Source of the DNA: an uncultured Poribacteria bacterium | GTDB taxonomy: Bacteria > Poribacteria > WGA-4E > WGA-3G | Assembly (NCBI GenBank): GCA_951813545.1 | Contig: OX638352.1 | Coordinates: 4,736,835 to 4,800,834, forward strand | DNA length: 64,000 nucleotides | Direction: 5' to 3' | Shown here: positions 1 to 64,000 of the stretch, piece by piece | Numbering within the stretch: the first letter of the stretch is position 1 | How the letters are laid out: each line of letters begins with the position of its first letter | The notes under the pieces: model-generated | What the model saw: the letters and a program-made list of their open reading frames with translations, nothing else | The model's database searches: none | What the model was told of the DNA's origin: nothing | Position numbers and translations under genes: made by a program

Positions 1-101
1 CCACCGGTGTTTCATAATTGTAATTGTAATACATTTTTAACACCTTGTCAAGAAAATAGACGAGATTTCCAACCGCACCGAGAACTGGAAGATTCTCCTC
101 C

Positions 102-836
102 TCAATACTGCCAATCTTCATGTGCCAAGGGGGCGCGATTGAGTTCATCGCGATAGGCGCGCCATTGTGGTAGAAACCCGTCCATCAGTGCATGAAACCG
201 ATCGTTATGCCTACGCTCCAGGAGATGCACCATCTCATGCACCAAGATATACACCAGACATAATTCCGGCTTCTTTGCGAGTTCGAGATTGAGCCAGATA
301 CGTTTTGCTTCAATATTGCAAGACCCCCAGAGCGTTTTCATCTTCTTAATCCGTACTTCATTGACCGATACGCCTATTTTCGCCTCCCATTTCTCAAGGA
401 GCGGTGGTAGCTGCGCCCGGAGATGCTGGCGATACCAGCGATGCATCACCGCCTCCCGTGTGTCCCGATCGGAGCTGGGACGGACACTGAGCGCGATCTT
501 TGTGTTGTTGGGTAGCCAGACCTTCGGTGGAACGTCGCGTTCTATGACATCGAGTCGGTAGCGTCGTCCTGAAAGATAGTGGCTCTCGCCTGTTACGAAC
601 TCACGTTGCGATTGCCGATCCTGCTTTGTGAAGTTTGCCTGTTGCCGTTGGATCCAGCCGAGCCGTGAAATGACTGCCATCCGAACGGCGGTGTCGTCAA
701 ATGCTAAAGGTGCTGCTACCCGTACCCGACCGCTCGGTGGATAGACCCCGATGTGTAGGTTCTTGATGTCCTTGCGGATGACCTCTACGGTGATCCCGCG
801 GATGTTGATGTGGGACCTGTCGGTTTTAGTAGTCAT
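102..836 (-). CDS. M48-family / YgjP-like (DUF45) zinc metallopeptidase, commonly linked to type I R-M operons
   Basis: 244-aa ORF with an HExxH motif (VHEMVHL). It overlaps the hsdR stop codon on the same strand. Confidence 0.65.
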   Translation of the reverse strand: MTTKTDRSHINIRGITVEVIRKDIKNLHIGVYPPSGRVRVAAPLAFDDTAVRMAVISRLGWIQRQQANFTKQDRQSQREFVTGESHYLSGRRYRLDVIERDVPPKVWLPNNTKIALSVRPSSDRDTREAVMHRWYRQHLRAQLPPLLEKWEAKIGVSVNEVRIKKMKTLWGSCNIEAKRIWLNLELAKKPELCLVYILVHEMVHLLERRHNDRFHALMDGFLPQWRAYRDELNRAPLAHEDWQY

Positions 837-3800
837 TCTGATTCATCACAAGCTGAAAGATGGCATTGATGTTAAGGTCATCGTAATCACTGAATTCTTC
901 ATCAATCAACCTCGCAATGGCATTACGGACCTCGCGTCGCCTGAACCTGTTGTTTCTCCAGTCGGCTCTTCTCGTTCTGCGGACGGTGTCATCAATTGCA
1001 CGTGCTACCGTCTCTCTACTATCTTCGGGGAGTGTGTCTAAGTTGTCGAAGAGTGCGCGTAATGCGTCTGTATTGATATTGGAGGGGTACCGCTCTTGGT
1101 TTTCTGGCTCGGTGAGCTGCCAGCTGAGTCCTTCGATTTCGGAGAGGTATGCGCGATAATCCAGTCTCTCGTCTCGTCGTCTGCGGATAATGTCATCCAA
1201 CAGACGTGAGATGTGTTCGTAATACCTCGGATTGACCTCAGACCTGTCGACGATGAGCCTACGGATATTGTTTTCTATAGTTGCGGCTGTCGCTGCTTCA
1301 TTGCTGCGAATGCCTTCAGGGAGCAGATCCATCGCTTCAGGACCGTTTTCAACGATCAGTTGGATTAAGGGCGTATCGCCGAGTGTTGAGAGGGTTTCGC
1401 TCTCCTCAGCGCGGATGTATGTATCGATGAGATGCCGCATATCGGGTTCGTATGCCTTCAGGTCGACGTAATCGCCGCTGGCGAGTTTGATCTCTTGGCT
1501 GACGTTTTGGTAGTGCCTGACCTCTTCTTTGATTTCCTGTGCCTCGGCATCGCTATAACCTGCTTCGTTCATTTCGTTGGCGAGGTTGGCGTAAGCCCGC
1601 ACGAATGCGGCTGTGAATTTGTAGAGATTGACGCGTTTCTGCTCGCTGGCTTTGAGTTGTTCGAGATTCCCGTCTTCTCGCGCACAGAAGAAACGGATGT
1701 AAGCGGCGGAATCGCGCGGTGGCTCAACGGGTTCGCACAACGCTTTAACCTTCTCGCGTGTCTCCTCTAAGCGTTCTCTCCCTTTTTCGAGTCTATCCTT
1801 CAACAATCCTTGGACATCCTCGGCATCGAAGTTTTCAAAGGCTTCACCCGTATAGTCGGTAATCGCTTGCTCCAGGGACCGGAAGAGATCTTGATAATCG
1901 ACGATGTAGCCAAATTCCTTGTCCTCCGTGTCGAGGCGATTGACGCGGCAGATGGCTTGGAAAAGCCCGTGATCTTGCATGTGCTTGTCGATGTAGAGAT
2001 AGGTCGCCGGTGGCGCGTCGAAACCCGTGAGGAGCTTATCGACGACAATGAGGAGCTTCATTTCCGCTGGCTGGTTAATAAATTTGTCCTTGGCTTCCCT
2101 CTCAAACTGATCGACTCTATAAATCGCTGTGTTTTCAGGTTCGTCGAAGTAGTCGCCGAGCATCTGGCGGTAGACGTTATATTCTGTTTGTCTGTCGGTG
2201 AGTCCTTCCCCGGTTTCCTCTCTTGCGATGGATTCTGTAGTGGGTCTATAGGAGGTGATGATGGCGCATTTGCCTTTGAGGGGTGTTTCCTGAAAGAGTT
2301 GATAATACCGGCAGGCGGAAAAGATGCTATCGGCGACGAGCATGGCGTTGCCGTTTCCGCTTTTAAGTCTGTCGCGGTTCTCCATGTCAAGGACAATATC
2401 GGCGACGATTTTATCCAAGCGTTCGCGTGAGCTGAGCACATTCTGCATCGTGCTCCACCGCTGTCGGAGCTGTGCTCTTGCGGTGTCGGTGAGTCCCCTG
2501 GTCCTGCTCTCGAACCAGTCGTCGACCTGTTCCTGAGAGGCGAGATCTTGGTTAACGTCGCGTGCCTCGTAACGGAGGTCTAACACGACATCGTCTTCAA
2601 CGGCTTCGTTATACTTGTAGGTGTGGATGTAGGGACCGAAGGTTTCGATGCTGCGTTGCTTGTCGCCTTTCAACAACGGTGTACCTGTGAAACCGATCAG
2701 CATGGCATCAGGGATCAGTTTCTTCATCGCTCTGTGGAGTTTGCCGGATTGGGTGCGGTGGCATTCGTCGACAAAGACGAAAAAATCTCCCCTCGCTTGG
2801 AAGCCGTCGGGTAGATGTTGCTGGATGTCGTCAACGTAGTCGTCATAGCCGTCAATATCGGCATCTTCGTCTGTTATCTCACCTGATCTGCCGAATTTGT
2901 GGACGAGTGAACAGATTAATCGCTCGGCGGTATTCGTGAGGACTTGCAGGAGATGCGCGCCGCTCTGTGTGCGCGTGATGTTTTCGTTGGCACCACTGAA
3001 AACCCCCTCAATTTGTTCGTCGAGTTCGGTGCGGTCAGTGATGATGAGCACGCGTGCACGCGGGTTGGTTTCGAGGATCGATTTTGCGAGCCAGACCATC
3101 GTGAGACTTTTCCCACTGCCCTGGGTGTGCCAGATGATGCCGCCTTCCCTGCGGTCTACGCGTTCTTGCGCTGCTTTCACACCGAAGAATTGGTTGTGTC
3201 GGCAGATTTTCTTGACGTGTCCGTCGAAGACGATGAAGTTGTGTAAGAGATCGAGCATCCGCGCCTTATCGCAGACTTGACTGAGTTCTCGGAGCAGGAA
3301 GCTATCGCCTGCATCGGGGTGGGCATTCGCTTCTTTCCAGCGCAACCAGTGTTTCTCTGGCGTTTTGATGACGCCGTAGTGTAGTCCTTGGCTTTCGCTG
3401 CCCGCCATGACGAGTTGCACGGTGGCGAAAAACCATTCGATGAAGTCTTTGTCTTGGTTGGTAAGGTTCTGGCGGATGCCTGTGGAAACGGAGGTCGTGG
3501 AACGTTTTAGTTCAAGGACGCCGACGGCGATTCCGTTGATGTAGAGGACTAAATCGGGGCGTTTGTTGCCGTACTCGCCTTCGAGGGTCACCTCTTCGGC
3601 GATACTAAAATCGTTATTTTCCGGATTTTTCCAGTCGATCAACTTGACGGTGACCCGGTGTTCACCGGTGCTCGGTTGGACGTTGACACCGTAGCGTAGG
3701 AGTCTGTAGACCTCTCGGTTTGCGTCAATGAGGGTCTTGGTGCCACCGATTGCGGCGGCTTTTTGGAGTGCCTCCACTGCCTTTCTGATGACCTGATCGT

Positions 3801-4158
3801 CGCGCTCTCTGACCCGCAACCAATCGGCAAGCATACGGGTTTCAATGTTGCTATTTCCTTCTCGATCTTGCCAGCGTCCGAGGTAGAGATAGCCGAGTGT
3901 CTCACGGAAGAAGTTGATGACGCGTGCTTGTGTTTGTTTTTCTCTTTCGCCTACGGTGTTCATAGTAGATTTTACAATTAACATTACATCACTGCCCCTG
4001 ATAAGAGGGTAATCTTTGTACCGCAAACTTTCCAGTTCGCGCTCTAAGCCGGTCAATGTTTCTTTATGCCCTCCTGATAAGGGGGTTGGGGGGTTATCCT
4101 GATTCTGACAGAAAACGCGACACACACCAAACACCCTAATCCGCGTCATCAGCGTCAA
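826..4158 (-). CDS. hsdR: Type I restriction enzyme R subunit (HsdR)
   Basis: 1110 aa. Helicase motif I (TQGSGKSLTMV) and DEAD/H-box motif II (VDECHRTQSG). It sits in an operon with hsdS and hsdM. Confidence 0.9.
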   Translation of the reverse strand: MTLMTRIRVFGVCRVFCQNQDNPPTPLSGGHKETLTGLERELESLRYKDYPLIRGSDVMLIVKSTMNTVGEREKQTQARVINFFRETLGYLYLGRWQDREGNSNIETRMLADWLRVRERDDQVIRKAVEALQKAAAIGGTKTLIDANREVYRLLRYGVNVQPSTGEHRVTVKLIDWKNPENNDFSIAEEVTLEGEYGNKRPDLVLYINGIAVGVLELKRSTTSVSTGIRQNLTNQDKDFIEWFFATVQLVMAGSESQGLHYGVIKTPEKHWLRWKEANAHPDAGDSFLLRELSQVCDKARMLDLLHNFIVFDGHVKKICRHNQFFGVKAAQERVDRREGGIIWHTQGSGKSLTMVWLAKSILETNPRARVLIITDRTELDEQIEGVFSGANENITRTQSGAHLLQVLTNTAERLICSLVHKFGRSGEITDEDADIDGYDDYVDDIQQHLPDGFQARGDFFVFVDECHRTQSGKLHRAMKKLIPDAMLIGFTGTPLLKGDKQRSIETFGPYIHTYKYNEAVEDDVVLDLRYEARDVNQDLASQEQVDDWFESRTRGLTDTARAQLRQRWSTMQNVLSSRERLDKIVADIVLDMENRDRLKSGNGNAMLVADSIFSACRYYQLFQETPLKGKCAIITSYRPTTESIAREETGEGLTDRQTEYNVYRQMLGDYFDEPENTAIYRVDQFEREAKDKFINQPAEMKLLIVVDKLLTGFDAPPATYLYIDKHMQDHGLFQAICRVNRLDTEDKEFGYIVDYQDLFRSLEQAITDYTGEAFENFDAEDVQGLLKDRLEKGRERLEETREKVKALCEPVEPPRDSAAYIRFFCAREDGNLEQLKASEQKRVNLYKFTAAFVRAYANLANEMNEAGYSDAEAQEIKEEVRHYQNVSQEIKLASGDYVDLKAYEPDMRHLIDTYIRAEESETLSTLGDTPLIQLIVENGPEAMDLLPEGIRSNEAATAATIENNIRRLIVDRSEVNPRYYEHISRLLDDIIRRRRDERLDYRAYLSEIEGLSWQLTEPENQERYPSNINTDALRALFDNLDTLPEDSRETVARAIDDTVRRTRRADWRNNRFRRREVRNAIARLIDEEFSDYDDLNINAIFQLVMNQNDY

Positions 4159-5374
4159 TCCGCGACTCAGACAACCGCACCCGCCCCGTGAGGAGCTGCT
4201 GCATCATTCCCTGTTTGATGGAAATGGTTTTGTCCCGACGCTGCTCCAACGCCGCAATCTCGGCATCCATATCGGAAAGAATGCGAACGATAGCGTTCTG
4301 TTCTTTGACGCTCGGCATAAGGAAAGTAAAGTTTGCCATGTCCCGTCCATATAAGTGATAGACAGTTGTTCCTGATACAAGTTGCATCACCTGACTATGA
4401 TTTATCTTGATTACGTATGCGAGGAATGTTCCATTGAGGACATCAGCTGGAACGCGAATCACTAAGATATCGCCTCCAAGGATGACATTGGACATTGATA
4501 TACAACTTGCTGTTGCAAGACCATTAGGAGTTACATCCGATCCTGGCATCAGGACATCATTGGAGAGAGAAAGAAAAAACGTTCCTTCTCGATCAGTTCC
4601 ATGTAGAACTTTGGTGATACATTCGTCATAAGTTGTGAATAATTCTCCATAGTGGATACATCGCCTTTTCCCGTCAGGTGATAGGTCCGCTTTCGATAGA
4701 CCTGAGCCTTTAAAAAAAGATGAAATCTCGCCCAATCGCTTCACCTCCCACGCCCCGCTGAACCTAGGCAGGCGCGTCTGACCCGTCAGCAGTTGCTGCA
4801 TGGTGGCTTGCTTGATTGCCTGCTTCTTAGCGATGAGTGCGTCCAAGGCGTTGAGCAACCCATCCACATCCGACAATGCCTCGGCGATGGCGTGTTGTTC
4901 TGAAAGAGGAGGAAGAGGAATCTCAATATTCAGTAGGGTTCCCTTTGTAATTTCCTTAAATGTACTACCACTTGCAAGATCATTTAACTTCTCTTTTATA
5001 TATCTCAAATAGTAGGCGAGAAAGACATTTAATAGCGTCTCATGGCAAATAAAGTTAGCAAACCCTTGATTTGTCGCTATTGGAACGGTAGCGATTGCAG
5101 TTTCGCCAATTGTTGCTCGGCTAGTTAATAAAACTGTTCCCGCTGGTAGTAGTTTTGCAGCACTTTTACCTAATGCTTCTTCTGAAATATGTGTTGCTGT
5201 GTCATCAATGTACAAGGCGGAATCCAAAGCGGTAATGTCAGAAGGGATTGCCCAAGGAATATTGCCTCGAAAATATTTCACCACATCACGCTTTGGTGTT
5301 CCGCCTTTGGCAATCTCTGTTACCTCTCCTAATCTTACTACTTTCCAATGATCCTGTTTTGATTTTGCGCTCAT
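4136..5374 (-). CDS. hsdS: Type I restriction-modification specificity subunit (HsdS)
   Basis: 412 aa with two target-recognition-domain-like halves separated by conserved helical repeats (LLTGQTRLP / LLTGRVRL). It lies between hsdM and hsdR. Confidence 0.8.
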   Translation of the reverse strand: MSAKSKQDHWKVVRLGEVTEIAKGGTPKRDVVKYFRGNIPWAIPSDITALDSALYIDDTATHISEEALGKSAAKLLPAGTVLLTSRATIGETAIATVPIATNQGFANFICHETLLNVFLAYYLRYIKEKLNDLASGSTFKEITKGTLLNIEIPLPPLSEQHAIAEALSDVDGLLNALDALIAKKQAIKQATMQQLLTGQTRLPRFSGAWEVKRLGEISSFFKGSGLSKADLSPDGKRRCIHYGELFTTYDECITKVLHGTDREGTFFLSLSNDVLMPGSDVTPNGLATASCISMSNVILGGDILVIRVPADVLNGTFLAYVIKINHSQVMQLVSGTTVYHLYGRDMANFTFLMPSVKEQNAIVRILSDMDAEIAALEQRRDKTISIKQGMMQQLLTGRVRLSESRIDADDAD

Positions 5375-5429
5375 TAGAGTTCTTCTCCATTGGACTTTAT
5401 GGAAATATGAAAGCGGTAAATTCTTACAC

Positions 5430-7877
5430 TTAGATAGCCCCTATCTTTCTTATATGTTCCAGAACTTTCATGCTATATCCATCCACCTCACGCGACAACG
5501 CTGGCAATGGACTCGCGTAACGCTCCTCTAGTTCTTGGACACGCCCCGTCAGTTCCTGCGTCCCGCGTTGGACTTCACCCTCAATTGCCGATCCGATACT
5601 GGCGAGCCACTTATTCCCAACCACAAGTGTCTTGACTTCGTCCTCAGTAAGCGTCGCATAGCGAGCCAACACCTGTGTATCCAACGCGAGTTGGGCATCT
5701 TTGACTGCCTTGTCCGCTTTCGACTTCATCTCAAGCAGGGATAGGCAGTGTTCAAGGGCATCCTGTTCATCGTCGTTGTCTTGTGTCTCATGTAGCGTTG
5801 TGAGTGCCTTGAGTCGTGCTTTCACACTGCTGGCGGTAATGTTGCCGCTGTCGTTGGTAGCATCGGCGAGCAATCCGTTCTCGCTGGCGTGTTCCTCGAT
5901 GTATTCCTCTAAGGTTTGCACGGCAACTGCCTGTTTCGCTTGCAAGGCTTCAATCGCACCCTGCGCATCTACGAAATAGCGCGCGACGATCAACACCGGT
6001 GGAATCAGATCCATCTTGTATTTGCTTTTTTTGATAACGAGGTCGGGTGTCTCCTTCATCTGCCTATCCTGGATAACCTCACGCGGTTTTGCGGCTTCCA
6101 CCCATCCATCCGTGCCGATGAGATAAACATCGTCCTGCATGACCTCGTCCCAGTAGTCCATGAGTTTCTGATAGACATCATACCGATCAAGTAGAAGCAG
6201 ATCTCTGAAACGGGTGAGGAGGTCTTCCGATAACGTCTCAACGATGTTTCTGGGAACCGTGCCGACATCAATACCGAGCAAGCGTGGTTCGTGTGCCTCG
6301 CGCCATTCGGTAAAGACGGCATCGACGTGATGCTGGTAAACCTTGAATTCGGGATGCGTGAGGATCGTCGTTTTGACATGCTGTGTCTCCACGAGCGGAT
6401 CGCTGTATCCCGGTCTACCGTTGGCTGTGAACAGAGCGTTACGGAGTGTCGGGAAGACCGTCCAATATTTGTCAAGTGCGTCGATATCGGTGTCAGGGAT
6501 GCCTCCGTTGAGGTGTGCGCCGAGGTCGTGGAGATCTTCGGGTTCGCTCGCATCGATATAGCGCGGGATATTGAGATTATAGTCGTTGGCAGGATCGTCA
6601 ATCTCAGAGATGGGTACCATGCGCGAGTAGCACTGCAGTTCTGCGTGCGCATTGAAAACCGATACAATTTTGTGAATATCTTGGGCGCGGAGACGGTTTT
6701 TGTTGCCATCCTTGAGGAACCCTTTGCTGGCGTCTATCATGAAGATACCACTGCGGATGTGAGCGTTCTCTTTGTCAATCACGATAATACAGGCAGGGAT
6801 ACCCGTGCCGTAGAAGAGATTTGCAGGTAGACCGATGATGCCCTTGATATAACGGCGACGGATCAGTTCCCTGCGGATGTCTGCCTCTTTGTTGCCACGG
6901 AAGAGCACACCGTGTGGCAGAATGATCGCGCCTTTGCCTCTGCTTTTCAGGGACGCAACGAAGTGGAGTAAGAAGGCGTAATCGCCATTTTTCGCTGGCG
7001 GGGTACCGTATTCAAAGCGGTCGTAGGTGTCGTTACCGGGATCAGAGTCGAATCCGTTGGTCCAGGCTTTATCGGAGAATGGCGGGTTGGCGACAGCGAA
7101 ATCGAAGGTTTGGAGCCTGTCATCGTCCGTGAAAGCGGGTGCGACAAGCGTGTTACCGTGCTTTATGTCCGCACCGGCGTTGTCATGGAGGATCATGTTC
7201 ATGGACGCCAGGGCGAAGGTGGCATTGTCCTTTTCCTGTCCGTAAATACTCAACCCGTCCGGTGCTTCGTCGTCGGTTCGCAGTAGGAGTGAACCCGAAC
7301 CGCACGTCGGGTCATAGATCGTTTTATCCCGCCGGGTATCGGGACCGATACCGATCACTTTCGCCATGACGCGCGAGACTTCCGCGGGCGTGTAAAATTG
7401 TCCTTTGCTTTTGCCGGATTCAGTGGCGAAGTGGCGCATGAGGTATTCGTAAGCGTCACCTAAGAGGTCGTCGCCTTCCACTCGGTTGGCTCGGAAATCG
7501 AGGCTCTCAAAGATGGCGACCAGTTTCGAGAGCCGATCCTGCATTTCTTTGCCTCTGCCGAGTTTGCTGTCGTCGTTGAAATCAGCCTGATCGATGATGC
7601 CTTTGAGATCATTATTTTCTTCCGCGAGTCTCCCGATGATCTTGTTGATTTTGTCGCCGATCTCCTTGTCGCCGAGGCATGCAACCATATCCGCGAATCC
7701 GCCGCCTTCCGGAACAACGATTTCTGTGTAGTGATTATTGTCGGCTTTGTCGGAGACGTATTTCATGAAAAGGAGCGTTAGGATGTAGTCTTTGTATTGC
7801 GAGGCATCCATCCCGCCGCGGAGTTCGTCGCAGCTTTGCCACAGCGAAGCGTAAAGTTGCGATTTCTTTATTGCCAT
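5430..7877 (-). CDS. hsdM: Type I R-M N6-adenine DNA methyltransferase (HsdM), long form with a ~300-aa C-terminal extension
   Basis: N-terminal HsdM_N-like region, a GSGS SAM-binding motif and an NPPF catalytic motif (VANPPFSDKAW). At 815 aa it is longer than the ~500-aa canonical form. Confidence 0.88.
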   Translation of the reverse strand: MAIKKSQLYASLWQSCDELRGGMDASQYKDYILTLLFMKYVSDKADNNHYTEIVVPEGGGFADMVACLGDKEIGDKINKIIGRLAEENNDLKGIIDQADFNDDSKLGRGKEMQDRLSKLVAIFESLDFRANRVEGDDLLGDAYEYLMRHFATESGKSKGQFYTPAEVSRVMAKVIGIGPDTRRDKTIYDPTCGSGSLLLRTDDEAPDGLSIYGQEKDNATFALASMNMILHDNAGADIKHGNTLVAPAFTDDDRLQTFDFAVANPPFSDKAWTNGFDSDPGNDTYDRFEYGTPPAKNGDYAFLLHFVASLKSRGKGAIILPHGVLFRGNKEADIRRELIRRRYIKGIIGLPANLFYGTGIPACIIVIDKENAHIRSGIFMIDASKGFLKDGNKNRLRAQDIHKIVSVFNAHAELQCYSRMVPISEIDDPANDYNLNIPRYIDASEPEDLHDLGAHLNGGIPDTDIDALDKYWTVFPTLRNALFTANGRPGYSDPLVETQHVKTTILTHPEFKVYQHHVDAVFTEWREAHEPRLLGIDVGTVPRNIVETLSEDLLTRFRDLLLLDRYDVYQKLMDYWDEVMQDDVYLIGTDGWVEAAKPREVIQDRQMKETPDLVIKKSKYKMDLIPPVLIVARYFVDAQGAIEALQAKQAVAVQTLEEYIEEHASENGLLADATNDSGNITASSVKARLKALTTLHETQDNDDEQDALEHCLSLLEMKSKADKAVKDAQLALDTQVLARYATLTEDEVKTLVVGNKWLASIGSAIEGEVQRGTQELTGRVQELEERYASPLPALSREVDGYSMKVLEHIRKIGAI

Positions 7878-8107
7878 ACCTGAATCCTTTCTTGTGATAT
7901 TGACAGCAATATACCAAAGGCGGCCGATTAAGTCAACAGGTTCCTGCTTTATACCGGAGCCGTTCAGTTTTTAGTTTTTTGTCGGTTATACGGGGAACTA
8001 AGTTGAAATCGGAGTGTTTTGCTTGGGTGTTTCTGCGGATTTCCGCCCCTCTTACAGAACGCGGAGGGCGAGGTTCCAAACCTCGTCAGCGGCAAGCAAG
8101 TGCCGAG

Positions 8108-8144
8108 ATGAGAAAGAAATAGGGCGGGCACGGAACCCGCCCCT
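8108..8144 (-). terminator. Rho-independent terminator downstream of the KamA-like gene
   Basis: GC hairpin AGGGCGGGCACGGAACCCGCCCCT (8121..8144), followed on the minus strand by the T-rich tract ATTTCTTTCT. Confidence 0.5.
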
Positions 8145-8169
8145 ACAATAGATATAGATTTTCCTGAAT

Positions 8170-9225
8170 CTACCAATCCTCATCAAAGAACGGTGTGCTT
8201 GGGTAACTGTAGACGTTGCCCTCGTAATTGCGGAGTTGAATTTCATCATCGTCGAAGGTGACAACTGGATCGGGGATCAGTGCGATTTTTCCACCACCAC
8301 CGGGAGCATCGACGACATAATGCGGCACACCAAGCCCAGATATGTGTCCACGCAACGCTTCGACAATGTCTAATCCCGTCTTTACTGCTGTTCGGAAATG
8401 GTCGGTTCCTACGACGAGATCTGCTTGATAGATGTAGTAGGGCTTAACCCGGATTCGTAACAACCCTTTCATTAGTTCCACCATTACAGCGGGATCGTCG
8501 TTCACACCTTTCAGGAGGACGGTCTGATTACCGAGCGGTATGCCTGCATCGGCTAACATGCCACATGCCTTTTCAGTCTCAGGTGTGATTTCGCGTGGAT
8601 GGTTGAAGTGGGTGTTGATGTAAAAAGGGTGGTTCCGTTTCAAAATTGCACACAACTCTGGGGTAATGCGTTGGGGCAACGTTACTGGGACGCGTGAACC
8701 GATTCGGATGATTTCTAAATGTTCAATTGCCCGTAATCCGCCGACAATCATCTCGATTTTTTTATCCGTTAGCATGAGCGGATCGCCACCTGAGATAATG
8801 ACATCACGGATCTCTGAATGTGCTTGGATGTAGGCAAGCCCTCTCTCAATGTTATTTTCAGAGATCGAATGCGGGTCGCCAACTTTCCGTTTGCGGGTAC
8901 AGAAGCGACAATAGATTGGGCACATATAGTTGACATAAAAGAGTGCCCGATCTGGGTATCGGTGCGTAACGTTTGGTACTTCGCTATCGTCTTCTTCGTG
9001 GAGTGGGTCCTCTACACCGGTGCTAATCAACTCTTTTGGGTCGGGAACGACCTGTTTCCAAATCGCGTCGCCCGGTTTTTCTATGAGACTAAGATAATAC
9101 GGGTTGATGCGGATCGGAAATTCTTTATGAATGCGCCGCATCTCTTCTAAGTCAACATCAAATGCAGCGGCAAGTTTTTCTGGCGTGTTGACAGTATCTC
9201 TAACAAGACGTTTCCATTCTTCCAT
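8170..9225 (-). CDS. KamA-family radical SAM protein (lysine 2,3-aminomutase / EpmB-like)
   Basis: 351 aa. CxxxCxxC cluster CPIYCRFCTRKRKVG, typical of the KamA family. Confidence 0.75.
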   Translation of the reverse strand: MEEWKRLVRDTVNTPEKLAAAFDVDLEEMRRIHKEFPIRINPYYLSLIEKPGDAIWKQVVPDPKELISTGVEDPLHEEDDSEVPNVTHRYPDRALFYVNYMCPIYCRFCTRKRKVGDPHSISENNIERGLAYIQAHSEIRDVIISGGDPLMLTDKKIEMIVGGLRAIEHLEIIRIGSRVPVTLPQRITPELCAILKRNHPFYINTHFNHPREITPETEKACGMLADAGIPLGNQTVLLKGVNDDPAVMVELMKGLLRIRVKPYYIYQADLVVGTDHFRTAVKTGLDIVEALRGHISGLGVPHYVVDAPGGGGKIALIPDPVVTFDDDEIQLRNYEGNVYSYPSTPFFDEDW

Positions 9226-9318
9226 CGATTATGTCCATCCTTTCCAAATTTCCGCTGTTATGCTTGTTGCTCCGTAGGCGCGGTGCAACGTGAGAAACTC
9301 GTGAGCACTGCTTTGTTT

Positions 9319-9435
9319 TATAGTAAAGCCCATAATTATCTATCCATCAACCAAAGGGCGAGGATACAATCCTCGCCAGCGGTGGTGAGGGTTTTTTGTT
9401 TCCCAAATGTTAACTTATTTTCAGACTTTACTATA
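9319..9435. mobile_element. MITE-like ~117-bp element, copy A
   Basis: 11-bp terminal inverted repeats (TATAGTAAAG ... CTTTACTATA). Internal perfect 9-bp GC hairpin GGCGAGGAT-ACA-ATCCTCGCC followed by a T-run. It is near-identical to the copy at 44346..44463. Confidence 0.45.
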
Positions 9436-9466
9436 AGACTGTGGTGCGCGGAATTGATGAGATGTG

Positions 9467-10000
9467 CTACGGTGCTTCCGTGTAGTTCTCAATTGTTACC
9501 TTGTTCATTACATCACGTTCGCGTAGGGCATCTACTACATCCATTCCTTCAATAACCTTTCCGAATGTGGTATAGCTGCCGTTAAGATGTGCGTAAGGGC
9601 TTGGATCTGAACTGATACAGATATAAAACTGGCTTCCAGCGGAGTCAGGGTTCTGTGTCCGTGCCATAGCGACGACACCTTTTTCATGAGCTGGCATCTT
9701 TTCACGAAGGTCGGGGTCTTGGAATTCTCCCGGAATTGTCCATCCCGGTCCGCCTCTACCTGTCCCTTGTGGGTCGCCCCCTTGAATAACAAAACCGGGG
9801 ACATGCCGGTGAAAAATCACGCCATCATAATATCCGGTTTGGATCAACTGCGCGAAGTTTGCCACTGTGGCTGGAGCGGCTTCCGGATAAAGTTCAATAA
9901 TAATGTTTCCTTTTTCGGTTTCAATCGTTACATTGGGTAATTGATCAGTATTGCATGAGACAATCGCCGCGAAACACGCGCCTAATAAGCTAAATCGCAT
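9467..10000 (-). CDS. Peptidyl-prolyl cis-trans isomerase, cyclophilin type (PpiB-like), lipoprotein/secreted
   Basis: 177 aa. N-terminal signal with Cys (LLGACFAAIVSC). Cyclophilin motifs HRHVPGFVIQGGDP and FGKVIEGMDVV. Confidence 0.85.
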   Translation of the reverse strand: MRFSLLGACFAAIVSCNTDQLPNVTIETEKGNIIIELYPEAAPATVANFAQLIQTGYYDGVIFHRHVPGFVIQGGDPQGTGRGGPGWTIPGEFQDPDLREKMPAHEKGVVAMARTQNPDSAGSQFYICISSDPSPYAHLNGSYTTFGKVIEGMDVVDALRERDVMNKVTIENYTEAP

Positions 10001-10451
10001 AGATTTTGGTGTGAAAATTTGTGAATCTTCACGAATTCCTTTTTGGGTTTATCTTAATGTCACAAGGTTTACGCGAAATTAATTTTGTTCAGTAAATTCT
10101 CAACGTCAGCCTTATGTGGATTATATCAGAAATCTTCGAGGAGCGTCCTCATTCATACATAAATTCAGAAATGACGCTCTTAGCCAAGGCAAAAAGTTGA
10201 TATACATTATACACTTATTTGTGCGTGAAGTCAAGCAAAATTTTGAAGGCACTCTGTTTTCAGGTTTCTGTAAACCTCGCGTTTTTTGAAGAAAAGTAAA
10301 GCGATTAGCAATAATCATAACGAATTGAGTTGACATTATAAAATTCATTATATTGCCCAGGGAACCTGTATTCCAAAACAGGGTGTTTCTGACTCCGGGA
10401 GAATTCGCCTTGACGCTGCAAGTTTGGACATGGTACCCTATTAATTAGGAG

Positions 10452-11597
10452 GTGGTTGCAGTGCCAAACATCTCGATGGAAAATCAGAAAACACGCGAAT
10501 TATTTGCGACGCTGAAGTTGCTGTCACCAGGTACTTATCTGAGGGAAGGTATTGATTATATCATCCAAGGCAAAACGGGCGGACTCATTGTGATTGGTGA
10601 TACGCCAGAGATCCTGGATTTGACAGAAGGTGGCTTCCGGATTAATTGCCCATATACACCGACACGCTTATATGAGTTATCAAAAATGGATGGCGCAATT
10701 ATACTTTCTGAAGATATAAAGCGCATCGTGCGTGCCAATGTGACGCTGCGAACAAGCTCCTCTGTTCCTTCTACTGAGACAGGACTTCGCCATCGCTCGG
10801 CGGATAAGTTTGCTAAAGAGATTGAGCATATCGTTCTTGCTGTATCACAGAGTCGTAATACTCTCACCTTGTATCTCAAAAATCAGCATTATATCTTCCG
10901 GGAATGTCCGACGTTGCTTTCCGGTGCGAACCAAACAATGCTTGCACTCACACAGCACCTCAAGGCACTGCAAAGTGCCATTGCGATTCTCAATTGGGCA
11001 GAGTTACGTGGGAATGCCACCTTAGCGGATGTTATCACTGCTATCCAATTGTGTGAACGGGTTCGCCGCGCTGAGCGGGAGCTGATCCGCTACAGAATTG
11101 AACTGGGGACGCAGGCGGAATCGCTACAACACATTCCCGAACTTACAACCGAGATTGAAAGTGGACTTCTGATTACAAAAGATTACTATCATGAAAGTCT
11201 GCGCGACGCATCTGAAGCGTTTAAGAAGATTCTGGGACTTGACGCAAACAGTCTCGCAAGTCAGGGTAATATTAGTGAAGCTTTGGGATATCCAAGTGAT
11301 ATTCCGAACACTTTTGATGTTCTTAAACCGCGTGGCTACCGGATGTTGAGTCAAGTGCCTTGCATTCCATTCACTACAATTGAAAACATCGTTCACAAGT
11401 TCAAAACGTTGGACGAAATTTACACAGCTGCTGTTGACGAACTTCAGGCGGTTGATGGGGTAGGAAAGGCGGAAGCAGCAACTATCAAAGACACACTCGC
11501 ACAAATGAAAACAACGAGTGTCCATCCTCATGTTCTTGCTTTGTCAGTGCCAAATGGTGAAAAGAGAAACCAACCCTTGAAGGATTGTGTTTTTTAG
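10452..11597 (+). CDS. disA: DNA integrity scanning protein DisA (diadenylate cyclase DAC domain plus C-terminal HhH)
   Basis: 381 aa. DAC motifs DGAIIL and GLRHRSA. C-terminal helix-hairpin-helix (LQAVDGVGKAEAATIKD). Confidence 0.7.
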   Translation: MVAVPNISMENQKTRELFATLKLLSPGTYLREGIDYIIQGKTGGLIVIGDTPEILDLTEGGFRINCPYTPTRLYELSKMDGAIILSEDIKRIVRANVTLRTSSSVPSTETGLRHRSADKFAKEIEHIVLAVSQSRNTLTLYLKNQHYIFRECPTLLSGANQTMLALTQHLKALQSAIAILNWAELRGNATLADVITAIQLCERVRRAERELIRYRIELGTQAESLQHIPELTTEIESGLLITKDYYHESLRDASEAFKKILGLDANSLASQGNISEALGYPSDIPNTFDVLKPRGYRMLSQVPCIPFTTIENIVHKFKTLDEIYTAAVDELQAVDGVGKAEAATIKDTLAQMKTTSVHPHVLALSVPNGEKRNQPLKDCVF

Positions 11598-11715
11598 AAA
11601 CTCGTAACAAATCGGAGACACGCGGCGCACGTCTATTTTCGTGTATTGTGGTGTTTCCGCTTAGAAACTTCAGAAGAAGGACAACGTAATCCTTCTTCTC
11701 CCTTACATTATAGCG

Positions 11716-13116
11716 ATGCTATACAGAGAAAAAATTGACAATTCGACTGGAACCATGCACACACAAACAGATAAAAGGAGTCAGAAAATGAAAGGGTTCA
11801 TCGCTTTATCGCGGAAGGGCAATATTGCACTGGGTAGAATTCTACTCATCGCTCTGATTCTCGCTGCGTTCGGTTTGACAGGATGCGGTGGGAAACTCGG
11901 AAAGATTGAAACATCGACGGTTGACACGGCGATTGCGGACGCTGACACGGCGATTGCAGCAGCACAAGCCGTTGATGCACCTTCGCTTGCGTCCGATTTG
12001 TTTGAAGCCGCGAAAGCCAATCTTGAAGCTGCCAGAACAGCACTCACGGAAAAAAGAGGCAACGATGCACTTCGCCTTGCATATCAAGCGACTGCTGATG
12101 CTACAGTCGCAAGAATGAATTCCGTCAACACCACCAAAAACTCGGAATTGAATGCGTCTATACTTCAGAGGGAAGCTGAGGCAGAAGCACTTCGCCATAC
12201 GCTCGGAAATAAAGAGCGGAAACTCGCAAGGGTTGAATCTGAAATTAAGGACATTCACAAAGAGGAAGAGCAACTGAACCAGAAAGTTCGGAACCTCCAG
12301 AAAGATAACCGTCAGTTGAGAAATTCACGGGAAACTTTTGGAAAACAGGTGGCGCAGCTTTCTGAAACTTTGGAAGAAATTCAGGGACGTGCCCAACGTG
12401 CAGAAGTCGAGATCGGTAATTACGGCAAGGAGATTGCAGCACTCCGCCGGAAACTCGAAGTCGCCGAAAGACGGGTGAAAGAAGAAGGGCATCAGAAACG
12501 AGCGGTTGTTTCTGAAATAGATTCTCTGAGGAGGCAACTCCGCGAACAAGCACAAATCTATACTGAGAAACTCGCTCAGGCAAATCAGCAGAGCTCAGAC
12601 GCGGTGCATGCAGAATATCTCAAACAGAAGGCACAAGAGGCGCGCTCCTTTGTTGACAGTCAACCGCCACTTCACCCTGCTAAAACAGGACGTATTTCTC
12701 TCTCTGCAGAACAGATCGCAACTGGTAAGGCTGCGCTTGGTAATTGGGAACGCGCATGGCATGCGAAAAACCTCAGCGGACATCTTGCGTATTATGAACC
12801 CAATGTTATTGCCGACAAGGTCGTGATCCGCGAAAGCAAAGAGCAGCGGAGCAAAATTGATCTGCAGCAATTGGAATCCGAACTTCATCAAATGAGTGCT
12901 AACGGTTGGGGCAAAGCGAAAACTGACACCGAGGTTGAAGGTGAAAGCGTCATAGGTATCCACCGGCTGACCCAATTGGCTACGCCCGCAGCAGACGAAA
13001 ACGCTACGGCACTCTACAATATCTGGATTCGTGAAGTTTGGATGCATCAAGTCGGTAACGACTGGAAAATCCATCATGAAATCTGGCAAATCTATGAGAA
13101 CGTGCCGAATTTCTAA
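11716..13116 (+). CDS. Lipoprotein with a long coiled coil and a C-terminal NTF2/SnoaL(DUF4440)-like domain
   Basis: Lipobox-like LTGCGG. An approximately 250-aa E/K/R/Q-rich coiled coil. C-terminal W-x2-AW...Y..Y pattern, paralogous to the domains of the next gene, with conserved C-termini WKIHHEIWQIYENVPNF and WRIYSETWSRYEDVPDF. Confidence 0.5.
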   Translation: MLYREKIDNSTGTMHTQTDKRSQKMKGFIALSRKGNIALGRILLIALILAAFGLTGCGGKLGKIETSTVDTAIADADTAIAAAQAVDAPSLASDLFEAAKANLEAARTALTEKRGNDALRLAYQATADATVARMNSVNTTKNSELNASILQREAEAEALRHTLGNKERKLARVESEIKDIHKEEEQLNQKVRNLQKDNRQLRNSRETFGKQVAQLSETLEEIQGRAQRAEVEIGNYGKEIAALRRKLEVAERRVKEEGHQKRAVVSEIDSLRRQLREQAQIYTEKLAQANQQSSDAVHAEYLKQKAQEARSFVDSQPPLHPAKTGRISLSAEQIATGKAALGNWERAWHAKNLSGHLAYYEPNVIADKVVIRESKEQRSKIDLQQLESELHQMSANGWGKAKTDTEVEGESVIGIHRLTQLATPAADENATALYNIWIREVWMHQVGNDWKIHHEIWQIYENVPNF

Positions 13117-13149
13117 GCACCAATCTCAACCAAGAACGGAGGTTAAATT

Positions 13150-14556
13150 GTGAACGACGCACAGAACCGGCAAGACAGCCAAAAGAAATTCACTATGCCC
13201 CGGAGTTTGATTTGGGGTGGTGCCGTTGCGGCAATCGTTATCGCTTTTGTATTATTTCTTGTGGTCTTCATGAGTTCCACTGAGATGCCTGCTGCCTTTT
13301 TAGCGAAATGGAAAAGTTCGCTTGAAACTGGTGATGTTAAAAGATATGAATCACTCTGGGTGAAAAGTGCGCGACAGCGCGCCAGTAGCGGTTATCAAGA
13401 TACAGCGAGACTCCTTAGAGATAAAGTAGACATCGAGGTTAACCTTGGAGGTGCTAGCCAACCGTACCGAGTGCCACGTTACACGAATCGTTTCCGGATT
13501 GAAGCGATTCCACTCATTGTCTCTTTCCCCGGCGAAACGCAACAGCAGATGCGAAATCTCGTCATTGAAAAGAGGGGTATTATCCAACAACGGTGGAAAA
13601 TTGTCATGGATGAGATAGTTGGCAGCGAATTGACCGCGACACTTCCAACTTCTGATTTCACACAGGAGACCGAAATTTCAGAACAGCCAAACAGCCCTGT
13701 AGTTCCGTTGGTTATGGCTTGGAAAGGCGCAGTAGAATCCCAAGATTTAAAGCAGTATACCGACTTGTGGGATAAATCCGCCCGAAAAAAGCGAGCAGCA
13801 AGTTTTGGACGTGCCACGGAACTGATGTCGCAAATCCATGTAATAGATCTCGCTGGAGCTATGTACACCGCTGTCCCACGGCATAAAAACCGGCACGTGG
13901 TTGACAACATTCACGTAACTCTGCAAGATGGCGGCGATATTATTGAGACACACATCCGCACACTTACTATTGAGAAAAAAGGGTTTTTCAGAAGAAAATG
14001 GAAACTCATTAACGATCAGATTGGTGTCGTGTCTGATTCTATTGCTCTTGCATCAGATGTATCAGGCGCAGACACTGTCTCCGGTGAGGAGTCGGGTGGT
14101 GCTTTCGATGGAAACGCCCCACTTGATACACACCTCAAAGTGAGGCAGGTCTTAGGGAAATGGCAGACAGCTTGGGAAGAGAAGGACCTGCAAACTTACA
14201 TGTCCATCTATTCAGAGAGATCTCGAATTACCCGTGTCAATGTGCGTGGTGGAAAGGAAACTAAGGTTCATCTCTCGAAAGGGCAGCTCCGCAGCAAGAT
14301 GAGAAAACTGAATACCATGTACGCTGATATCCAGGTCTCCATCTCTAATTTACAGGTTAACGGAGATCGGGCAGTGGCAGATGTCAAGTTTTTACAAAAA
14401 TTCAGTGGTACACCTGCGAGCGGTAGCCGTCCCGCCTACTCCGATTACGGCACCAAAAAGCTGAATCTCATGGTAGATCCGGCAGATGGACATTGGCGAA
14501 TCTACTCCGAGACATGGAGCCGCTACGAGGATGTACCTGATTTTCCAAAGATGTAG
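13150..14556 (+). CDS. Membrane-anchored protein with three tandem NTF2/SnoaL-like repeats
   Basis: N-terminal TM helix (GGAVAAIVIAFVLFLVVFM). Three repeats of the W-x3-(L/W)-x4-D(V/L)-x2-Y-x2-(L/I)(W/Y) pattern. Paralogous to the C-terminal domain of 11716..13116. Confidence 0.5.
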   Translation: MNDAQNRQDSQKKFTMPRSLIWGGAVAAIVIAFVLFLVVFMSSTEMPAAFLAKWKSSLETGDVKRYESLWVKSARQRASSGYQDTARLLRDKVDIEVNLGGASQPYRVPRYTNRFRIEAIPLIVSFPGETQQQMRNLVIEKRGIIQQRWKIVMDEIVGSELTATLPTSDFTQETEISEQPNSPVVPLVMAWKGAVESQDLKQYTDLWDKSARKKRAASFGRATELMSQIHVIDLAGAMYTAVPRHKNRHVVDNIHVTLQDGGDIIETHIRTLTIEKKGFFRRKWKLINDQIGVVSDSIALASDVSGADTVSGEESGGAFDGNAPLDTHLKVRQVLGKWQTAWEEKDLQTYMSIYSERSRITRVNVRGGKETKVHLSKGQLRSKMRKLNTMYADIQVSISNLQVNGDRAVADVKFLQKFSGTPASGSRPAYSDYGTKKLNLMVDPADGHWRIYSETWSRYEDVPDFPKM

Positions 14557-14574
14557 TCATGTGAACATTTTGCG

Positions 14575-14608
14575 GTTGGCGCGCTTGCAAGGCGCGCCAA
14601 CTTGTATT
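14575..14608 (+). terminator. Rho-independent terminator after 13150..14556
   Basis: Perfect 10-bp stem GTTGGCGCGC / GCGCGCCAAC with a 7-nt loop, followed by TTGTATT. Confidence 0.55.
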
Positions 14609-14622
14609 AAAGATAACCGAAC

Positions 14623-15039
14623 ATGTCCACCGAGTACCGAACCAAGCGTAGAATCGAGTTTACTGATACCGATATGGCAGGTATCGTCCATTTTACGCGA
14701 TTTTTTGTCTTTATGGAGACTGCGGAGCATGAATTCCTCCGCAGTTTAGGGACGAGCGTTGCCACCGAATGGAACGGCGATAAAATCGGATGGCCCCGAC
14801 TTGCTGCCTCTTGCGAATATTTAAGCCCGCTCCGGTTTGAAGACGAGGTGGATATTCATCTTGTGGTCTCCAAAAAAGGGACGAAATCGCTTACCTATCA
14901 ATTCCACTTCACACATCACGGAGAGGACATCGCACGTGGGCAACTCACAACAGTCTGTTGTGTGACAAATCCGGGTGAAAAACTACGTGCAATTCCTATC
15001 CCCGATTTCATTGCTAACCAGATACACTGTTCACCGTAG
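14623..15039 (+). CDS. Acyl-CoA thioesterase, hotdog fold (YbgC/FadM 4HBT family)
   Basis: 138 aa. N-terminal IEFTDTDMAGIVHFTRFFVFME, typical of 4HBT thioesterases. Confidence 0.8.
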   Translation: MSTEYRTKRRIEFTDTDMAGIVHFTRFFVFMETAEHEFLRSLGTSVATEWNGDKIGWPRLAASCEYLSPLRFEDEVDIHLVVSKKGTKSLTYQFHFTHHGEDIARGQLTTVCCVTNPGEKLRAIPIPDFIANQIHCSP

Positions 15040-15080
15040 ATGAGCCTTCCCACCTCACCTCACAGGAGATTACGAAGATC

Positions 15081-15776
15081 ATGAGACAATCGCTTACTGG
15101 CACTTTCTCGCTTAAAGTATCCAATCTATCTAAAGACTTCGGGACAGTTCAGGTATTACGAGATATTTCATTTGACTTCACAGACGATGTATCTGTCGCT
15201 ATCACCGGTCCCTCCGGCTCCGGTAAAAGTACACTTTTACATATCATTGGCACTTTAGAGAAACCCTCTAACGGACAGGTTAGGATTAACAACACGGATC
15301 CGTTTGCGCTTTCTGAACCTGAATTGGCACGATATCGGAATTCCGTGATAGGGTTTGTGTTTCAGGACCATCACTTGCTCCCGCAATATTCCGTGCTTGA
15401 AAATGTCCTCGTGCCTACACTCGCCTTTAAACAGGAACCTGACGCTACCGAACGGGCGCATGAACTCCTTGATCGGGTCGGGCTTACGGATCGTATATGG
15501 CATCGACCTGCTGAGCTTTCAGGTGGCGAACGGCAACGCGTCGCTATCGCGCGTGCACTTATCAACCAACCGGATATTCTCCTTTGCGATGAGCCGACAG
15601 GTAACCTCGATACTGCTACTACTGAAACTATCGCCAACCTGCTCTTTGAACTACATCAAGCCGAAAAAAACATATTGATTGTCGTTACACATAATCTTAC
15701 GCTCGCTTTGCGTTTTCAGGAACACCTCCAGCTTGTGGAAGGCAGGTGCAGCATCGAGGGCAATTCCGAATCGTAA
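15081..15776 (+). CDS. ABC transporter ATP-binding protein (LolD/MacB-type)
   Basis: Walker [10 protein letters not shown]. Signature [15 protein letters not shown]. Walker [13 protein letters not shown]. Confidence 0.85.
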
Positions 15777-15864
15777 TGTGAAAAAGAGTATTAAAGAGAT
15801 ATTAGCAAACCGATAAAGGAGGTTTGCGGTCTGAACCAAAGAGCGTTTAGAACCAATTTTTTCA

Positions 15865-18800
15865 ATGTGCTTGCGTCAATTTAAAAAATCCTTTAGATAC
15901 TTTTGGCAAATACATCTTACTGTTGCACTCTGTACTGCTGTAGCAACAGGCGTACTTGCTGGCGCATTAATTGTCGGGGATTCCGTGCGTGGGAGTCTAC
16001 GGAGTCTCACAACTGAACGACTCGGCACAATTCAACATGCCCTCCTCGCAGACCACTTTTTTCAACCCAACCTATTAAATCGACAGGATAAGGTATCAGC
16101 GATTCTATTGAATGGGACAATCGTTGCACCACAGAAGCAGACGCGGGCATCAAAGGTGAACATCCTCGGTATAACGGAAAGTTTCTTTACGTTCTGGGAT
16201 GCGGACACTGCGCCAAATCTAAACAAAGCAGCTGGACAACCCTTCAATGCGATTGTCATTAACGAGGCACTCCAAAGTGAACTGAACGCCCAAGTCGGCG
16301 ATACGCTTCTGGTGAATATACCGCAAGTGGCTGACATCCATCCAGAATTCATCCTCGGTGAGCGCGATGCGTCTGAGGCTATCCAAAGCCTTCGTTTGGT
16401 TATCGGCGACGTTGTTCCCGCTGAAAACGTCGGTAGATTCAGTTTGCGAGTACATCAAAGCCTTCCGCTAAATGCCTTTATCGCACTTCCAGTTTTACAA
16501 AAAGCACTTGGACAGGAAAATAAAGTAAACGCCCTTTTTACAAAGCAAACGGCTCCGATTTCATCTGACGAGCTTGTATTAACGCTTGAAGCACTCGGAT
16601 TGAATATTCAGGAGCATGAAACCCATTTCGATCTCCAAAGTCAAGAGTATCTTCTTAAGCCGATCTTTTCAGAGGCTGCGTTGACGGTTGCAGTGCGGAA
16701 CCAGATTCCAACCTTTTCGACGCTCACCTATCTCGCGAATACGATTTCTGCGAATGGCAAAACCGTTCCATACTCCACAATTGTTGCACTCCCGACTGAC
16801 CAAGGAACGTTTGCGGAATATCTCGACAGGCACGTGACTGAAACAGATATGTGGGCGTATGGACAGGCATACGATCAGGAAATCAAACGGCGAGAACCGG
16901 AAATCTCTGAAGAAAATAAAAAACTGGACGAAAAGATAGACAGAATAACAAAAGAAGTGAACACGTTAGCGGAAACAGGGTCGAAACTGAGCAAAACAGA
17001 ATACAAGCAACGACTCGACGAAGCTGATATTGCCTCGACAGAAGTTCAAAACGCATTAAAAGCACATCGCGCTCGGAGGAAGCCTGGTGAGATCGTCCTG
17101 AATACATGGACGGCAGCGGATCTTGGGGTGAAAGTCGGCGACGGAATCAATATCACATATTATCGTGTCGGGGCGAGTGAGGAATACATCATAGAAACGG
17201 CATCTTTTCTGCTGAAGGGAATTCTACCGATTGAAGGCATCGCTGCGGATAGAGGTATCATCCCCACCTTTCCCGGTATCCATAATACTGCCGATATGTC
17301 CGAATGGGAATCGCCTTTTCCAATTGATTACGCCCTTATTCGCGACAAGGACGAGGCGTATTGGGATGAATACGGTGCGACACCGAAAGCGTTTATCTCG
17401 CTGGAAACCGGTCAGCGGTTGTGGCAGAATCGATTCGGCACCCTCACAAGTATTCGGATGACCACCGCACCGGACACAGACATTCGTGAAACGCTCACCC
17501 GTTTTGAAACCGAATTCCTCAAAAAGATTCAGCCAGAGGAGGTTGGATTTCAATTCTTATCGCTTCAGGCAGATGGACTTCAAGCCTCTACGGGCGCGAC
17601 GGACTTCGGGATGCTCTTTGGCAGTCTGAGTGCCTTTATCATTATTGCGGTTGCCTTGCTGGTGGGGATGCTTTTCCGAATCGGTGTAGAGCAAAGATCG
17701 CGTGAAATAGGTATCCTACAGGCTATTGGTTACCCGCTTGTCAAGATCCGCCGTCGTTTCCTATATGAGGGGGGCATCATCGCTGGTATCGGTAGTCTCA
17801 TCGGGTGTCTGCTCGCTGTAGGTTACGCACAGCTGATGATATTTGGGCTACAGACGTGGTGGTTGCCTGCCATTGGGACTCCGTTTATGGAACTTCACGC
17901 CAGTCCGTGGAGTCTACTGAGTGGCGTGCTTATCTCACTGGCTGTTGTGATGATTTCTATCCGTGTGACTGTCCACAAATTGGGGAAAACTTCGGTTGTA
18001 TCGCTCCTCGCCGGTGGAACCGATTTTGTTGATGCAACGACAACAAGCAAGCCCAAAACTCGGAAAGCAGGACCCTTTCTCTTTTTTGTCGCCTTGGTTG
18101 GTATAGGTGTAGGCATATTAGTGGGGAATCCTATAGTTCGTTTGCTATGTGTTGCACTTACTATTATTGCTATAGGGGCGGAGGCATTCGATAGATGGTT
18201 AAAATCACAGAATGCATCAAAACGGTTGAGTAGGATGCGATTTGCCGTCAAAAATGCTGGGCGGCAGCCCGGACGGAGCACAACCTGTGTTATAACAGTC
18301 GGGATCGCGTGCTGTATCATCGTCGCTGTAGGCGCGAATCGACACGACGCACCGCCAGAGACAGAATATGCTTTTGTTGCTGAGTCCTCGCTCCCGTTAC
18401 ATCACAGCCTCAATACACCGGACGGCAGATTTGAACTCGGCTTTTCTGAGAACGCCTCCGAACTCCTCAGTGCGTCAGAAATAATTCCGTTTCGTGTTTT
18501 GCCGGGCGAAGATGTGAGCTGCCTCAACCTCTATCAGCCCCAGAAACCACAAATTTTGGGTGCCTCTGACACCATGTTAGATGAATTCCCTTGGCGCAAA
18601 CTCAAACTAAAACTCAGCGAAATCGGTAGAGTCCTTGCTATCGGGGACGAGAAGTCGCTTCGTTGGATTTTACACCATGACCCGAAAGACGATTTTCTCG
18701 TCCAAGATGAATTTGGAAAAGCACTCCGTCTCGAACTTGAGACGGTTGAGAACAGCATTTTCCAAAGCCAATTGATTATCTCTGAGTCGAATTTCACGAA

Positions 18801-19338
18801 ATACTTTCCGAGCCAAAGCGGATACCAGTTTTTTCTCATCAAAACGCCGCCCGCGCTGCGGGAGGAAACCGCACAGATTTTAGAGAAAACACTGAGTGAT
18901 TACGGGTTTGATCTTACGTCAGCAGCGGCGCGGTTGGCAAGTTATCGAGCGGTTGAAAACACCTATATTTCCACTTTCCAGAGTCTTGGTGGTTTAGGGG
19001 TGCTCCTCGGTACATTCGGGCTGGCACTGGTACTGTTTAGGAATATCATTGAGCGTCGCGGGGAATTGGCGACCCTACGCGCCTTCGGTTTCCAACGACG
19101 ATTACTCTCGCGGATGTTGTTTCTTGAAAACTGCTTTCTTCTTGTAATCGGGATGTTCATCGGAATTGCCGCTGGGCTTGCCGCAATTCTCGCTTCGCAA
19201 GGACATCTCCCTTCCTTTCCATGGTTTTCCCTCACAATTACCTTGCTTTTCATCTTCGGTTTTGGTATAATTGCAAATGCAGTTGCTGTTGCCGTGGCAC
19301 TCCGAAGTCCGCTCCTGTCAACGCTTAAATCGGAGTAA
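15865..19338 (+). CDS. ABC transporter permease, FtsX-like (MacB/LolE family), duplicated domains
   Basis: 1157 aa. Two FtsX-type four-helix membrane domains (around residues 580-700 and 1040-1150), each preceded by a large periplasmic domain. It is immediately downstream of the LolD-like ATPase. Confidence 0.8.
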   Translation: MCLRQFKKSFRYFWQIHLTVALCTAVATGVLAGALIVGDSVRGSLRSLTTERLGTIQHALLADHFFQPNLLNRQDKVSAILLNGTIVAPQKQTRASKVNILGITESFFTFWDADTAPNLNKAAGQPFNAIVINEALQSELNAQVGDTLLVNIPQVADIHPEFILGERDASEAIQSLRLVIGDVVPAENVGRFSLRVHQSLPLNAFIALPVLQKALGQENKVNALFTKQTAPISSDELVLTLEALGLNIQEHETHFDLQSQEYLLKPIFSEAALTVAVRNQIPTFSTLTYLANTISANGKTVPYSTIVALPTDQGTFAEYLDRHVTETDMWAYGQAYDQEIKRREPEISEENKKLDEKIDRITKEVNTLAETGSKLSKTEYKQRLDEADIASTEVQNALKAHRARRKPGEIVLNTWTAADLGVKVGDGINITYYRVGASEEYIIETASFLLKGILPIEGIAADRGIIPTFPGIHNTADMSEWESPFPIDYALIRDKDEAYWDEYGATPKAFISLETGQRLWQNRFGTLTSIRMTTAPDTDIRETLTRFETEFLKKIQPEEVGFQFLSLQADGLQASTGATDFGMLFGSLSAFIIIAVALLVGMLFRIGVEQRSREIGILQAIGYPLVKIRRRFLYEGGIIAGIGSLIGCLLAVGYAQLMIFGLQTWWLPAIGTPFMELHASPWSLLSGVLISLAVVMISIRVTVHKLGKTSVVSLLAGGTDFVDATTTSKPKTRKAGPFLFFVALVGIGVGILVGNPIVRLLCVALTIIAIGAEAFDRWLKSQNASKRLSRMRFAVKNAGRQPGRSTTCVITVGIACCIIVAVGANRHDAPPETEYAFVAESSLPLHHSLNTPDGRFELGFSENASELLSASEIIPFRVLPGEDVSCLNLYQPQKPQILGASDTMLDEFPWRKLKLKLSEIGRVLAIGDEKSLRWILHHDPKDDFLVQDEFGKALRLELETVENSIFQSQLIISESNFTKYFPSQSGYQFFLIKTPPALREETAQILEKTLSDYGFDLTSAAARLASYRAVENTYISTFQSLGGLGVLLGTFGLALVLFRNIIERRGELATLRAFGFQRRLLSRMLFLENCFLLVIGMFIGIAAGLAAILASQGHLPSFPWFSLTITLLFIFGFGIIANAVAVAVALRSPLLSTLKSE

Positions 19339-19427
19339 AATCTCTGTATACGTGTTTTTTAGCGTAGGTAAACTCTCAAACCTGTTTGTTTGAAGTCTTG
19401 CTGCGTGAGGTTTCCAATTAGGGACAC

Positions 19428-20045
19428 ATGATGCATCCTATTACATTCAGAACTGCGCCTCATATCATCTGTGCAGCGATGCTCGTTTCCTGCTTTTTGA
19501 TGCAGAGCGGGTGTTCCAGTGATTCAGACCCAAATACGCCAAGCGCACTGGGGCACATGGAACGCGGATGGAGTGCCTACGAGTCGGGTAACTATGCGCA
19601 AGCATTGCTCAATTTTGAGCGGGCGATCAACTTTGATGAGGAACTTGCCGATGCGCACAACGGAGTGGGATGGAGTCATCTCAGCCTATCGCTGAATCCG
19701 CCGTTGGCACAGGAGGCATTCCAAAACGCCGTACAACTTGATGCCTCAAATGCGGACGCATGGGTTGGGCTAGCGAACGTACTCTACTTACGGCACAAAG
19801 ATGCCAAAGATGCCACTGATTTCAGGTCTGCTATCCGAGCGATTGATAACGCCTTACAGGGGGACGCGCAATACCTCTTTCGGCATGACTATCATTCCAA
19901 TGCGGAACTCTATGCGCTTAAGGCGGCGTGCTACTATTATATCGGTGAGAACCAATCCGCGAGGCAGGAGGCTAACAAGGCACTCCAAATTGATACGACA
20001 AATAGGACTGCTATTGTCCTACAAAATCTACTGAAGGAAGAATAG
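19428..20045 (+). CDS. TPR-repeat lipoprotein
   Basis: Signal plus lipobox (LMQSGCSS). TPR-like repeats (YAQALLNFERAINFDEELADAHNGVGW...). Confidence 0.6.
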   Translation: MMHPITFRTAPHIICAAMLVSCFLMQSGCSSDSDPNTPSALGHMERGWSAYESGNYAQALLNFERAINFDEELADAHNGVGWSHLSLSLNPPLAQEAFQNAVQLDASNADAWVGLANVLYLRHKDAKDATDFRSAIRAIDNALQGDAQYLFRHDYHSNAELYALKAACYYYIGENQSARQEANKALQIDTTNRTAIVLQNLLKEE

Positions 20046-20129
20046 CATCCGCATTTCTTGCTTTCAAATCACCCAATTTTCACATTTCTATCTTCATTAT
20101 CTCAAATTTTGAATTTAGGAGAAAAGAGT

Positions 20130-21023
20130 ATGTCTCAAAACGTTATTACATCTACACAATTAACTAACTTAACCCCGGCGCACAGCGGTAAAGTGCGCGA
20201 TCTCTATGACCTCGGTGATGAACTCCTGATCATCTCCACGGATCGGATTTCTGCCTTTGATGTCGTTTTACCAAACGGTATCCCAGATAAAGGTAGCGTT
20301 TTAACCGGTTTGTCCAAATTCTGGTTTAACTACACCGAATCTGTCGCCGAAAATCACCTTATTACGACTGAGGTTGAAGATTACCCCGATACGTTACACC
20401 CCGATGCGGAACTCTTAAAAGGACGCTCTATGCTCGTTCACAAAGCGGATCGGGTTGATATTGAGTGCGTTGTCCGTGGTTATCTCGCAGGATCTGGCTG
20501 GTCCTCATACCAGAAGACAGGCGAAATCTGTGGGCAGAAACTTCCCGATGGGCTACGCGAATCTGAACGGCTCCCTGAGCTTCTATTCACGCCCACAACC
20601 AAAGCTGAACACGGTGCGCATGACGAACCGATCTCTATTGAAGAGATGAAGAACCAAGTCGGTGGCGAACTTACAGATCGATTGATTGATGCCAGTTTCG
20701 AGCTTTTCAAAGCTGCGAGTCAGCACGCGGAAAGTGCCGGTATTATCCTCTGTGATACCAAGTTTGAGTTCGGGCAACGCGATGGCAAACTGATTGTTAT
20801 TGATGAAGTCTTTACACCTGATTCATCTCGCTTCTGGCCCGCTGATCTTTACGAACCCGGTAAGCCTCAGCAGAGTTTCGATAAGCAGTTCGTACGGGAT
20901 TATCTCTCTGAAATTCGTTGGAACAAAGAACCCCCCGCGCCTGAGTTACCAGAGACGGTTATCTCCAAAACGAGTGAGAAGTACCGCGAGGCGTATCGTC
21001 TCATCGTTGGTGAAGAGTTGTAG
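20130..21023 (+). CDS. purC: Phosphoribosylaminoimidazole-succinocarboxamide synthase (SAICAR synthetase)
   Basis: SGKVRDLYDLGDELLIISTDRISAFDVVLPNGIPDKG. Start refined to ATG 20130, which is preceded by a GGAG RBS. The ORF-track start at 20058 is an upstream extension. Confidence 0.85.
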   Translation: MSQNVITSTQLTNLTPAHSGKVRDLYDLGDELLIISTDRISAFDVVLPNGIPDKGSVLTGLSKFWFNYTESVAENHLITTEVEDYPDTLHPDAELLKGRSMLVHKADRVDIECVVRGYLAGSGWSSYQKTGEICGQKLPDGLRESERLPELLFTPTTKAEHGAHDEPISIEEMKNQVGGELTDRLIDASFELFKAASQHAESAGIILCDTKFEFGQRDGKLIVIDEVFTPDSSRFWPADLYEPGKPQQSFDKQFVRDYLSEIRWNKEPPAPELPETVISKTSEKYREAYRLIVGEEL

Positions 21024-21068
21024 AATCGGACTGCGTTCACGATTTCCGTTAGACCGAGGAGATGACGG

Positions 21069-22256
21069 ATGGCAAGCCCACTTGACGGTATAAAGGTTTT
21101 GGACCTCACGCGTGTTCTCGCCGGTCCGTATACAACCATGCTCCTTGGCGATCTTGGGGCAGAGGTCATCAAGGTTGAGCAGCCCGGTACGGGGGACGAA
21201 TCTCGCAATTTTGGTCCCTTTAAAAACGGGTTCAGTCTCTATTTCATGAGTGTGAATCGCGGAAAACGGAGCGTGACGCTCGACCTTAAAACCGAACGTG
21301 GGCATGCAATCTTCAAGCAGTTGTTGGAGCACGCTGACATCCTCGTCGAGAATTTCCGTCCGGGAACGATGAAAAATTTTGGCTTGGATTACGAGACACT
21401 GAAAACGGAGCATCCATCGCTCATTTATGCAGCGTGTTCCGGCTTTGGACAGACCGGTCCCTATGCACAGCAAGGCGCGTACGACATGATTATCCAAGGC
21501 ATGGGGGGTATCATCAGCATTACCGGTGAACCGGAAGGACCCCCAGTGCGTGTCGGCACCTCTATCAGCGACATCACCGCTGCCCTCTTCACCACGATCG
21601 GCATCCTCTCCGCACTGCATCATCGCAACCAAACAGGGAAGGGACAGTTTGTCGATGTCGCTATGTTGGACAGTCTTGTTGCTGTCTTGGAGAACGCCGT
21701 TGTCCGATATTTCGCTACTGGTGAGGCACCCAAACCCCTTGGTGCAAGACATCCAGCGATTACACCCTTTGAAGCGTTTGCATCTGCGGATGGACACGTT
21801 ATTATTGCGCTTGGAAATGATACACTCTGGGCAAAGTTCTGTGAACATGTTGGTCGGCAGGAACTCATCTCAGATGAACGGTTCCAGACGAACGCAGACC
21901 GAACAGAAAATCATAGTGATTTGTTTCCTATCCTCTCGGAGATTATGTCGCAACGGACGACTGATGATTGGATTGATTCGCTTGGAAATATCGGTGTGCC
22001 GTGCGGTCCTATCAATACGATGGATAAGGTCGTCAGTCACCCACAGGTGCAAGCACGCGAGATGATTACACGCGTTGCACACCACATCACAGGTGAAGTA
22101 GAGGTGCCGGGGGTGCCGATTAAACTTTCAGAAACGCCTGGAAACGTGGACGCACCTGCACCGAGTCTCGGTGAACATACAACTGAGATTCTAACCGATG
22201 TGTTAAAAATGGATCCAGATGAAGTGGAAAAGTTAAGGCGAGACGGAGTTGTTTAA
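21069..22256 (+). CDS. CoA-transferase family III (CaiB/BaiF) protein
   Basis: N-terminal LDGIKVLDLTRVLAGPYTTMLLGDLGAEVIKVE, typical of CaiB/BaiF; 395 aa. Confidence 0.85.
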   Translation: MASPLDGIKVLDLTRVLAGPYTTMLLGDLGAEVIKVEQPGTGDESRNFGPFKNGFSLYFMSVNRGKRSVTLDLKTERGHAIFKQLLEHADILVENFRPGTMKNFGLDYETLKTEHPSLIYAACSGFGQTGPYAQQGAYDMIIQGMGGIISITGEPEGPPVRVGTSISDITAALFTTIGILSALHHRNQTGKGQFVDVAMLDSLVAVLENAVVRYFATGEAPKPLGARHPAITPFEAFASADGHVIIALGNDTLWAKFCEHVGRQELISDERFQTNADRTENHSDLFPILSEIMSQRTTDDWIDSLGNIGVPCGPINTMDKVVSHPQVQAREMITRVAHHITGEVEVPGVPIKLSETPGNVDAPAPSLGEHTTEILTDVLKMDPDEVEKLRRDGVV

Positions 22257-22423
22257 TTATACCTTGCGGATAAGTATCGCTTGCTTGGGTATTGGTGTTC
22301 TACGTGTTCGAGTCGCCTGCGCCGTTTTTGCTGGCTTGGTTTAAGTTCATTCTTTACAAGAAACCTGCGTGTAATGGAGCGCAGTCCAGGTGCCCATAAA
22401 TTAAAAACCTGAAAGGAGTTCGC

Positions 22424-24691
22424 ATGTCAGATAAAACCGCAGAAACGTTACATGGAACAACCGCTTTGACGTTAGAAGGCGATCTTGCTGCACAGATGGT
22501 TGAGGTTCTTGACGGTTATGTTACCGACGCGGTGGCGAATTCCGTCGAGAAACGGGAAACGTTGTGGCATCGCGATTATAGTTCTCATGAGGCGTATACT
22601 GAGTCTGTAGAATCGAACCGCGCACGGCTTAGGAAACAGATCGGGTGCTTCGATCCGCGTCTGCCAATTGAGGAACTCGCTTACGTCGCTACTACAAAAG
22701 CCGCCGTGCAGATCACAGAGGATGAGAATTACACCGTATCTCGCGTTCGTTGGCAGGTTTTCGATGAGGTGGAAGGTGAGGGGCTTTTATTGGAGCCGAT
22801 GCACAACGTGCCGGTTATTGCCCAAGTCGTTGCCCTACCCGATGCTGATTGGACACCGGAAATGGTAGCAGGGATAACAGATGCGTTGCCACCGAGTGCT
22901 CAGTTTGCAAGGCGTTTGGCAAGAGCAGGGTGTCGCGTCGTTGTTCCACTCCTCATTAACCGTGACGATACCTATTCGGGCAATTCAACCATCGGTGCAA
23001 TGACGAACCAACCACATCGTGAATTCATCTATCGGATGGCGTATCAGCTCGGTAGGCATATCATCGGGTATGAGGTGCAAAAGGTGTTGTCGTTGGTGGA
23101 CTGGATGGCTTCCGCTGAAGCACCAATCGGTGTTATCGGCTACGGTGAAGGTGGGTTGATTGCCCTTCATAGTGCAGCGGTTGATACACGGATTCAAGCC
23201 GCGGCTGTCAGTGGATATTTCCAATCGCGGCAAGAGGTATGGCGAGAACCGATCTACCGGAACGTTTGGGGGCTGCTACACGAATTTGGCGATGCTGAAG
23301 TTGCGAGCCTCATTGCTCCACGTTTATTGATTATTGAAGCAAGTCGTGGACCTGAAGTTGCCGGTCCGCCAGCGGTTCGTGATGGACGTGGCGGTGCTGC
23401 ACCGGGACAACTCGTGTCCCCACCCGTCGATTCTGTTGAGACGGAATTCGACCGTGCACACGATTACTATCATCAGCTCGGCAATGAAGATGCTTTGCAC
23501 CTTGTCTCTCCGGCAGATGGATTGCCGGGTTCCGAAGAAACATTAGCAACTCTTCTTACCGGACTCGGTGTTGAAGATGCGCGCGTTGATGGATATCGTC
23601 CTCTTTCATCACGTAGCATTGACGATTTTGATTACGAGGCGAGGCAGAAACGGCAGTTTACGCAATTGGTGAATCAGACGCAACGTTTCTTGCGGGAAGC
23701 AGCATCGCGGCGGCAAGAATTTTTCTGGAACAAGACCGATACCTCTTCGCTTACAAAGTGGGAAGAAACATGTACAGATGCCAAAGCCTATTTCTGGGAC
23801 GAAGTTATCGGTAGATGTCCGGCACCCGATGTGCCTGCTAATCCGAGGACAAGGCTCATCTATGACGAACCTCGATGGAAAGGCTATGAGGTCGTCCTTG
23901 ATGTGTGGGACGGTGTTTTCGCTTATGGTATCTTGCTGCTCCCAAATGATCTCCAACCGGGCGAACAGCGTCCTGTTGTCGTCTGTCAGCACGGTTTAGA
24001 AGGGAGACCACAGGATACTGCGGATCCGAAAATAGAATCGGTTTATCACTCTTACGCCGCAAGTTTGGCGGACAGAGGGTTTATCACCTATGCACCACAG
24101 AATCCGTATATCGGTGTTGATGCCTTCCGCGTCATTCAACGCAAAGCAAATCCGATAAAGTGGTCGCTCTTTTCGTTGATTATTCGTCAGCATGAACGGA
24201 CGCTCGACTGGCTCGCGGAGCAACCTTTCGTCGATGCGGATCGAATCGGTTTTTATGGGTTATCTTATGGCGGTAAAACGGCAATGCGCGTCCCGGCGGT
24301 GCTTGAAAGATACGCCTGCTCAATTTGTTCCGCCGATTTCAACGAATGGATCGTCAAAAATGCGACGTTTGACTCTCGCTACAGCTATATGTTCACCGGT
24401 GAGTATGAGATGCCGGAGTTCGATTTGGGGAATACATTCAACTACGGCGAGATGGCGGGATTGATTGCGCCGCGTCCGTTCATGGTGGAACGTGGGCATG
24501 ACGACGGTGTTGCGCCCGATGAATGGGTTGCGCATGAATTCGCTGTCGTCCGGCGGCTTTACGTTCGACTGGGGATCGCTGATAGAACGGAGATCGAGTT
24601 CTTTGATGGAGGGCACCAGATTAATTCTGCGGAGACGTTCCGGTTCCTGCATCGGCATCTCAATTGGCCCGAACCTTCTTCTTCTGTCTGA
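22424..24691 (+). CDS. Tandem alpha/beta-hydrolase-like protein (dienelactone hydrolase / acetyl-xylan-esterase-like C-terminal domain)
   Basis: 755 aa. C-terminal half has a GxSxG nucleophile elbow (GLSYGG) with downstream D and H. The N-terminal half has a degenerate GYGEGG, so it looks like a pseudo-esterase domain. Confidence 0.5.
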   Translation: MSDKTAETLHGTTALTLEGDLAAQMVEVLDGYVTDAVANSVEKRETLWHRDYSSHEAYTESVESNRARLRKQIGCFDPRLPIEELAYVATTKAAVQITEDENYTVSRVRWQVFDEVEGEGLLLEPMHNVPVIAQVVALPDADWTPEMVAGITDALPPSAQFARRLARAGCRVVVPLLINRDDTYSGNSTIGAMTNQPHREFIYRMAYQLGRHIIGYEVQKVLSLVDWMASAEAPIGVIGYGEGGLIALHSAAVDTRIQAAAVSGYFQSRQEVWREPIYRNVWGLLHEFGDAEVASLIAPRLLIIEASRGPEVAGPPAVRDGRGGAAPGQLVSPPVDSVETEFDRAHDYYHQLGNEDALHLVSPADGLPGSEETLATLLTGLGVEDARVDGYRPLSSRSIDDFDYEARQKRQFTQLVNQTQRFLREAASRRQEFFWNKTDTSSLTKWEETCTDAKAYFWDEVIGRCPAPDVPANPRTRLIYDEPRWKGYEVVLDVWDGVFAYGILLLPNDLQPGEQRPVVVCQHGLEGRPQDTADPKIESVYHSYAASLADRGFITYAPQNPYIGVDAFRVIQRKANPIKWSLFSLIIRQHERTLDWLAEQPFVDADRIGFYGLSYGGKTAMRVPAVLERYACSICSADFNEWIVKNATFDSRYSYMFTGEYEMPEFDLGNTFNYGEMAGLIAPRPFMVERGHDDGVAPDEWVAHEFAVVRRLYVRLGIADRTEIEFFDGGHQINSAETFRFLHRHLNWPEPSSSV

Positions 24692-24813
24692 ACCAGGATT
24701 TACAAGATTCACAGATTTTCAGGATTACGTTGGTGTCCCGTTTTTTACTAAGAAGGCGGAAACGGATACCTACTGACTACTGATAACTGACTGCTGATAC
24801 CTATTAAAAAAAT

Positions 24814-25866
24814 ATGCTTTATTCTATCATTGTCAGCGCGGGGTTAGAGACCATCGCGCGCGAGGAGTTATCAGAACGCTTTGCGGACACAGGACATCTG
24901 AAGATCCTGGAACGTAAACCGCAACGAATCCTCTTTCAGTATACGGGTAACCCGCGTGAATTGTTATCACTACGAACAGCCGAGCATCTCTTTCTCGTTC
25001 TAAAGCGGATGCCGAAGATGACCCGTTCACGCAGCTCGTTGGCGGCGTTGAGTGGTTCGCTCTCACGCATGGGTTTCAAAGAGGTGTTTGCGTGCTGTCG
25101 GCAGGCGGGCATTAGCGTGCGGAGACGGGTGCCGTTTCGGGTGACAAGTCGGCTGTCCGGAAAACGTAACTTCCGACGATTGGACCTGCAACGCGTAATT
25201 GAGCGTGCTTTATCGGAACGGGGATGGTATTTGGCATCGTCTAACGCTGCACTGGATGTTTGGGCAGAGGTGCATGGCGACGATGGTTATATCAGCCTCA
25301 AACTTTCCGCAAACGATATGGCGCAGCGTCCGTATAAACAAGCACATATCCCTGCATCGCTCAAACCGACGTTGGCTTATAGCATGGTGCGTCTCTCGCG
25401 ACCCCATCCAGACGATGTCTTTTTAGATGCGATGTGTGGTGCTGGTACGATCCTCTTGGAACGTGCGTTTATTGGTCGCTACCGTTACCTCATCGGTGGT
25501 GATGTCTCCACTGAAGCGTTAGATGCGACCGTGACGAATTTCGGTAGGAAACATCAACCGCGCCAATTTTTTCATTGGGATGCGCGAACTTTGCCGTTAC
25601 GATCAAACACTGTTGATAAGATCGTCTGTAATCTTCCGTTCGGTGAGACAATAGGGAATGTCCCTCAACTTACGAATCTATATCGGCACTGCCTCAAAGA
25701 GTATGCGCGCGTCCTCAATCCGAGGGGGAGGATGGTGCTGCTCACTTCACAAGACACGCTTTTCAATAGCGAACTGAAACAGCGACGTTCTCTTAGGACA
25801 ACACAACAACTGACAGTGGATGTGCGTGGGATGCGGGCAAAGATGTATGTTGTTCGTTTCGCGTAG
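24814..25866 (+). CDS. THUMP-domain class I SAM-dependent RNA methyltransferase (RlmL/Trm14-like)
   Basis: Motif I DAMCGAGTILLE and motif IV CNLPFGE; N-terminal THUMP-like region. Confidence 0.7.
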   Translation: MLYSIIVSAGLETIAREELSERFADTGHLKILERKPQRILFQYTGNPRELLSLRTAEHLFLVLKRMPKMTRSRSSLAALSGSLSRMGFKEVFACCRQAGISVRRRVPFRVTSRLSGKRNFRRLDLQRVIERALSERGWYLASSNAALDVWAEVHGDDGYISLKLSANDMAQRPYKQAHIPASLKPTLAYSMVRLSRPHPDDVFLDAMCGAGTILLERAFIGRYRYLIGGDVSTEALDATVTNFGRKHQPRQFFHWDARTLPLRSNTVDKIVCNLPFGETIGNVPQLTNLYRHCLKEYARVLNPRGRMVLLTSQDTLFNSELKQRRSLRTTQQLTVDVRGMRAKMYVVRFA

Positions 25867-26139
25867 CGCGTTTGCATAACACATAGGTTGGGTTGAACGG
25901 GGTTGAGAAATACGGTGCTAAGTTCTCAAATGCACCTGAAATTCAATATCGCATCGTCTCTCATCAAGGACCTAGTGAAACTCAACTCCGTATTATCATA
26001 TCCCAGAGAAAGCATTGGGTTTCACTACATATCCTTGGAATGGTGAATGTATAGACCAAGTATCAGTTTTTTTGAACGGTTAGCACTCTAGTACTATCCG
26101 TTCAACCCAACCTACAATGACTTTCAATGAGAAATAATG

Positions 26140-26175
26140 AAAAAAGGCGGGGTTAGAAACCCCGCCAGTAAAAAA
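26140..26175 (-). terminator. Rho-independent terminator after the Gfo/Idh gene at 26209..27294
   Basis: GGCGGGGTT-AGA-AACCCCGCC hairpin (26146..26166), flanked on the minus strand by TTTTTTC. Confidence 0.6.
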
Positions 26176-26208
26176 CACATTATCACCCGTGTCGTTTTCT
26201 AACCGCTT

Positions 26209-27294
26209 CTAAATCTCAGGCACTCTCACCGCAATCTCTTTACCGGCTGCATGCGAACGGAAAATACCGTCCATAATCACGTTCGTGAGAAGCACACCCT
26301 CCGGCGGTATTGGGGACGGAGCATCCGCTTTAACCGCTTCACGGAACGCTGTCATCTGGGCTGCCCAGTTATCTTCTTGTGGGAATCCTGAGAACTGGAT
26401 CGTCGTCATCCCTTCCGGTGGGTTTGGTTCCGCTGTTAATCCCTCGGATTCGACAAACTTTTTGAGATCACCATCATACGCATCGGCATAGACAACCGGT
26501 CCATTCAATGAGAAACCCGCTTTCGTCCCAAGATGGAAGTTGCCACCGAGGGAGTCCTGATGCACTGCCCAAGAGATTTTGAACACCATCACACCACCAT
26601 TTTCAAACCGCACCCACGCCGCACCGAACTCCTCAACATCCATGATACCACGGAACCTCGGATCCTGCTGCGAGATGTAATCCTCAGTGATAGCGGAGAC
26701 ACGCACTGGTTTTGGATACCCCATCGCATACAGCGAAGCATGCATATTATAGACACCGATATCGACGGTTGCACCAGCACCTGCTGTCTTCTTATAGATG
26801 AACGTATGTCCTGGGTTCCCGCGCCGCCTGCACCCTGCAGATTCAGAGTAGTAGATATCGCCGAATAACCCGGCATCAAACGCCTTTCTTATGAATTGGA
26901 GTCTCGGGCTAAATGTCGGATTGAGACCGATTTGTAAGATTTTGCCCGATGCTTTCGCCGCTCGGGTCATCGCGGTCGCATCTGGAAGTGTCGCCGCCAT
27001 CGGTTTTTCACAGAGGACGTGTTTACCGGCGTTCAATGCTGCCACTGTCGGTCGCCGATGCCCCTGATTGTAAGTGCAGACACTCACTGCATCAAGTTCG
27101 TCCATTTCGAGCATCTTGTTGTAGCTTGAAAAAGCGTTCTGTTTCGGGACACCCCACTCTTTAGCGGCTTGATTTGCCTTACTTTTGATGATGTCACAGA
27201 CCGCAATGATCTCAAAACCGCCTACTTTCTCGTAGGTGCTCTGGTGCGCACGTGAAATGCCACCTGTACCAATAATACCAACCTTGACAGTCAT
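26209..27294 (-). CDS. Gfo/Idh/MocA-family NAD(P)-dependent oxidoreductase
   Basis: N-terminal Rossmann VGIIGTGGISRAH; 361 aa. Confidence 0.85.
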   Translation of the reverse strand: MTVKVGIIGTGGISRAHQSTYEKVGGFEIIAVCDIIKSKANQAAKEWGVPKQNAFSSYNKMLEMDELDAVSVCTYNQGHRRPTVAALNAGKHVLCEKPMAATLPDATAMTRAAKASGKILQIGLNPTFSPRLQFIRKAFDAGLFGDIYYSESAGCRRRGNPGHTFIYKKTAGAGATVDIGVYNMHASLYAMGYPKPVRVSAITEDYISQQDPRFRGIMDVEEFGAAWVRFENGGVMVFKISWAVHQDSLGGNFHLGTKAGFSLNGPVVYADAYDGDLKKFVESEGLTAEPNPPEGMTTIQFSGFPQEDNWAAQMTAFREAVKADAPSPIPPEGVLLTNVIMDGIFRSHAAGKEIAVRVPEI

Positions 27295-27342
27295 AGTGTT
27301 CTCTCCTTATAACAAATCTTGTATAGAAACAGACGCGATTCG

Positions 27343-28428
27343 CTAAATTTCCGGCACTCTCACCGCAACCTCTTTTCCAGTCTCATGCGAACGGAATATG
27401 CCTTCCATAATTACATTTGTGAGAAGTACACCTTCGGGAGGTATCGGCGATGGTGCATCTGCCTTAACGGCTTCACGGAACGCGGTCATCTGTGCTTCCC
27501 AGACATTGACCGCTGGGAATCCTGAGAACCGGATCGTCGTCATTCCATCCGGCGGGTTCGGCTCTGCTGTCAATCCTTCCGATTTAACCAGTTTCTTGAG
27601 GTCATCCGTATAGGCATCGGCATAGACGACTGGTCCATCCAAGGAGATACCCATTTCTTTACCGAGACAGAAACTGGGACCGAGCGAATCCTGATGAATC
27701 GCCCAAGAGATTTTGAACACCATCACGCCACCGTCTTCAAACCGCACCCACGCGACACCGAACTCTTCAACATCCATAATCCCTCGAAATTGTGGATCTT
27801 GCTGCGAGATGTAGTCTTCAGTAATAGCAGAGACACGCACGGGTTTTGGATACCCCATCGCATACAGCGAGTTGTGCATATTGTAGACACCGATGTCTAC
27901 AATCGCACCAGCGCCCGCCGTCTTTTTGTAGATGAACGTGCGTCCCGGATTTCCACGCCGTCTGCCACCTGAAGACTCGGAGTAGTAGATGTCGCCGAGC
28001 AGTCCTTCATCGATTACCTTCTTCGCAAATTGGAGTCCCGGATTAAACGTGCTGTGGATACCGATCTGCAGGATTTTGCCCGACGCTTTTGCTGCCCGGA
28101 CCATCGCGGTCGCATCTGGGAGCGTCGCTGCCATCGGTTTCTCACAGAAGACATGTTTGCCAGCATTCAACGCTGCCACTGTCGGTCGCCGGTGTCCTTG
28201 GTTGTAAGTACAAACACTCACCGTGTCGATTTCGTCCATCTCAAGCATCTTGTTGTAACTGGTGAAGACGTGCTTTCTCGGTACACCCCACTGATCGGCG
28301 GCTTCGTTTGCCTTGCTTTTGATGATGTCGCAGACTGCAACGATCTCGAAACCGCCTACTGCCGTGTAAGATCGCTGGTGCGCCCGTGAGATACCGCCTG
28401 TACCCACAATACCGACTCGAATCGTCAT
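27343..28428 (-). CDS. Gfo/Idh/MocA-family oxidoreductase, tandem paralog
   Basis: 361 aa, co-linear with 26209..27294 and about 80-85% identical by eye. It carries the same motifs. Confidence 0.85.
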   Translation of the reverse strand: MTIRVGIVGTGGISRAHQRSYTAVGGFEIVAVCDIIKSKANEAADQWGVPRKHVFTSYNKMLEMDEIDTVSVCTYNQGHRRPTVAALNAGKHVFCEKPMAATLPDATAMVRAAKASGKILQIGIHSTFNPGLQFAKKVIDEGLLGDIYYSESSGGRRRGNPGRTFIYKKTAGAGAIVDIGVYNMHNSLYAMGYPKPVRVSAITEDYISQQDPQFRGIMDVEEFGVAWVRFEDGGVMVFKISWAIHQDSLGPSFCLGKEMGISLDGPVVYADAYTDDLKKLVKSEGLTAEPNPPDGMTTIRFSGFPAVNVWEAQMTAFREAVKADAPSPIPPEGVLLTNVIMEGIFRSHETGKEVAVRVPEI

Positions 28429-28556
28429 GTTACTATCTCCTCATGTGTAGAATAGAATTGCTATACGAGTTTAGACGAAATCGGTTTGTAATGCAAGGGG
28501 AAAATGTGATATACTTCAAGGTACATATTCTATATGCTGACAGAAAGGAGAACATC

Positions 28557-29276
28557 GTGAGTATTGATACAGATAAAAGACGACTTTCACAAGTACAGAC
28601 CCCACAAAATATGCGCGGCAATCTGAGCCCGGAACATATATTTAATCAGCTTTATGATGATTTACAAAACGCGAGTCAAGCACAACTGGGTTGGCAGTGG
28701 TTGTTACCATTGCGTTCTGCTGACGTACATCATTTACAATCCTTGGGAATCCCTGCTACTAACGCACAGCAAGATTTTGATGGTTTGGTGCTAAGCCTTG
28801 CCAAGATACTCATTGATTCTCTGAATGAAGAGTCACTGAAAAAGTTGATTCCTTGTGAGAAATGGGAAGCATTTAAAGATAAAAGAGGCATTGCCCTGCT
28901 TGAAGCTGCCTTATCTTTGAATGAACTTAAAGGTGCTGATGTTCACGTTGCCTTTCTACGGAAACTCCAGAGTTTTCGCGCAAGTGGGAGTGTTCATCAG
29001 AAAGAACACAACTATTTAAAAGTCGCTAAGTATTTTGACTTTGGAAGCCAGAGTCCACGGAATGTTTTTGCCAATATACTAAACAGTGCCTCAGATACAC
29101 TGGATTACTTCATTGCTCTTGTAAATAGTGGACGCATACGTGACATTTTTGAAAAGAACCAAATAGCGATCGGATATGCTGGTTTTAGCGATATGATTGG
29201 TATTGCAGATTTTGGCACATCTGATGCCTCTGTCAACCACGACGAAGCCATCTACGAATTACAATCGAAATCATGA
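28557..29276 (+). CDS. Hypothetical protein, upstream partner of the PIN-domain gene
   Basis: Start refined to GTG 28557, preceded by an AAAGGAG RBS. The ORF-track start at 28386 would overlap the divergent gene. Its stop overlaps the PIN gene start (ATGA). No recognisable domain. Confidence 0.45.
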   Translation: MSIDTDKRRLSQVQTPQNMRGNLSPEHIFNQLYDDLQNASQAQLGWQWLLPLRSADVHHLQSLGIPATNAQQDFDGLVLSLAKILIDSLNEESLKKLIPCEKWEAFKDKRGIALLEAALSLNELKGADVHVAFLRKLQSFRASGSVHQKEHNYLKVAKYFDFGSQSPRNVFANILNSASDTLDYFIALVNSGRIRDIFEKNQIAIGYAGFSDMIGIADFGTSDASVNHDEAIYELQSKS

Positions 29277-29683
29277 TTTTTGTTGATACTGGTGGTTGGA
29301 TCGCTATTTTAAATAGGAGAGATCAACACCATCAAGAAGCTGTGGCGATATTCAACAAACTGCAACAGCAGCACATGCGTCTCCTAACTACAGATTATGT
29401 AATTGATGAAACCGTTACTCGTCTCAGATACGACACTAACCACTCACTGGCAGTCATGTTCTTAAACCGTATCGAACTACTTGTGGAAACAGGTGTTTTA
29501 ATCATTGCAGAAATTGATAAGGACATGTTTGAGAAAGCAATAGCACTTTTTCGTCAGTATGACTCGGCACGGTTATCTTTTACGGATTGCACAAGTTTTG
29601 TAGTGTGTCACGAGAATAACATCCGCGAGGCTTTTGCATTTGATCAGCATTTCCCAATAATGGGAATTAACTTGCGCCGATAA
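29273..29683 (+). CDS. PIN-domain ribonuclease (VapC-like toxin)
   Basis: 136 aa. MIFVDTGGWIAI places the first acidic residue. TDYVIDETVT and SFTDCTSF supply further conserved D/E/D residues. Confidence 0.7.
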   Translation: MIFVDTGGWIAILNRRDQHHQEAVAIFNKLQQQHMRLLTTDYVIDETVTRLRYDTNHSLAVMFLNRIELLVETGVLIIAEIDKDMFEKAIALFRQYDSARLSFTDCTSFVVCHENNIREAFAFDQHFPIMGINLRR

Positions 29684-29817
29684 TCTGCCTCGCTTCCCAT
29701 TATCACTTCACCAGTTATTCTATTTTCTTTTAAATTAAACCTAAATTTTGGATAATTTTGGCGATATTTATGTGGTCTTCTCATGCATATCTTGTGAACC
29801 ATTGGAATCATGCCAGA

Positions 29818-30771
29818 CTATCGCCTCAAAATTTCCTCACGATGCCATGCCAAAGCATCTTGAGCAGGATAGAATTCGTCGTGCTCCGGCAGTAGTATCG
29901 GCTTATCGCGCAAGGTCGTTAGCGTCCACTCTGTAGGTCCACGCTCCAACATAAGTTCTGAAACAATAACCTTGTAGTTTCTATCGACGGAAATTAAGCC
30001 TCTATCAAAAGACCAGTGATGCAGTTGACAAAGGGAAATCCCATTCCGCACATCGTTATTTCCTGAAACCTTGAACGGAATGATATGGGCAGCTTCAGTT
30101 ATACTTTCGCCGTCCAGTGTTAGAACATACAATTGACAAACTGCACAGGTATAGTTGTAGATTCTCATGATTGCTCGGCGGAAACCAGCAGTCCGAATTG
30201 GCTTTTCTGTTTTGATTTGTGCCAACGGTTGTAAGGATGAAAATGTGTGTTTAACTTGCCGTAGTAGTGAACGTCTGTACTTATCAATCTGTTGTTTTTC
30301 AGTTATTAGGCTTTCAATTACTTGCTTAAAATCTGCGAAATAGGTATTGACAAGGGTTTGACGGATTACCTCTCTATCATGAGTATCAGTAAGTAAAAGA
30401 AATAATTCATCATCAAAACTCGCGTACGCAATCACCTCACGAATACGAGAAGCCGTTTTAAGTTGAGATGCAACGCCTAATGCTGTTTCATATCCAGGGT
30501 TTGGGTGGAGATGCCAGAATCCTTCGCTCTTTAAATGGAAAAATGGCATGGCAATATTAGGTTTCCTATCCGTTAGCTTAGACCAATATTTCAGAAAAGC
30601 CTCCGCCAACTCCGGGGAAAGGACTATTTTATTTTCGGGAATCTGTCCTTGTTCAATGCGTTCAATAACTGCTAACAGCAGGAGAGGTTTATTAGGTGCT
30701 GCGCCACGTGCTCTATCTATTCGCAATTTCTCCATCTTTCGGATATATTTTTGGAGGATGTTGGTAGACAT
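29818..30771 (-). CDS. HNH endonuclease with an uncharacterised N-terminal domain (candidate restriction/defence nuclease)
   Basis: C-terminal HNH motif HIIPFKVSGNNDVRNGISLCQLHHWSFD. The N-terminal ~200 aa (APNKPLLLLAVIERIEQG ... SEGFWHLHP) were not assigned to a family. Confidence 0.65.
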   Translation of the reverse strand: MSTNILQKYIRKMEKLRIDRARGAAPNKPLLLLAVIERIEQGQIPENKIVLSPELAEAFLKYWSKLTDRKPNIAMPFFHLKSEGFWHLHPNPGYETALGVASQLKTASRIREVIAYASFDDELFLLLTDTHDREVIRQTLVNTYFADFKQVIESLITEKQQIDKYRRSLLRQVKHTFSSLQPLAQIKTEKPIRTAGFRRAIMRIYNYTCAVCQLYVLTLDGESITEAAHIIPFKVSGNNDVRNGISLCQLHHWSFDRGLISVDRNYKVIVSELMLERGPTEWTLTTLRDKPILLPEHDEFYPAQDALAWHREEILRR

Positions 30772-30950
30772 TTTTTTTCGTGATACCCTCTGGTGTTTGG
30801 CAGAGAAATTTCGTAAAAATTAACTGTTCTCTAATACAGAATTTTATCATATATCACGAAAAAGTCAATTTTTGTTTGAAGAAGTAAGATAGACGGTATT
30901 AACCGATGCCCACAGGCAAAACGAAGTTCTATAATCCAGTTAAGTTTTTC

Positions 30951-30979
30951 TTGACATTTCTGTTTAACCGTGTTATGCT
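30951..30979 (+). promoter_or_regulatory. Sigma70-like promoter upstream of the FGE/CCP cluster
   Basis: TTGACA (30951..30956), a 17-bp spacer, then TATGCT (30974..30979). It lies about 70 bp upstream of the ATG at 31047. Confidence 0.45.
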
Positions 30980-31046
30980 GAATCAGACGATGCAGGTTAG
31001 ATAACATTACAATCGATTTGAAATTGCAGGCGAGGAGGAAAGGAAA

Positions 31047-31844
31047 ATGAAAAGGGTATTTTGTTTTGCTTGTGCCTTGGTGCTAATTTTCACAGGGCAC
31101 ACATTTGGACAGGATGTCGCTGTTTTTTATGACGCAGCGGTTGAAAATGGTGGCGGCTTAGCCGTTCCGAACCCGAAGCAGTTAGCAGAAATGATGGTAG
31201 AGGAGCTTGAGGCAAAAAAACTAACTGCTGAAATTGTGGATAGCGACGAGTTAGCGGAGTATATGAAGGCGAACCCCAAGGGTATCTATATCATCACGCA
31301 AGGGAATACCCCTGGCACGATATTTAAAAAAGAAGGCAAGAAAGACCTTGTTTATACATGGCTAAGAGAAGGCGGGATCGGCGGATTCATCGGCGATTAC
31401 GCGTTCTACTATTATTGGGATAAGGGAGCGCGTGTTACTGCTGCCGGTGCCGGGCAACAAAGCGTGTTTGGTGCTACAATCACAAACGGCACAGTCTCGC
31501 AAGTCAGCCCAACGGATCTTGGGAAGGAGCTCATCCCTTCTCTCAAGAAGTGGAGTTCAAATCGCGCATCAGGTCTTGCTGTTTTGAAGCAAAACGATTT
31601 TGAGTATGAAAGTTATGCCGATGACGGTGTAAACGCAGATCCAATCGCTTACCGCACAAAAGACATGGAGGGATGGTTTATCAACTTCCATACTTCATGT
31701 TGTGGAACAGTCATACCACCGAATGATCAGATCGCTACCGAGTACGCAGAACTGATTTCAAATCGTTTTGCAACTGCAAAAGCAGTAGATCCAACTGGTA
31801 AAGTGAGTGTCGTCTGGGGACGGCTCAAAAAATCACGACAGTAG
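31047..31844 (+). CDS. Secreted protein of unknown family, paralog 1 of 3
   Basis: Signal peptide MKRVFCFACALVLIFTGHTFGQ. Shares VA(I/V)F, (E/Y)GG, DY(I/A)FY and C-terminal D-P-x-G-K-x-x-V-x-W-G-x-(L/I)-K motifs with 35391..36197 and 36303..37124. Confidence 0.5.
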   Translation: MKRVFCFACALVLIFTGHTFGQDVAVFYDAAVENGGGLAVPNPKQLAEMMVEELEAKKLTAEIVDSDELAEYMKANPKGIYIITQGNTPGTIFKKEGKKDLVYTWLREGGIGGFIGDYAFYYYWDKGARVTAAGAGQQSVFGATITNGTVSQVSPTDLGKELIPSLKKWSSNRASGLAVLKQNDFEYESYADDGVNADPIAYRTKDMEGWFINFHTSCCGTVIPPNDQIATEYAELISNRFATAKAVDPTGKVSVVWGRLKKSRQ

Positions 31845-31969
31845 CACCTCGTCATTGGAACTATTTGTTAACCTGTAGCCCCAATCCCCATATTGGGGCT
31901 ACAACCAATTTGTACCGACAGAAACTGTGATGACGGAATACCGACCGTTGACAGTTTAGACCATACACC

Positions 31970-32839
31970 ATGCCACGAAAAATTATGTTCCTCCCACTAT
32001 TAACTAACTTTGGTATCAAAGCAACAGTGAAACATTGCGCCATCTTATGTTTCTTTATTGGCTTAAGCGTTAACCTGACTTCATGCGGTGACGATGAGAG
32101 TCCAGAGGAGCTGACGGATTCGCAAACATCTCTGGAGGCTTCCGACACCCGAATTGATGTTGAAGAGATGGTTTTGATTCCAGCAGGAGAGGTTCGGCTC
32201 GGCACGGATAGCAAGACCAACTTGACGTTCGGAACAGAAGCCGACCTTCGGACAGTTTTTGTCGCAGCGTTCCACATCGATAAATATGAGGTTACAAACA
32301 AACAGTACGCAAAATTCCTCTTGGAGACTGGACATCGGAAACCGAAGTTCTGGGATGATCCAAGGTTGAACACTCCAGATCAACCGGTTGTGGGAGTCAA
32401 TTGGGAAGACGCTGAGGCTTACGCTGTATGGGCTGGCAAACGGCTACCTACCGCGAGTGAATGGGAGAAGGCGGCGCGTGGTATAGATGGTAGACTTTAT
32501 CCGTGGGGAAATGATTATGATGCGACGCGCGGCAATTTCGACGATGGTGGAAGGATGGACGGTAGCACGGATGGCTATGCAATGACTTCTGCACCTATCG
32601 GGAATTTTATAGAGGGTATAAGTCCGTATGGACTCCATGATATGGCAGGAAATGTTTGGGAATGGATAATGGAAGACCCAGGACAGTCGAAAGCGACAGA
32701 TGAGAAAACCTATGCAATTCGTGGGGGATCATGGACGAACGGCGCGGGGGATACACGAACAACGGTCGCTTATATCTACCCAGCACAATGTAGCGATCAT
32801 AGCAGTTCCGTTGGATTCCGTTGTGCAAGGACACCTTAA
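31970..32839 (+). CDS. Formylglycine-generating enzyme (FGE/SUMF1) family protein, lipoprotein
   Basis: GVNWEDAEAYAVWAGKRLPTASEWEKAARG and RGGSW motifs. N-terminal signal with Cys (NLTSCGDD). Confidence 0.8.
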   Translation: MPRKIMFLPLLTNFGIKATVKHCAILCFFIGLSVNLTSCGDDESPEELTDSQTSLEASDTRIDVEEMVLIPAGEVRLGTDSKTNLTFGTEADLRTVFVAAFHIDKYEVTNKQYAKFLLETGHRKPKFWDDPRLNTPDQPVVGVNWEDAEAYAVWAGKRLPTASEWEKAARGIDGRLYPWGNDYDATRGNFDDGGRMDGSTDGYAMTSAPIGNFIEGISPYGLHDMAGNVWEWIMEDPGQSKATDEKTYAIRGGSWTNGAGDTRTTVAYIYPAQCSDHSSSVGFRCARTP

Positions 32840-32948
32840 ACCTCTGATGCAATCTTTCATAGTAGTAGACGCACGCTGCGTGCACTAACAGAGCAATTAA
32901 AAATCGACGAATGTGGTTACTGAACTGAATTCCTAAAAGATAACACTT

Positions 32949-33857
32949 ATGCGAGATACATTGAAATCCGTAATCTGTTTCCTGATGTTGTTAGGCGTGA
33001 TCCTGATGGGTTGTGGCAGTGATGAACAGATGCTGGTTGAAGAAGAAACGGAAGAAATTCAAATCATTGAGATGCCAGTGGTAGAAGTCGTACCTGAACC
33101 GATACCGATAGACGTACCAGCAGGTATGGTATACGTCCCCACTGGGGAATTTATCATGGGCAGCGATCCGGATGTTGATCCAATGACGGATGCGCTCGAT
33201 GAACTCCCGCAGCACAAGGTGTTTTTGGATGCCTATTTTATTGATAAACATGAAGTGTCGAACGCCGACTACACCAAATTTGTTGAAGCCACCGGACACC
33301 GGAATTCAATCTTCTGGGATAACCCGAAGTTTAATCACCCTGACCAGCCGGTTGTGGGTGTGACCTGGGGCGATGCAGCCGCTTATGCAGCGTGGGTTGG
33401 GAAACGCCTGCCTACTGAAGCGGAATGGGAGAAGGCAGCACGCGGCACCGACGCACGCATTTGGCCCTGGGGCAATGAATTCGATCCGACGAAATGCAAC
33501 TTCGATGATGAGGGAAAATTTGACGGACATCTTGACGGTTTTGCGATGGCAGCACCGGTAGAGAGTTTCGAGGGGGGTGCGAGTCCGTATGGTGCATTCA
33601 ACATGGCAGGGAATGTCGCAGAATGGGTTGCAGATTGGTTTGACGCAGAATACTACGCTGTCAGTCCTGCGGAAAACCCGAAAGGTCCTCCAACGAGTGG
33701 GATGGGGAAAAAATCGTGGCGGGGTGCAAGTTGGTTCGCCGGTCCAGATCAGATGCGGTGTGCATTCCGAGAATATGACGACATTGTCGCGAGTGGACAG
33801 ATAATCGGATTTCGGTGCGCGAAAGATGCGATGCAAGATGCACCGAGAGTCGAGTGA
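32949..33857 (+). CDS. Formylglycine-generating enzyme (FGE/SUMF1) family protein, lipoprotein, tandem paralog
   Basis: GVTWGDAAAYAAWVGKRLPTEAEWEKAARG and WRGASW motifs. Lipobox LMGCGSD. Confidence 0.8.
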   Translation: MRDTLKSVICFLMLLGVILMGCGSDEQMLVEEETEEIQIIEMPVVEVVPEPIPIDVPAGMVYVPTGEFIMGSDPDVDPMTDALDELPQHKVFLDAYFIDKHEVSNADYTKFVEATGHRNSIFWDNPKFNHPDQPVVGVTWGDAAAYAAWVGKRLPTEAEWEKAARGTDARIWPWGNEFDPTKCNFDDEGKFDGHLDGFAMAAPVESFEGGASPYGAFNMAGNVAEWVADWFDAEYYAVSPAENPKGPPTSGMGKKSWRGASWFAGPDQMRCAFREYDDIVASGQIIGFRCAKDAMQDAPRVE

Positions 33858-33896
33858 ACCAACCAGCCCCTTAGCCAGCCGACCTAAATCGAGAAC

Positions 33897-35186
33897 TTGA
33901 CTTTACAATTTGGGAATATTAATTTGATGATGCGTTTCATAACGATTTGGATAATATCCAGCTGCGCGTTATTGCTCTTCGGGTGCGGTGAGGAAGAACT
34001 TCCAGAAATGACAGCGATGCCTGAAGAAAAGGATGATATATTCACGGAACGCGAGTGGGCGGTTATTCAACGTTTATCTCCGCTGCCTGACACACCACCG
34101 CCTAACCCTACGAATCGTGTTGCCGATAATCCAGATGCCGCTCGGTTAGGGCAAATGTTTTTCTTCGACGAGCGATTTTCAAAGGACGGAACGGTTGCTT
34201 GTGCAACATGCCATTCACCATTTCATGGGTTCGCTGATGTTGAGGCGACTTCATTGGGCGCGGGGAGAGGAACGAGAAACGCACCAACACTGCTCAATGC
34301 TGCCTATAACAAATGGCAGTTTTGGGACGGTCGCGCAGATACACTGTGGTCGCAAGCACTAAGTGCGCTTGAAGGTGAGGTGGAACAAGCCGGCACAAGA
34401 CTCCAGTATGCACATCTCATCAATAAGCACTATGAAGTCGATTATGAAACCGTATTCGGTGCACTTCCGGATCTTGAGGATGCAACACGTTTCCCACTTG
34501 ATGGAAAACCGGGAGACTCAGATTTCGATAACATGTCCGAAGCGGACCGGCGAGCGGTTAACACCGTCTTTGCAAATATCGGTAAGGCAATTGAGGCTTA
34601 CGAACGTCTCTTGATTAGCCGGAATGCACCGTTTGACCGGTATGTAGCAGGCGAGGCAGAGGCGATCACACTTGAAGCGAAGCGTGGGTTAAAAACATTC
34701 ATCGGTAAAGGTGTTTGTATCCTCTGTCACGATACGCCAACTTTTACAGACAACGATTTCCATAATTTGGGTATCCCGCAAGGTGCGTTGCCAGAGGACA
34801 CTGGGCGTTATGCCGGAATCTCTTTGCTCTTAGCAGATCCGTTTAACGGTGGCGGCATCTATAGTGATAATACCGCAGTTCCTACACGGATTTTAAACTT
34901 TTTGGAGCCAATACCGCAACATCAAGGTGAGTTCAAGACACCAACGCTTCGTAATGTGGCACTAACGGCACCCTACTTTCATACGGGTGAATTTCCGACG
35001 CTCGAATCCGTTATTGAATTCAATAATGTCGGTGGCACGGGTGGTAATTTTGCCGGTAGACGAGAAGGGACACTGGAACCGCTTCATCTCAATCAACAGG
35101 AAAAAGAAGATTTGGTCGAGTTTTTAGAAACATTGACAGGCGAATTACCGTCTACCCATTTGTTAAGGAAGCCCGCTCTGCCATAG
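33897..35186 (+). CDS. Di-haem cytochrome c peroxidase (CCP/MauG family)
   Basis: Two CxxCH haem-binding motifs (CATCHSP, CILCHDT). N-terminal signal with Cys. Conserved CCP block PTLRNVALTAPYFHTGEFPTLE. Confidence 0.85.
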   Translation: MTLQFGNINLMMRFITIWIISSCALLLFGCGEEELPEMTAMPEEKDDIFTEREWAVIQRLSPLPDTPPPNPTNRVADNPDAARLGQMFFFDERFSKDGTVACATCHSPFHGFADVEATSLGAGRGTRNAPTLLNAAYNKWQFWDGRADTLWSQALSALEGEVEQAGTRLQYAHLINKHYEVDYETVFGALPDLEDATRFPLDGKPGDSDFDNMSEADRRAVNTVFANIGKAIEAYERLLISRNAPFDRYVAGEAEAITLEAKRGLKTFIGKGVCILCHDTPTFTDNDFHNLGIPQGALPEDTGRYAGISLLLADPFNGGGIYSDNTAVPTRILNFLEPIPQHQGEFKTPTLRNVALTAPYFHTGEFPTLESVIEFNNVGGTGGNFAGRREGTLEPLHLNQQEKEDLVEFLETLTGELPSTHLLRKPALP

Positions 35187-35390
35187 ACACAATCAGGAAC
35201 GTGATTCTGAAACTTAGGGCTGCTGGGGAAATAAATTAATTTGACTTCAATTAAGGAATCGGGTATAATAACTGAGTTAGGGATATAGACAATTCTTCGT
35301 TTTTTGGAAAAATTATGGAATTCAGTCTGTGAATGCTCTAATAGTATGAGACGAGAGCATTCACTTTGCCGATTAACAAGAGGAAATTAC

Positions 35391-36197
35391 GTGAAAAAAT
35401 TGATAATCATTGCCATGTTTATAATGTGCTACTTCGCTTTGCCGAGCATCGGTATATCTGCTCCGATGGGAGAGGTGGCAATCTTTACAGAGCAAGCCGG
35501 ATGGATGGGGCAGCCTACTGCCGTTGAGGAAGGGAAGGAAATGCTAAACATGCTCAAAACCCCGGCGGATGTTGTGGTATTAACCGATAAAGAGATTGGC
35601 AAATGGGCAGAGGACCACACCGATAATGGCGTTTCTGATATTATCGTAACATTCGGTTGGTTCCCGACAACCTTATATACCCCCGGTAATGTTGATCCTG
35701 ACGGTTCAATCGCTGAAGAATTCCTTGAAGGCGGAAATGTTTTCCTTAATACTGCGGATTATATTTTCTACGTCACACAAGGCGGCGGTGCCAACGGTGA
35801 ACAGGGCTTGAAGAATATGATGGATATCAACGCCGATATGTGGTCCGATGGTACAGCTATCAAACCCACTAATGATGGTAAGAAGTATACCCCTACCCTT
35901 AAAGCCTTTACCTCAGCGCGGACTTTCAAGGAAAAACAGATTGTTGATCCTTGGGAAGTTGAGGTAGTTTTTGGTGATAATGGGGCAGGATTCTTGGATC
36001 CCGCGATTGTCCATGATACCGAAACCGACGGTCGTATCGGAATTGCCTATCAAGTACCAGGTGACGATGGGCTCCCACGGGGCGAACTTTTCACCGAAAT
36101 GATTGATAACTACCTGTTTGAAGTGCTCGGTCCCCAATCAGTTGACCCAAATCAAAAGGTTGCTACGACCTGGGGACATCTTAAATCAAGTTTTTAA
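35391..36197 (+). CDS. Secreted protein of unknown family, paralog 2 of 3
   Basis: Start refined to GTG 35391, after an AAGAGGA RBS. Signal peptide KKLIIIAMFIMCYFALPSIGISA. Long stretches shared with 36303..37124 (FGWFPTTLYTPGN, ADYIFYVT(Q/E)GGGANGE, NADMW(S/G)DGTAI, KYTPTL). Confidence 0.5.
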   Translation: MKKLIIIAMFIMCYFALPSIGISAPMGEVAIFTEQAGWMGQPTAVEEGKEMLNMLKTPADVVVLTDKEIGKWAEDHTDNGVSDIIVTFGWFPTTLYTPGNVDPDGSIAEEFLEGGNVFLNTADYIFYVTQGGGANGEQGLKNMMDINADMWSDGTAIKPTNDGKKYTPTLKAFTSARTFKEKQIVDPWEVEVVFGDNGAGFLDPAIVHDTETDGRIGIAYQVPGDDGLPRGELFTEMIDNYLFEVLGPQSVDPNQKVATTWGHLKSSF

Positions 36198-36302
36198 CCC
36201 ACTATTGTTGGAAACCACTATAGTAACTCAGGTTCTATAACCTATTGCTCCAGCAATATCTTTAGTATAGTTGGAGCAAACTCAAAAAGAAAGGAAAAAC
36301 TA

Positions 36303-37124
36303 ATGACACGCAGTGTATTAACACTATTTGTAGTTCTGTTAATGGTTACATGTACTATTTCAAGTTGGGCTTTAGGTGATGTCGCTATCTTCAGCGAAAA
36401 TACTGGCTGGATTTCCAAAGAAAACGCGGATATTCAACGCGCTATAGTCTTTGACAACCTTAAAGGCACTGTTGGTTCCGTTGGTGACATTGTTTATGCA
36501 ACCGATGCAGAAATCGGGCCGTGGGCAGAAGAACGCATTGATGACGGCAAGGCAGATATCCTCATCATTTTTGGTTGGTTCCCAACAACCCTCTATACCC
36601 CGGGAAACTCGCAGGTAGATGACTCCATCGCCGAACGATTCCTCTACGGTGGAAATATCATCCTCAATTGCGCCGATTATATCTTCTACGTTACTGAAGG
36701 TGGTGGTGCTAATGGTGAAAACGGTTTGAAGACCATCATCAACATCAACGCCGATATGTGGGGCGACGGGACAGCGATTACGCCGACAGCCGATGGCGAA
36801 AAGTATACGCCAACACTTGAAGCGTATACTTCCAATAGACCTTTCAAAAGTGAACAGATCGTTGATCCCTGGAGCGTTGAAGCCGCTTTCGGTGATAACG
36901 GTGCTGGATTCTTTGACCCTGGTATTATCAAATTGAACGATAGTAGCGGACGGGTCGGTATCTGCATGCAAGAAGGAAATAACGGTGAATTGCCACGCGG
37001 ACAGATACTTATCGAAATGATTGATTTCATTTCACAACAACCTGATGTGGCTGGTGCGACGACACCTGTTGAACCAACTGGGAAAGCAGCTGTTATTTGG
37101 GGCAATATCAAAGCCACACGTTAG
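36303..37124 (+). CDS. Secreted protein of unknown family, paralog 3 of 3
   Basis: Signal peptide. About 55-60% identical by eye to paralog 2. Conserved C-terminus VIWGNIKATR. Confidence 0.5.
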   Translation: MTRSVLTLFVVLLMVTCTISSWALGDVAIFSENTGWISKENADIQRAIVFDNLKGTVGSVGDIVYATDAEIGPWAEERIDDGKADILIIFGWFPTTLYTPGNSQVDDSIAERFLYGGNIILNCADYIFYVTEGGGANGENGLKTIININADMWGDGTAITPTADGEKYTPTLEAYTSNRPFKSEQIVDPWSVEAAFGDNGAGFFDPGIIKLNDSSGRVGICMQEGNNGELPRGQILIEMIDFISQQPDVAGATTPVEPTGKAAVIWGNIKATR

Positions 37125-37436
37125 TCTGACCGTAAAGCCAAAACATTCCGCTCTTATGTTCTCGCCTTTAAGGTGCGAATATAAGAGCGTTTTTTATGGA
37201 TGAATAGCATCTGCCTATAGTGCTCAAGAATGGCAAATCAAGTCGGGAATCGGAGTTCCCTCCTACGGGTGTGTAAATATTTTGGCAGCGTTCCCTTATA
37301 GAGCGGTTTTACGCCGACAGCCCCTCGTCAACGTACATAGCACTCCGCTGGAGTGCTATGTAAACAAACCGGTCCTATCAAAAAAATTAAGGAAACCGTG
37401 ACAAAAACTTTACACACTTCCCTCCTACAGAGGTTC

Positions 37437-37465
37437 TTGACAAGCCGCCGCAAATTCTGTATAAT
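37437..37465 (+). promoter_or_regulatory. Consensus sigma70 promoter for the 37490 operon
   Basis: Perfect TTGACA (37437..37442), a 17-bp spacer, then perfect TATAAT (37460..37465). GGAGG follows at 37476..37480, then a TTG start at 37490. Confidence 0.55.
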
Positions 37466-37489
37466 AGATAAGCGTGGAGGAAATATACT

Positions 37490-37963
37490 TTGAAACAGAT
37501 TATCACACACGCAGACCCAGACCTCGATGCTATTGTCAGCGCATGGATCGCTCAAGATTTTCTTTTCCGACAGACCGCATCAGAGGTACTGTTTGTGAGT
37601 CGCAAAGTACCCGAAAGGCTTATGTTACATGCCGACTGTGTGGTAGATGTTGGGAACACATATTCTCCTGAGAATTACCGGTTCGATCACAAGCCTCCGG
37701 CATTTCGGAATAGAAATGGCACCTGTGCAACTCGGCTTATCTGGGAATATCTGATCAATATTGGTGTTGATGTCGCGTATCTTGAGCCTTTGGTACAGAT
37801 AACATATCAAGGGGATACACACCGGAATTCGGAGGCACTTAAACAGAGCCGAATCGATGGACCACATGCCGAATTAGCCAGACTCAAAGCAGAATATAAA
37901 GAGACGACAGAGGTCTATCGAGAGATGGTTCTCTGGCTGAGGAGTTATACAAAAAACTTATGA
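37490..37963 (+). CDS. Small hypothetical protein with DHH-phosphoesterase-like N-terminal motifs
   Basis: 157 aa. HADPDLDAIVSAW resembles DHH motif I. VVDVG and FDHK are possible motifs II/III. It is far shorter than canonical DHH proteins. TTG start with a GGAGG RBS. Its stop overlaps the next gene start. Confidence 0.4.
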   Translation: MKQIITHADPDLDAIVSAWIAQDFLFRQTASEVLFVSRKVPERLMLHADCVVDVGNTYSPENYRFDHKPPAFRNRNGTCATRLIWEYLINIGVDVAYLEPLVQITYQGDTHRNSEALKQSRIDGPHAELARLKAEYKETTEVYREMVLWLRSYTKNL

Positions 37964-39270
37964 AGCAGCTTACATGTTTATTTATTGCCCTATTTGCTAT
38001 AGCAGTCGTGCAGGCGCAATTCGCAAGTGCCGATGAATGGCACCAGTGGCGTGGTGAAAACCGGGAAGGCGTTTGGAACGAAACAGGTATCATCGAAAAA
38101 TTTGAAGGTGAGGAGATTCCACTTCGGTGGCGCGTTCCTATCGGAAGTGGCTATAGCGGACCGAGTGTTGCTGATGGACGCGTGTACGTCACAGACAGGC
38201 TCACAAAGCCAAAACAGGTTGAACGCGTTCACTGCTTCGATTGGGAAACAGGCGAATCACTCTGGTCTTACACCTACGATTGTGTCTATAAAATAGACTA
38301 TACAGCGGGACCGCGTGCAAATGTTACCATTCATGATGGACTCGCTTACGCTTTAGGGTCGATGGGACATCTACACTGTTTCGATGCCGTTACTGGAGAC
38401 ATCATCTGGAAAAGAGATCTCAATGCCGAATATAACATTAATATGCCGATTTGGGGCATCGCGTGCGCACCTATTGTTGAGGGTGAAAACCTGATCGTTC
38501 AAATCGGCGGAAAGCCGAACGCTTGTATCGTTGCATTTGATCGGAAAACGGGTGAGGAGAAGTGGAAAGCGTTAGACGACAACGCCTCTTATTCGGCACC
38601 GATTGTCATTACGCAAGCGGGTGAACGCGTCTTAATTTGCTGGACGGGTGCTAACATCACCGGACTTAATCCGCAAACTGGAAAAGTACACTGGCTTTAT
38701 CCGTTTCCACCGGAAAGTTTTGAGATCGCTATTGCGACACCTATTTTCAATCAGAATGAATTGTTTGTCACAGAATTCCGTCAAGGATCTCTTCTCCTGA
38801 AGCTGCCACCGGATAAGTTGGCTGCAGAACTCGGCTGGCACCGTAAGGGAAAAAACGAACAGAATACCGACGCCCTTCAGACGACAATGGCGACACCTGT
38901 CCGTTTGGGGGATTACATCTATGGGGTGGATAGTTATGGAGAACTCCGCTGTTTAGATGCAGGAAACGGGGATCGGATTTGGGAAGACCTCACCGCTGTG
39001 CGGAAAGCACGCTGGAGCAATATCCATTTCGTCAGTCATCCAGTGGCATCGGATAACAGAGTATGGATGTTTAACGAACATGGCGAACTTCTCATCACGG
39101 AACTCTCTCCCGACGGACTAAATATTATCAGTCGCGCCAAACTAATCGAACCGACGCGCGACCAATTGAACCGAAGGGGCGGCGTTACGTGGGCGCATCC
39201 TGCGTTTGCCTATAAGCACGTCTTCGCACGAAACGACAAAGAACTCGTTTGTGCCAATTTAGAAAAATAG
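37960..39270 (+). CDS. PQQ-like beta-propeller repeat protein (BamB-like fold), secreted
   Basis: Signal peptide. WHQWRGENREGVWNE N-terminus and repeated hydrophobic-W/G-x-D propeller blades. Confidence 0.7.
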   Translation: MKQLTCLFIALFAIAVVQAQFASADEWHQWRGENREGVWNETGIIEKFEGEEIPLRWRVPIGSGYSGPSVADGRVYVTDRLTKPKQVERVHCFDWETGESLWSYTYDCVYKIDYTAGPRANVTIHDGLAYALGSMGHLHCFDAVTGDIIWKRDLNAEYNINMPIWGIACAPIVEGENLIVQIGGKPNACIVAFDRKTGEEKWKALDDNASYSAPIVITQAGERVLICWTGANITGLNPQTGKVHWLYPFPPESFEIAIATPIFNQNELFVTEFRQGSLLLKLPPDKLAAELGWHRKGKNEQNTDALQTTMATPVRLGDYIYGVDSYGELRCLDAGNGDRIWEDLTAVRKARWSNIHFVSHPVASDNRVWMFNEHGELLITELSPDGLNIISRAKLIEPTRDQLNRRGGVTWAHPAFAYKHVFARNDKELVCANLEK

Positions 39271-39888
39271 TGGGTTTCTTCTTTTTAGCCAAAGATCGAG
39301 AGCCTGAAACGAAGTGAAAGGGTTTTTGCTTGGGGGTTTCTTCAGATCTACGTAAAAGAATGTTAAATCCCAAACTATACTAACCGAACCACAAGGAATA
39401 ATTAAGAATAGCGGGTTTCTTTTTTTTACCCAAAGATCGTGAGCCTGAAACGAAGTGGAGGGCGGATCTACGTAAAAGAACGTTAAATCCCAAACCATAC
39501 TAACCGAACCGCAAGGAACAATTAAGAATAGCGGGTTTCTTCTTTTTAGCCAAAGATCGCGAGCCTGAAACGAAGTGGAGGGCGGATCTACGTAAAAGAA
39601 CGTTAAATCCCAAACCATACTAACCGAACCGCAAGGAACAATTAAGAATAGCGGGTTTCTTCTTTTTAGCCAAAGATCGCGAGCCTGAAACGAAGTGGAG
39701 GGCGGATCTACGTAAAAGAACGTTAAATCCCAAACCATACTAACCGAACCGCAAGGAATAATTAAGAATAGCGGGTTTCTTCTTTTTAGCCAAAGATCGC
39801 GAGCCTGAAACGAAGTGGAGGGCGGATCTACGTAAAAGAACGTTAAATCCCAAACTATACTAACCGAACCGCAAGGAATAATTAAAAT
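39269..39888. repeat. Tandem repeat, 5 units of ~120 bp (first unit 141 bp), filling the whole PQQ-M16 intergenic region
   Basis: Unit AGCGGGTTTCTTCTTTTTAGCCAAAGATCGCGAGCCTGAAACGAAGTGGAGGGCGGATCTACGTAAAAGAACGTTAAATCCCAAACCATACTAACCGAACCGCAAGGAACAATTAAGAAT. Unit boundaries at 39410, 39530, 39650 and 39770. Units 3 and 4 are identical. The array ends 1 nt before the ATG at 39889. Confidence 0.9.
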
Positions 39889-42882
39889 ATGGAAACAACT
39901 CGGACACCAGAGGTAAACTTACGTCCCGGCGAACAACTTCACGGCTTTGAGGTGAAAGCCGTTACACCGATCGACGAATTGCGAGCAGTGACAATTGAAT
40001 TGGCACACCAACATAGCGGTGCCCGCCTGCTACATCTCTATACAAACGATACGGAAAATCTCTTCTCCATTAATTTCCCGACCCCGCCATCAGACGATAC
40101 CGGCGTACCCCATATTCTTGAACATGCTGTTTTGGCAGGCTCACACAAATTTCCGGTTAAAGAGCCCTTCTTTGAAATGATTAAAATGAGCATGGCAACA
40201 TTTATTAACGCCATGACAAGTGCCGATTTTACATGCTATCCGGTATCAAGCAACGTAAAAAAAGACCTTTTCAACTTGGCAGAAGTTTACTTTGACGCGG
40301 TCTTCCATCCACTACTGACCGAAAATACTTTCAAGCGTGAAGGACATCATCTCGCACCCGTCGATCCGGATGACCCTACAGGCGATTTAAAGATAACGGG
40401 TATCGTCTATAATGAGATGAAAGGCGCATTCTCAGATCCTGAAGCTCGGTTATATCGATCAATGACATGTCAACTCCTTCCAGATACGCTTTACGCATGT
40501 GAATCCGGCGGCGATCCAGATGCCATTCCGGATTTGACCTACGCGCAGCTCAAAGGATTTCATGAAACCTATTATCACCCAAGCAACGGCTATTTCGTTC
40601 TGTACGGGGACATTCCGACGAGCGACTATCTCACGTTCCTCGCCGATAAGTTAGATAAAATCCCAAAGAATGCTGCGAGTGCCTCTCTACGACCGCTAAG
40701 CCCGGAGGTCACACACCAACCGAAGTGGGATGCGCCACGGGCTGTAACGGATACCTACCCTGTCGGCGCAGATGAAGCACTCACAGAAAAAACATATATG
40801 ATGCTCAGTTGGTACATCGGAGAAGCGACCAAACCGGAAGCAGTTGTTTTAGGACGCATTTTGAGCCTTATACTGCTTGGCAATGAAGCCGCACCGCTCC
40901 GTAAAGCGATAATCGATTCCAAACTCGGTGCAGACCTCATCTATTCCGGTGCCAGTTCCATCGGACCCGCAGCTACTTTTCACGTTTCCCTCAAAGGGAG
41001 CGAAGTCGATCGCGTTGAAGCCTTCACACAACTCGTCACCGATACCCTAACAGCGATTGCGAATTCAGAGATTAATAACGAAAAGGTGGAAGCAGCGTTC
41101 CAACAAGCGACATACTATTACCAAGAAGTCGCTTCAATGTTCCCGCTCCGCATGCTCTACCGTGTCATTGAAGGCTGGATATATGAAAAAGATTCGGACA
41201 CCTTCCTAAAGATGGGAAAAACGCTGACTGATGTTCGTCAGCAGTGGCTGGAAAATCCATCAATTTTCAACGACTTCATCCGCGAGCATCTCATTGAGAA
41301 TCCACATCGTCTGACAAGTGTGTTGTCTCCTGATCAGGACATGCAGGCGAAAATGGATGCTGAACTCGCCGAACGGATGAAAGAGACACGGACACAACTC
41401 ACTGATGAAGAGGTACGGCAAATCGCCGCTGATGCTGCGGAACTCGAACGCCTCAACGGCGTCCCCAATTCGCCGGAAGCACTCGCAAATCTGCCACAAC
41501 TCCAAGTCAGCGATCTTCCCGATAAACCGAAACATTTTCCGAGAACAGTCGAAAATGTCGGTGGTCGGGATCTGCTCCGCAGCGATGTTTTTGCCAATGG
41601 TGTTAACTACCTTGTGCTCAACTTCAATTTACACGGGTTACCACAGCACCTCTGGACCTATCTACCCAGATATGCTGACGCTATTAGCAAACTCGGTGCC
41701 GCTGATATGAGTTATGAAGAGATGGCACAGCGGACATCTGCCGTCACCGGTGGTATTGGATGCTCACCGTGGTTTTCTACACACACACTCGATGCCAATC
41801 GTTCCATGCAGAGTATATCCTTTCACCTCAAAGCACTCGATGGGAAAATGGATGCCGCGCTCGATGTCTTGCACGATTTACTGTTTGCTGTGAACCCACG
41901 CGATACGGAACGCCTCCGGGACGTACTGGTTCAAGCGGTTGCAGAATATCAGACAGAAATGATCCACGACGGCTCAAGTACTGCGGTTCATCACGCTTCA
42001 CGTGGACTTTCGTCGAATGCGCATCTCGCCGAAATCATCTATGGTCTACCCCAACTCCGCAACAGCGAAACGCTCTTCAACGATTTTGACGAACTTCATA
42101 CCGACCTTATGGGTCATATAGAAGGAGTTCGCGATTTCCTGCTAACCCGTGAACGGGTGACCGCCAGCTTCACCGGTTCGGATACCGCTTTTGAAACGAC
42201 GCGAACCAAACTCGGTGAGTGGCTTGACGCGATGCGGAACGAGCCTGTTATTTCAGAACCGATTGCGTTCCAGCAGTTTGATACACCACCGAGAGAGGGA
42301 TTAGCCGGTCCCATTCAGATTGCGCATTGTGCGCATGTAATGCCGGCACCGCACTACTCCGATCCGGATTCAACGCTGCTGACGATCGGGGCGCATCTCA
42401 TTCGACTGGATTACATACTGAGTGAAATCCGCTTTAAAGGCAACGCTTATGGTGCCAGATTCAGCTATAGTCCTTATGACGCAGTCCTGTGTCAATCCTC
42501 GTATCGCGACCCACACGTCGCACGCACGATCAACGTCTTCGAGCAAACCGTTGATTACGTTAAACAGGTGGAATGGACACAAACAGACATAGACCGCGCG
42601 ATTATTGCTACGGCAAAAGATGGTGAGAAACCGATGCGTCCAGGTTTAGCTGCGAGAGAGGCACTGAGTCAACATCTTGTGGGGCAGACGCGCGAGATGC
42701 GAGAGGAACGCTACGCGCAACTCCGACGTGCCACCCCTGCTGAGGTGAAACGCGCGCTCCTTCAACTTTTAGAGGGAAACCGAGATAAAGCCGCGGTGTG
42801 TGCCGTTTCCAGTCGTGAAAAACTGGAAGCCGCAAACAGTGAATTAGCACAACCGCTTGTCATTGAGGATATTTTATCCTAA
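39889..42882 (+). CDS. M16C-family zinc metallopeptidase (PreP/pitrilysin-like)
   Basis: 997 aa. Inverted zinc motif HILEHAVLAGS (HxxEH) and downstream NEMKG glutamate. Length is typical of M16C. Confidence 0.8.
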   Translation: METTRTPEVNLRPGEQLHGFEVKAVTPIDELRAVTIELAHQHSGARLLHLYTNDTENLFSINFPTPPSDDTGVPHILEHAVLAGSHKFPVKEPFFEMIKMSMATFINAMTSADFTCYPVSSNVKKDLFNLAEVYFDAVFHPLLTENTFKREGHHLAPVDPDDPTGDLKITGIVYNEMKGAFSDPEARLYRSMTCQLLPDTLYACESGGDPDAIPDLTYAQLKGFHETYYHPSNGYFVLYGDIPTSDYLTFLADKLDKIPKNAASASLRPLSPEVTHQPKWDAPRAVTDTYPVGADEALTEKTYMMLSWYIGEATKPEAVVLGRILSLILLGNEAAPLRKAIIDSKLGADLIYSGASSIGPAATFHVSLKGSEVDRVEAFTQLVTDTLTAIANSEINNEKVEAAFQQATYYYQEVASMFPLRMLYRVIEGWIYEKDSDTFLKMGKTLTDVRQQWLENPSIFNDFIREHLIENPHRLTSVLSPDQDMQAKMDAELAERMKETRTQLTDEEVRQIAADAAELERLNGVPNSPEALANLPQLQVSDLPDKPKHFPRTVENVGGRDLLRSDVFANGVNYLVLNFNLHGLPQHLWTYLPRYADAISKLGAADMSYEEMAQRTSAVTGGIGCSPWFSTHTLDANRSMQSISFHLKALDGKMDAALDVLHDLLFAVNPRDTERLRDVLVQAVAEYQTEMIHDGSSTAVHHASRGLSSNAHLAEIIYGLPQLRNSETLFNDFDELHTDLMGHIEGVRDFLLTRERVTASFTGSDTAFETTRTKLGEWLDAMRNEPVISEPIAFQQFDTPPREGLAGPIQIAHCAHVMPAPHYSDPDSTLLTIGAHLIRLDYILSEIRFKGNAYGARFSYSPYDAVLCQSSYRDPHVARTINVFEQTVDYVKQVEWTQTDIDRAIIATAKDGEKPMRPGLAAREALSQHLVGQTREMREERYAQLRRATPAEVKRALLQLLEGNRDKAAVCAVSSREKLEAANSELAQPLVIEDILS

Positions 42883-42991
42883 CCTTGTTGCAGGCATGAT
42901 CTCTTTGTGCATAGACGCGCCTGCAAAGTACAACTGAAAGAAAAGGTAATTATAGAAATCCACGCTTACAACGAACACGAGAGGAATTAAA

Positions 42992-44344
42992 ATGATAAAA
43001 AAAATCGCAATTTTGACAATCTGTATCTTTGCTTTAGTGGCGGTTGCAACAATGGCATCACAGCCGGTCGGTTTTGAGAAGAACTGGCATCATTGGCGCG
43101 GACCGCATGCTACGGGTGCCGCAGCCGAAGCCAATCCGCCTACTACATGGAGCGAAACCGAGAACGTCCGCTGGAAAGTGGCTATCCCCGGCACGGGACA
43201 TGCCGCTCCAATTATCTGGGAGGACAAGATCTTCATCCAGACAGCAGTTAAGGGTGAAGCTGCCAAAGCGGAAGCCGAAGAATCAGATGATGATAATCCG
43301 TTCGGTGGCTTCTTTCAACAAAGGCGTGGGCGAGATGCAATTGAAAACTCTTATAAGTTTGACCTTCTCGCTATCAATCGAAATGACGGCAGTATTCTCT
43401 GGCAGAAGACACTGCGAGAGATAAACCCACATGAAGGCACACATCAAGATGCTACGTTCGCTTCAAACTCGCCGGTCACCGACGGTGAGCACATCTATGC
43501 CTATTTTGGTTCACGCGGGCTTTACTGTGTAGATATGATGGGCAATGTGAAGTGGGAAAAGGACATCGGCACGATGTATAAACGGAATACCTTCGGTGAA
43601 GGGAGTTCGCCTGTTCTTCACGGAAACACGCTTGTTATTGTACAGGACCATGAAGGTGATTCCTTTATCACGGCTCTTGACAAACGGACAGGCGATGTCT
43701 TGTGGAAGACCGCTCGCGATGAAAGAACGACTTGGTTTTCACCTATCGTTGTTGAACAGAATGGAAAAGCGCAGGTAATTACGACAGGCACCAATCGTGT
43801 TCGTAGTTACGATTTGGAGACTGGCGAACTTTTATGGGATGGCGACGGATTGACTGCGAATAGTATTCCTTCCCCTGTTGCTGCTGATGGGTTCGTTTAC
43901 CTGATGAGTGGCTTCCGGGGCAGTGAATTGCTGGCAGTTCAACTTGAAAAGGCGATGGGTGATATTACCGATTCCAGTGCCGTTGTCTGGGAACATAATC
44001 GTGATACACCCTATGTTCCTTCACCCCTCCTCTATGGGAATACACTCTATTTCTTGAAAAGCAATGATGGTATCCTCACTGCCTTCAATGTTGAGACAGG
44101 ACAAGCATATTATGGACCAGTACGGTTACAAGGCGTTTCTGGTGTCTACGCTTCAATTGTTGGGGCATCAGATCGCATCTACATCGCCGGACGGAACGGG
44201 ACGATCAACGTTCTCCAACACGGTCCCGAATTTAGTGTCATAGCGGAAAACACTCTGGATGATAGTTTCAACGCATCGCCCGCGATTGTCGGTTCAGAGT
44301 TATATCTCCGTGGCGGTCAGTATCTTTACTGCATTGCAGAGTAA
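42992..44344 (+). CDS. PQQ-like beta-propeller repeat protein, paralog
   Basis: Signal peptide. NWHHWRGPHATGAA N-terminus. Architecture parallels 37960..39270. Confidence 0.7.
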   Translation: MIKKIAILTICIFALVAVATMASQPVGFEKNWHHWRGPHATGAAAEANPPTTWSETENVRWKVAIPGTGHAAPIIWEDKIFIQTAVKGEAAKAEAEESDDDNPFGGFFQQRRGRDAIENSYKFDLLAINRNDGSILWQKTLREINPHEGTHQDATFASNSPVTDGEHIYAYFGSRGLYCVDMMGNVKWEKDIGTMYKRNTFGEGSSPVLHGNTLVIVQDHEGDSFITALDKRTGDVLWKTARDERTTWFSPIVVEQNGKAQVITTGTNRVRSYDLETGELLWDGDGLTANSIPSPVAADGFVYLMSGFRGSELLAVQLEKAMGDITDSSAVVWEHNRDTPYVPSPLLYGNTLYFLKSNDGILTAFNVETGQAYYGPVRLQGVSGVYASIVGASDRIYIAGRNGTINVLQHGPEFSVIAENTLDDSFNASPAIVGSELYLRGGQYLYCIAE

Positions 44345-44345
44345 T

Positions 44346-44463
44346 TATAGTAAAACCTACAATTAATTAGACATTGTAGAAGGGCGAGGATACAATCCTC
44401 GCCAGCGGTGGTGCGGTGTTTTGTGTTTTCCAAAGTGCCCTCTTATTTTCGGGTTTTACTATA
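44346..44463. mobile_element. MITE-like ~118-bp element, copy B
   Basis: Perfect 11-bp TIRs TATAGTAAAAC (44346..44356) and GTTTTACTATA (44453..44463). Same internal hairpin GGCGAGGATACAATCCTCGCC and following AGCGGTGGTG..GTTTT tract as copy A. It is inserted 1 nt after the stop codon at 44342..44344. Confidence 0.45.
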
Positions 44464-44469
44464 GTTATC

Positions 44470-44556
44470 AGTCGTCAGTTGTCAGTTATCAGTTACAAGA
44501 GAACTTTGTTAAACGAAAATCTCTTAACTGAAGACTGACAACTGACAGCCAATTAT
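44470..44556. repeat. Long imperfect inverted repeat (ACTGAC-type motifs) between convergent genes
   Basis: Arms TCAGTCGTCAGTTGTCAGTTATCAGTTA and TAACTGAAGACTGACAACTGACAG around a ~35-nt loop. A related CTGACTACTGATAACTGACTGCTGATA tract lies at 24773..24800. Confidence 0.4.
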
Positions 44557-45303
44557 CTAATATGTTGCTCTTCCACCGCTGACATCGTAGCACTGTCCCG
44601 TCACAAAGCTTGCCTCATCCGATGCCAAGAAATTCACGACCGCAGCAACTTCCTCTGGTTTCCCAACGCGTCCCAACGGAATCTTACCCACCATATAATC
44701 GATGGTTGATTGTGCCATACCTTCCAATATCGGTGTTTCGATGACCGCTGGAGACACTGCATTCACGCGGATGTTATAGTCCGTTACCTCTTTGGCGAGT
44801 GCCTTCGTTAGGCAGATAACCCCTGCTTTAGATACAGAATACGGGATGAGTGTCGGATTTCCCTCCTTGCCAGCGATTGAGGCGATGTTCACAATCCTGC
44901 CATAGTCCTGTGCGATCATGGGAGCGATCACCGCCTTACAACAGAGAAAAACACCTGTCAGGTTTACGCCTATCACGGTGTCCCAATCCGATTCTTCTAA
45001 GTCTGTCAATGGAAGCGTGCGTCCTGCAATTCCAGCGTTGTTGACGAGAATATCAACACGGCCGAAGGTGGAAATAACATTTTCGACAGCAGCGTTGACA
45101 TCGGTGGATACCGAAACATCTGCCTGAACGGGCAGTGCTTTGCGTCCCGTAGATTCAATCTCCTGCGCGACCGCTTCAGCTGCTGCTGCATTTAAATCCA
45201 TAATGGCGACATTCGCGCCTGCGTTCGCAAGTCTGATAGCAATCGCTTTACCGATACCCTGCCCCGCGCCTGTCACAATCGCAATTTTATCCGTTAGATT
45301 CAT
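44557..45303 (-). CDS. SDR-family oxidoreductase (FabG-like 3-oxoacyl reductase)
   Basis: Start refined to ATG 45303, with an AGGAGGG RBS 6 nt upstream. TGAGQGIGKAIAIRLANAGANV Rossmann motif. NNAG and catalytic SxnYxxxK (SKAGV) motifs. Confidence 0.85.
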   Translation of the reverse strand: MNLTDKIAIVTGAGQGIGKAIAIRLANAGANVAIMDLNAAAAEAVAQEIESTGRKALPVQADVSVSTDVNAAVENVISTFGRVDILVNNAGIAGRTLPLTDLEESDWDTVIGVNLTGVFLCCKAVIAPMIAQDYGRIVNIASIAGKEGNPTLIPYSVSKAGVICLTKALAKEVTDYNIRVNAVSPAVIETPILEGMAQSTIDYMVGKIPLGRVGKPEEVAAVVNFLASDEASFVTGQCYDVSGGRATY

Positions 45304-45859
45304 TAAAATCCCTCCTGAGTTCCAAAAAATCGTCCAGTTCAACGCCGAACGCGTCCGCGATCCGATTGATGTAGCTGAAAAAGCCAACGACCTCCACGAT
45401 AGCGAAGAGTGCTTCGTCGGTGAGTCCGTAGCTGCGAAGGTGTTCAAGGTCTGCTGGTGTAACAGTAGATGCTGCTTCTGTTACTTTAACGGCAAATTCA
45501 AGGATCGCTTTTGTGGTTTCGTCAATATCAGCCTTGTGAAAGTCAGTTACAATCTGGGCAATCTGCCCATCTGTGAGTTGTGCCCGCAACTCATCAGCAT
45601 GTGCGATTATTCAGTAGTGGCATTCGTTCACTTTCGAGACAACAGTTGCAATCATTTCACGCTGCATTCGGCTCAACGGGGAGTCCTCGTCAAACATTAT
45701 CGCTATGTAGAGTTCAATGAAAGGACGCATGCTTTTTGGTCGTACGCTGAGGAGTCTGACGATATTGTAAACTTGTCCCGCCCGCGCAATTGCCGCGTCG
45801 TATTCTTCTTTCACGATACCGGTTGCTTCGGCTTCGTCTACAGTGCGAATCCACGCCAT
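45287..45859 (-). CDS. AhpD/carboxymuconolactone-decarboxylase-family peroxidase-related protein with an in-frame TGA (candidate selenocysteine) at 45611..45613
   Basis: The ORF-track ORFs 45611..45859 and 45287..45589 are in the same frame and separated only by TGA. Read-through gives SKVNECHY-[TGA]-IIAHADE, which matches the AhpD catalytic N-x-C-x-x-C-x-x-x-H motif with TGA in place of the second Cys. Without read-through, the downstream half needs a TTG start and has no RBS. Confidence 0.6.
45571..45597 (-). other. Candidate bacterial SECIS-like hairpin 13 nt downstream of the in-frame UGA
   Basis: On the mRNA, CUGAUGAGUUG-CGGGCA-CAACUCACAG forms a 10-bp stem with a single U bulge and a 6-nt G-rich apical loop. 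Confidence 0.35.
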
Positions 45860-45862
45860 TTT

Positions 45863-47092
45863 TTACTCTCCAATTACGACACCGTATTCACCGACAACTG
45901 CGCCTTTGTGTCCGGTCTGGTAGTGTAGGTGTCTTTCACCGACGATAGGTTGTGTGCTTTGTACTTCTACTGTGCCGCGAACTTTCCCCATCGCTCCTTC
46001 ATCCATATCAACACAGCAGAACGGTTTAATTTGGCGATGCACTTGCTGCTTAATGTCCCCTTGTCGGTTGCGGACGATAACGTTGACAAAAGCATCTGCT
46101 TCTCCAACGTTAAGAAATCGGAACCAGTCCCAGGCACCCCCGGCAATTTCAGGGAAAAAGAGCCGGAGCCCAACTTGTCCTCCCTCAACCGATGCACCGG
46201 GTAGATCGATAATGGCTGTCCCACTATGCATGTGTCGTTCCGCGACAACCGGTTGATCGCTGCGTACCTCTACGGAGGATTTCACTTTAATGTCATCCAT
46301 AGGTGGTGTCCAGCACTCAAAAGGTCTCAGTTGATCGCGTTTTTTTGTCCACGTTGCTTGCGCATTGTCATCTTTACGTGCGATCATCGTTACTTCTGCA
46401 TCTTCTCTCCCGACGTTGACGATTACAACCCAATCTTGCCATGCAGGTCCGACTTCTGGCAAAAAGAGTGTGCGCGGCGCATCCGAAATCAACTGCCCAA
46501 ATTGCCCAACGGATGTCTTCCCTCCCTGATAGTGGAGATGGCGCTCTCCCACAATCGGTTGTGAACTTTGCATCTCAACCGTGCCGGTGACGTTCCCCAT
46601 AACACCTTCGTTGAGATCCCAACAGCAGAGGGGCTCAATAACGTGGTGTCGTTGCCTGATTACATCGCCGTTTCTGTTTCGGACGGTAATGTTGACGTGC
46701 GCATCCGCTTCACCGACGTTTAGGACCCGAAACCAATCGTGGGCACCGGAGACCAGTTCCGGAAAGAAGAGCCGCTGCCCGACTGTTCCATATTCCTCCG
46801 CTGCACCAATGAAATCAAGCACGTTCGTGTCCTTGTGCATGTGCCGTTCCGCCACAATCGGTTGATCTGCAGTGAACTGCATTGAGGAGTTCTCTTTAAT
46901 CTCTTCGACGTTCGGTATCCAGGACTCGAAGGAGCTTATTGTTTTCTCCGCAGACCAAGTCGGTTGTCCGTTACGGGCATGTCTCGCTATCGCAGTTACA
47001 CGGGTATCTTCAGGTCCCACATTCGTAACTTGGACCCAGTCTTGCCATTGGGGTCCCACTTCTGGAAAATAAAGGGTTGTTGCTCCTGGCAT
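45863..47092 (-). CDS. Hypothetical protein made of four tandem ~100-aa repeats of an unrecognised domain
   Basis: Each repeat carries LF(F/L)PE(V/L/I)..G..DW..(V/F)LNVGE.DA.V, (E/K)P(L/F)(C/E)C(W/V)D and Q(P)(I/V)(V)(G/A)ERH(L/M)H motifs. No signal peptide. 4-bp gap to the downstream AhpD-like gene. Confidence 0.5.
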   Translation of the reverse strand: MPGATTLYFPEVGPQWQDWVQVTNVGPEDTRVTAIARHARNGQPTWSAEKTISSFESWIPNVEEIKENSSMQFTADQPIVAERHMHKDTNVLDFIGAAEEYGTVGQRLFFPELVSGAHDWFRVLNVGEADAHVNITVRNRNGDVIRQRHHVIEPLCCWDLNEGVMGNVTGTVEMQSSQPIVGERHLHYQGGKTSVGQFGQLISDAPRTLFLPEVGPAWQDWVVIVNVGREDAEVTMIARKDDNAQATWTKKRDQLRPFECWTPPMDDIKVKSSVEVRSDQPVVAERHMHSGTAIIDLPGASVEGGQVGLRLFFPEIAGGAWDWFRFLNVGEADAFVNVIVRNRQGDIKQQVHRQIKPFCCVDMDEGAMGKVRGTVEVQSTQPIVGERHLHYQTGHKGAVVGEYGVVIGE

Positions 47093-47299
47093 TGGTGCCT
47101 CCTATTTAAAGCCTTTTTTATACCGATATATACTCGCAACGTGTGATTACGAGAAAATTAAGAACGTCATAATGAATATTGCTGTTACTATTTTAACTTG
47201 CACTTATTTATATTTTCCACTATAATTTCGGTCAATGCCATTTAGTTCACACCCAGCCATTCAGTTATCAGTTTTCTACCCGTTTTGTGTCGGGTGTCG

Positions 47300-47580
47300 T
47301 GGTTTGGGGATCCCTTCTACAGAAGGGATCGGGAATTGGAGTTCCTTCCTACAGAAGAGTCGGGAATCGGAGTTCCCTCCTACAGAAGAGTCGGGAATCG
47401 GAGTTCCCTCCTACAGAAGGGATCGGGAATTGGAGTTCCTTCCTACAGAAGAGTCGGGAATCGGAGTTCCCTCCTACAGAAGAGTCGGGAATCGGAGTTC
47501 CTTCCTACAGAAGAGTCGGGAATCGGAGTTCCCTCCTACAGAAGAGTCGGGAATCGGAGTTCCCTCCTACAGAAGAGATG
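47300..47580. repeat. Tandem array of about nine 31-bp repeats in a divergent promoter region
   Basis: Unit GGGAATCGGAGTTCCCTCCTACAGAAGAGTC, with variants GGGAATTGGAGTTCCTTCCTACAGAAGGGATC. Each unit has an internal dyad GGGAA-N6-TTCCC. A solo copy lies at 37241..37266. Confidence 0.85.
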
Positions 47581-47605
47581 GCTTTCATAATTTGAGGAGA
47601 AAACA

Positions 47606-47893
47606 ATGGCTGCGAAAAAACTTTCAGACGCTGAAATTCAGGAAAACCTTGAACAACTCAACGGTTGGACAGTGGAAGACGGTAAACTGCACAAGGAATA
47701 TCAGTTTGACACCTTTGTTACAGCCTTCGGTTTTATGACACAACTCGCCCTAATCGCGGAATCCATGAATCACCACCCCGAATGGTTTAACGTCTATAAC
47801 CGTGTGACAATTGATTTGATGACACACGATGCAGGTGGCATCAGTGAATTGGATTTTCAATGGGCAAAGCACGCGGATTCGATTAGTGGATAA
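47606..47893 (+). CDS. Pterin-4a-carbinolamine dehydratase (PCD/DCoH)
   Basis: 95 aa. EYQFDTFVTAFGFMTQLALIAESMNHHPEW is the classical PCD core. Confidence 0.85.
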   Translation: MAAKKLSDAEIQENLEQLNGWTVEDGKLHKEYQFDTFVTAFGFMTQLALIAESMNHHPEWFNVYNRVTIDLMTHDAGGISELDFQWAKHADSISG

Positions 47894-47941
47894 ACCGGTT
47901 TCTTGTAGATGGGGACGACATAATCCGCACTGGAGAGACGC

Positions 47942-48889
47942 ATGGATAAACTGAAAGTCTTAATTGGAAGTCGACAGGCACCAGAAATTGAGGGTATGCT
48001 GTCGGATGTCCCACCGGGTGTTGAGGTACGCTTTTTGCCACACGGTGAATCCTTGCGCGAACATATTGCTGACGTTGACATTTTGTTTGGACACCTTGGC
48101 GAAGATGCAATACCGGAAGCGACTGCGCTGCGTTGGGTGCACCAACCACACGCCGGTGTTGAAGGATTTATGTATCCTGCTTTCAAAGCGAGCGAGGTTA
48201 TACTCACCAACTGTCGTGGCTTGTACGGCACACAGATTGCAGAACACGCCTTCGCCCTACTTTTGTCCATCACCCGACGGATTCCTGACCAATTAGAATT
48301 TATGAAGACAAAGCATTGGGAGCGCGTTCCGTGTGTTGAAGTAGCGGGTATGACAATGGGCATCCTCGGATTAGGGGGCATCGGACGGGCGATTGCAGCA
48401 CGCGCACAGACGTTTGAATTTAATGTTATTGCTGCTGATGTAGAGCCGATTGACAAACCTGATACCGTGTCGGAACTCTTCGGTTTGGATGAATTAATGG
48501 CGTTTCTGGCGAAGTCGAACATCCTCATGGTATGTTGTCCGAGCACGCCTGAAACACATAAACTTCTATCACACGCACAGTTCAATCAGATGCCTGATGC
48601 CAGTTATGTCGTGAACGTCAGTCGTGGCAAGGTGATTGACGAAGAGGCGTTGATAGAAGCACTTCAGCGAGCGAAATTAGCAGGTGCGGGGTTGGACGTA
48701 ACGTATACGGAACCGTGTCCACCGGAAAGCCCGTTGTGGGAACAGCAGAATGTGATTTTAACTTCGCACAGCGCAGGTTCTTCGCAGCACATTCGGAGGC
48801 GTGCCATGCAACTTTTTATTGATAATCTGCATCTCTACGTGGAAGGTAAGCCTTTAGTCAATGTCGTTGATAAACAGAAGGGATACTAA
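47942..48889 (+). CDS. D-isomer-specific 2-hydroxyacid dehydrogenase family protein
   Basis: NAD-binding GILGLGGIGRAIAARA. Catalytic R/E/H context (NVSRG...HSAGSS). Confidence 0.8.
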   Translation: MDKLKVLIGSRQAPEIEGMLSDVPPGVEVRFLPHGESLREHIADVDILFGHLGEDAIPEATALRWVHQPHAGVEGFMYPAFKASEVILTNCRGLYGTQIAEHAFALLLSITRRIPDQLEFMKTKHWERVPCVEVAGMTMGILGLGGIGRAIAARAQTFEFNVIAADVEPIDKPDTVSELFGLDELMAFLAKSNILMVCCPSTPETHKLLSHAQFNQMPDASYVVNVSRGKVIDEEALIEALQRAKLAGAGLDVTYTEPCPPESPLWEQQNVILTSHSAGSSQHIRRRAMQLFIDNLHLYVEGKPLVNVVDKQKGY

Positions 48890-48914
48890 ATCACAACACA
48901 GAAATGGAGAGAAA

Positions 48915-49988
48915 ATGAGTCAGAAAACATATCGCGCCGCTGCCATCGGACATACCGGTGCCGGCAACTTTGGACATGGACTCCATACCCCATATAAAGA
49001 TATAGAGAACGTCGAATTTATCGCTGTCTCTGATCCGGATGAGGCTGGCAGAGAGAAGGCGGCAGCAGAAGCAGGAGCCTCGCGCAGCTACACCGATTAT
49101 CGGGATATGCTTGAGAAAGAGACGCTTGATCTTGTGAGTGTCTGCCCCCGCTGGACCTCGGAACATGTCGCTATGATAACCGCCTGTCTTGAGGCGGGAT
49201 GCAGCGTCTATTCCGAGAAACCGATGACGAGTACACTCGCAGACGGTGATAAGATTGTTGAGACAGCGGAAGCGCACGGTGTAAAGGTTGCTGTGGCGCA
49301 TCAGGCGGTCTATCTTCCTGCAACACACGCCATCAAGCAGATGCTTGACGATGGGAAAATTGGCACTATCCAAGCCATCTATGCCAGTGGTAAGCAAGAT
49401 AGGCGCGGCGGTGGTGAGGATATGATTGTCCTTGGCACGCACACGTTTAATATGATGCGTTTCTTCGTGGGTGATGTCGCATGGATGCAGTCACACGTCA
49501 CAACAAACGGCAAAGAGATTGCGTACGGTGACGACCATGAACCGACAGAACCTGTTGGACCGGTCGCGGGTGATTGCATTAACAGTTACTTCGCTTTCAA
49601 AAGCGGTGTCTCTGGATTTTTTCAGTCCCGGAGAGATCAGGCTGGCTCCGGCAGATACGGCATGGAAATTGTCGGTAGTGAAGGGACTTTCTCGCTCCGC
49701 GGTGATGTTGCGAACCGACTGATGGTCTATCCCTATCCGGTACTGGTGCCTGCAAATTCAGACCAAGAATGGGAAGCGATCGACTTAGACCAAACGCCTT
49801 TCTCCAGCGGCAATGAACTTGCTATCCGAGACCTTATCGACGCGATTGAGAATGACCGGAAACCGATTTCTGCTGCTGAAGACGCTGTCGCTGCATTAGA
49901 GATGATTCTCGGTGCTTATGAATCTCAATTGTCTGGCGGACGTGTCCCCTTCCCGATTGCGAACCGCGAGCACCCGTTAAGCAGATAA
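48915..49988 (+). CDS. Gfo/Idh/MocA-family oxidoreductase
   Basis: Start refined to ATG 48915, with a GGAGAG RBS. AAAIGHTGAGNFGHG Rossmann motif. The GFO_IDH_MocA C-terminal region follows. Confidence 0.8.
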   Translation: MSQKTYRAAAIGHTGAGNFGHGLHTPYKDIENVEFIAVSDPDEAGREKAAAEAGASRSYTDYRDMLEKETLDLVSVCPRWTSEHVAMITACLEAGCSVYSEKPMTSTLADGDKIVETAEAHGVKVAVAHQAVYLPATHAIKQMLDDGKIGTIQAIYASGKQDRRGGGEDMIVLGTHTFNMMRFFVGDVAWMQSHVTTNGKEIAYGDDHEPTEPVGPVAGDCINSYFAFKSGVSGFFQSRRDQAGSGRYGMEIVGSEGTFSLRGDVANRLMVYPYPVLVPANSDQEWEAIDLDQTPFSSGNELAIRDLIDAIENDRKPISAAEDAVAALEMILGAYESQLSGGRVPFPIANREHPLSR

Positions 49989-50005
49989 CCCTACATCCCT
50001 CCGTT

Positions 50006-50026
50006 GGCGGGGTTTTTAACCCCGCC
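50006..50026. terminator. GC hairpin between convergent genes; weak terminator
   Basis: GGCGGGGTT-TTT-AACCCCGCC. The stem is identical to the terminator at 26146..26166. There is no strong T-run on either side. Confidence 0.4.
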
Positions 50027-50091
50027 ATTCCAAGAACACCTTAATCGAAAACTAAAATATGTAGAGCGAGGTCTCCGTGCCTCGCGACTTC

Positions 50092-50808
50092 CTATGCCGG
50101 TATCATTTTCCGAACGCCATTTTCATAGCGGACCTGATAATCGGTACCCGGCACGTCCATTGCCCGGACGGCAAGCTCGCCGAATGTAATCAGTGGCTCA
50201 GAAAGTAGTAGCAGTTCATCGAGCGATTCGGTCGGTGTTTTGTCCGTTGTGTCCAGCACAATTTTGCGTCCACTCTGCGTAAACAGAGATTTGTCGATCT
50301 CCTCCTGAAACAGGCGATTAAGCGTCGGAATATCGGCTTCCTTGATAATCTGGTATTCGTGCGGATCTGTTTTCATCCGTTCCTTAATTGCCGCGTCACT
50401 GGCGGTGACGTGGATCATCACGACATCCGGCAATCGTGCTTCGATAACCTGCGTTTCATAGCCGCGCTGTGCATTGACGTGGTATCTGGGGTAATATGTG
50501 CTTTCTGGGTCATCCCCATAGAAGGACGAGTAAACGAGTTCCTCAATGTGCCACCCTGCGATCATAGTATTCGGATAGTTTTTTATCACCTCAACGTGAT
50601 ACTGGAGCTGCATCCTTTGCATCCGTTCTTTCACGTCGTCCGGGAAATTTATGTACGCCGCTCTTGATTCTGGGCTGAGCGTTGAATCAGGAATCGTGAA
50701 GTGATCATCAACGTGAACCCTCAATTTCCGATGCTGGTAATAGCCAGTTAATAGGTTAACTAATGTCGATTTTCCTGCATATTCGATACCGACAAAAATA
50801 CATCTCAT
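50092..50808 (-). CDS. P-loop NTPase, (deoxy)nucleoside/nucleotide-kinase-like
   Basis: Start refined to ATG 50808. The ORF-track N-terminal extension to 51258 overlaps a plus-strand gene and looks non-coding. Walker A IFVGIEYAGKSTLVNLL resembles dNK/dTMP-kinase P-loops. 238 aa. Confidence 0.5.
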   Translation of the reverse strand: MRCIFVGIEYAGKSTLVNLLTGYYQHRKLRVHVDDHFTIPDSTLSPESRAAYINFPDDVKERMQRMQLQYHVEVIKNYPNTMIAGWHIEELVYSSFYGDDPESTYYPRYHVNAQRGYETQVIEARLPDVVMIHVTASDAAIKERMKTDPHEYQIIKEADIPTLNRLFQEEIDKSLFTQSGRKIVLDTTDKTPTESLDELLLLSEPLITFGELAVRAMDVPGTDYQVRYENGVRKMIPA

Positions 50809-50985
50809 GAAAAAGACCTCGCTATTGAATAGATAGATGGACAACTTACTACACACTATGTTATATGTATCACGAAAGTAGAAAAATGTCAAATATCTAT
50901 TCCAATTTTTCGGTCGTCTTGACAATCGGACATTTGCAAGGTATAATAACTTTAATCTCAACGGCTTTAATACACGGAGGCACAG

Positions 50986-51255
50986 ATGGAAAAAAATCAG
51001 ACCGTCAAAATCCAAAATCCGGAATACGGAGACATCTATACTGCCCACATCGAAAAAAATGGTGCAGGGTGGATAGGACAGATACAAGAGGTTCCCGAAG
51101 TGCAGTGTGAAGGAAGCACGCCGGAAGCACTGCTCGAAATTCTCAAAACCGAACTCCACGAAGTCCTCATAGCTCGTGCTGATGCCTGGGATAAACAGAT
51201 CGAGGAAGATATAAAAGCCGGGCGACTCGATCATCTTTTGGCACCTGTTGGGTAG
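50986..51255 (+). CDS. HicB-like (UPF0150) antitoxin-fold protein with a C-terminal addiction-module-like tail
   Basis: GGAGG RBS 6 nt upstream. YTAHIEKNGAGWIGQIQEVPEVQCEGSTPEALLEILKTELHEVL matches the HicB/UPF0150 fold pattern. No HicA partner is adjacent. Confidence 0.5.
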   Translation: MEKNQTVKIQNPEYGDIYTAHIEKNGAGWIGQIQEVPEVQCEGSTPEALLEILKTELHEVLIARADAWDKQIEEDIKAGRLDHLLAPVG

Positions 51256-51393
51256 CAAGAGTCGGCATTAACTACCGAACCCTAGCACGCGAAGAAGATG
51301 GGATTCTCGTCTGGTTTTGGATTGGGAAACACGACGAATACATGCGATGCATCTAATAATAAAATTTTCCAAAACACCCCAAAATAACATACC

Positions 51394-52386
51394 ATGTTAA
51401 CAATCGGCAATCTCAATATCCCAGATTTTCCACTATTGCTCGCACCGATGGAAGATGTGAGCGACCCGCCTTTCCGCGCAGTCTGCAAAGAAAACGGCGC
51501 GGATCTCATGTACACCGAATTCATCTCCTCCGAGGCACTTATTCGTGACGCTGCGCCGAGTGTTGCCAAACTGGATATTTTTGAAGCCGAAAGACCCATC
51601 GGCATCCAAATCTTTGGGCACGACATCGATTCGATGCGCGCCTCTGTCGAGATCACCGAAAAGGTCCAACCTAACATCATCGACATTAACTATGGGTGCC
51701 CTGTCAAGAAAGTTACATGCAAAGGGGCAGGTGCCGGTATCCTACAAGACATACCGAAAATGGTGAAAATGACTACCGAAATGGTCAAAGCCACGCAGTT
51801 GCCCGTCACCGTCAAAACCCGTCTCGGCTGGGACGATAAAACAAAATACATTGTTGAGGTCGCCGAGCGGTTACAGGATGTCGGTATACAGGCTATCGCT
51901 ATTCACGGCAGAACTCGCCGACAGATGTATAAGGGGGACGCGGATTGGACGCTCATCGGTAAGATTAAGGATAATCCGCGCATAACTATCCCTGTCTTTG
52001 GCAACGGTGATGTTGATAGTCCTCAGAAAGCGGCAGAGATGCGGCGGCAATACGGTGTTGACGGCATTATGATCGGGCGCGCCGCGATTGGTTACCCGTG
52101 GATTTTCAATGAGATAAAACACTATTTCGCAACCGGTGAACTGCTTCCGTCCCCTTCAATAGATGAACGAATTGCTGTTTTCAGAAAACATCTTGATTTT
52201 TCCATAAAATGGAAGGGCTTAAAACTCGGGCTCGTTGAGATGCGCCGACACTATAGCAACTATTTTAAGGGCATCCCACACGTCAAACCCTTTCGCTATC
52301 GCCTCGTCACATGCGATAGTTACGACGGTGTTTTAGACATTGTGGCAGAACTCCGTGCGCATGCTTTGATGTTAGCTGCTGCATAG
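51394..52386 (+). CDS. dus: tRNA-dihydrouridine synthase
   Basis: LLLAPMEDVSDPPFRAVCKENGADLMYTEFISSEAL. FMN-binding TIM-barrel motifs (KVTCKGAGAG, HGRTR). Confidence 0.85.
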   Translation: MLTIGNLNIPDFPLLLAPMEDVSDPPFRAVCKENGADLMYTEFISSEALIRDAAPSVAKLDIFEAERPIGIQIFGHDIDSMRASVEITEKVQPNIIDINYGCPVKKVTCKGAGAGILQDIPKMVKMTTEMVKATQLPVTVKTRLGWDDKTKYIVEVAERLQDVGIQAIAIHGRTRRQMYKGDADWTLIGKIKDNPRITIPVFGNGDVDSPQKAAEMRRQYGVDGIMIGRAAIGYPWIFNEIKHYFATGELLPSPSIDERIAVFRKHLDFSIKWKGLKLGLVEMRRHYSNYFKGIPHVKPFRYRLVTCDSYDGVLDIVAELRAHALMLAAA

Positions 52387-52455
52387 CTGGAAGTCGGGCT
52401 TCGGAAATCCTTTCTACAGGAAAACTGAATCCTCCGAAGCAGCAGACAAAAACAC

Positions 52456-52484
52456 TTGACTTGAAAGCCACATGATATTATCAT
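52456..52484 (+). promoter_or_regulatory. Candidate sigma70 promoter for dapF-dapA
   Basis: TTGACT, a 17-bp spacer, then TATCAT, about 40 bp upstream of the dapF ATG. Confidence 0.35.
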
Positions 52485-52520
52485 ATATCAAAACTATATC
52501 TCTGCAGTAAAGGACCTGGA

Positions 52521-53345
52521 ATGGAAAAAATACCCTTTATGAAACTCAGCGGTGCAGGCAACGACTTCGTCATCATTAATAATCTGGCGGAAATCGTTGA
52601 TAGCACCGACACGAATTTTGTGCAAAAACTCTGCCAGCGTCGTATGTCGGTTGGGGCTGATGGTGTGCTTCTTGTTGAAAAAGCGGACGGCGTTGATTTT
52701 CGCATGCGCTATTTCAACGCTGATGGCGGTGAAGTAGAGACGTGTGGAAATGGCGCACGCTGTATTTCCAAGTTCGCTTATCTGAATGGGATCGCGTCTG
52801 AAAAAATGCGGTTTCTGACGAACGCTGGAATTTATGAATCCGAGATAGTGGGTACAAACGTTAAAGTCCGTATGAGCGATCCGACGGACATCCGACTAAA
52901 CGTTCCGCTCCATTTAGACGATGGGATGCATACCGTTGGGTTCGCGAACAGCGGCGTACCGCACGTCGTTTTCTTTGTAGAAGATTTGGAAGAAACAGAG
53001 GTCTTTGACTTAGGACAACAAACGCGTTATCACAACGATTTCAAACCTGATGGTACCAATGCGAATTTTATCCGTGTTCAATCCTCAGGGTTAATTGACA
53101 TCCGGACGTATGAACGTGGTGTTGAAGATGAGACGCTCGCCTGTGGCACAGGATCAATCGCCTCTGCTATTGTCGCTGCGACATTAGGCAAAGTCGTCTC
53201 ACCGGTTTCCGTTAAGACAGCGAGTGGAGTCGTTTTGAAGATTCATTTTGATGTGGAGAATGGCGCAGCGCAAAACGTATACCTTGAAGGCGACGCTCGC
53301 GTTATCTACGTCGGTGAACTCACAACAGACGCATGGGATTATTAA
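52521..53345 (+). CDS. dapF: Diaminopimelate epimerase
   Basis: MKLSGAGNDFVIINN N-terminus. Active-site ETCGNGARC and second catalytic Cys (LACGTGS). Confidence 0.9.
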   Translation: MEKIPFMKLSGAGNDFVIINNLAEIVDSTDTNFVQKLCQRRMSVGADGVLLVEKADGVDFRMRYFNADGGEVETCGNGARCISKFAYLNGIASEKMRFLTNAGIYESEIVGTNVKVRMSDPTDIRLNVPLHLDDGMHTVGFANSGVPHVVFFVEDLEETEVFDLGQQTRYHNDFKPDGTNANFIRVQSSGLIDIRTYERGVEDETLACGTGSIASAIVAATLGKVVSPVSVKTASGVVLKIHFDVENGAAQNVYLEGDARVIYVGELTTDAWDY

Positions 53346-53393
53346 AAGTAGCACGCACACGCCGTTGTGCCGTAGCCAGCAAGGAGGGTTTAC

Positions 53394-54269
53394 ATGTTTC
53401 AAGGCTCTTATGTTGCACTGGTCACACCATTTAAGGACGATGAATCGCTTGACGAAGCGAAACTCAAGGAACTGATTCAATTTCAGCTTGACGGCGGCAC
53501 ACATGGCATCGTCCCGTGTGGCACAACAGGTGAATCTCCTGCGCTGTCTGAGGCTGAACACGATAGGGTGATAGAACTCACAGTTGAGACTGTGAGTGGA
53601 CAGGTGCCTGTTATTGCGGGCACGGGTTCCAACTCGACGACACGCACCTTGCGCGCGACAGAACACGCTAAAGTCGCTGGTGCGGATGCCGCCCTGATTG
53701 TCACCCCCTATTACAACAAACCGACCCAAGAAGGGTTATATGCCCACTACATGAAAATCGCCGACACGGTGGACATCCCGATCGTTGTCTATAACGTTCC
53801 GGGACGGTGTGGGACTGACATCCTTTCACCTACCATCGCAAGGCTTGCAGAGCACCCAAACATCGTTGCACTTAAGGAAGCAACAGGTGAACTGAAACGC
53901 GCCAGCGAAGTCATCAACTTATGTCCCGATGACTTTGTTGTGCTTTCCGGCGATGATGTCAATACCCTACCGATTATGGCTGTCGGTGGTAAAGGTGTGA
54001 TTTCGGTTGTGGCGAACATCGCACCCGCAGATGTTGCGGAGATGTGTAATGCGTTCCACGCGGGGAATCTTGAACTCGCCCGCAAACTTCACTATAAAAC
54101 GTTGCCGCTGGCGGTTGACCTCTTTATTGAGACGAACCCAATTCCTGCGAAAACCGCGCTCCAGTTGATGGGCAAACTCAACGGGAAATTGCGACTGCCG
54201 CTTGTCCCGATGGTTCCCGCGAACCTTGAGTCCTTACGCAATACACTTTCGGAAACGGGTTTGATTTAG
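53394..54269 (+). CDS. dapA: 4-hydroxy-tetrahydrodipicolinate synthase
   Basis: VALVTPFKDDESLD ... GTHGIVPCGTTGESPALSEAEH. Schiff-base lysine context (ALKEATG). Confidence 0.9.
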   Translation: MFQGSYVALVTPFKDDESLDEAKLKELIQFQLDGGTHGIVPCGTTGESPALSEAEHDRVIELTVETVSGQVPVIAGTGSNSTTRTLRATEHAKVAGADAALIVTPYYNKPTQEGLYAHYMKIADTVDIPIVVYNVPGRCGTDILSPTIARLAEHPNIVALKEATGELKRASEVINLCPDDFVVLSGDDVNTLPIMAVGGKGVISVVANIAPADVAEMCNAFHAGNLELARKLHYKTLPLAVDLFIETNPIPAKTALQLMGKLNGKLRLPLVPMVPANLESLRNTLSETGLI

Positions 54270-54289
54270 TGAAAAAAGTGGAAGGTGCG

Positions 54290-54757
54290 ATGTTCCAATC
54301 GCTCCTTCTTCTTTTAATTGGGGGCATCAAAATGTCTGACGGTTCTATGGAACACATCCAAAACCGTGTGAATTCTGACCTGCGTCGTCAGTTTCGCTCT
54401 TTTCGTGGTTTTATAAAGAAACCTAAAAAGTCATGGTCTGCCGCTACCTTAAAGTGGTTTTCACTCTACAGCATTGGGATTTTGGCGGGCATGTGGGCTT
54501 TTATTCTTGACTGGACTAAACTGGAGCCGTGGATCGGATTCGTCGTGATTTCAGGAGTGATAGCGATTATTGTTGTGCCTATTCTATTCGTAGAGAACGC
54601 GCGTCTAATTGGTAAACCTCACAATGGACAACCCCGAATCAACAGCTATATCAATACCCTCATATTCATTGGGCTTGCTGTTGGGACCGCATTAGTAGGC
54701 TGGTTCGCAGGAACATCAGCGAGGCAGTTCATAGAGATTGTTACGTCCAGCCCGTAG
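54290..54757 (+). CDS. Small integral membrane protein (hypothetical)
   Basis: Three to four predicted TM helices. Start placed at ATG 54290, with a GGAAGG RBS. The GTG at 54269 is an alternative start. Confidence 0.4.
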   Translation: MFQSLLLLLIGGIKMSDGSMEHIQNRVNSDLRRQFRSFRGFIKKPKKSWSAATLKWFSLYSIGILAGMWAFILDWTKLEPWIGFVVISGVIAIIVVPILFVENARLIGKPHNGQPRINSYINTLIFIGLAVGTALVGWFAGTSARQFIEIVTSSP

Positions 54758-54802
54758 AATAATTGATCTTGTGAAATCCAACGAAAAGAATGGAGTCTAC
54801 TC

Positions 54803-55822
54803 ATGAGTGATTGGCAGTGGAAAAATCAAATAAAAAAGCGTGATGGTTATGTTTGTCGTCGATGTGGATTTGACAAAAATTTGCATGTCCATCACATTTT
54901 GCCTAAAGACAAATATCCTTACGAACAGGATTATCCTCCGAACGGACTTACGCTTTGTGGAAATTGTCATTCACTCCTGAAGGACAAAGAAGAGCAAACT
55001 GATCTCCGAGGGTTCTTCCCAGATGACCAAGAAATTGATGAACAACTAAAATATTTAAGCGAAAATGTGTCAATGAATGAAAGTCAGCGGGTACTTCTTG
55101 AAGGGAAAGAGGCACAAAGAATAAATAGGTCGGTGAAGTGTGAATTTCGATTAGGAAAGAAAAGATCCAAGCAGAAACAGTATGAATTAGCAATTTTTGC
55201 TTATGATAATGTTATCCATTTAAAATCAGATTTCGTTGAAGCGTACTATTATCGGGGAAAAGCAAAATATGAACTGAAACGGTATAAAGCTGCAATTTAT
55301 GATTATGACAACGCACTCCGGCTAAGACCTGATAATGTCAGTGTTTACTTCAATCGGGGTTTGGCGAAGTACGCCCTTGGACAATATAAGTCTGTGATTA
55401 CCGACTACAACATGGTCATCCGATTCACTCCGGATAATGTCAGTGCTTACTTCAATCGGGGTTTGGCGAAGTACAAATTAGGGCGACATGATACTGCGAT
55501 TATTGACTTTGACGAGGCGATTTCCCTCAAACCTGATTTTGCAAAAGCCTACTACTATCGCGGAAAAGCGAAGTATAAACAAGAATCACATGACGCTGCT
55601 ATTACTGACTTTGACGAAGTGATTCGTCTCAACACAGATTTTGCTGAAGCCTACCACTATCGTGGACTAGGGAAGTGCAAATTGGGGCAACATGATGCTG
55701 CTATAACCGACTATGATACCGCTAACAGACTCAACCCTGAAATCTGTTATTATGTCTTGCTTCAGAAGATATTCGGTTTGGATAGCTCTGTTATAAGGGA
55801 ACTTGCAGGCAATCCCAGTTAA
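54803..55822 (+). CDS. HNH endonuclease domain fused to about seven TPR repeats
   Basis: N-terminal CRRCGFDKNLHVHHILPKD...NGLTLCGNCH (HNH with a zinc ribbon). Repeated AYYYRGKAKYELKRYKAAIYDYDNALRLRPD-type TPR units. Confidence 0.65.
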   Translation: MSDWQWKNQIKKRDGYVCRRCGFDKNLHVHHILPKDKYPYEQDYPPNGLTLCGNCHSLLKDKEEQTDLRGFFPDDQEIDEQLKYLSENVSMNESQRVLLEGKEAQRINRSVKCEFRLGKKRSKQKQYELAIFAYDNVIHLKSDFVEAYYYRGKAKYELKRYKAAIYDYDNALRLRPDNVSVYFNRGLAKYALGQYKSVITDYNMVIRFTPDNVSAYFNRGLAKYKLGRHDTAIIDFDEAISLKPDFAKAYYYRGKAKYKQESHDAAITDFDEVIRLNTDFAEAYHYRGLGKCKLGQHDAAITDYDTANRLNPEICYYVLLQKIFGLDSSVIRELAGNPS

Positions 55823-55868
55823 TGCCTTTATACCGTGATATTCTCCGCCAGAGAAAGGTTATGCCGTA

Positions 55869-56474
55869 ATGAGTTATAGCAATTTCACGCTGGAATCAGC
55901 GTTAGCGACGTTTCAACTGGAAAAGGTTGAATCTGCAGGTACCTTTTCTAAGATAGAGCCGATCACTCCAAGTGACTATCTCACAACCGGATTGGCGAAA
56001 AAGGTAGCTCTGGCAGCTGCCATTGGAACCGAGAAAGCACGCTCCGAGCTAATTGTTGCCGACGTCCTTGTTGAACTCCGGGAAAAGTTTGAATACCGTA
56101 TTAGTTTCTTTTCAGGAATTGATTTTAATGTTGATCCTGAAAAAGACTTAACAGGGATTTGTGATTTTTTGGTAAGTCTGTCACCAGGACAACTTTTTTT
56201 AGAAGCACCTCTCATCATTCTTGTTGAGGCGAAGAAGGACGACCCGAAACTCGGTCTGGGGCAATGTGTTGCCGAGATGCTCGCTGCCCAACGTTTTAAT
56301 GCTGAAAAAGGGAATGACCTCCCTGCCGTTTACGGTGCTACCACGACAGGCACAGAGTGGCAGTTCCTCAAATTGGCGGGAAAGAACCTACAAATTGATA
56401 TGGAAATTTATCCGATTCAGCAGTGTGACAAAATTCTCGGTATCCTTTCCAGCATGGTAAACCAAGAGGCGTGA
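55869..56474 (+). CDS. Hypothetical protein with a PD-(D/E)xK nuclease-like core
   Basis: ICDFLVSL (Asp) then IILVEAKKD (E-x-K), with spacing typical of the restriction-endonuclease-like fold; 201 aa. Confidence 0.4.
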   Translation: MSYSNFTLESALATFQLEKVESAGTFSKIEPITPSDYLTTGLAKKVALAAAIGTEKARSELIVADVLVELREKFEYRISFFSGIDFNVDPEKDLTGICDFLVSLSPGQLFLEAPLIILVEAKKDDPKLGLGQCVAEMLAAQRFNAEKGNDLPAVYGATTTGTEWQFLKLAGKNLQIDMEIYPIQQCDKILGILSSMVNQEA

Positions 56475-56501
56475 AGGACATCCCTACCGCGAATCTCGTA
56501 C

Positions 56502-57821
56502 TTACCGCCTATAATCTGCTGGCAACAGTCGATGCACAGTATCAATCACTAACTGCTCGACACCGGTGGCAAATCGCGTCGGTGGACCAAAATAAAGCAT
56601 CGCACCGCCCCCTTCATAGCCGCCTTCGGCTAACACACGTTCCGACGGGATATAGCACGGAAACGCGTTCGCATACGCACCTACCCACAGCCTTTCAACA
56701 TCCAATTCGCGCTTCAGGCGCAGTGAATAATCAACCACGACTTCACTCGCAAGGAAAACAACGGCGAGTTCATCACCGAAACTCCACGCTTGTACGGGAT
56801 AGGAGAGTTCCGTTTGTATGGGTTGTCCTTTCTGTAAACGTTCGAGGTGTTTCTGGGCATGATAGGCATCCGAACCACCTCCTGCAACTCGTGCCTCCCA
56901 TTCTTCACGGGTCGGTAGTGTATCAAACGGCAGATTAACTCTTTCAAACGCGCCGGTCGGGACCTTGGAGATTGGCTTGGTATCTCTCTTCAGCATCTGT
57001 TGAATTTCCTTTGAAAGTGCTTCCCCGTGTGTTTTCGCATAGGCAAGGCGAGTACTAAAGACTTCTTCTTGTCCATCCGGCATCGGCATCATCCGTGATT
57101 CGGGGTTCGCATCGGCACCACATCCGATTGTGATTAAAGCGGTTACACCGGGAAGTGCGTCTTGGATTGCGTCTTGTGCGTATCCTGCCCAGTCGCCACA
57201 GATGTGGTTGTCTGTGCCAGCCAACGTTGTACAGTGGCAGGCGTAACTTGCCCACACGGCGCGTAATGTACCGTCTAAACCTGCGACCTGCATACACGGC
57301 AACGAGTGATCTACCGGTCCACCTTCGGTTCGCCGATTTTTGGCGAATCCGAGTTCACCGATACTCCATGTCAACCGGGACGGTTCCCGATTCGCGAGTG
57401 CTTCCAGTGCGACGGCTTCCATCCAATCAGTGATTTGATTGGTATAGTGCTCAATCGTTTCCTGTTGTTCTGAGGGGATATCCGAGCTGAATAAAAATGG
57501 TGCAGCGTTTGTTAGACAGGGCGCGCTATGCGTGTGTGTGAAACATGCTGCAAAGTGGGCGCGGGAGATCCCCGTTTTCTGCTTGATTCGGCGCGACACC
57601 TCTTCGGTTAGTTCATCCGGTAAACCGCAATTTTCGACTGTCACTAAAACAACAGGATCATCTGCATCGCTGCCGATAGCGAGTGCCTTCGACCATATCC
57701 GCTGGATAATACCGTCAGATTCTGCGCGACGGCTTCCGTAACCGCTGAGCCGAATCGGATAATCTGGCGTAATATCTACTTCGGCGACACCAATCTGAAT
57801 AACACTATTTTTATCTGCCAT
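56502..57821 (-). CDS. Neutral/alkaline ceramidase-like hydrolase (N-terminal domain family)
   Basis: N-terminal IGVAEVDITPDYPIRLSGYG resembles the ceramidase GxAxxDITP start; 439 aa. Confidence 0.5.
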   Translation of the reverse strand: MADKNSVIQIGVAEVDITPDYPIRLSGYGSRRAESDGIIQRIWSKALAIGSDADDPVVLVTVENCGLPDELTEEVSRRIKQKTGISRAHFAACFTHTHSAPCLTNAAPFLFSSDIPSEQQETIEHYTNQITDWMEAVALEALANREPSRLTWSIGELGFAKNRRTEGGPVDHSLPCMQVAGLDGTLRAVWASYACHCTTLAGTDNHICGDWAGYAQDAIQDALPGVTALITIGCGADANPESRMMPMPDGQEEVFSTRLAYAKTHGEALSKEIQQMLKRDTKPISKVPTGAFERVNLPFDTLPTREEWEARVAGGGSDAYHAQKHLERLQKGQPIQTELSYPVQAWSFGDELAVVFLASEVVVDYSLRLKRELDVERLWVGAYANAFPCYIPSERVLAEGGYEGGGAMLYFGPPTRFATGVEQLVIDTVHRLLPADYRR

Positions 57822-57840
57822 ATCGAGTTACCTCCGTGAA

Positions 57841-59004
57841 TTAGAATCGTAGAGTGAACGCGAATAGATGTTTGTTTGATTCATCGGTGAAATTTTCGAT
57901 GTCTGTAGCGTATTCCAAATATGTGGTACCAAGCCTTAGACCGACACCAAGGTAGAGATGAAAGTCTGAATTCGCTCGTCCGGCACCGGCTCGGAGTGCC
58001 ACGGTTTTTGGAGCTGCTCCTGTCCACGTTTTGTGTAATTCACCGCCAATAGCAAAACCAATTCCTCCTTGCCCTATGTCCCGCCAGAGATCTGTCGCTA
58101 CTGTAACCCATTGCAGGGGTTCATAAGCAGCGCCGATGCCGAGGCGGAATGGGAAGGGTTCCACCAAATCTGCGCGCAGGACGTTTTCAAAAAGGATACC
58201 GATCTGCAGCGGTGGGTTCATCTGCGCTGCGTCGAACCAAATCTCTCTTTGAAAACCGATATCCAGTTCTAATCGGTTGACTGTTCTCTCAAGTGTCGGC
58301 TGTCGTTCGTGGACAATCTCCCGAATCCGATCCCCAAATTGCAATTCGTCAACGATTGCCTCAATCAGTTCTTCGGGGATTTCTACGTCTACTTCAGGTC
58401 CGTGGCGTGCAGCTAAATTTAAAGTCGAGATTGCCGTGCCTCGGTCTACAACTTGCCGCACCCATCTCAAACGCGCACCGGCTGCTGATTTTCCGAATTT
58501 GTGACTGAATCCTGTTATCCAACTTCCTTCTTGGAGCAGATTGTAGTCCGTGAATAGATCCGTTGTGGCGGTAAATTGACGAGAGTTTCGGTTATATTCG
58601 GCATAGGTTCGGTCAAATGTAAAGTTCACAAAATTCGAGGATCTCGCGGCATAGCCGACACTTATGCCCCATTTACCGAACGCGGATGAATAATAGAGTG
58701 CCGGTGAAACGTCTATGTTGACTTCAGCGACGAATTGTGTCGTTCCGTGTTTCGGTAATTCTGACCAGTGGATATTCTCAGCCGCAATGCCGAGCGCGAG
58801 GTTATGGTGTTTAACGTACACGAGCGAGGCAGGGTTCCCAAATACACCGGCATCATCTGTAAGCGTTGCGATACGGGTGCCGCCCATCCCAGTAATGCGG
58901 AGCATCTCGTTTGCTGTGCTGGATGATGGTATGATTGCGGCTAAGATACAAAATGCCAAAGAAGTGGTGAAGTATCGACATCTCGTTCTATTGTGAATCC
59001 ACAC
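57841..59004 (-). CDS. Outer-membrane beta-barrel protein (PorV/PorQ-like features, uncertain)
   Basis: Signal peptide. Alternating beta-strand pattern. C-terminal aromatic residue (…FTLRF). Confidence 0.45.
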   Translation of the reverse strand: MWIHNRTRCRYFTTSLAFCILAAIIPSSSTANEMLRITGMGGTRIATLTDDAGVFGNPASLVYVKHHNLALGIAAENIHWSELPKHGTTQFVAEVNIDVSPALYYSSAFGKWGISVGYAARSSNFVNFTFDRTYAEYNRNSRQFTATTDLFTDYNLLQEGSWITGFSHKFGKSAAGARLRWVRQVVDRGTAISTLNLAARHGPEVDVEIPEELIEAIVDELQFGDRIREIVHERQPTLERTVNRLELDIGFQREIWFDAAQMNPPLQIGILFENVLRADLVEPFPFRLGIGAAYEPLQWVTVATDLWRDIGQGGIGFAIGGELHKTWTGAAPKTVALRAGAGRANSDFHLYLGVGLRLGTTYLEYATDIENFTDESNKHLFAFTLRF

Positions 59005-59911
59005 TCATCACCTCAGCGAAAATGTCTTCCAGCGAATATTTCACCTCGCGTAATTGACGGAGTTGGACACGGGTATCATAAGCGAGTTTGAAGAAGAAAT
59101 TTGTATCTGTCTGCGACAGACTTCCGGACGTAACTCGGAGGCGTTTATCTGGACGTAGTTCAACCTGATAGTTGTGGCGTTCTAAAGCTGCAATGTAAGA
59201 TTCGCTGTCACCCACAATCTTTAGGTCGAAGGATTGTCCTTTGTTGTCTTTGAGTGCTTCTATCTGCCCGTGAATGGCAACGCTGCCGTGTGAAAGGGCA
59301 ACGATCTCTTGACATGCGAACTCCACATCGGGAAGTAGATGCGAGGACAAAATTACATTGATGCCTTTATCCGTTGCAATGTCTTTGACGAGTTCCAGCA
59401 TCTCCTCCCTGCCACTCGTATCCATCCCATTCGTTGGTTCGTCAAGGAGTAGCAACTTTGGATCGTGCGCCAGTGCTTGTGCTAACTTCACGCGCTGTTT
59501 CATACCGACTGAGTAGCCGTCTATGTTCCGATAACGCTCTTCATCCAAACCGACGTAATAAAGCACCTCATGTGCGCGTTGTAGGGCATCGCGTTTCGGC
59601 ATTCCACAGAGTTCCCCCGCATAAGAGACAAGCTGAACAGCATTCATACCCTGAATTAAACATTCATCTTCCGGCATGTACCCGATCTGTTTCCGAATCT
59701 CCAATGGATCTGTTTGCACATCCAGCCCGAACACGGCGGCTGTGCCTTGATTCGGTTGGACGAAGCCGAGCAGTGTTTTTAGCAAGGTGCTTTTTCCTGC
59801 CCCATTAGGCCCGAGTAAACCGACAGCACCGCCTTGTACCTCCAATGAGAGGTTATCCAGTGCAGTCGTTGTACCGAAAAAGAGTGAGACGTTTTTTATT
59901 TCAATAAGCAT
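58988..59911 (-). CDS. ABC transporter ATP-binding protein (ABC-2 type)
   Basis: Walker A GLLGPNGAGKSTL. Signature GMKQRVKLAQAL. Walker B LLLLDEPTNGMD. Confidence 0.8.
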   Translation of the reverse strand: MLIEIKNVSLFFGTTTALDNLSLEVQGGAVGLLGPNGAGKSTLLKTLLGFVQPNQGTAAVFGLDVQTDPLEIRKQIGYMPEDECLIQGMNAVQLVSYAGELCGMPKRDALQRAHEVLYYVGLDEERYRNIDGYSVGMKQRVKLAQALAHDPKLLLLDEPTNGMDTSGREEMLELVKDIATDKGINVILSSHLLPDVEFACQEIVALSHGSVAIHGQIEALKDNKGQSFDLKIVGDSESYIAALERHNYQVELRPDKRLRVTSGSLSQTDTNFFFKLAYDTRVQLRQLREVKYSLEDIFAEVMSVDSQ

Positions 59912-60047
59912 TTTAATTATGGTAGATTTTAGAATTACTTGTACACTTTGTATCGGCGAGGTTACAAATCTCGCTTACCGAGGGTGAAAGTGTCTCTCAC
60001 TTTACCGCGAAAGCCGTTTTCGGACATCGGACGAAAACGAATGAGGA

Positions 60048-61121
60048 TTAACAATTAAAAATTCGTTTTACGCGTGTACCTATCTGTGTTAAGATTTCAT
60101 ACGAGATTGTTCCAGCACGGTGCGCAACTTCATCGACAGTGATTTCTGCGTCCCCTTGTTTTCCTATCAGTACCACTTCATCACCGACGGATACATTATC
60201 TGAGGGGTCAAGTCGCACTACGCTTACATCCATGCAAACCCTTCCGGTAATTGGGCGGCGTGCTCCACCAATCAATACTTCGCCACTGTTGGAAAGCGCG
60301 CACGGATAGCCATCGCCGTAGCCTATCTGAACCATCGCTACGCGGGTTTGATGCCGTGCCTTATAAGTCAATCCGTAACTTACGCCTTCCGCTTCTGAGA
60401 TAGAACCTATCCAACCGACGTGTGTCTTCCATGTAAGTGCCGGTTTTAATAGGATAGGTTTTTCAGTCGCAGGGTAAACCCCGTATAGGCTCAAACCGGG
60501 ACGGACGCCATCGAAATAGGACTCAGGGACTGAAAGTGCCGCGGCACTGTTTGCCGCGTGAACCATCTTTCCATCAACATTCGCAAGGATAGACGCAAAC
60601 CGCTTTAATTGAACAGAAACAAAACTTTTATCTGCCTCATCCGCAGTAGCGAGATGTGTAAACAGTCCCTCAACCTCAAGCCGATGCAGCGTTTTCAGTT
60701 TGCTGAAAAACGTCATCGCTTCTGTATAGTACACACCGCTCCGGTTCATACCGGTGTTGATGTTGACATGCACCTTTGTAGAAGCAACCTCGTTCAATGC
60801 CTTTGAAAACTCCCAATCACCTATCGTTGGTGTCAATCCATATTCAAGTATTGGTGCTGCCTGCGTAGGTAAAGAACTAAACAGAACCAGAATCGGTTTG
60901 TGAATATCCGCTTGACGTAGTGCAATCCCTTCCTCAACCGTTGCAACTGCAAACATATCAGCGGTTGCGTCCAATACCTCTGCAACACGGACTGCACCGT
61001 GCCCGTAGGCATCCGCTTTTATAACTGCTATTAGTTTTTTGCCGGTATGCTTCTTGATGGCTTCAGCATTTTGTTGGATTGCCTGTAGATCGATTTCTGT
61101 GTATGTTCGGAGGTAATGCAT
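60048..61121 (-). CDS. alr: Alanine racemase
   Basis: PLP-lysine motif AVIKADAYGHGAV. Start taken at the internal Met (MHYLRTYTEIDL); coordinate is +/-1 nt. Confidence 0.85.
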   Translation of the reverse strand: MHYLRTYTEIDLQAIQQNAEAIKKHTGKKLIAVIKADAYGHGAVRVAEVLDATADMFAVATVEEGIALRQADIHKPILVLFSSLPTQAAPILEYGLTPTIGDWEFSKALNEVASTKVHVNINTGMNRSGVYYTEAMTFFSKLKTLHRLEVEGLFTHLATADEADKSFVSVQLKRFASILANVDGKMVHAANSAAALSVPESYFDGVRPGLSLYGVYPATEKPILLKPALTWKTHVGWIGSISEAEGVSYGLTYKARHQTRVAMVQIGYGDGYPCALSNSGEVLIGGARRPITGRVCMDVSVVRLDPSDNVSVGDEVVLIGKQGDAEITVDEVAHRAGTISYEILTQIGTRVKRIFNC

Positions 61122-61202
61122 GTCGTCTTTTAACCTTGTGGTGTCAACAGAAAAATTATACCACAACCAACACAAATTTGCGAGGATTTTCACGTAGAAA
61201 CG

Positions 61203-61991
61203 CTATTGCGCATTCTGCTTTTTGGAGGTTGTGGCACCACCTTGAAACCACAAGAACAGCAGAATAAACACGATTGAATTCGCCAATAGCATTGTTGAGA
61301 TGGCGTTGATTTTTGGCGTGATACCGAATTTCAGTAGCGAATAGATGTGCACAGACAGGGTCGTATAACCGACACCAGCGGTGAAGAATGTGATGACAAA
61401 GTCGTCTATGGAAAGCGTGAAGGCAAGCAGCGCTCCTCCGATAATTCCCGAAGCAATGAGCGGAAGTGTTATCCGCCAAAACGTCTGCCATTCATTCGCC
61501 CCAAGGTCGCGAGCTGCCTCCTCTAACGTATTATCATAGCCTTGTAGGCGCGCCCGCACGACAATGGTGACGTACGCGATATTAAAAACGCCGTGTGCAA
61601 TAATCACAGTGATTAAGCCTAAGGGAATACGGACTTGCACATAGAAAGTCAATAGCGCAATTGCCAATACGATGTCTGGAATGATAATCGGGAGGTAAAG
61701 GTACCGCACGAGGGCAGTTCGGAAACGGAACCGGTATCGCTCTATAGCGAGCGCAGCTGCTGTTCCGATAACGGTAGCGATGACGGTGGCAACGCCTGCT
61801 ACCATAAGGCTGTTTCTACAGGCGCGCCATAGTGCTTCATCTTCAAACAGTTTCGCATACCAACCGAATGTGAATCCTTCCCAAACGGAGATTTGCTCGC
61901 CGCTGTTGAATGAGAATATCACAACGGCTAAGATCGGAACGTAGAGGAAAAGAAAAACTAATCCTATGTTAACTTCAAGAATCCGTTTCAT
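61203..61991 (-). CDS. ABC transporter permease (PotC-like, spermidine/putrescine type)
   Basis: Six TM helices. EAA-like loop EAARDLGANEWQTFWRITLPL. Confidence 0.75.
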   Translation of the reverse strand: MKRILEVNIGLVFLFLYVPILAVVIFSFNSGEQISVWEGFTFGWYAKLFEDEALWRACRNSLMVAGVATVIATVIGTAAALAIERYRFRFRTALVRYLYLPIIIPDIVLAIALLTFYVQVRIPLGLITVIIAHGVFNIAYVTIVVRARLQGYDNTLEEAARDLGANEWQTFWRITLPLIASGIIGGALLAFTLSIDDFVITFFTAGVGYTTLSVHIYSLLKFGITPKINAISTMLLANSIVFILLFLWFQGGATTSKKQNAQ

Positions 61992-62000
61992 TTTTTAATT

Positions 62001-62129
62001 TTGCCCTAACGGGAGCTGTCAGGTTGCCTTAGGTAGTAGGCAATGCATTCAAGAATCCGCTTTCGCCTTCGGCTACAGGCCTTGGCTGAGTTTTTGTTTG
62101 CCCTAACTGGAGTTGTCAGGTTGCCTTAG
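62001..62129. repeat. Pair of 32-bp direct repeats in the potC/potB intergenic region
   Basis: TTGCCCTAACGGGAGCTGTCAGGTTGCCTTAG at 62001..62032 and TTGCCCTAACTGGAGTTGTCAGGTTGCCTTAG at 62098..62129. The palindrome TTGCCT-AGGTAGT-AGGCAA lies between them. Confidence 0.8.
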
Positions 62130-62964
62130 ACTCATCCTGTTGTAAGGCACGGAAGTACAGTACGGTACTGACCAGAACTATCCCCATGAGCATGAATGAG
62201 AGTGAAGAGCCGAAGGGCCAATCTCGCGCTGTTTTGAATTGCCGTTCAATAACATTACCGATATAGCTCACTTTTCCACCGCCGAGGAGGTCCGGCGTTA
62301 GGAACGCACCCACCGTCGGGATAAAAACTAACATGGATCCAGCGAGGATACCGGGGAGGCTGAGCGGCACGGTTACGTGCCAAAATGCACGTCGGGGTGA
62401 TGCGCCTAAATCTTGAGCGGCTTCAAGCAAGGACATATCTAATTGTTCCAACGCTGCATACAGTGGGAGTATCATAAAAGGTAGGTATCCGTAAACGAGT
62501 CCTATTTGCACGGCGAACGGCGTGTTTAGCAGTTCTAATGGACTCCAGTTAGGGAATACGGATCCCAAGAGACTGTTTAGGAGTCCTTCTGTGCGTAAAA
62601 TCAGTATCCATGCATAGGTTCGGATAAGGAAGTTCGTCCAGAATGGGACGACGACGAGTAGTAGTAAAATGCTTCGGTGTTTTGGTTTATAGCGTGCCAG
62701 ATAGTAGGCGAACGGATAACCAAGTAATAGGCAGATCGCGGTGCAAACTAACGCCGTTGACGCTGATCGCCAGAGGATACCGAGATATAGTCCATCAAAC
62801 AGGCGTTGGTAGTTTTCGAGTGTGAAGTTCCATTGGACTCCGCCATAAGTTCCGCGTTCCAGAAAGCTATAAATGAAGACGGATACAAGCGGGAGCAGGA
62901 AGAAACAAACAAGCCAGAATACAACGGGAAAGAGGAGTATCAAGAGGTGGTAATTACGACGCAT
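62116..62964 (-). CDS. ABC transporter permease (PotB-like)
   Basis: EAA loop EAAQDLGASPRRAFWHVTVPL. Start taken at the internal Met (MRRNYHLLILLF), because the ORF-track start overlaps the upstream gene. Confidence 0.7.
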   Translation of the reverse strand: MRRNYHLLILLFPVVFWLVCFFLLPLVSVFIYSFLERGTYGGVQWNFTLENYQRLFDGLYLGILWRSASTALVCTAICLLLGYPFAYYLARYKPKHRSILLLLVVVPFWTNFLIRTYAWILILRTEGLLNSLLGSVFPNWSPLELLNTPFAVQIGLVYGYLPFMILPLYAALEQLDMSLLEAAQDLGASPRRAFWHVTVPLSLPGILAGSMLVFIPTVGAFLTPDLLGGGKVSYIGNVIERQFKTARDWPFGSSLSFMLMGIVLVSTVLYFRALQQDESKAT

Positions 62965-62980
62965 ATTTGTTTTGGAAACG

Positions 62981-63496
62981 CTAGCTACTGTTATCACAGA
63001 TAGAATCAACGTGGACTCCATGATTTGCAAGTGCGGTATTAAATTCCTTCCAACCACTATCGTCTGCTATTAGAATCGGTGCCTCTTGTTCAGAATCGCT
63101 CTGATAGGCAAGGACAACCGCAACAAACTTTCTATCCTTCTTGTGAAAGTTTTTTAATGATGCATCATCGTTAGGAAACTCTTCAAAATCGGTACCATTT
63201 CCAGCCAACGGGGTAATATGTACCATAATAACCTTTTCTTGTTCTCCTTTCCGCCACATTCTTCTCACCAACTCTTGCCAGAACCGATCTCCAAACCCAC
63301 GTCCCTTTTCGTTTAAGTTATTCCTGTACTCTTGAATTATTCGCTTCTTATCATCAAGTAGCACTTTCTCAGAACCTCTGAGAATCTGAGCAAGTCGTGC
63401 TTGACATCGAATGACACATTCTTCGGTTGTCTGTGGAGCCGCTTCCGTCCCATTTGCGATAACCAACACGTTCGTATCAATTATGACTGCGTCCAT
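62981..63496 (-). CDS. Hypothetical small protein; possible TOPRIM-like partner of the upstream ATPase
   Basis: ATG at 63496 overlaps the upstream TGA (TGATG). An acidic residue sits near the N-terminus (VIANGTE) and an ILIADDSGW D-x-D-like motif near the C-terminus. Assignment is weak. Confidence 0.35.
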   Translation of the reverse strand: MDAVIIDTNVLVIANGTEAAPQTTEECVIRCQARLAQILRGSEKVLLDDKKRIIQEYRNNLNEKGRGFGDRFWQELVRRMWRKGEQEKVIMVHITPLAGNGTDFEEFPNDDASLKNFHKKDRKFVAVVLAYQSDSEQEAPILIADDSGWKEFNTALANHGVHVDSICDNSS

Positions 63497-64000
63497 CAAT
63501 CCTCCGGATTCTGCTCTTTCATCCGTTTAGCTTGTGCATCAGTCATGGCAAATAAGTCCCCCATCACTTCACCAAAGAAATTTTCCGGCCAGTTTTTAAT
63601 GTTACCGAGTTCATCAATTTCCAGGGTCGTAATACTAGAAACTCCATTCTCATTTTCGCAGAAATAGAGTGCTGTGTCATTCGCACAAATCTTTTCTTCC
63701 GCAATCCGCAGTTGTAAGCGGGTCAATAGATGTTCGCTGTGGCTCTCTACCAGAATCTGAAGTTTACGTTCGGTGACAACCTCTATCAGCAGGTCTGCGA
63801 GTTGGGATTGAACCTTCGGATGGAGATGGATACCGGGTTGTTCCAGAATCAGGGTTGAACCCGCTGGAGCATAGTAGCAAAGCACTAAGACCGGCAAAAA
63901 TTGCGATAATCCGTATCCCATATCCGCTAATGTTACTTTTGTCCCACTTCCATTCTTTTGGATGCGAACGTCGTAATTTTTTTCACTCCGCGAGCCAGTT
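63496..64000 (-). CDS. OLD/SMC-like ABC ATPase (AAA_21/DUF3696-like), C-terminal fragment; N-terminus lies beyond the window
   Basis: Walker B / D-loop region LILEQPGIHLHP and H-loop ILVESHSEHLL. The ORF continues to the window edge. Confidence 0.55.
   Translation of the reverse strand, partial: TGSRSEKNYDVRIQKNGSGTKVTLADMGYGLSQFLPVLVLCYYAPAGSTLILEQPGIHLHPKVQSQLADLLIEVVTERKLQILVESHSEHLLTRLQLRIAEEKICANDTALYFCENENGVSSITTLEIDELGNIKNWPENFFGEVMGDLFAMTDAQAKRMKEQNPED

Follow-up and report, generated by a model that had tools for sequence, protein, structure and literature searches.

The window, by which we mean the whole 64,000-nt stretch of Poribacteria DNA that was analysed, carries on its plus strand a 157-aa gene with a TTG start, a PQQ_2 beta-propeller gene, a gene for an M16C/PreP-like peptidase and a second PQQ_2 beta-propeller gene (Table 1). 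The gene order around the 157-aa gene is the same in relatives. Because these genes share a strand and are tightly spaced, the consensus sigma-70-type promoter ahead of the 157-aa gene probably drives the whole unit, through the first PQQ gene, the array described below and the peptidase to the second PQQ gene. Full-length homologues of the peptidase occur in Candidatus Poribacteria at 75-99% identity. Exact look-ups of the window peptidase and of P0004 returned no record.

Table 1. Features of the locus (positions in the window)
Feature	Position	Strand	Remarks
Degenerate solo copy of the element	22252..22357	-	nhmmer E 8e-6; antisense to two flanking plus-strand genes, no gene to lead
Sigma-70-type consensus promoter, TTGACA-17-TATAAT	37437..37465	+	12/12 consensus positions; 24 nt ahead of the operon's first gene
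157-aa gene, TTG start, first gene of the operon	37490..37963	+	ORF list; 4-nt overlap with the PQQ gene
PQQ_2 beta-propeller gene, 436 aa	37960..39270	+	Pfam PF13360, E 8e-29
159-aa repetitive ORF	39259..39738	-	ORF list; artefact of the 120-nt period
Unit 1, long form	39271..39411	+	141 nt; 21-nt extra segment GTTTTTGCTTGGGGGTTTCTT 3' of the hairpin
Unit 2, short form	39412..39531	+	120 nt
Unit 3	39532..39651	+	120 nt
Unit 4	39652..39771	+	120 nt; with unit 3, occupies the place of one interior unit in L089
Unit 5, terminal leader	39772..39888	+	117 nt; adjoins the peptidase ATG
P1 hairpin of unit 5, GCCU / GGGC around GAAACGAAGUGGA	39803..39823	+	same offset in every unit
Shine-Dalgarno AAGGAA of the terminal unit	39873..39878	+	10 nt before the ATG; invariant columns across the family
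M16C / PreP-like peptidase gene, 997 aa	39889..42882	+	Pfam M16C_assoc, Peptidase_M16, Peptidase_M16_C, PreP_C
Second PQQ_2 beta-propeller gene	42992..44344	+	Pfam; lies further downstream in the same unit; gene order shared with relatives

The 618-bp gap between the first PQQ gene and the peptidase gene is filled by five head-to-tail units (39271-39888), counted from the PQQ stop codon, the count of five being that of the assembly. This agrees with the preliminary description, in which five repeats of about 120 bp spanned the entire intergenic region and ended 1 nt before the ATG (39270 is the last position of the PQQ_2 gene, 39889 the first of the peptidase gene); the boundaries given there (39410, 39530, 39650 and 39770) are a valid phase of the repeat. 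TRF reports a single array (39345-39889; period 120, 4.6 copies, 97% matches, score 1020), and half-unit patterns have 4-5 matches each in the window against 0 expected from shuffles. The units are intergenic, arranged head to tail and 117-141 nt long, like MIRU-like VNTR units (about 40-150 nt). The 141-nt first unit that had been singled out is a real variant. Its 21-nt extra segment is also found in L016, in L034 and in unit 1 of strain L089. Unit 1 of the window differs from the other units at 8-11 positions. Units 3 and 4, previously taken to be identical, are distinguished by one base, C at 39639 against T at 39759.

The left breakpoint of the repeat unit is the AG of the PQQ gene's TAG stop codon. 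At the internal junctions, the AT of ATG is fused to this AG, giving the sequence AAGAAT/AGCGGG (the slash marks the breakpoint) and the codon ATA. The internal units therefore keep their ribosome-binding site but lack a start codon. Indeed, units 1-4 carry Shine-Dalgarno sites identical to that of the terminal unit, followed by AUA-G in place of AUG. These sites are predicted to be mostly unpaired (P 0.68-0.93).

Comparison with related strains, as proposed in the preliminary description, reveals that the copy number differs: 5 in the window against 4 in L089, 4 in another composition in L090 and 1 in L001/L002, at 0.3-2.4% divergence of the peptidase gene. L089/L091 have one long and three short units in that order (497 nt); their PQQ protein is identical to that of the window and their peptidase gene 0.77% different. 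In L090, whose peptidase gene diverges from the window's by 0.3%, all 4 units are of the short form (476 nt). In L001/L002 (peptidase gene 2.4% different) the single unit is seen on contigs from short reads, in which an array may have collapsed. The window and L089 have positional orthologues of each other's first, second and last units and differ in the interior alone. The second units are one base apart, indicating positional orthology, and the last units differ by 3 bases. The units differ among themselves by up to 9%, while divergence at third codon positions between the window and L089 or L090 is 0.7-1.8%. Multi-unit arrays are older than the strain splits and have persisted through them. 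A second array (a 31-nt array), located upstream of another gene, likewise varies in copy number.

At the same junction, most relatives with a measurable spacer have 23-25 nt and a TTG start. The leader-bearing junctions of other species contain 0.5, 1, 1.4 and 2 units, and the partial unit is mutually orthologous in L016 and L028. All leader-bearing junctions have in common the 3' end of the PQQ gene, GCCAATTTAGAAAAATAG. Across the peptidase tree the junction types are distributed patchily, and tandem duplication has happened at this site in several lineages. The persistence of arrays beyond strain separation, together with the old partial duplicate in L016 and L028, could reflect selection for several copies rather than neutral behaviour.

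Copies of the unit, 106-148 nt long, are also found directly upstream of other genes, two of them just downstream of a strong sigma-70-type promoter. In the stretches of DNA compared, the element occupies four other kinds of locus (L033/L035, L080, L086 and window 22252-22357), all but one of them in other Poribacteria genomes. In L033 and L035 it precedes the 157-aa gene and lies 20-35 nt downstream of a TTGACA-18-TATACT promoter. Another copy lies upstream of an isochorismatase-like gene, and the copy in L080 upstream of a THUMP-type gene. The downstream genes (peptidase, 157-aa protein, isochorismatase-like protein, THUMP methyltransferase) are unrelated, and their orthologues in sister species are without the element. 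The layout of the family comprises a pyrimidine tract, a small hairpin and an unstructured stretch rich in A and C, together with a fixed ribosome-binding region, CCGCAAGGAAUAAUUAAAA, with which every gene-proximal copy ends before its start codon. The solo copy at 22252-22357 scores 69 bits (E 1.4e-10) in cmsearch with model R1, which was built with that copy. This antisense copy is unable to serve as a leader and agrees more with a repeat dispersed at the DNA level than with an element that functions solely as a leader. Two scans of the GTDB species representatives (185,579 species) gave no extra copies at the stringency used. The exact pattern of the unit's second half matched 0 times among the GTDB representatives, so the version of the window species is absent from them at that stringency. 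IMG/VR likewise contained 0 matches to the element.

The P1 hairpin is the one structural element to recur in the units. On alignment A4, 98% of its cells are paired and 2 pairs have changes on both sides; on alignment A5 the figure is 97.5%, 3 of the 4 pairs have double changes and 0 of 500 shuffles reach the observed value. Both P1 and the Shine-Dalgarno site are intact in all 13 units of the window, L089 and L090 arrays, and two stem substitutions across these arrays (C-G to U.G and U.G to U-A) retain pairing. A nested hairpin of variable length is present within the P1 loop in L033, L035 and L036. However, a helix scan is not significant against a column-shuffle null (13 of 200 shuffles were as good), RNAalifold finds essentially no consensus structure on two alignments (-0.7 to -2.1 kcal/mol), and folding of single units on both strands gives z about 0. 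The folding and covariation analysis envisaged in the preliminary description thus yields a 4-bp hairpin with compensatory changes but no significant fold. Rfam has no match in the window at the gathering score, and at E up to 10 only chance-level matches fall in the array (E 3.6 and 7.8). Between 39000 and 40100, there are 0 sigma-70 promoter-like and 0 terminator-like sites.

The unit's 3' half is rich in C and poor in G, with 12 C and 5 G in 40 nt. With 13 occurrences in 618 nt, GGA has a density of 21 per kb in the array, compared with 17.8 per kb for the window, and is not enriched; the only GGA that is invariant across the family is that of the Shine-Dalgarno site. A CsrA sponge was considered and rejected, since GGA is not enriched and no CsrA gene was found in the DNA examined. 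Also rejected was the masking of AAGGAA by the 5' pyrimidine tract as an anti-Shine-Dalgarno sequence: the complementarity is of low complexity and not above the shuffle null, and the sites are predicted to be unpaired. Two proposals of the preliminary description find no backing in these results, namely an attenuator and an array of regulator-binding sites: there is no terminator-like or promoter-like site, significant fold, Rfam match or GGA enrichment. By contrast, its suggestions of an amplified UTR and of an unstable minisatellite hold together. What has been amplified is a 5' untranslated leader, the last copy of which provides the peptidase with its ribosome-binding site, and the array has 1, 4, 4 and 5 copies among close strains. 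The earlier reading as a whole is partly supported.

Over-expansion of a single unit during assembly would be conceivable in view of the longest exact repeat at offset 120, which is 198 nt and cannot be spanned by a typical 150-nt short read. This reading is largely refuted and has almost nothing left in its favour, because the units can be told apart by the long form and by unit-specific SNPs, and because the independent assemblies of L089 and L090, which are of the same species and come from other samples, carry 4-unit arrays with first, second and last units matching by position. The array is real. A protein-coding repeat fares no better. One minus-strand frame is open across the whole array, 120 and 21 nt are multiples of 3, and in L035 a 36-codon ORF starts from an internal ATG. 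Yet in L016, L028, L034, L037, L086 and others the minus-strand frame is interrupted or displaced, so that the 159-aa ORF is the artefact it had been thought to be. The plus strand is closed, as had also been noted, with stops in all three frames (18, 11 and 9); the codon at the internal junctions is ATA, and 1-nt indels in unit 3 of L089 and unit 2 of L090 interrupt the plus-strand frame. Nor is there a credible Pfam match: that of the 159-aa ORF is exactly at threshold and no matched stretch passes alone. The lack of frame conservation refutes the coding interpretation, which we regard as virtually without credit, whether it is applied to the minus-strand ORF or to small plus-strand peptides.

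It is quite improbable that the array is a tandem structured cis-regulatory RNA, riboswitch-like or a protein-binding leader, in which each unit would be a sensing domain. The position of the element in 5' UTRs downstream of promoters would suit such a role, as would P1 with its compensatory changes and nested hairpin, but the folding, column-shuffle and Rfam results argue against it, and the genes led by the element share no functional theme and have orthologues without it. A miniature mobile element of the MITE or REP type, with the array built by repeated nested or tandem insertion, is improbable too. It would accommodate the sporadic distribution with empty orthologous sites in sister species, the one antisense copy and the patchiness of the junction type on the peptidase tree. 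The repeat scan, however, detects no inverted repeats in or around the array, hence no terminal inverted repeats, and no target-site duplication is visible. Moreover, duplication from stop to start codon explains the unit junctions exactly, the single PQQ 3' end of all leader-bearing junctions argues for one origin, and IMG/VR and, at the stringency used, the GTDB representatives gave no further copies. Selection for an expression rheostat, or contingency locus, is unlikely but carries some weight. Leader copy number would be kept variable and would tune the output of the peptidase and PQQ2. This could work through start-less decoy or standby ribosome-binding sites, through C-rich RNA for Rho loading, in keeping with the base composition of the 3' half, or through repeated sites for an RNA-binding regulator or a small RNA. 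Arrays that are older than the strain splits and yet differ between strains just 0.3% apart speak for it, as do the recurrence or persistence of duplicated leaders in other species, the integrity of P1 and of the predicted accessible Shine-Dalgarno sites in 13 of 13 units, with stem substitutions that keep pairing, and the variability of the second array before another gene. On the other hand, GGA is not enriched (21 against 18 per kb), there is no significant fold, sister-species orthologues manage without the element, and ordinary minisatellite dynamics account for all observations.

The array is most probably a genuine, fast-evolving minisatellite, hypervariable and MIRU-like, whose unit is a complete intercistronic leader belonging to a dispersed Poribacteria family. 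The repeat unit runs from the second base of the PQQ stop codon through the second base of the peptidase start codon. In the proposed history, one allele of the PQQ-peptidase junction acquired a leader in place of the ancestral spacer of 23-25 nt; illegitimate recombination, using the short homology AAT between stop and start codons, then duplicated that leader. Unequal recombination between units, or slippage during replication, would since have made the array grow and shrink. Transcription of the array probably occurs within the operon mRNA from the promoter at 37437-37465. The last unit alone precedes an AUG and would direct the translation start of the peptidase, leaving the four internal units as exposed, start-less ribosome-binding sites. 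Any effect on the expression of the peptidase and PQQ2 is conjectural and might consist of uncoupling from PQQ translation combined with polarity dependent on copy number or with decoy ribosome binding. A bolder and rather unlikely extension is that of a portable translation-initiation leader, a non-coding cassette spreading between genes and, via recombination, between Poribacteria lineages. Its copy number would then be a heritable, rapidly mutating dial on peptidase-PQQ2 expression, that is, a contingency locus made of whole 5' UTRs.

The array resembles the mycobacterial interspersed repetitive units (MIRU-VNTR), reportedly described by Supply and colleagues in 1997. These are also minisatellite-like units of tens to about 100 nt at several intergenic sites (for the Poribacteria unit, counted across genomes), inside operons and in the orientation of the flanking genes, with array ends touching stop and start codons and copy numbers that vary between close strains. 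MIRUs, however, contain small ORFs overlapping the stop and start codons on either side, which provides translational coupling. The Poribacteria units have no such ORFs apart from the internal ATG of L035; the plus frames are closed and the junction codon is ATA. Furthermore, each unit amounts to a full leader that has a Shine-Dalgarno site to itself; it is longer than a MIRU, at 120-141 nt, and the host phylum is another one. ERIC/IRU, the Correia elements of Neisseria and the pneumococcal BOX are likewise dispersed, non-coding and sporadic; they measure about 100-150 nt and lie in untranslated mRNA segments, and BOX has a variable number of tandem subunits (boxB copies). Unlike the Poribacteria element, they have terminal inverted repeats or long palindromic stems, whereas the 3' end of the Poribacteria element is a fixed ribosome-binding region exactly at the start codon. 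Tandem riboswitches and leaders also repeat cis-acting RNA units within one 5' untranslated region, but here neither a conserved aptamer-like structure nor an Rfam family nor a consistent gene association was found, and array copies that are 91-99% identical and strain-variable do not form a fixed architecture. Finally, as in CsrB/RsmZ-type RNAs and CsrA-bound leaders, GGA is present in each unit, in the Shine-Dalgarno site (CAAGGAA) and at the hairpin loop. Its density in the array is, however, not above background, and the upstream GGAs are not conserved across the family.

For assemblers and annotators the array is a warning, as short-read MAGs may collapse it and gene callers output the spurious 159-aa ORF. 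The 120-nt and 31-nt arrays could also serve as strain markers in metagenomes, in the manner of MIRU-VNTR typing in mycobacteria. A literature search on Poribacteria intergenic repeats returned nothing relevant. The family is the first interspersed non-coding repeat family described for this uncultured phylum of sponge symbionts, for which at least two hypervariable loci are now also described. At the PQQ-peptidase junction the leader offers a natural series of 0, 0.5, 1, 1.4, 2, 4 and 5 leader copies before one conserved gene, well suited to testing how operon expression responds to the length of an untranslated spacer between cistrons and to decoy ribosome-binding sites.

The interval between the PQQ_2 beta-propeller gene and the gene of the M16C/PreP-like peptidase is filled, from TAG to ATG, by a head-to-tail array (period 120, 97% matches, score 1020 by TRF) that comprises five units when numbered from the PQQ stop codon. 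Patterns drawn from the two halves of the unit give 4-5 matches each in the window, versus 0 expected. The unit boundaries of the preliminary description are a valid phase of this repeat; units 3 and 4, said there to be identical, differ at one base (39639 C versus 39759 T).

Positions of the array, of related leader copies and of other repeats and genes
Feature	Sequence	Position	Remarks
PQQ_2 beta-propeller gene	window	37960-39270	ends in TAG
Unit 1	window	39271-39411	141 nt
Unit 2	window	39412-39531	120 nt
Unit 3	window	39532-39651	120 nt
Unit 4	window	39652-39771	120 nt
Unit 5	window	39772-39888	117 nt
Peptidase gene, 997 aa	window	39889-42882	ATG start
Promoter	window	37437-37465	12/12 match; in front of 157-aa gene
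Element copy	L033	3192-3330	directly 5' of 157-aa gene heading same operon
Element copy	L035	7721-7861	directly 5' of 157-aa gene heading same operon
Element copy	L080	16-121	upstream of THUMP-type methyltransferase gene
Degenerate element copy	window	22252-22357	minus strand; nhmmer, R1
Insertion in first leader unit	L035	9686-9805	
36-codon ORF	L035	9882-9992	
RRXRR-domain gene	L004	6258-7280	
REP-like GC hairpin element	window	9354-9396, 44380-44422	
31-nt tandem array	window	47298-47580	
Solo 31-nt units	window	37241-37266, 52392-52417	
Partial 31-nt match	window	about 37418-37433	
300-nt direct repeat	window	26209-26508, 27343-27642	
102-nt period	window	55466-55716	
Heptamer repeats	window	44463-44547, 24694-24799	intergenic
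Heptamer-like TTGTCAGTTATCGG	L086	about 4662-4685	minus strand

The array behaves as a true VNTR. The exact peptidase protein of the window has no record in the protein collection, and neighbouring proteins are recorded. An ENA scaffold from another sample (L089/L091) encodes the exact PQQ protein; its array region, free of Ns, measures 497 nt and consists of one long unit followed by three short ones. The exact protein of PQQ2, the second PQQ_2 gene of the operon, is encoded on a 50.9-kb contig of another project (L090), which has four short units (476 nt). Across the full peptidase gene, L089 and L090 diverge from the window by 0.77% and 0.30%. The copy numbers, five in the window, four in L089, four in L090 and one in the 2.4% divergent L001/L002 (short-read contigs, in which the array may be collapsed), bear out the earlier suggestion of an unstable minisatellite. 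Window units 1, 2 and 5 show 2, 1 and 3 differences from L089 units 1, 2 and 4, and the interior holds two near-identical units in the window versus one in L089. Units of one array differ by up to 9%, far above the 0.7-1.8% by which L089 and L090 depart from the window at third codon positions. The multi-unit state is therefore older than the strains and its composition turns over fast, which rules out an assembly artefact as the source of the tandem structure. Gain and loss of units through unequal recombination or slippage would account for the strain differences.

Internal junctions (marked by a slash) read ..AAGGAAYAATTAAGAAT/AGCGGGTTTC... Their left side is the leader end through the AT of the start codon (the terminal sequence in L002 is ..AATTAAAGA/ATGG), while the right side starts at AG, the last two bases of the PQQ stop codon (..GAAAAAT/AGCGGG). 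The duplicated segment therefore extends from stop codon to start codon, and its duplication may have used ..AAT as microhomology. Internal units keep the Shine-Dalgarno (SD) AAGGAA and have AUA instead of AUG. The plus strand, closed as first described, has stops in all frames; single-base indels in unit 3 of L089 and unit 2 of L090 disrupt the only long frame that could encode a plus-strand peptide. On the minus strand one frame is open over the entire array. It is broken or shifted in related copies of the element, in agreement with the initial dismissal of the 159-aa ORF as an artefact. Judging by these frames, no part of the array is coding.

Neither sigma-70-like promoters nor intrinsic-terminator-like sites were found in the region 39000-40100. 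Since the promoter precedes the 157-aa gene and the array has none, the array is most simply read as an untranslated part of the operon mRNA, lying between two cistrons. Of the amplified UTR or attenuator proposed earlier, the UTR stands, the unit being a 5' leader and the terminal one supplying the peptidase ribosome-binding site; the attenuator is left without terminator-like sites. Single units of either strand fold no better than shuffles, RNAalifold gives no consensus fold, and Rfam has no family for the unit. A 4-bp hairpin, P1, joins unit nt 32-35 (GCCU) to nt 49-52 (RGGC), with pairing in 97-98% of cells and C-G/U-A and U-A/U.G/C-G exchanges; L033, L035 and L036 have a nested hairpin within its loop. 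Because 13/200 shuffles were equally good when all column pairs were tested against a column-shuffle null (not significant), and because the alignment of copies, A5, was fitted to the covariance model R1, P1 is regarded as no more than suggestive. Although a 5' pyrimidine tract is complementary to the SD, this pairing is of low complexity, and the predicted probability of being unpaired is 0.68-0.93 for the SDs. GGA motifs are not enriched in the array, and the 3' half-unit is rich in A and C and poor in G.

By the names of its proteins in the database, the window belongs to Candidatus Poribacteria, which are uncultured symbionts of sponges. Scanning GTDB species representatives with the peptidase yielded 80 Poribacteria loci, whose spacers from PQQ stop to peptidase start were measured and sequences inspected. 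At most loci (type B) the spacer is 23-25 nt, ends ..CACGGAGGCAAAATA and is followed by a TTG start; the PQQ gene is 3 codons longer. The type A minority have the PQQ 3' end of the window (..TGTGCCAATTTAGAAAAATAG), an ATG start and a leader: half a unit in L008, about one in L034, L036, L037, L085, L040 and L080, 0.4 + 1 in L016 and L028, and two in L035, the first being interrupted by an insertion. L016, in its full unit, and L034 share a 21-nt segment with window unit 1, so that the long form is probably older than the short. Between L016 and L028 the partial units are 84% alike, a closer match than between partial and full unit within either species; this duplicate therefore predates the split of the two. 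The copies of L035 (95%) and those of the window (93-100%) each group within their own genome. All type A junctions have the modified PQQ end, and they occupy four separate places on a neighbour-joining tree of the peptidase, each with type B sisters. The simplest reading of this one single-gene tree would be that type A arose once and then spread by recombination or was lost.

A T-run occurs in the L035 insertion (~120 nt), together with a GCCCCGTAGGGGC hairpin. The window has two copies (93% identity) of a REP-like GC hairpin element (..CTGGCGAGG-N-CCTCGCCAGCGG..), and related hairpins occupy enlarged type B spacers of 96-143 nt in L021, L022 and L029; the PQQ-peptidase junction has therefore taken up another dispersed element in other species. 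In the relative L004, a 340-aa RRXRR-domain (PF14239) gene, missing from the window and the other relatives examined, is inserted between peptidase and PQQ2.

The leader also occurs elsewhere. In JGI metagenomes, a scan for exact patterns located the unit's first half at a different locus on a 229-kb contig, immediately 5' of an isochorismatase-like gene that starts with GTG. Further full-length copies came from a profile of the known ones, run with nhmmer and as the covariance model R1. Those of L033 and L035 lie 20-35 nt downstream of a TTGACA-18-TATACT promoter (11/12 positions matched). The THUMP-type methyltransferase orthologues of five other genomes have upstream sequences unrelated to that of L080. 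The degenerate copy in the window sits between two plus-strand genes and can lead neither. Every gene-proximal copy has CCGCAAGG(A/U)A(U/A)AAUUAAAA as its 3' end, with the start codon next, and the invariant columns are found here. This makes the element a 5' leader module of sporadic distribution. It has no match in IMG/VR, and a 27-nt pattern from the window version has none in the GTDB representatives. Heptamer repeats (AGTTATC / GTCAGTT / CTACTGA), in part arranged as an inverted pair, lie 3' of PQQ2 and 5' of the THUMP-type gene, and a similar sequence lies just 5' of the leader copy of L086.

The window has a second tandem array, with a GGGAA..TTCCC hairpin in its 31-nt unit (AGTCGGGAATCGGAGTTCCCTCCTACAGAAG); the array ends ~25 nt short of the ATG that starts a 95-aa pterin-4a-carbinolamine dehydratase-like gene. 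It has 8.5 copies versus 7.5 in L090 (0.3% different), so it is likewise copy-number variable. Solo units are dispersed in the window, and a partial match (TTCCCTCCTACAGAGG) adjoins the -35 of the operon promoter. The 300-nt direct repeat (80% identity, spacing 1134 nt) probably derives from adjacent paralogous genes, and the 102-nt period (73% identity, 2.5 copies) is probably coding and TPR-like.

It is tempting to regard leader copy number as an expression rheostat, given that multi-unit arrays have persisted, that SD and P1 are intact in every unit and that the same window holds a second VNTR; we consider this unlikely. The closest known analogue is, we presume, the mycobacterial MIRU-VNTR family, of which coupling ORFs are the defining feature. 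The window array lacks them and is therefore classed as an interspersed intergenic minisatellite, not a MIRU. A MIRU-like coupling arrangement is seen in the L035 species only, where an ATG kept at the unit-unit junction opens a 36-codon ORF (MDFFFFAKDRKPETKW...) that runs through the second unit to a stop 9 nt short of the peptidase ATG. The window array is a genuine and hypervariable minisatellite; its unit is an entire 5' leader belonging to an element family dispersed in Poribacteria.

Follow-up and report, generated by a model that had tools for sequence, protein, structure and literature searches.

A gene for an AhpD-like redox enzyme, divided by an in-frame TGA that almost certainly encodes selenocysteine, in the genome of a sponge-symbiont member of the Poribacteria

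Two open reading frames that are called separately on the minus strand of a poribacterial genome are a single gene for an AhpD-like redox enzyme, and the in-frame TGA that divides them almost certainly encodes selenocysteine (Sec), as judged from comparison with its relatives. The family concerned is a well-known one among marine selenoproteins, its mis-annotation here is a routine one, and the genome is that of a sponge symbiont. Throughout the text, the window denotes the whole 64-kb stretch of DNA that was analysed, and all of the coordinates refer to it. In the reading that we favour, to which we assign a probability of about 0.93, positions 45287..45859 (minus strand) encode a 190-residue thiol-selenol oxidoreductase of the AhpD-like/CMD fold, belonging to the family catalogued as ‘AhpD-like, COG2128 (YciW), CxxU’, in which Sec is inserted at UGA83 by means of a hairpin in the mRNA.

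Reading frame and active site

The features of the gene are the following, with their basis in brackets:

45287..45859, minus strand: predicted AhpD-like (TIGR01926/COG2128-type) selenoprotein gene, complete, 190 codons plus TAA (profile matches, frame)
45866..45871, minus strand: GGAGAG, a Shine-Dalgarno-like motif 6 nt 5' of the ATG at 45859, within the last codons of the upstream gene (sequence only)
45599..45658, minus strand: active-site segment with E68 (45658..45656), C80 (45622..45620), U83 (45613..45611) and H87 (45601..45599) (sequence; residues of PMC3141380)
45611..45613, minus strand: predicted Sec codon, the in-frame UGA at codon 83, second position of the C80-H-Y-U83 redox motif (ortholog and Cys-homolog alignments)
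45587..45589, minus strand: TTG from which the gene caller begins the C-terminal ORF; it encodes Leu91 and falls within the 5' arm of the hairpin (ORF list, codon alignment)

The read-through frame begins with the ATG at 45859 and runs for 82 codons up to the TGA at 45613..45611, after which a further 107 codons lead to the TAA at 45289..45287. The two called ORFs, 45611..45859 and 45287..45589, lie in this one frame and are separated only by the TGA, and their read-through product is a protein of 190 aa with the sequence ...SKVNECHY-U-IIAHADELRAQLTDGQ.... It matches TIGR01926 (“peroxidase-related enzyme”) with 156 bits (cutoff 81.8) over profile positions 1-174 of 178, and Pfam CMD with 42.2 bits (cutoff 23); furthermore, five proteins of known structure (PDB 2pfx, 2prr, 3c1l, 2oyo and 6k40) match it over ~150-160 residues with E-values from 1e-27 to 1e-21. 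The initial annotation had described two TGA-split minus-strand ORFs in a shared frame, reading through into a member of the AhpD/CMD family, and had regarded them as a known kind of AhpD-like selenoprotein mis-called as two genes. Both the geometry and the read-through sequence are confirmed, the product is a full-length TIGR01926/CMD-fold protein, the CxxU family is a catalogued one, and in every public assembly examined the gene callers split the gene into products of 82 aa and 100 or 106 aa. A mechanical scan of the window for in-frame ORF pairs separated by TGA, with at least 60 codons on each side, returned 19 pairs, this one included; on a reading of the ORF map the other 18 are antisense to, or out of frame with, long ORFs, and none of them is convincing for Sec use.

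In full-length homologs the TGA column corresponds to the second Cys of a C-x-x-C-x3-H motif, which reads C-x-Y/F-C in the homologs P0009-P0015, P0017 and P0020. Cys occupies the same column in PDB 2pfx (NKCFYCLVAH) and 2prr (NQCLYCVVAH) and in one of the loci compared, L075 (SKVNECHYCVAHH). The spacing of E68, C80, U83 and H87 (+12/+15/+19 from the first) equals that of Glu118, Cys130, Cys133 and His137, the proton relay of Mycobacterium tuberculosis AhpD (PMC3141380), in which Cys133, the second Cys, is exposed, attacks AhpC and forms a mixed disulfide (PMC6626918). The TGA had been proposed to replace the resolving Cys of the AhpD motif, and alignment to Cys homologs had been suggested as a check. 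The alignments do place it on the conserved, redox-active second Cys, but this Cys attacks rather than resolves (PMC6626918); since the second Cys of the motif is the exposed residue that attacks AhpC, Sec would stand at the attacking position.

Conservation of the TGA codon and of the downstream hairpin

The gene was compared with a set of 61 distinct ortholog sequences, which share 60-96% identity at the protein level and come from ~64 poribacterial species and one Gaiellaceae-like genome. Codon 83 is TGA in all 61, and never TAA, TAG or a sense codon, aligned with the conserved Cys; the frames are open on both flanks, for at least 83 codons 5' of the TGA and for ~100-110 codons 3' of it. 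In the codons from +1 to +7 past the TGA the third position wobbles while the amino acids are kept: the catalytic His at +4, invariant in 61/61 sequences, is CAT in 21 and CAC in 40, and the Ala at +5 uses all four GCN codons. This synonymous wobble indicates that the seven codons lying between the TGA and the TTG are translated. Among the 150 best 50%-identity cluster representatives retrieved from a large protein collection, 108 stop exactly after E-x11-C-x-x.

If the TGA were a genuine stop, separate polypeptides of 82 and ~100 aa would be made, assembling into a split AhpD-like protein or serving separate roles. The two ORFs annotated by automated callers in every public assembly examined would be read in this way, and the TTG lies only 21 nt 3' of the TGA. 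However, that TTG is CTG or CTC in five species and is devoid of a Shine-Dalgarno motif, as the initial annotation had remarked for the latter, and the seven codons that precede it are under coding constraint, including the invariant catalytic His; moreover, a stop here would cost the protein its second redox residue and interrupt the catalytic helix. In addition, TAA or TAG, which end 36 of the 40 long ORFs of the window, occur at this site in none of the 61 sequences. Two separate products are, in our view, very improbable.

Even less probable is a pseudogene, namely an AhpD-like gene that a nonsense mutation has put out of action. The gene does carry a single in-frame stop and is otherwise intact, and real decay has occurred in a few Poribacteria (loci L073, L074 and L076). 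However, the truly decayed copies show large deletions and a lost start codon, not a lone TGA, whereas the TGA persists in orthologs that share as little as 60% protein identity, as well as in a second phylum, and both halves of the gene remain whole and under purifying selection.

Past the UGA, the mRNA can form a hairpin that is a putative bacterial SECIS:

45575..45592, minus strand: conserved core, GAGUUG (45592..45587), loop CGGGCA (45586..45581) and CAACUC (45580..45575) (covariation)
45571..45597, minus strand: extended hairpin, the 10 bp of the initial annotation, with a bulged A at 45594 and the outer 3 bp specific to the window (minimum free energy (MFE) fold of the window sequence)

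In the window, the extended form CUGAUGAGUUG-CGGGCA-CAACUCACAG (45597..45571) begins 13 nt past the UGA and folds with -19.5 kcal/mol (z = -2.56 against shuffled sequences). The 10-bp stem with one bulge, claimed at that distance by the initial annotation, thus stands for the window, but only a stem of 6 bp (often 7 bp), which begins 18 nt past the UGA and closes a 6-nt loop of the form C-G-[G/U]-G-N-N, is conserved; the bulge and the lowest 3 bp are peculiar to the window, and the pair 21:45 is unpaired in 53/61 orthologs. For most orthologs the folding energy is not distinctive, with z between -2.6 and +0.2, and the MFE structure of the Gaiellaceae ortholog does not contain the homologous hairpin; since the energy of single sequences does not discriminate in most orthologs, conservation and covariation were relied on instead.

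Across the 61 orthologs the pair 27:40 is GC in 39, AU in 12, GU in five, CG in four and UG in one, and the pair 28:39 is UA in 55, CG in five and UG in one, neither of them ever being broken; in one locus (L065) one hairpin pair is broken. Overall, 87% of the stem cells in the alignment are paired, a figure that falls to 26-32% once the partners are slid; 29 cells differ on both sides, where shuffles give 9.0 +/- 2.3 and 0/500 of them reach that count. In one covarying pair both changes are synonymous, TTG becoming CTG and CAA becoming CAG. C31, G32 and G34 of the loop never vary, and codon +10 keeps the form GNN whichever of A, D, E, V and G it encodes. The conservation of the hairpin in related genomes, which the initial annotation had set as a check, is therefore found for the core, kept with compensatory changes. 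The comparison shows one translated unit in which the TGA and the hairpin are under purifying and compensatory selection. The window gave no Rfam family match at gathering thresholds. The hairpin agrees with the description of SECIS-like elements in PMC1088965, a stem-loop just past the UGA whose small apical loop includes a G, and we call it putative, this wording and not bSECISearch being the yardstick.

Selenocysteine machinery and genomic neighbourhood

Neither the 64 kb of the window nor the ~600 kb fetched from poribacterial flanks yielded selA, selB, selD or tRNA-Sec; ARAGORN detected no tRNA in the window, and tblastn with the SelA and SelB of the Gaiellaceae-like genome (locus L003) gave no matches in the window or in any of the fetched loci. 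L003 itself holds tRNA-Sec, selB and selA within a 5-kb stretch together with the TGA-containing ortholog, which stands between tRNA-Sec and selB/selA. The Gaiellaceae SelA, used as a bait, returned at least 120 listed matches, all with at least 81% identity, and those that are named all belong to Gaiellaceae or Actinobacteria. For Poribacteria, SelA, SelB and SelD appear in the COG counts of WGA-3G and of bins 44 and 70 (PMC5649159 Table S4), and Sec-containing hydrogenases have been reported (PMC13582414). WGA-3G is the only poribacterial genome that has both published machinery counts and an examined locus, and its copy of the AhpD-like gene is an internally deleted remnant; the link between machinery and gene therefore holds only at the level of the phylum.

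These data bear on whether UGA83 could be recoded with an amino acid other than Sec, by near-cognate read-through (Trp or Cys) or by a lineage-wide reassignment, the hairpin merely stimulating read-through. TGA is indeed rare as a stop in the window, where it closes 4 of the 40 ORFs that reach 250 aa or more, three relatives in the database carry W at the TGA position in their translations, and the window and flanks are devoid of the Sec genes mentioned above. Nevertheless, TGA still terminates long ORFs of the window, so that there is no wholesale reassignment, and the W forms could be artefacts of the translation table. Moreover, the codon falls on a redox-active Cys, the classic Sec/Cys pair, one ortholog sits in an island of tRNA-Sec, selB and selA, and SelA, SelB and SelD are reported in Poribacteria. 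We consider non-Sec recoding unlikely, although it is the least improbable of the three alternatives, and insertion of Sec is preferred.

The gene is flanked by two others on the same strand:

45863..47092, minus strand: upstream, translationally coupled gene of 409 aa with four tandem TM1070-like beta-sandwich domains (AlphaFold model, synteny)
44557..45303, minus strand: downstream SDR-family oxidoreductase of 248 aa, FabG-like and glucose 1-dehydrogenase-like (adh_short_C2, E = 2e-69)

The stop codon of the 409-aa gene (45865..45863) lies 3 nt before the ATG of the AhpD-like gene, while the ATG of the SDR gene, at 45303, overlaps the last 17 nt of the selenoprotein gene and is preceded by AGGAGGG at 45316..45310. 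The 409-aa protein matches no Pfam or NCBIfam family; its AlphaFold model (pLDDT 93.6) matches the structure of PDB 1nc7 (TM1070) with a probability of 1.0, an entry whose deposited name carries no function. The initial annotation had noted the tight coupling of the gene to both neighbours. This is borne out in the window and in the sponge-associated clade of Poribacteria, in which the three-gene arrangement is syntenic, but only there: the arrangement was not found around L003, the one other U-form, or around the distant 409-aa homologs examined, whose loci show no linkage to AhpD-like genes, and both neighbours persist where the selenoprotein gene is deleted. The genes called at the orthologous loci include no ahpC, and no lipoamide-system genes are adjacent. 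It is conceivable, though doubtful, that in sponge-associated Poribacteria the four-domain TM1070-like cytoplasmic protein, the Sec-containing AhpD-like protein and the SDR form a translationally coupled, clade-specific redox module acting on a substrate that matters for life within the sponge; in such a module the selenoenzyme might be an optional, selenium-dependent accessory, because some lineages have deleted its gene and kept both partners.

Proposed mechanism and relation to known systems

In the mechanism that we propose, the ribosome would arrive at UGA83, where the hairpin 18 nt past the codon would recruit SelB with GTP and Sec-tRNA(Sec); Sec would be inserted and translation would run on to the TAA at 45287. 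Once the protein has folded, Sec83 would stand where the C-x-x-C motif of AhpD has its exposed, attacking Cys, Glu68 and His87 would act as a proton relay, and Cys80 would resolve the intermediate as a selenenylsulfide. We infer the insertion of Sec, the binding of SelB and the chemistry, as well as the physiological substrate and reductant, and it is only the analogy with AhpD that suggests the reduction of a peroxide or of a peroxiredoxin.

The main value of this locus is in annotation. At least 108 50%-identity clusters of close relatives end at the same codon. Owing to split and truncated gene calls, too few selenoproteins are counted in sponge symbionts, and the protein models lack the redox active site. 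SelA and SelB were earlier reported to be enriched in sponge symbionts, and the locus would add a concrete selenoprotein to this enrichment. Furthermore, the 61 sequences constitute a well-sampled natural alignment in which a putative bacterial SECIS shows compensatory changes, and SECIS models could be refined with its help. Knowledge of Sec decoding or of AhpD-like proteins is unchanged by it.

Several known systems can be compared with the gene. Relative to M. tuberculosis AhpD, the spacing of the relay residues is identical and Sec would replace the equivalent of Cys133, whereas the motif of the window protein lies in the N-terminal half of the 190 residues and no ahpC is adjacent; the score against the canonical AhpD profile TIGR00777 is only 17.3 bits (cutoff 191.95), and the protein is not a member in spite of the shared spacing. 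The NCBIfam family NF041238 (‘AhpD_rel_CFYUT alkylhydroperoxidase-related (seleno)protein’) has a related AhpD-type domain, also with Sec second (C-F-Y-U-T), and is a relative to which the protein does not belong (81.3 bits against a cutoff of 175, over profile positions 151-341 of 357 only). Among the structural relatives, four of the five entries (2pfx, 2prr, 3c1l and 2oyo, ‘uncharacterized peroxidase-related protein’) were deposited as uncharacterized or putative proteins and 6k40 as an AhpD; 2pfx and 2prr are Cys forms, whose C-x-Y-C-x-x-A/H-H segment aligns to C80..H87.

The closest known system is the AhpD-like selenoprotein family itself (COG2128/YciW; ‘AhpD-like 1’), an abundant marine family described from the Sargasso Sea and the GOS collection (PMC1088965, PMC2398784, PMC9312934), with 299 Sec genes of the CxxU type catalogued in GOS (PMC2398784; PMC9312934). 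This family has the same TIGR01926/CMD fold, the same CxxU motif with Sec in second position, Cys homologs, a SECIS-like hairpin just past the UGA whose small apical loop contains G, and a marine origin. Nothing fundamental sets the gene described here apart from it; the copy in the window comes from Candidatus Poribacteria, symbionts of sponges, in which it lies in a conserved three-gene arrangement.

Reading frame, family and conservation of the TGA

The minus-strand frame opens at ATG 45859 and runs for 82 codons to TGA 45613..45611, past which 107 further codons follow in the unchanged frame up to the TAA stop at 45289..45287. The two ORFs of the initial annotation are indeed split by the TGA alone, and the read-through peptide (...ATVVSKVNECHY-U-IIAHADELRAQLT...) agrees exactly with the one it gave. 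The second half had been reported by the ORF lister as a TTG-initiated ORF (45287..45589, minus strand). TGA is rare as a stop codon across the window, where the 40 ORFs with 250 aa or more end in TAA (18), TAG (18) or TGA (4); as it ends four of them, it still functions as a stop in this genome.

Profile searches of the 190-aa product, with Cys substituted at the TGA, matched the NCBIfam family TIGR01926 "peroxidase-related enzyme" (156 bits, cutoff 81.8; profile positions 1-174 of 178) and Pfam CMD (PF02627), in agreement with the AhpD/CMD-family assignment originally proposed. Membership in NF041238 "CFYUT" (81 bits, cutoff 175) and in canonical AhpD TIGR00777 (17 bits, cutoff 192) was rejected. 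Among solved structures, those closest to the product are 2pfx, 2prr, 3c1l, 2oyo ("uncharacterized peroxidase-related protein") and 6k40 (AhpD), with E = 1e-27 to 1e-21. Both alignments displayed have Cys in the TGA column (2pfx, NKCFYCLVAH; 2prr, NQCLYCVVAH), and full-length database relatives (26-40% identity) carry the motif C-x-Y/F-C-x3-H, which places the TGA at a Cys of the CxxC, as had been suggested.

Among protein-database relatives, the closest (66-81% identity) are without exception C-terminal fragments, about 106 aa long, and two remoter ones are N-terminal fragments ending in ...NDCHY and ...NDCFY. Used as query in an exhaustive HMMER search (E <= 1e-3), the N-terminal 82 aa matched 743 cluster representatives; among the best 150 of these, 108 terminate exactly after E-x11-C-x-x, while the sequence continues with Cys in 19 and with Trp in 3. 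Because of this split, the gene is placed within a large clade, predicted to be mostly Sec-using and systematically truncated in databases. P0271, P0300 and P0372, all full-length relatives, have Trp entered at the Sec position (C-x-x-W-x3-H), perhaps because a gene caller with a different code table rendered TGA as Trp; in that case they would be mis-translated selenoproteins.

Scanning a single genome for each GTDB species gave 69 loci, belonging to Candidatus Poribacteria save one alphaproteobacterial Cys homolog. Every motif-bearing locus has the TGA (61 distinct sequences of 60-96% protein identity, including that of L003, a Gaiellaceae-like actinobacterial locus), with the frame open on both flanks throughout and no TAA, TAG or sense codon at the site in any of the 61. 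Downstream of the TGA, the ortholog alignment has an invariant His at +4 (CAT 21, CAC 40), Ala at +3 encoded by GCA (28), GCG (23) or GCC (1), Ala at +5 using all four GCN codons, and Asp at +6 encoded by GAT (47) or GAC (10). By this codon usage, the seven codons from the TGA to the alleged TTG start appear to be coding sequence; moreover, that TTG is replaced by CTG or CTC in 5 species. Two other readings of the locus are a pseudogene, and a TGA that terminates, leaving two separate polypeptides, the second started at the TTG. Universal TGA conservation and the post-TGA codon behaviour together exclude both, the former also by the open flanks and the latter also by the loss of the TTG. On comparative grounds, therefore, 45287..45859 (minus strand) is best read as one gene, not two.

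A conserved hairpin downstream of the UGA

The hairpin CUGAUGAGUUG/CGGGCA/CAACUCACAG lies at 45597..45571 (minus strand), 13 nt past the UGA, and folds in the window with -19.5 kcal/mol (z = -2.56 versus dinucleotide shuffles). On A1, a gap-free alignment of 61 distinct 60-nt segments, the 10-pair structure initially proposed is 87% paired, versus 26-32% with the 3' partners slid by 1-3 columns, and both-side changes occur in 29 cells, where column shuffles give 9.0 +/- 2.3 and none of 500 attains 29. Pair 27:40 (GC 39, AU 12, GU 5, CG 4, UG 1) and pair 28:39 (UA 55, CG 5, UG 1) are broken in no sequence. At 28:39 the switch is synonymous in both arms, Leu TTG becoming CTG as Gln CAA becomes CAG, and the switches at 27:40 combine a synonymous Glu change or Glu to Asp with Leu to Phe or Val.

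The proposed element thus lies where described, 13 nt past the UGA, but its conserved extent is the inner six pairs instead of ten: RNAalifold retains these alone (45592..45587 with 45580..45575, loop 45586..45581). The three pairs outside them and the bulge are found in the window only, and 53 of the 61 sequences leave pair 21:45 unpaired. For most orthologs the folding energy of the single sequence is unremarkable, in the Gaiellaceae ortholog the homologous hairpin differs from the MFE fold, and an Rfam search returned no matching family. The loop consensus is C-G-[G/U]-G-N-N. At its fourth position G never varies, although the codon that begins there encodes A, D, E, V or G, which points to a constraint at the RNA level. 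The bacterial SECIS is described as a stem-loop closely downstream of the UGA, having a small apical loop with a guanosine (PMC1088965), and the conserved hairpin fits this description.

The TIGR01926 match, the TGA in all 61 sequences and the covarying hairpin support the candidate AhpD-like selenoprotein. Among prokaryotic selenoproteins, "AhpD-like (COG2128/YciW), CxxU" is an established family, first discovered in Sargasso Sea data and among the most abundant in GOS, with 299 Sec genes versus 902 Cys homologs (PMC1088965, PMC2398784, PMC9312934); BSepDB has it as a browsable family (PMC13326102). The gene is a typical, mis-annotated member of this well-described family, and its value lies in the annotation fix and in a well-sampled covariation data set for a putative SECIS.

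Sec machinery, gene neighbourhood and gene loss

No tRNA-Sec, selA or selB was found in the 64-kb window or in the poribacterial flanks of the loci examined. The phylum has already been reported to have Sec machinery: SelA/SelB/SelD counts are 2/1/1 in Ca. Poribacteria WGA-3G, 2/1/1 in bin70 and 4/1/2 in bin44, both bins also Ca. Poribacteria (Slaby et al. 2017, Table S4, PMC5649159), and a 2026 survey reported Sec-containing group 4 hydrogenases in Poribacteria (PMC13582414). The L003 ortholog (GCA_038324115.1; 57% identical) shares the TGA and has a tRNA-Sec gene (anticodon TCA) 1.1 kb upstream and convergent selB and selA at about 0.65 kb; its SelA is 82-86% identical to proteins named Gaiellaceae SelA by their sources.

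Compact Sec island of L003, 4772..9888 (JBBQHQ010000029.1)
4772..4864, minus strand, tRNA-Sec
6001 to about 6640, plus strand, AhpD-like CxxU gene
6977..8611, minus strand, selB
8596..9888, minus strand, selA
inside the island, cupin gene

In the window, the gene starts 3 nt after the end of the 409-aa gene (45863..47092, minus strand), and its 3' end is overlapped by the SDR gene by 17 nt. The order 409-aa protein, AhpD-like (U), SDR is kept in the sponge-associated Poribacteria loci with flanks examined. At three loci, from three species, the selenoprotein gene is a short remnant with an internal deletion and an in-frame stop, between intact 409-aa (76% identity) and SDR (91-93%) genes.

Remnants of the selenoprotein gene
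L073 4001..4192, internally deleted copy of WGA-3G (ASZN01000074.1)
L074 4001..4099, start codon lost (OZ244821.1)
L076 4001..4075

These remnants indicate that the selenoprotein gene was lost in particular lineages. As no AhpD-like gene stands beside the remoter 409-aa homologs (41-46% identity) at the loci examined, and as the gene was lost in these three lineages, the tight coupling noted initially is real in the sponge clade, but it is clade-specific and dispensable.

The 409-aa family is widespread in Poribacteria, its named copies being "hypothetical protein", and Pfam and NCBIfam searches gave no family. The protein's AlphaFold model (pLDDT 93.6) consists of four beta-sandwich domains in tandem. 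All four resemble the Thermotoga maritima protein TM1070, deposited as PDB 1nc7 under a name that reveals no function, and every repeat contains the invariant motifs E-R-H and W-x-D-W.

The 513-bp intergenic region between the operon start (47092, minus strand) and a divergent Pterin_4a gene (47606..47893, plus strand) holds a 31-nt tandem repeat at 47311..47577 (8.5 copies, 93% matches; alternatively a 94-nt unit x 2.9), a source of spurious repeat-peptide calls among the listed ORFs. A CRISPR-like nature was rejected, the repeat being without spacers.

Predicted active site and comparison with AhpD

In Sec/Cys pairs, Sec usually occupies the attacking residue. Glu68, Cys80, the predicted Sec83 and His87 are spaced at +12, +15 and +19. 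The Sec would attack as a selenolate an oxidised substrate, Cys80 would resolve the intermediate to give a selenenylsulfide, and a separate reductant would restore the enzyme. The spacing is identical to that of the M. tuberculosis AhpD proton relay, Glu118, Cys130, Cys133 and His137 (PMC3141380). In that enzyme the second Cys, Cys133, is exposed and forms the mixed disulfide with AhpC, Cys130 being partly buried (PMC6626918); since Cys133 is the attacking residue, the predicted Sec takes the attacking position and not, as had been supposed, that of the resolving Cys. The window gene has no ahpC in its neighbourhood.

Follow-up and report, generated by a model that had tools for sequence, protein, structure and literature searches.

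A four-domain ASRAH (ASRT/TM1070-like) repeat protein of Candidatus Poribacteria, encoded next to an AhpD-like gene with an in-frame TGA codon

The ASRAH superfamily was defined by De Souza, Iyer and Aravind (PMC2739507) and comprises eight-stranded sandwich domains that are made of two four-strand repeats. An Asn residue ending strand 2 is almost invariant in these domains, and a Trp residue at the start of strand 1 is well conserved (PMC2739507). Strands 2, 5, 7 and 8 belong to one sheet; the ligand cleft is lined by strand 2 and has the dimer interface as its wall (PMC2739507). In TM1070 a diol is bound in this cleft and the ligand is contacted by H25 and C29 on strand 2, and the binding of sugars or small molecules is a prediction for the superfamily (PMC2739507). 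ASRAH domains occur as solo intracellular tetramers, as secreted dyads in actinobacteria and as secreted tetrads linked to amidases. Compared with CBM4, they show a circular permutation, and the site lies on the opposite face (PMC2739507).

The protein described here is encoded in a 64,000-nucleotide stretch of DNA from an uncultured Poribacteria bacterium (referred to as the window) and contains four domains of this type in a single chain. As far as could be found, it represents the first intracellular single-chain ASRAH tetrad. Poribacteria are major sponge symbionts, and to our knowledge the phylum has no cultured representative.

Gene and four-unit architecture

The repeat gene is preceded by an AGGAGG Shine-Dalgarno sequence 6 nt 5' of its ATG (coordinates in Table 1). 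When the encoded protein is compared with itself, the strongest match lies at an offset of 203 residues (88/206 identities); unit 1 matches unit 2 in BLASTP with E=5e-14 and 35% identity, and four complete domains with E of about 1e-35 each are recognised by a unit HMM. These results agree with the four tandem units of ~100 residues proposed in the preliminary description. The closest relatives among the units are 1 and 3 on the one hand and 2 and 4 on the other, which corresponds to an A-B-A-B order. A scan with the unit HMM revealed no second copy of the repeat domain in the whole window. All four units carry the L(F/Y)(F/L)PE, DW, NVG and QP(I/V)V(G/A)ERH(L/M)H motifs, as had been noted before, but the CC(W/V)D motif, likewise assigned to every unit at that time, is confined to units 2 and 4.

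The AlphaFold2 model of the full-length protein, calculated from a 38-sequence alignment, is all-beta and has a pLDDT of 93.7 and a pTM of 0.91. Over the 409 residues, pLDDT is at least 83 in every 10-residue block, with no block of low confidence, and the inter-unit linkers are short and conserved in the alignment of the 38 homologues. This confident model and the approximately 150 homologues described below go far beyond what chance would produce, and the repeat gene is thus a real and well-conserved gene.

Table 1. Features of the repeat gene and of the two genes that follow it (positions in the window)
Feature	Position	Strand	Basis or remark
Gene for the four-domain ASRAH (ASRT/TM1070-like) protein, 409 aa	45863..47092 (stop codon included)	minus	ATG-to-TAA ORF
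Unit 1, type A, residues 1-105	46778..47092	minus	self-alignment, AF2, unit HMM
Unit 2, type B, residues 106-206	46475..46777	minus	modelled alone: 8-stranded sandwich
Unit 3, type A, residues 207-308	46169..46474	minus	self-alignment, unit HMM
Unit 4, type B, residues 309-409	45866..46168	minus	self-alignment, unit HMM
ERHMH of unit 1, E82-H86, strand 7	46835..46849	minus	E, R, H in 38/38; second H in 37/38
ERHLH of unit 2, E183-H187	46532..46546	minus	homologue alignment
ERHMH of unit 3, E285-H289	46226..46240	minus	homologue alignment
ERHLH of unit 4, E386-H390	45923..45937	minus	homologue alignment
Cys156-Cys157, unit 2	46622..46627	minus	C in 12/38 and 11/38; rest G-F, G-W or G-Y
Cys359-Cys360, unit 4	46013..46018	minus	C in 9/38 and 13/38; rest G-F, G-W or G-Y
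AhpD/CMD-like 'peroxidase-related' gene with in-frame TGA (C-H-Y-U; NECHY-U-IIAH)	45287..45859	minus	starts 3 nt past the stop codon of the repeat gene
SDR (FabG-like)	44557..45303	minus	17-nt overlap with the 3' end of the AhpD-like gene

Among 5.8 billion clustered proteins, 152 homologues with 41-94% identity were retrieved; nearly all have 408-419 residues, and all 152 are either unnamed or listed as 'hypothetical protein [Candidatus Poribacteria bacterium]'. A scan with one genome per GTDB species yielded 150 relatives, the best 80 of which (74-94% identity) all derive from metagenome-assembled genomes of Candidatus Poribacteria. The family appears to be restricted to this phylum, where the gene is nearly universal, and its ligand may for this reason inform on the physiology of the symbionts. 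Dyad homologues of 203-209 residues with the same motifs also exist, and P0121-P0123 are complete two-unit proteins of this kind.

Fold assignment and conserved motifs

The earlier remark that curated family models do not recognise the protein proved correct, as searches of Pfam and NCBIfam gave nothing above threshold for the repeat protein or five of its homologues. The ASRT model PF07100 reached 13.9 bits (E=0.056) over residues 117-154 only, compared with a gathering threshold of 25 bits, DUF3237 was sub-threshold at E=0.15, and PF18986 (DUF5719, gathering threshold 26.2 bits) gave no match at E<=1 to the repeat protein or the five homologues. A YnhH-like match on homologue P0049, which covers 36 residues and scores 26.5 bits against a cut-off of 27, was judged spurious. 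Profile searches of PDB sequences with full-length and single-unit alignments returned nothing relevant, and a match to PCNA (E=0.038) is attributed to chance.

The family profile reaches further. Run with HMMER against all 1.84 billion cluster representatives, it gave 886 matches at E<=1e-3. Beyond the ~410-residue family and the 203-209-residue dyads, these include hundreds of multidomain proteins of 500-2800 residues (E 1e-27 to 1e-12), the matched regions of which correspond to Pfam DUF5719 (E down to 4e-28, up to 98.8 bits) and ASRT (E down to 2e-11). Amidase_2, PKD, Big_7, SBBP and Y_Y_Y domains are the fused partners in these relatives. The relation of the repeat protein to DUF5719 is transitive only and runs via these multidomain proteins. 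A literature search for DUF5719 retrieved no paper.

Structural comparison leads to the same superfamily. The AlphaFold model of a single unit (unit 2) has eight strands and a pLDDT of 89.9, and Foldseek aligns it to TM1070 (1nc7) with a TMq of 0.83-0.84, an rmsd of 2.4 Å and a probability of 1.00. All deposited ASRT entries (2ii7, 2ii8, 2ii9 and 2iia) follow in the ranking with a TMq of about 0.6; nothing else was found at E<=0.001, and the best folds outside ASRT, FlgD and Ruminococcus CBMs, reach a TMq of 0.42-0.55. With the full-length model, 1nc7 is the sole clean single-domain match. The top matches of the full-length search, MG domains of complement C3/C4/C5 and alpha-2-macroglobulin as well as transglutaminase-2, reflect a generic succession of beta-sandwiches and were dismissed as homologues (TM <=0.16, rmsd >20 Å).

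Fold and transitive profile homology identify the repeat as a divergent beta-sandwich domain of the ASRT/TM1070 type (ASRAH, DUF5719-related). The preliminary description had presented it as a novel, unrecognised domain; the profile scan and the single-unit Foldseek search place it in the ASRAH superfamily instead, and both the 1nc7 fold and the DUF5719/ASRT profile link provide a confident match to a known repeat family. The Poribacteria proteins constitute a phylum-restricted, uncharacterised ASRAH branch that is missed by the current Pfam and NCBIfam models, and a family model can be built from the full-length and single-unit alignments.

Most hallmarks of the superfamily are recovered in the repeat unit. 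The eight-stranded TM1070 fold of ~100-120 residues is present in the model and in the Foldseek alignment, and the strand-2 Asn (N24, N125, N226 and N328) is found in 38/38 homologues in each unit and in 99% of 352 domains of distant relatives at the matching HMM position. The occurrence of four domains per chain and of 203-209-residue dyad homologues fits the solo, dyad and tetrad arrangements of ASRAH proteins. The strand-1 Trp is absent from the Poribacteria family, where L, I or Y is found (RLFFPE / TLYFPE); this position is occupied by W in 44%, F in 21% and L in 16% of the distant relatives, and its hydrophobic character is kept in the family. The strand-2 signature of PF07100, SHEshChhN, is replaced by x-x-D-W-h-x-h-h-N; the two agree solely in the Asn and in an acidic residue where the signature has Glu. 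As the His and Cys residues that contact the TM1070 ligand are not kept in the repeat family, the ligand itself cannot be transferred.

TM1070/ASRT and the repeat protein share an eight-stranded sandwich of ~100-115 residues, the strand-2 Asn, a cytoplasmic location and a stoichiometry of four, which is achieved by a homotetramer in the former and by four fused domains in the latter. They differ in sequence (~17% identity) and in architecture, a solo domain versus an A-B-A-B chain, and the repeat family has its own strand-7 ERHxH motif and extra invariant Trp residues but lacks a conserved sugar-kinase, isomerase or ABC-transporter operon. DUF5719 (PF18986) proteins are linked to the repeat protein by profile homology, by the skeleton (Y/F)F(A/P)E ... 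W ... N ... QPIV(A/G)ER and by their dyads and tetrads; however, they are secreted multidomain proteins, whereas the repeat protein stands alone, with neither a signal peptide nor an enzymatic partner. From DUF5719 to the repeat family, ERPMY(F) is changed to ERH(L/M/C)H(Y), NP to NV and SR-T to (P)F-x-W. Beta-sandwich CBMs such as those of Ruminococcus flavefaciens (5fu2/5aos; TMq 0.48-0.55) resemble the unit in the overall shape of the sandwich and in the predicted site on one sheet face, but the structural match is weaker, the strand topology is different and there is no evidence for homology.

The 352 domains of distant relatives, aligned on the unit HMM, define a superfamily skeleton that reads W-Y-F-A-E-G ... 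G-F-x-E-W ... I-Q-N-P ... A-x-V-x-V-T-Y ... G ... S-R-x-T-V ... V-S ... S-D-Q-P-I-V-A-E-R-P-M-Y-F. The elements of this skeleton that are retained in the Poribacteria proteins are (F/Y)F(P/A)(E/Q), the Trp of 'DW', the Asn and QPIV(G/A)ER. Conservation within the family was counted in 38 diverse aligned homologues, in which E, R and the first H of ERHxH are invariant (38/38) in each of the four units and the second His is present in 35-37/38. The Glu and Arg of ERHxH are thus shared across the superfamily, and only the two His residues are family-specific, through a change from ERPMY to ERHxH. Strand 5 carries a second near-invariant Trp that is likewise specific to the family (W58 in 35/38, W158 in 35/38 and W261 in 38/38).

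The cysteine pairs, which account for four of the 5 Cys residues in the protein, show a different pattern. The conserved pair that is expected of redox CxxC/CC or metal-thiolate proteins is absent, as Cys occupies these positions in 9-13/38 homologues; unit 3 has ECW and unit 1 ESW at the corresponding site. A feature of such limited occurrence cannot be the functional core of the family. The paired cysteines, which had been taken as a sign of metal or redox chemistry, are a clade-specific feature, and the redox hypothesis that was built on them is thereby removed.

Candidate function of the repeat protein

With a probability of roughly 0.6, the repeat protein is a cytoplasmic single-chain pseudo-tetramer that binds or senses a small ligand of the sugar type, possibly assisted by a metal. 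Its four fused ASRAH domains, arranged as two A-B dyads, would pack into a compact pseudo-tetramer, i.e., a dimer of A-B dyads with up to four pockets. We infer this packing from the pTM of the full-length model, the short conserved linkers, the tetrameric state of solo relatives and the existence of dyad homologues. The sheet that bears the pocket would present the strand-2 Trp of 'DW', the strand-5 Trp and the Glu and His residues of the strand-7 E-R-H-x-H motif; this placement on the sheet of the TM1070 cleft follows from the strand order in the unit model and from the sheet assignment for the superfamily (PMC2739507).

The Glu, His and His residues of ERHxH occupy positions i, i+2 and i+4 of strand 7. 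HxH and E-x-H-x-H motifs on one face of a beta-strand have a geometry that is able to hold a metal, and a metal-binding role of this face is still conceivable. The ligand may be a sugar or a sugar derivative, bound via or along with a metal ion on the Glu/His/His face, and the protein would be a soluble sensor or binding protein and not a redox enzyme. Its cytoplasmic location is indicated by the N-terminus, which is too short to accommodate a signal peptide: strand 1 of the model already begins at residue 6, and each of the 38 aligned homologues has 3-7 residues ahead of this strand. In this respect, the protein is like ASRT/TM1070 and unlike most DUF5719 proteins. As a natural 'fused tetramer', it would be convenient for testing the predicted binding of sugars or small molecules at dimer interfaces.

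The same conservation pattern could also arise in a non-catalytic cytoplasmic beta-sandwich scaffold that serves protein-protein contacts and binds no small ligand, with the polar residues acting as interface contacts. ASRT was originally described as a rhodopsin binder, the Glu and Arg of the motif are conserved throughout the superfamily, its secreted multidomain proteins included, the highly conserved linkers and the pTM of 0.91 imply fixed interfaces between the domains, and a conserved metabolic operon is missing, all of which would suit a scaffold. This explanation is nevertheless considered unlikely, because in all four units Pro and Tyr are exchanged for two His residues, a family-specific change that persists over 41-94% identity and would be expected of a binding site more than of packing residues. 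The presence of two invariant Trp residues on the same sheet and the diol that is bound in the TM1070 cleft (PMC2739507) also speak for the binding of a small ligand.

Genomic neighbourhood and the AhpD-like gene

The repeat gene is separated from the AhpD-like gene by 3 nt (TAA-AAA-ATG), a gap that had previously been given as 4 bp, and a GGAG sequence lies within the 3' end of the repeat gene before the AhpD-like ATG. No terminator-like site was found between the repeat gene and the AhpD-like gene or the SDR. A hairpin (z=-2.8) is located just 3' of the UGA of the AhpD-like gene. The tight, co-oriented and probably co-transcribed order of the repeat gene, the TGA-containing AhpD-like gene and the overlapping SDR gene, which was proposed earlier, is therefore well founded, and it recurs in other species.

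Synteny was counted in the best 80 of the 150 relatives, with one genome per GTDB species, which represent the sponge-symbiont clade. The SDR is located downstream of the repeat gene in 79/80 of these species, and a divergently oriented gene for pterin-4a-carbinolamine dehydratase lies upstream in about 78/80. In 53/80 species the AhpD-like gene separates the repeat gene from the SDR, usually with the same 3-nt junction, and in all 53 Poribacteria species that carry it the TGA is present at the identical codon. In 8/80 species it is reduced to remnants of 25-93 residues and in 19/80 it is gone, while the repeat gene and the SDR are intact. This distribution shows that the trio is ancestral to the sponge-symbiont clade and that the AhpD-like gene was repeatedly lost and is dispensable. 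A recent insertion of the AhpD-like gene, as suggested by homologues P0012, P0013 and P0037, is not supported by the 80-species scan.

More distant members of the family have other neighbours. An AhpD-like gene was present in 0/8 sampled contexts of members with 41-67% identity, and in the contexts sampled outside the sponge clade none of the SDR, dehydratase and AhpD-like neighbours was found. The gene for P0044 (63% identity) is surrounded by SIS_2, Wzy_C and GDSL genes, and that for P0053 (44%) by a tandem paralogue that is 49% identical to P0053, an FGE-sulfatase gene and the rpsF-ssb-rpsR-rplI-dnaB cluster. P0091 (~44%) has ZapA upstream and an uncharacterised 220-residue protein downstream, P0120 (~41%) is accompanied by a GFO/IDH/MocA protein and an FAD oxidoreductase, and P0073 (~44%) by PHP and PorP_SprF. 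A URO-D family gene follows the genes for P0055 and P0104 (42-49%), and these two distant members are the only ones with this neighbour; no neighbour is conserved family-wide. The conserved linkage to the AhpD-like gene that the preliminary description had looked to thus exists within the sponge-symbiont clade but not across the family, and it constitutes a synteny that is ancestral in a single clade and can be dispensed with there.

These data bear on the proposal that the repeat protein is a metal or redox protein and a functional partner of the AhpD-like selenoprotein and the SDR, for example as a substrate carrier, metallochaperone or electron partner. The gene junction, its recurrence together with the invariant TGA codon, the invariant His pairs and the metal-capable geometry of E-x-H-x-H would be in line with such a partnership. 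It is rather improbable, however, given the limited occurrence of the Cys-Cys pair and the decay or loss of the AhpD-like gene in species that retain the repeat gene and the SDR. Moreover, all ERHxH motifs are kept in the members with 41-67% identity, whose genes lie in wholly different surroundings (ZapA, URO-D, Wzy_C, the rpsF operon or an ion channel), and the protein folds like a predicted ligand-binding module and like no known redox protein. The invariance of ERHxH across all contexts indicates that the role of the motif is independent of the selenoprotein.

A more elaborate variant, which has to be regarded as a long shot, combines both ideas and makes the Poribacteria family an ASRAH branch with a new function: the ancestral sugar cleft of each fused domain would have been turned into a site for a metal or metallo-ligand by the Glu/His/His residues and Trp, and in the sponge symbionts the repeat protein would cooperate with the SDR and with a Sec-containing AhpD-like enzyme whose translation is coupled to its own. 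If this were true, the protein could, for example, sense a metal or an oxidised substrate, either a sugar or a lipid, or deliver it to a selenium-dependent module for peroxide detoxification. Finally, a secreted or cell-surface glycan binder like most DUF5719-type relatives is hardly credible, even though the large multidomain proteins that come closest to the family in sequence carry cell-wall amidase, PKD and Big domains, because the protein has no N-terminal signal or lipobox, its start coincides with those of its homologues just before strand 1, fused enzymatic or anchoring domains are missing and the structurally closest proteins, TM1070 and ASRT, belong to the intracellular branch (PMC2739507).

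As regards the ligand of the proposed cytoplasmic binder, the lack of a family-wide conserved operon that would point to a ligand or a partner counts against a specific assignment. Genes for sugar-type enzymes, namely GFO/IDH/MocA, SIS_2, AP_endonuc_2, SDR, Wzy_C and FGE-sulfatase, are located near the repeat gene in several lineages; such genes are abundant in these genomes, and their proximity lends weak support to a sugar ligand.

The AhpD-like gene and its in-frame TGA codon

The AhpD-like gene between the four-domain repeat gene and the SDR gene encodes a 'peroxidase-related' protein (see the table), related to the NF041238 'AhpD_rel_CFYUT (seleno)protein' family, and its in-frame TGA codon lies within a C-H-Y-U motif. 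The position of this codon is identical in all 53 of the 53 species that retain the gene among the sponge-symbiont-clade Poribacteria scanned (loci L017-L096), and a hairpin is found directly 3' of the UGA (-22 kcal/mol, z=-2.8). Codon conservation and the adjacent hairpin together are strong indications that this TGA truly encodes Sec.

In several Poribacteria species, the interval separating the repeat gene from the SDR gene contains only short AhpD-like remnants, with 25-93 aa of similarity, and another 19 species display a clean junction between these two genes, devoid of any AhpD-like remnant. The short remnants and the clean junctions point to repeated, independent loss of the putative selenoprotein gene in Poribacteria.

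Features at the repeat locus and at related loci
Feature	Location	Strand	Description
AhpD-like 'peroxidase-related' gene	window 45287-45859	minus	TIGR01926, E=8e-46; in-frame TGA
AhpD-like remnants	L045, L059, L062, L069, L071, L073, L081, L084 (and L015)		between repeat gene and SDR gene
Tandem array	window 47311-47577		intergenic; 31-nt unit, 8.5 copies, 93% matches
Genes around the repeat locus	window 39889-44344 and 47606-49988		five genes
Two tandem four-domain paralogues	L001 5001-7705 (also L002, L003)		419 aa and 411 aa
URO-D family (PF01208) gene	L097 5254-6309; L099 5323-6303		immediately downstream of distant family members

Relatives of the four-domain protein

Some marine Poribacteria-like contigs contain two tandem four-domain paralogues, sharing 49% identity and located directly upstream of rpsF-ssb-rpsR-rplI-dnaB. 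Three homologues (P0121, P0122 and P0123; 203-209 aa) are complete two-unit (A-B) proteins that contain the ERHCH and ERHLHY motifs of the four-domain family and share its C-terminal GQLGQVLD, and they possibly represent the ancestral dyad form.

Gene neighbourhood and intergenic array

Genes around the repeat locus encode a 997-aa PreP/M16C-type peptidase, a 450-aa protein with a PQQ-like beta-propeller, a pterin-4a-carbinolamine dehydratase, a 2-hydroxyacid dehydrogenase and an oxidoreductase of the GFO/IDH/MocA type. Their order is conserved in close Poribacteria relatives, confirming the poribacterial origin of the window. Outside the sponge clade, the sole recurring neighbour of the repeat gene is a URO-D gene, found next to two distant family members, P0055 (2-nt gap) and P0104 (74-nt gap).

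The tandem array is flanked by the divergently transcribed repeat and pterin-4a-carbinolamine dehydratase genes. The consensus of its 31-nt unit is TCCCTCCTACAGAAGAGTCGGGAATCGGAGT, and an alternative period of 94 nt (2.9 copies) is also detected. Several spurious ORFs arise from this array.

Follow-up and report, generated by a model that had tools for sequence, protein, structure and literature searches.

The tandem repeats upstream of the gene for pterin-4a-carbinolamine dehydratase (PCD), at 47306..47579, are very probably a head-to-tail cluster of a GTAG-type REP that belongs to a REP/RAYT system of the Poribacteria. Positions refer to the window, i.e., the whole 64-kb stretch of DNA that was analysed. 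The unit has the anatomy of a REP, is dispersed through related genomes with a strong extragenic bias, and shows covariation in its stem. It flanks RAYT genes in four related genomes, and at the PCD locus it is polymorphic in copy number as well as in presence or absence. REP/RAYT systems are well studied in Proteobacteria. In the literature that we searched, no paper linked Poribacteria with REP, RAYT, or REPIN. The family described here would define a REP family of this uncultivated, mostly sponge-associated phylum, with two stem sub-types, doublets and arrays, and a cognate RAYT clade.

The array and other copies in the window

The array consists of eight full units of 31 or 32 nt and one degenerate leading unit (Table 1). 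TRF reported 47311..47577 with a period of 31, 8.5 copies, and 93% matches, in agreement with the nine tandem 31-bp repeats of the first-pass annotation. A higher-order period of 94 nt (31+31+32) was found as well, with 96% matches. Allowing up to three mismatches, the 31-mer gave eight matches, all within 47331..47579, where 0 were expected from 100 shuffles. On the plus strand, to which the matches of the 31-bp units are confined, the full unit reads GGGAATCGGAGTTCCCTCCTACAGAAGAGTC. The GTAG head is on the minus strand, where the unit reads TCTTCTGTAG (= TTCTGTAG)-GA-GGGAA-CTCCGA-TTCCC-GAC. Variant units follow each other in the order T-C-C'-T-C-M-C-C. A GGGAA-N6-TTCCC dyad had been attributed to every copy; it is perfect in five of the eight full units, whereas those at 47331, 47425, and 47487 have a TTCCT arm.

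Table 1 REP copies and neighbouring features in the 64-kb window
Feature	Position	Strand	Sequence and remarks
Degenerate long REP variant	8001..8060	-	...GAAATCGGAG-TGTTTTGCTTGGGTGTTTC-...CCTCTTACAGAAC; compare the long variant in L135 and L136
Solo REP copy	37241..37266	-	AGTCGGGAATCGGAGTTCCCTCCTAC, 26 nt; exact match to array units
151-nt insert	37267..37417	no strand	9-nt terminal inverted repeats GTGTGTAAA / TTTACACAC
Duplicated REP 3' part	37418..37431	-	TTCCCTCCTACAGA; not noted in the first-pass annotation
Divergent 409-aa gene	45863..47092	-	internal sequence repeats; borders the intergenic region
Candidate sigma-70 promoter	47198..47226	+	TTGCAC-N17-TATAAT; spotted by eye
Leading degenerate REP-like unit	47306..47330	-	GGGGATCCCTTCTACAGAAGGGATC; own palindrome GGGGATCCC, shared tail CTACAGAAG
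Full REP units (n = 8), head-to-tail	47331..47579	-	31 nt each, one 32 nt
PCD gene (pterin-4a-carbinolamine dehydratase)	47606..47893	+	Pfam Pterin_4a, 1.8e-34
Degenerate REP-like copy	52392..52421	-	AGTCGGGCTTCGGAAATCCTTTCTACAGGA, ending CTACAGGAA; 77% identity to the 26-mer

The intergenic region between the two divergent genes spans 47093..47605. The array had been described as filling it and does occupy the PCD-proximal 274 nt, but the region totals 513 nt. The PCD gene has a Shine-Dalgarno sequence, GAGGAG, at 47593..47598; a Pfam search with the divergent 409-aa gene gave no match. The candidate PCD promoter TTGCAC-N17-TATAAT is missing from the listing of the consensus scan because its -35 hexamer matches at only 3/6 positions. 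It is kept in the repeat-less lineage (see below) as TTGCAT...TACAAT. If this promoter is used, the array lies within the 5' leader of the PCD mRNA. From the sequence, such a location is probable, with the promoter assigned by its motif. The promoter and terminator scan of the array region listed weak promoter matches and no terminator.

All three plus-strand frames are open through the array (ORFs 47235..47738, 47285..47590, and 47287..47595). We rejected these ORFs as genes because 31 nt is not a multiple of 3, so that alleles differing by single 31-nt units change the frame, and because the repeat-less allele lacks them. The units abut directly, with no unique spacers between repeats as in a CRISPR array, a type that the first-pass annotation had rightly dismissed. 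A search of the whole 64-kb window with Rfam 15 at the gathering threshold gave 0 matches, and the tRNA/tmRNA search returned nothing. Phage origin was rejected, with one match among 2.9 million viral contigs.

Beside the array, the window holds one solo copy and two to three degenerate copies (Table 1). The solo copy was found exactly where it had been reported. It is separated by the 151-nt insert from a duplicate of the REP 3' part, and TTCCCTCCTAC is duplicated on the flanks. Directly 3' of the duplicate is a perfect TTGACA-N17-TATAAT, the promoter-like site of the operon that begins at 37490. The duplication around the insert explains why a part-copy stands beside this site. At the site orthologous to 37241, L134 is empty (orthologous protein 91% identical), and L135 and L136 have a long REP variant. 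As for the further sites with a TACAGAA core, the one at 8053 is correct and lies inside the variant at 8001..8060. The other, given as 52420..52440, was slightly misplaced; the copy is at 52392..52421, and its heptamer is CTACAGG. The 151-nt insert was also considered as a repeated MITE family and rejected, as its ends and inner palindrome alone recur in the loci compared.

Anatomy and distribution of the REP family

Judged by its sequence, the unit has all the features of a GTAG REP, and its arrangement GTAG-GA-stem5-loop6-stem5-GAC is the exact layout of GTAG-1/2. From its head end, the unit runs as an unpaired GTAG, two additional bases (GA), a stem of 5 bp (GGGAA/TTCCC) that closes a 6-nt loop (CTCCGA), and GAC as a tail of 3 nt. 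In minus-strand reading, every unit starts with (TTCT)GTAGGA. A partner, motif B (GTAGGAGCGATCTCCGAATCGCGAC), has this head too and is usually inverted and 10-24 nt away from the unit, designated motif A. There is one GTGG head variant, in L092.

The reverse complement of A is GTAGGA-GGGAA-CTCCGA-TTCCC-GAC, and B is GTAGGA-GCGAT-CTCCGA-ATCGC-GAC. Head, loop, and tail are identical, and the four differences amount to two compensatory pair changes in the 5-bp stem. We counted the stems of every GTRGRA-N5-loop-N5 site in the compared loci and the window. Among the matches listed, fully complementary stems were GGGAA/TTCCC (157 sites), GCGAT/ATCGC (81), GGGAT/ATCCC (3), and GTGAT/ATCAC (2), and mixed stem arms occurred about once each in the same loci and the window. 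Since the dyad covaries between the two subfamilies, it behaves as a hairpin would.

To map the family, 8-kb stretches from one genome per species (GTDB) were scanned with the query GGGAATYGGAGTTCCYTCCTAC. The exact 22-nt core is present in at least 120 of these stretches from at least 42 species-level genomes. Among the matches listed, 40 of 42 genomes are titled Candidatus or uncultured Poribacteria, the other two being untitled MAGs, and one chromosome supplies up to 13 stretches. A core of 22-25 nt is identical across dozens of species whose proteins are 55-90% identical. The first-pass annotation had offered a small dispersed repeat family as one of two readings, and this one is borne out: the repeat is a GTAG-type REP common to many Poribacteria and tied to RAYT genes.

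Most copies in the related genomes are paired. Among the matches listed, the 147 exact A copies are arranged as B-N(about 18)-A (64 copies), A-N(about 16)-B (24), solo copies (43), or A-only arrays (14), so that inverted A/B doublets hold 88 of the 147. The B-A doublet folds into a single long hairpin (z = -5.1 as DNA, -4.5 as RNA), and larger palindromic composites of about 135-140 nt, whose outer arms are conserved, enclose the doublets. The hairpin of a single unit, at about -3.3 kcal/mol as DNA, is no better than that of shuffled sequences. A search of the 64-kb window for motif B, with up to three mismatches allowed, gave 0 matches. Hence, the window is without a REPIN doublet, and its copies are singlets or a singlet array.

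The copies lie mostly outside genes. By a crude ORF call that places 82% of bases inside ORFs and 18% outside, 154 of 169 A copies (91%) and 104 of 110 B copies (95%) among the matches listed are outside ORFs. The gene contexts of the A copies, again among the matches listed, are ++ (36), -- (42), divergent (27), and convergent (25); the copies have no orientation bias toward neighbouring genes (36 vs 42). Arrays in other genomes have periods of 35, 37-40, 46, 47, 69, 92, and 119 bp, and some include the 3' end of a RAYT ORF. As the spacers in these arrays are locally uniform, local tandem duplication after insertion would account for them, rather than repeated independent insertions.

RAYT genes flanked by the motif and comparison with known REP systems

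All stop-to-stop ORFs of the compared loci were searched with bait sequences (IS608 TnpA, E. coli YafM, and a Pseudomonas RAYT-like protein). Three loci matched, and the matches were then checked independently. In L092, the ORF is on the minus strand of OZ244829.1 at 3848..4354. It matches NCBIfam NF047646 "REP-associated tyrosine transposase" with 125.6 bits (cut-off 80), Pfam Y1_Tnp with 6e-10, and, by phmmer, E. coli TnpA-REP (PDB 4ER8) with 1.2e-7. In the alignment with 4ER8, HVH falls on HMH (HUH) and YCYENPV on YIYINPV (Tyr). Three B-A doublets with a period of 119-120 nt are located on each side of this gene.

A protein search with the L092 RAYT returned 108 relatives, some of which carry the source names "REP element-mobilizing transposase RayT" or "transposase [Candidatus Poribacteria]". 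Three relatives on other chromosomes (L138, L139, and L140) all have exact A/B copies on their flanks. In L138 (5,542,969-bp contig), two A copies are upstream, and one inverted A is 4 nt past the stop codon. In L139 (1,193,507-bp contig), four A/B doublets precede the gene, and about 25 head-to-tail A-type units with a period of 37-40 nt follow it. L140 (6,037,525-bp contig) has four head-to-tail A units upstream (period 35 nt) and three downstream (period 92 nt). Together with L092, RAYT genes are flanked by A/B REPs in four related Poribacteria genomes.

A more distant RAYT clade, P0167 (L141-L143), which shares 60% identity with the L092 RAYT, has no flanking A/B motifs and hence presumably works with REPs of another type. 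Nor do A/B motifs directly flank the YafM-like RAYTs in L116 and L025. The 64-kb window contains no RAYT ORF. The L092-clade RAYT clusters have no member on the 5,746,478-bp contig with the window's 157-aa protein, in a word-indexed search of 90%-identity clusters with the one longest contig per member.

In GTAG REPs, an unpaired GTAG head stands beside a stem-loop with stems of 5-13 bp and loops of 2-20 nt (PMC3733652). In the GTAG-1/2 families, the head is set off from the stem by two extra "GW" bases, a 3-bp tail is conserved, and sub-families differ by alternative complementary stem residues (PMC3733652). Copies form head-head or tail-tail homo- or heterodimers, clusters of units are tandemly reiterated with flanking DNA, and RAYT genes are flanked by GTAG REPs; head-to-tail dimers are rare in most genomes (PMC3733652). 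The Poribacteria repeat resembles GTAG-1 and GTAG-2 of Pseudomonas, Xanthomonas, and Thauera in its GTAG head, the following G + A/T, and the 3-nt tail (Di Nocera et al. 2013, PMC3733652). Shared with them are also stem sub-families, singletons, heterodimers, clusters, tandem units, and a RAYT gene flanked by repeats, and its short 5-bp stem is like that of the Thauera GTAG REPs (PMC3733652). It differs in its host phylum, which has 0 mentions in that GTAG REP survey, and in its loop CTCCGA and stems GGGAA or GCGAT (PMC3733652). Another difference from GTAG-1 and GTAG-2 is that its 25-nt core is kept without change in at least 42 species-level genomes.

In P. fluorescens SBW25, REPs and REPINs form tandem clusters, the largest beside RAYT genes, and REP singlets are read as remnants (PMC3116915). 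As in the SBW25 REPIN/RAYT system, the inverted doublets of the Poribacteria give a long hairpin, clusters occur, and the copies are extragenic (Bertels and Rainey 2011, PMC3116915). Unlike the SBW25 REPINs, the copies in the window are singlets and a singlet array without a doublet, and the Poribacteria doublets are A+B heterodimers with compensatory stem changes.

The likeness to E. coli REPs and BIMEs begins with the transposase, since the flanking gene product is homologous to TnpA-REP (RayT/YafM). Two REP types in alternating orientation correspond to the Y and Z types of BIMEs, and REPs are insertion targets for other elements in both cases. However, the Poribacteria unit is shorter than the E. 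coli REPs, which have about 35 nt and longer, bulged stems. The window array is also unidirectional, in contrast to BIME arrays with their alternating orientation. E. coli REPs and BIMEs are bound by host factors (IHF, gyrase).

Copy-number variation and the proposed origin of the array

The identical 95-aa PCD protein is encoded on ten contigs from other assemblies. Their upstream regions share a promoter-like block, TTAACTTGCAYTTATTTATATTTTCCACTAYAATTTCGGTCAATGCCATTTAGTTCACACC, and an RBS block, ATGGCTTTCAYAATTYGAGGAG, with 0, 1, 3, 7, or 8 full units in between. L121, L122, L123, L125, and L129 have 0 units and an unrelated 52-nt filler instead. In L124 and L127, the leading unit is accompanied by a single unit with a 2-nt deletion, and L126 has three units. 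The SPAdes contig L128 has seven units in a different but internally consistent order. In L130, an independent MEGAHIT assembly, there are eight units in the variant order of the window, plus 1 SNP. The leading degenerate unit is found in all repeat-bearing alleles. Since the number of units varies in this way with an identical PCD protein, the array is a dispensable VNTR that changes in steps of one to three units, i.e., its tandem unit is polymorphic in copy number among close relatives. As in bacterial VNTR or contingency loci, the number of tandem units between promoter and start codon differs among close relatives. In contrast to contingency loci, however, the repeated unit is no microsatellite confined to one locus but a mobile-type repeat found genome-wide, and its 31 nt are outside the coding sequence.

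From the known biology of the family, a single-stranded DNA hairpin with its GTAG head would be the substrate of the REP-associated tyrosine (HUH/Y1) transposase. This enzyme would spread REPs into intergenic DNA, mainly as inverted doublets (REPINs), which are likely the mobile unit. That the PCD and 37241 sites carry the repeat in some genomes and lack it in others is indirect evidence of such excision and insertion. At the PCD locus, one REP may have been inserted into the variable part of the leader and then multiplied in place, through slipped-strand mispairing or through unequal recombination between units, by one to three units per step. The outcome would be the VNTR of 0 to 8 units among closely related populations.

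We considered whether the array might instead be a set of operators, that is, a dyad-symmetric transcription factor site amplified between divergent promoters to control PCD, the divergent operon, or both. The first-pass annotation had favoured such a regulator site as its other reading. Some observations would fit: the dyad within the unit, a 31-bp period close to three helical turns, and copies or part-copies (37418..37431 and 52392..52421) that immediately precede promoter-like sites. The operator reading is nevertheless not supported, and the array is dispensable for PCD. A regulator site would hardly be as frequent between convergent as between divergent genes (25 vs 27), and no rule of orientation or position was seen in other genomes. 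Periods range from 31 to 119 bp across arrays, the alleles of 0 to 8 units share an identical PCD protein and promoter block, and the motif flanks RAYT transposase genes. The stem covaries as in a hairpin, and the part-copy at 37418 is accounted for by the duplication around the 151-nt insert. On these grounds, we regard control by a regulator bound to the array as very unlikely.

It is less likely still that the assembler produced or lengthened the array. Near-identical 31-mer tandems are hard to assemble, and the assemblies disagree in copy number. Nevertheless, the independent assembly L130 has the same eight-unit order with the same variant units and its own SNP, from which we conclude that the array is real; the seven units of L128 are also consistently ordered. 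The structure is anchored by variant units (T, C, and M types and the 32-nt unit), and many long-read chromosomes of other Poribacteria have arrays of this sort. Absence of the motif elsewhere and a hypervariable copy number had been named as signs of a slippage artefact. The first of these does not apply, as many copies of the motif occur elsewhere, and this speaks against an artefact. The second does: copy number is hypervariable between populations, but as real VNTR behaviour. A mobile element of another kind, in which the unit is a MITE or IS-derived end moved by a non-RAYT transposase and the RAYT association is incidental, also has little probability. It would be in line with the position of A/B within palindromic composites of ~135-140 nt with outer arms TTATAGTG...CACTATAA or CTAGTG...CACTAG, and with the insert with short inverted ends in the solo copy. 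However, in four genomes A/B copies lie directly on both sides of a RAYT gene, the unit has REP architecture in its GTAG head, hairpin, and 3-nt tail, and no other transposase was recurrent in an ORF search directed at RAYT-like proteins.

A role as functional leader RNA was given somewhat more weight and is still improbable. In this case, transcribed REP units in the PCD 5' UTR would tune stability or translation, and copy number would be selected in the manner of a contingency locus. The array does lie between the conserved promoter-like block and the RBS, and its copy number differs among populations. The units would contribute one CCUCC anti-Shine-Dalgarno motif and one hairpin apiece. The last unit is predicted, in both the MFE and the centroid fold, to pair through its CUCCU with AGGAG of the Shine-Dalgarno sequence, and in the repeat-less lineage CCUCG at the equivalent position pairs with UGAGG. 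Fold energies, however, are not beyond those of shuffled controls: the leader (47230..47620) gave z = +0.94 and -0.42 for the two strands, with no sign of a structured RNA, and the last two units with the RBS gave z = +0.77. Rfam had no match, and elsewhere the element is found in either orientation to genes and also between convergent genes. Such a role would, moreover, be a secondary, exapted one on top of the REP identity and not an alternative identity. Thus, exaptation of the head-to-tail REP array as a copy-number-tunable PCD leader, in which 0-8 units dial translation or mRNA stability, seems a long shot. If the array affects PCD at all, it probably does so incidentally, through the mRNA leader.

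For annotation, the REP reading means that such arrays should be taken neither as operators nor as CRISPR-like, and that the ORFs they create are spurious. Polymorphic REP arrays can serve as strain-typing markers, and short-read MAG assemblies are likely to break at REP arrays.

The homomeric head-to-tail form of the array, without flanking DNA, sits awkwardly with a REP identity, since long arrays of this form are described as rare for REPs in most genomes (PMC3733652). Unidirectional, spacer-less arrays, which also occur directly beside RAYT genes, might conceivably be made by RAYT itself in a rolling-circle-like manner or by reiterated cleavage and joining. If so, RAYT-made arrays would represent a way of amplifying REPs that has so far gone undescribed.

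REP arrays and variants

The largest A-type head-to-tail arrays of the repetitive extragenic palindrome (REP) that we saw directly adjoin genes for REP-associated tyrosine transposases (RAYTs). They lie in L139 and L140 (L-numbers denote loci from other genomes or assemblies, mostly Poribacteria). In L140, the final ~60 nt of the RAYT ORF are contained in a 92-nt repeat unit.

The REP array 5' of the PCD gene in the window leaves the plus strand open in all three frames (47235..47738, 47285..47590, and 47287..47595). These ORFs of 101-167 aa, which encode periodic peptide repeats, were rejected as spurious; automatic annotation could take them for genes.

Two heptamer runs elsewhere in the window form an inverted repeat (85% complementary) with two convergent genes on either side. 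At other Poribacteria loci, comparable CAGTCAG/CAGTTAT runs are often adjacent to copies of the REP; such runs also lie directly upstream of the window's REP array (47263..47280).

In a long REP variant, represented in the window by degenerate copies, an insertion of TGTTTT(T)GCTTGGGYGTTTC separates the CGGAG loop from the 3' arm.

Location of repeats and related features in the window and in loci of other genomes or assemblies
Feature	Location	Details
A-type REP array	L139 2013..2996	~25 units of 37-40 nt
A-type REP arrays	L140 1261..1390, 1971..2206	include 4 units of 35 nt
Long REP variant	window 8001..8060, 39324..39352; L005, L135, L136	
151-nt insert	window 37267..37417	9-nt terminal inverted repeats GTGTGTAAA / TTTACACAC
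Heptamer runs	window 44463..44547	AGTTATC x 4.7, AACTGAC x 3.1
120-bp tandem array	window 39345..39889	4.6 copies, 97% identity
Paralogous gene pair	window 35304..37124	297 and 273 aa
Direct repeat	window 26209/27343	300 nt, 80% identity
Hairpin repeat AAGGGCGAGGATACAATCCTCGCCAGCGGTGGTG	window 9354..9396, 44380..44422, 8064..8106; L069, L078	
GC-rich hairpin GGCGGGGTTAGAAACCCCGCC	window 26143..26167, 50005..50029	inverted orientation, 92% complementary

Insert at the solo REP copy

The 151-nt insert is flanked by a duplicated REP segment, TTCCCTCCTAC, and is absent from L135 and L136. Its inner palindrome, CATAGCACTCC-GCT-GGAGTGCTATG, is found again in L017 and L091. The insert may be a small mobile element with REPs as targets.

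Other repeats and duplications

The window holds a second tandem array, which ends exactly at the M16C peptidase start codon (39889). Each 120-bp unit contains an RBS-like AAGGAA; therefore, the entire intergenic region has been amplified. Upstream of the corresponding gene, L135 has one unit, L134 has none and a spacer of 24 nt, and L137 has 160 nt of unrelated sequence.

Two adjacent paralogous genes share a 108-nt stretch with 70% identity, and neither product has a Pfam match. Another direct repeat is also present.

The two full copies of the dispersed hairpin repeat AAGGGCGAGGATACAATCCTCGCCAGCGGTGGTG are 93% identical over 43 nt. This repeat may represent a family of terminators or a second family of REP-like elements, and the YafM-like RAYTs of L116 and L025 might belong with it. 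The GC-rich hairpin GGCGGGGTTAGAAACCCCGCC, present in two copies, looks like a terminator.
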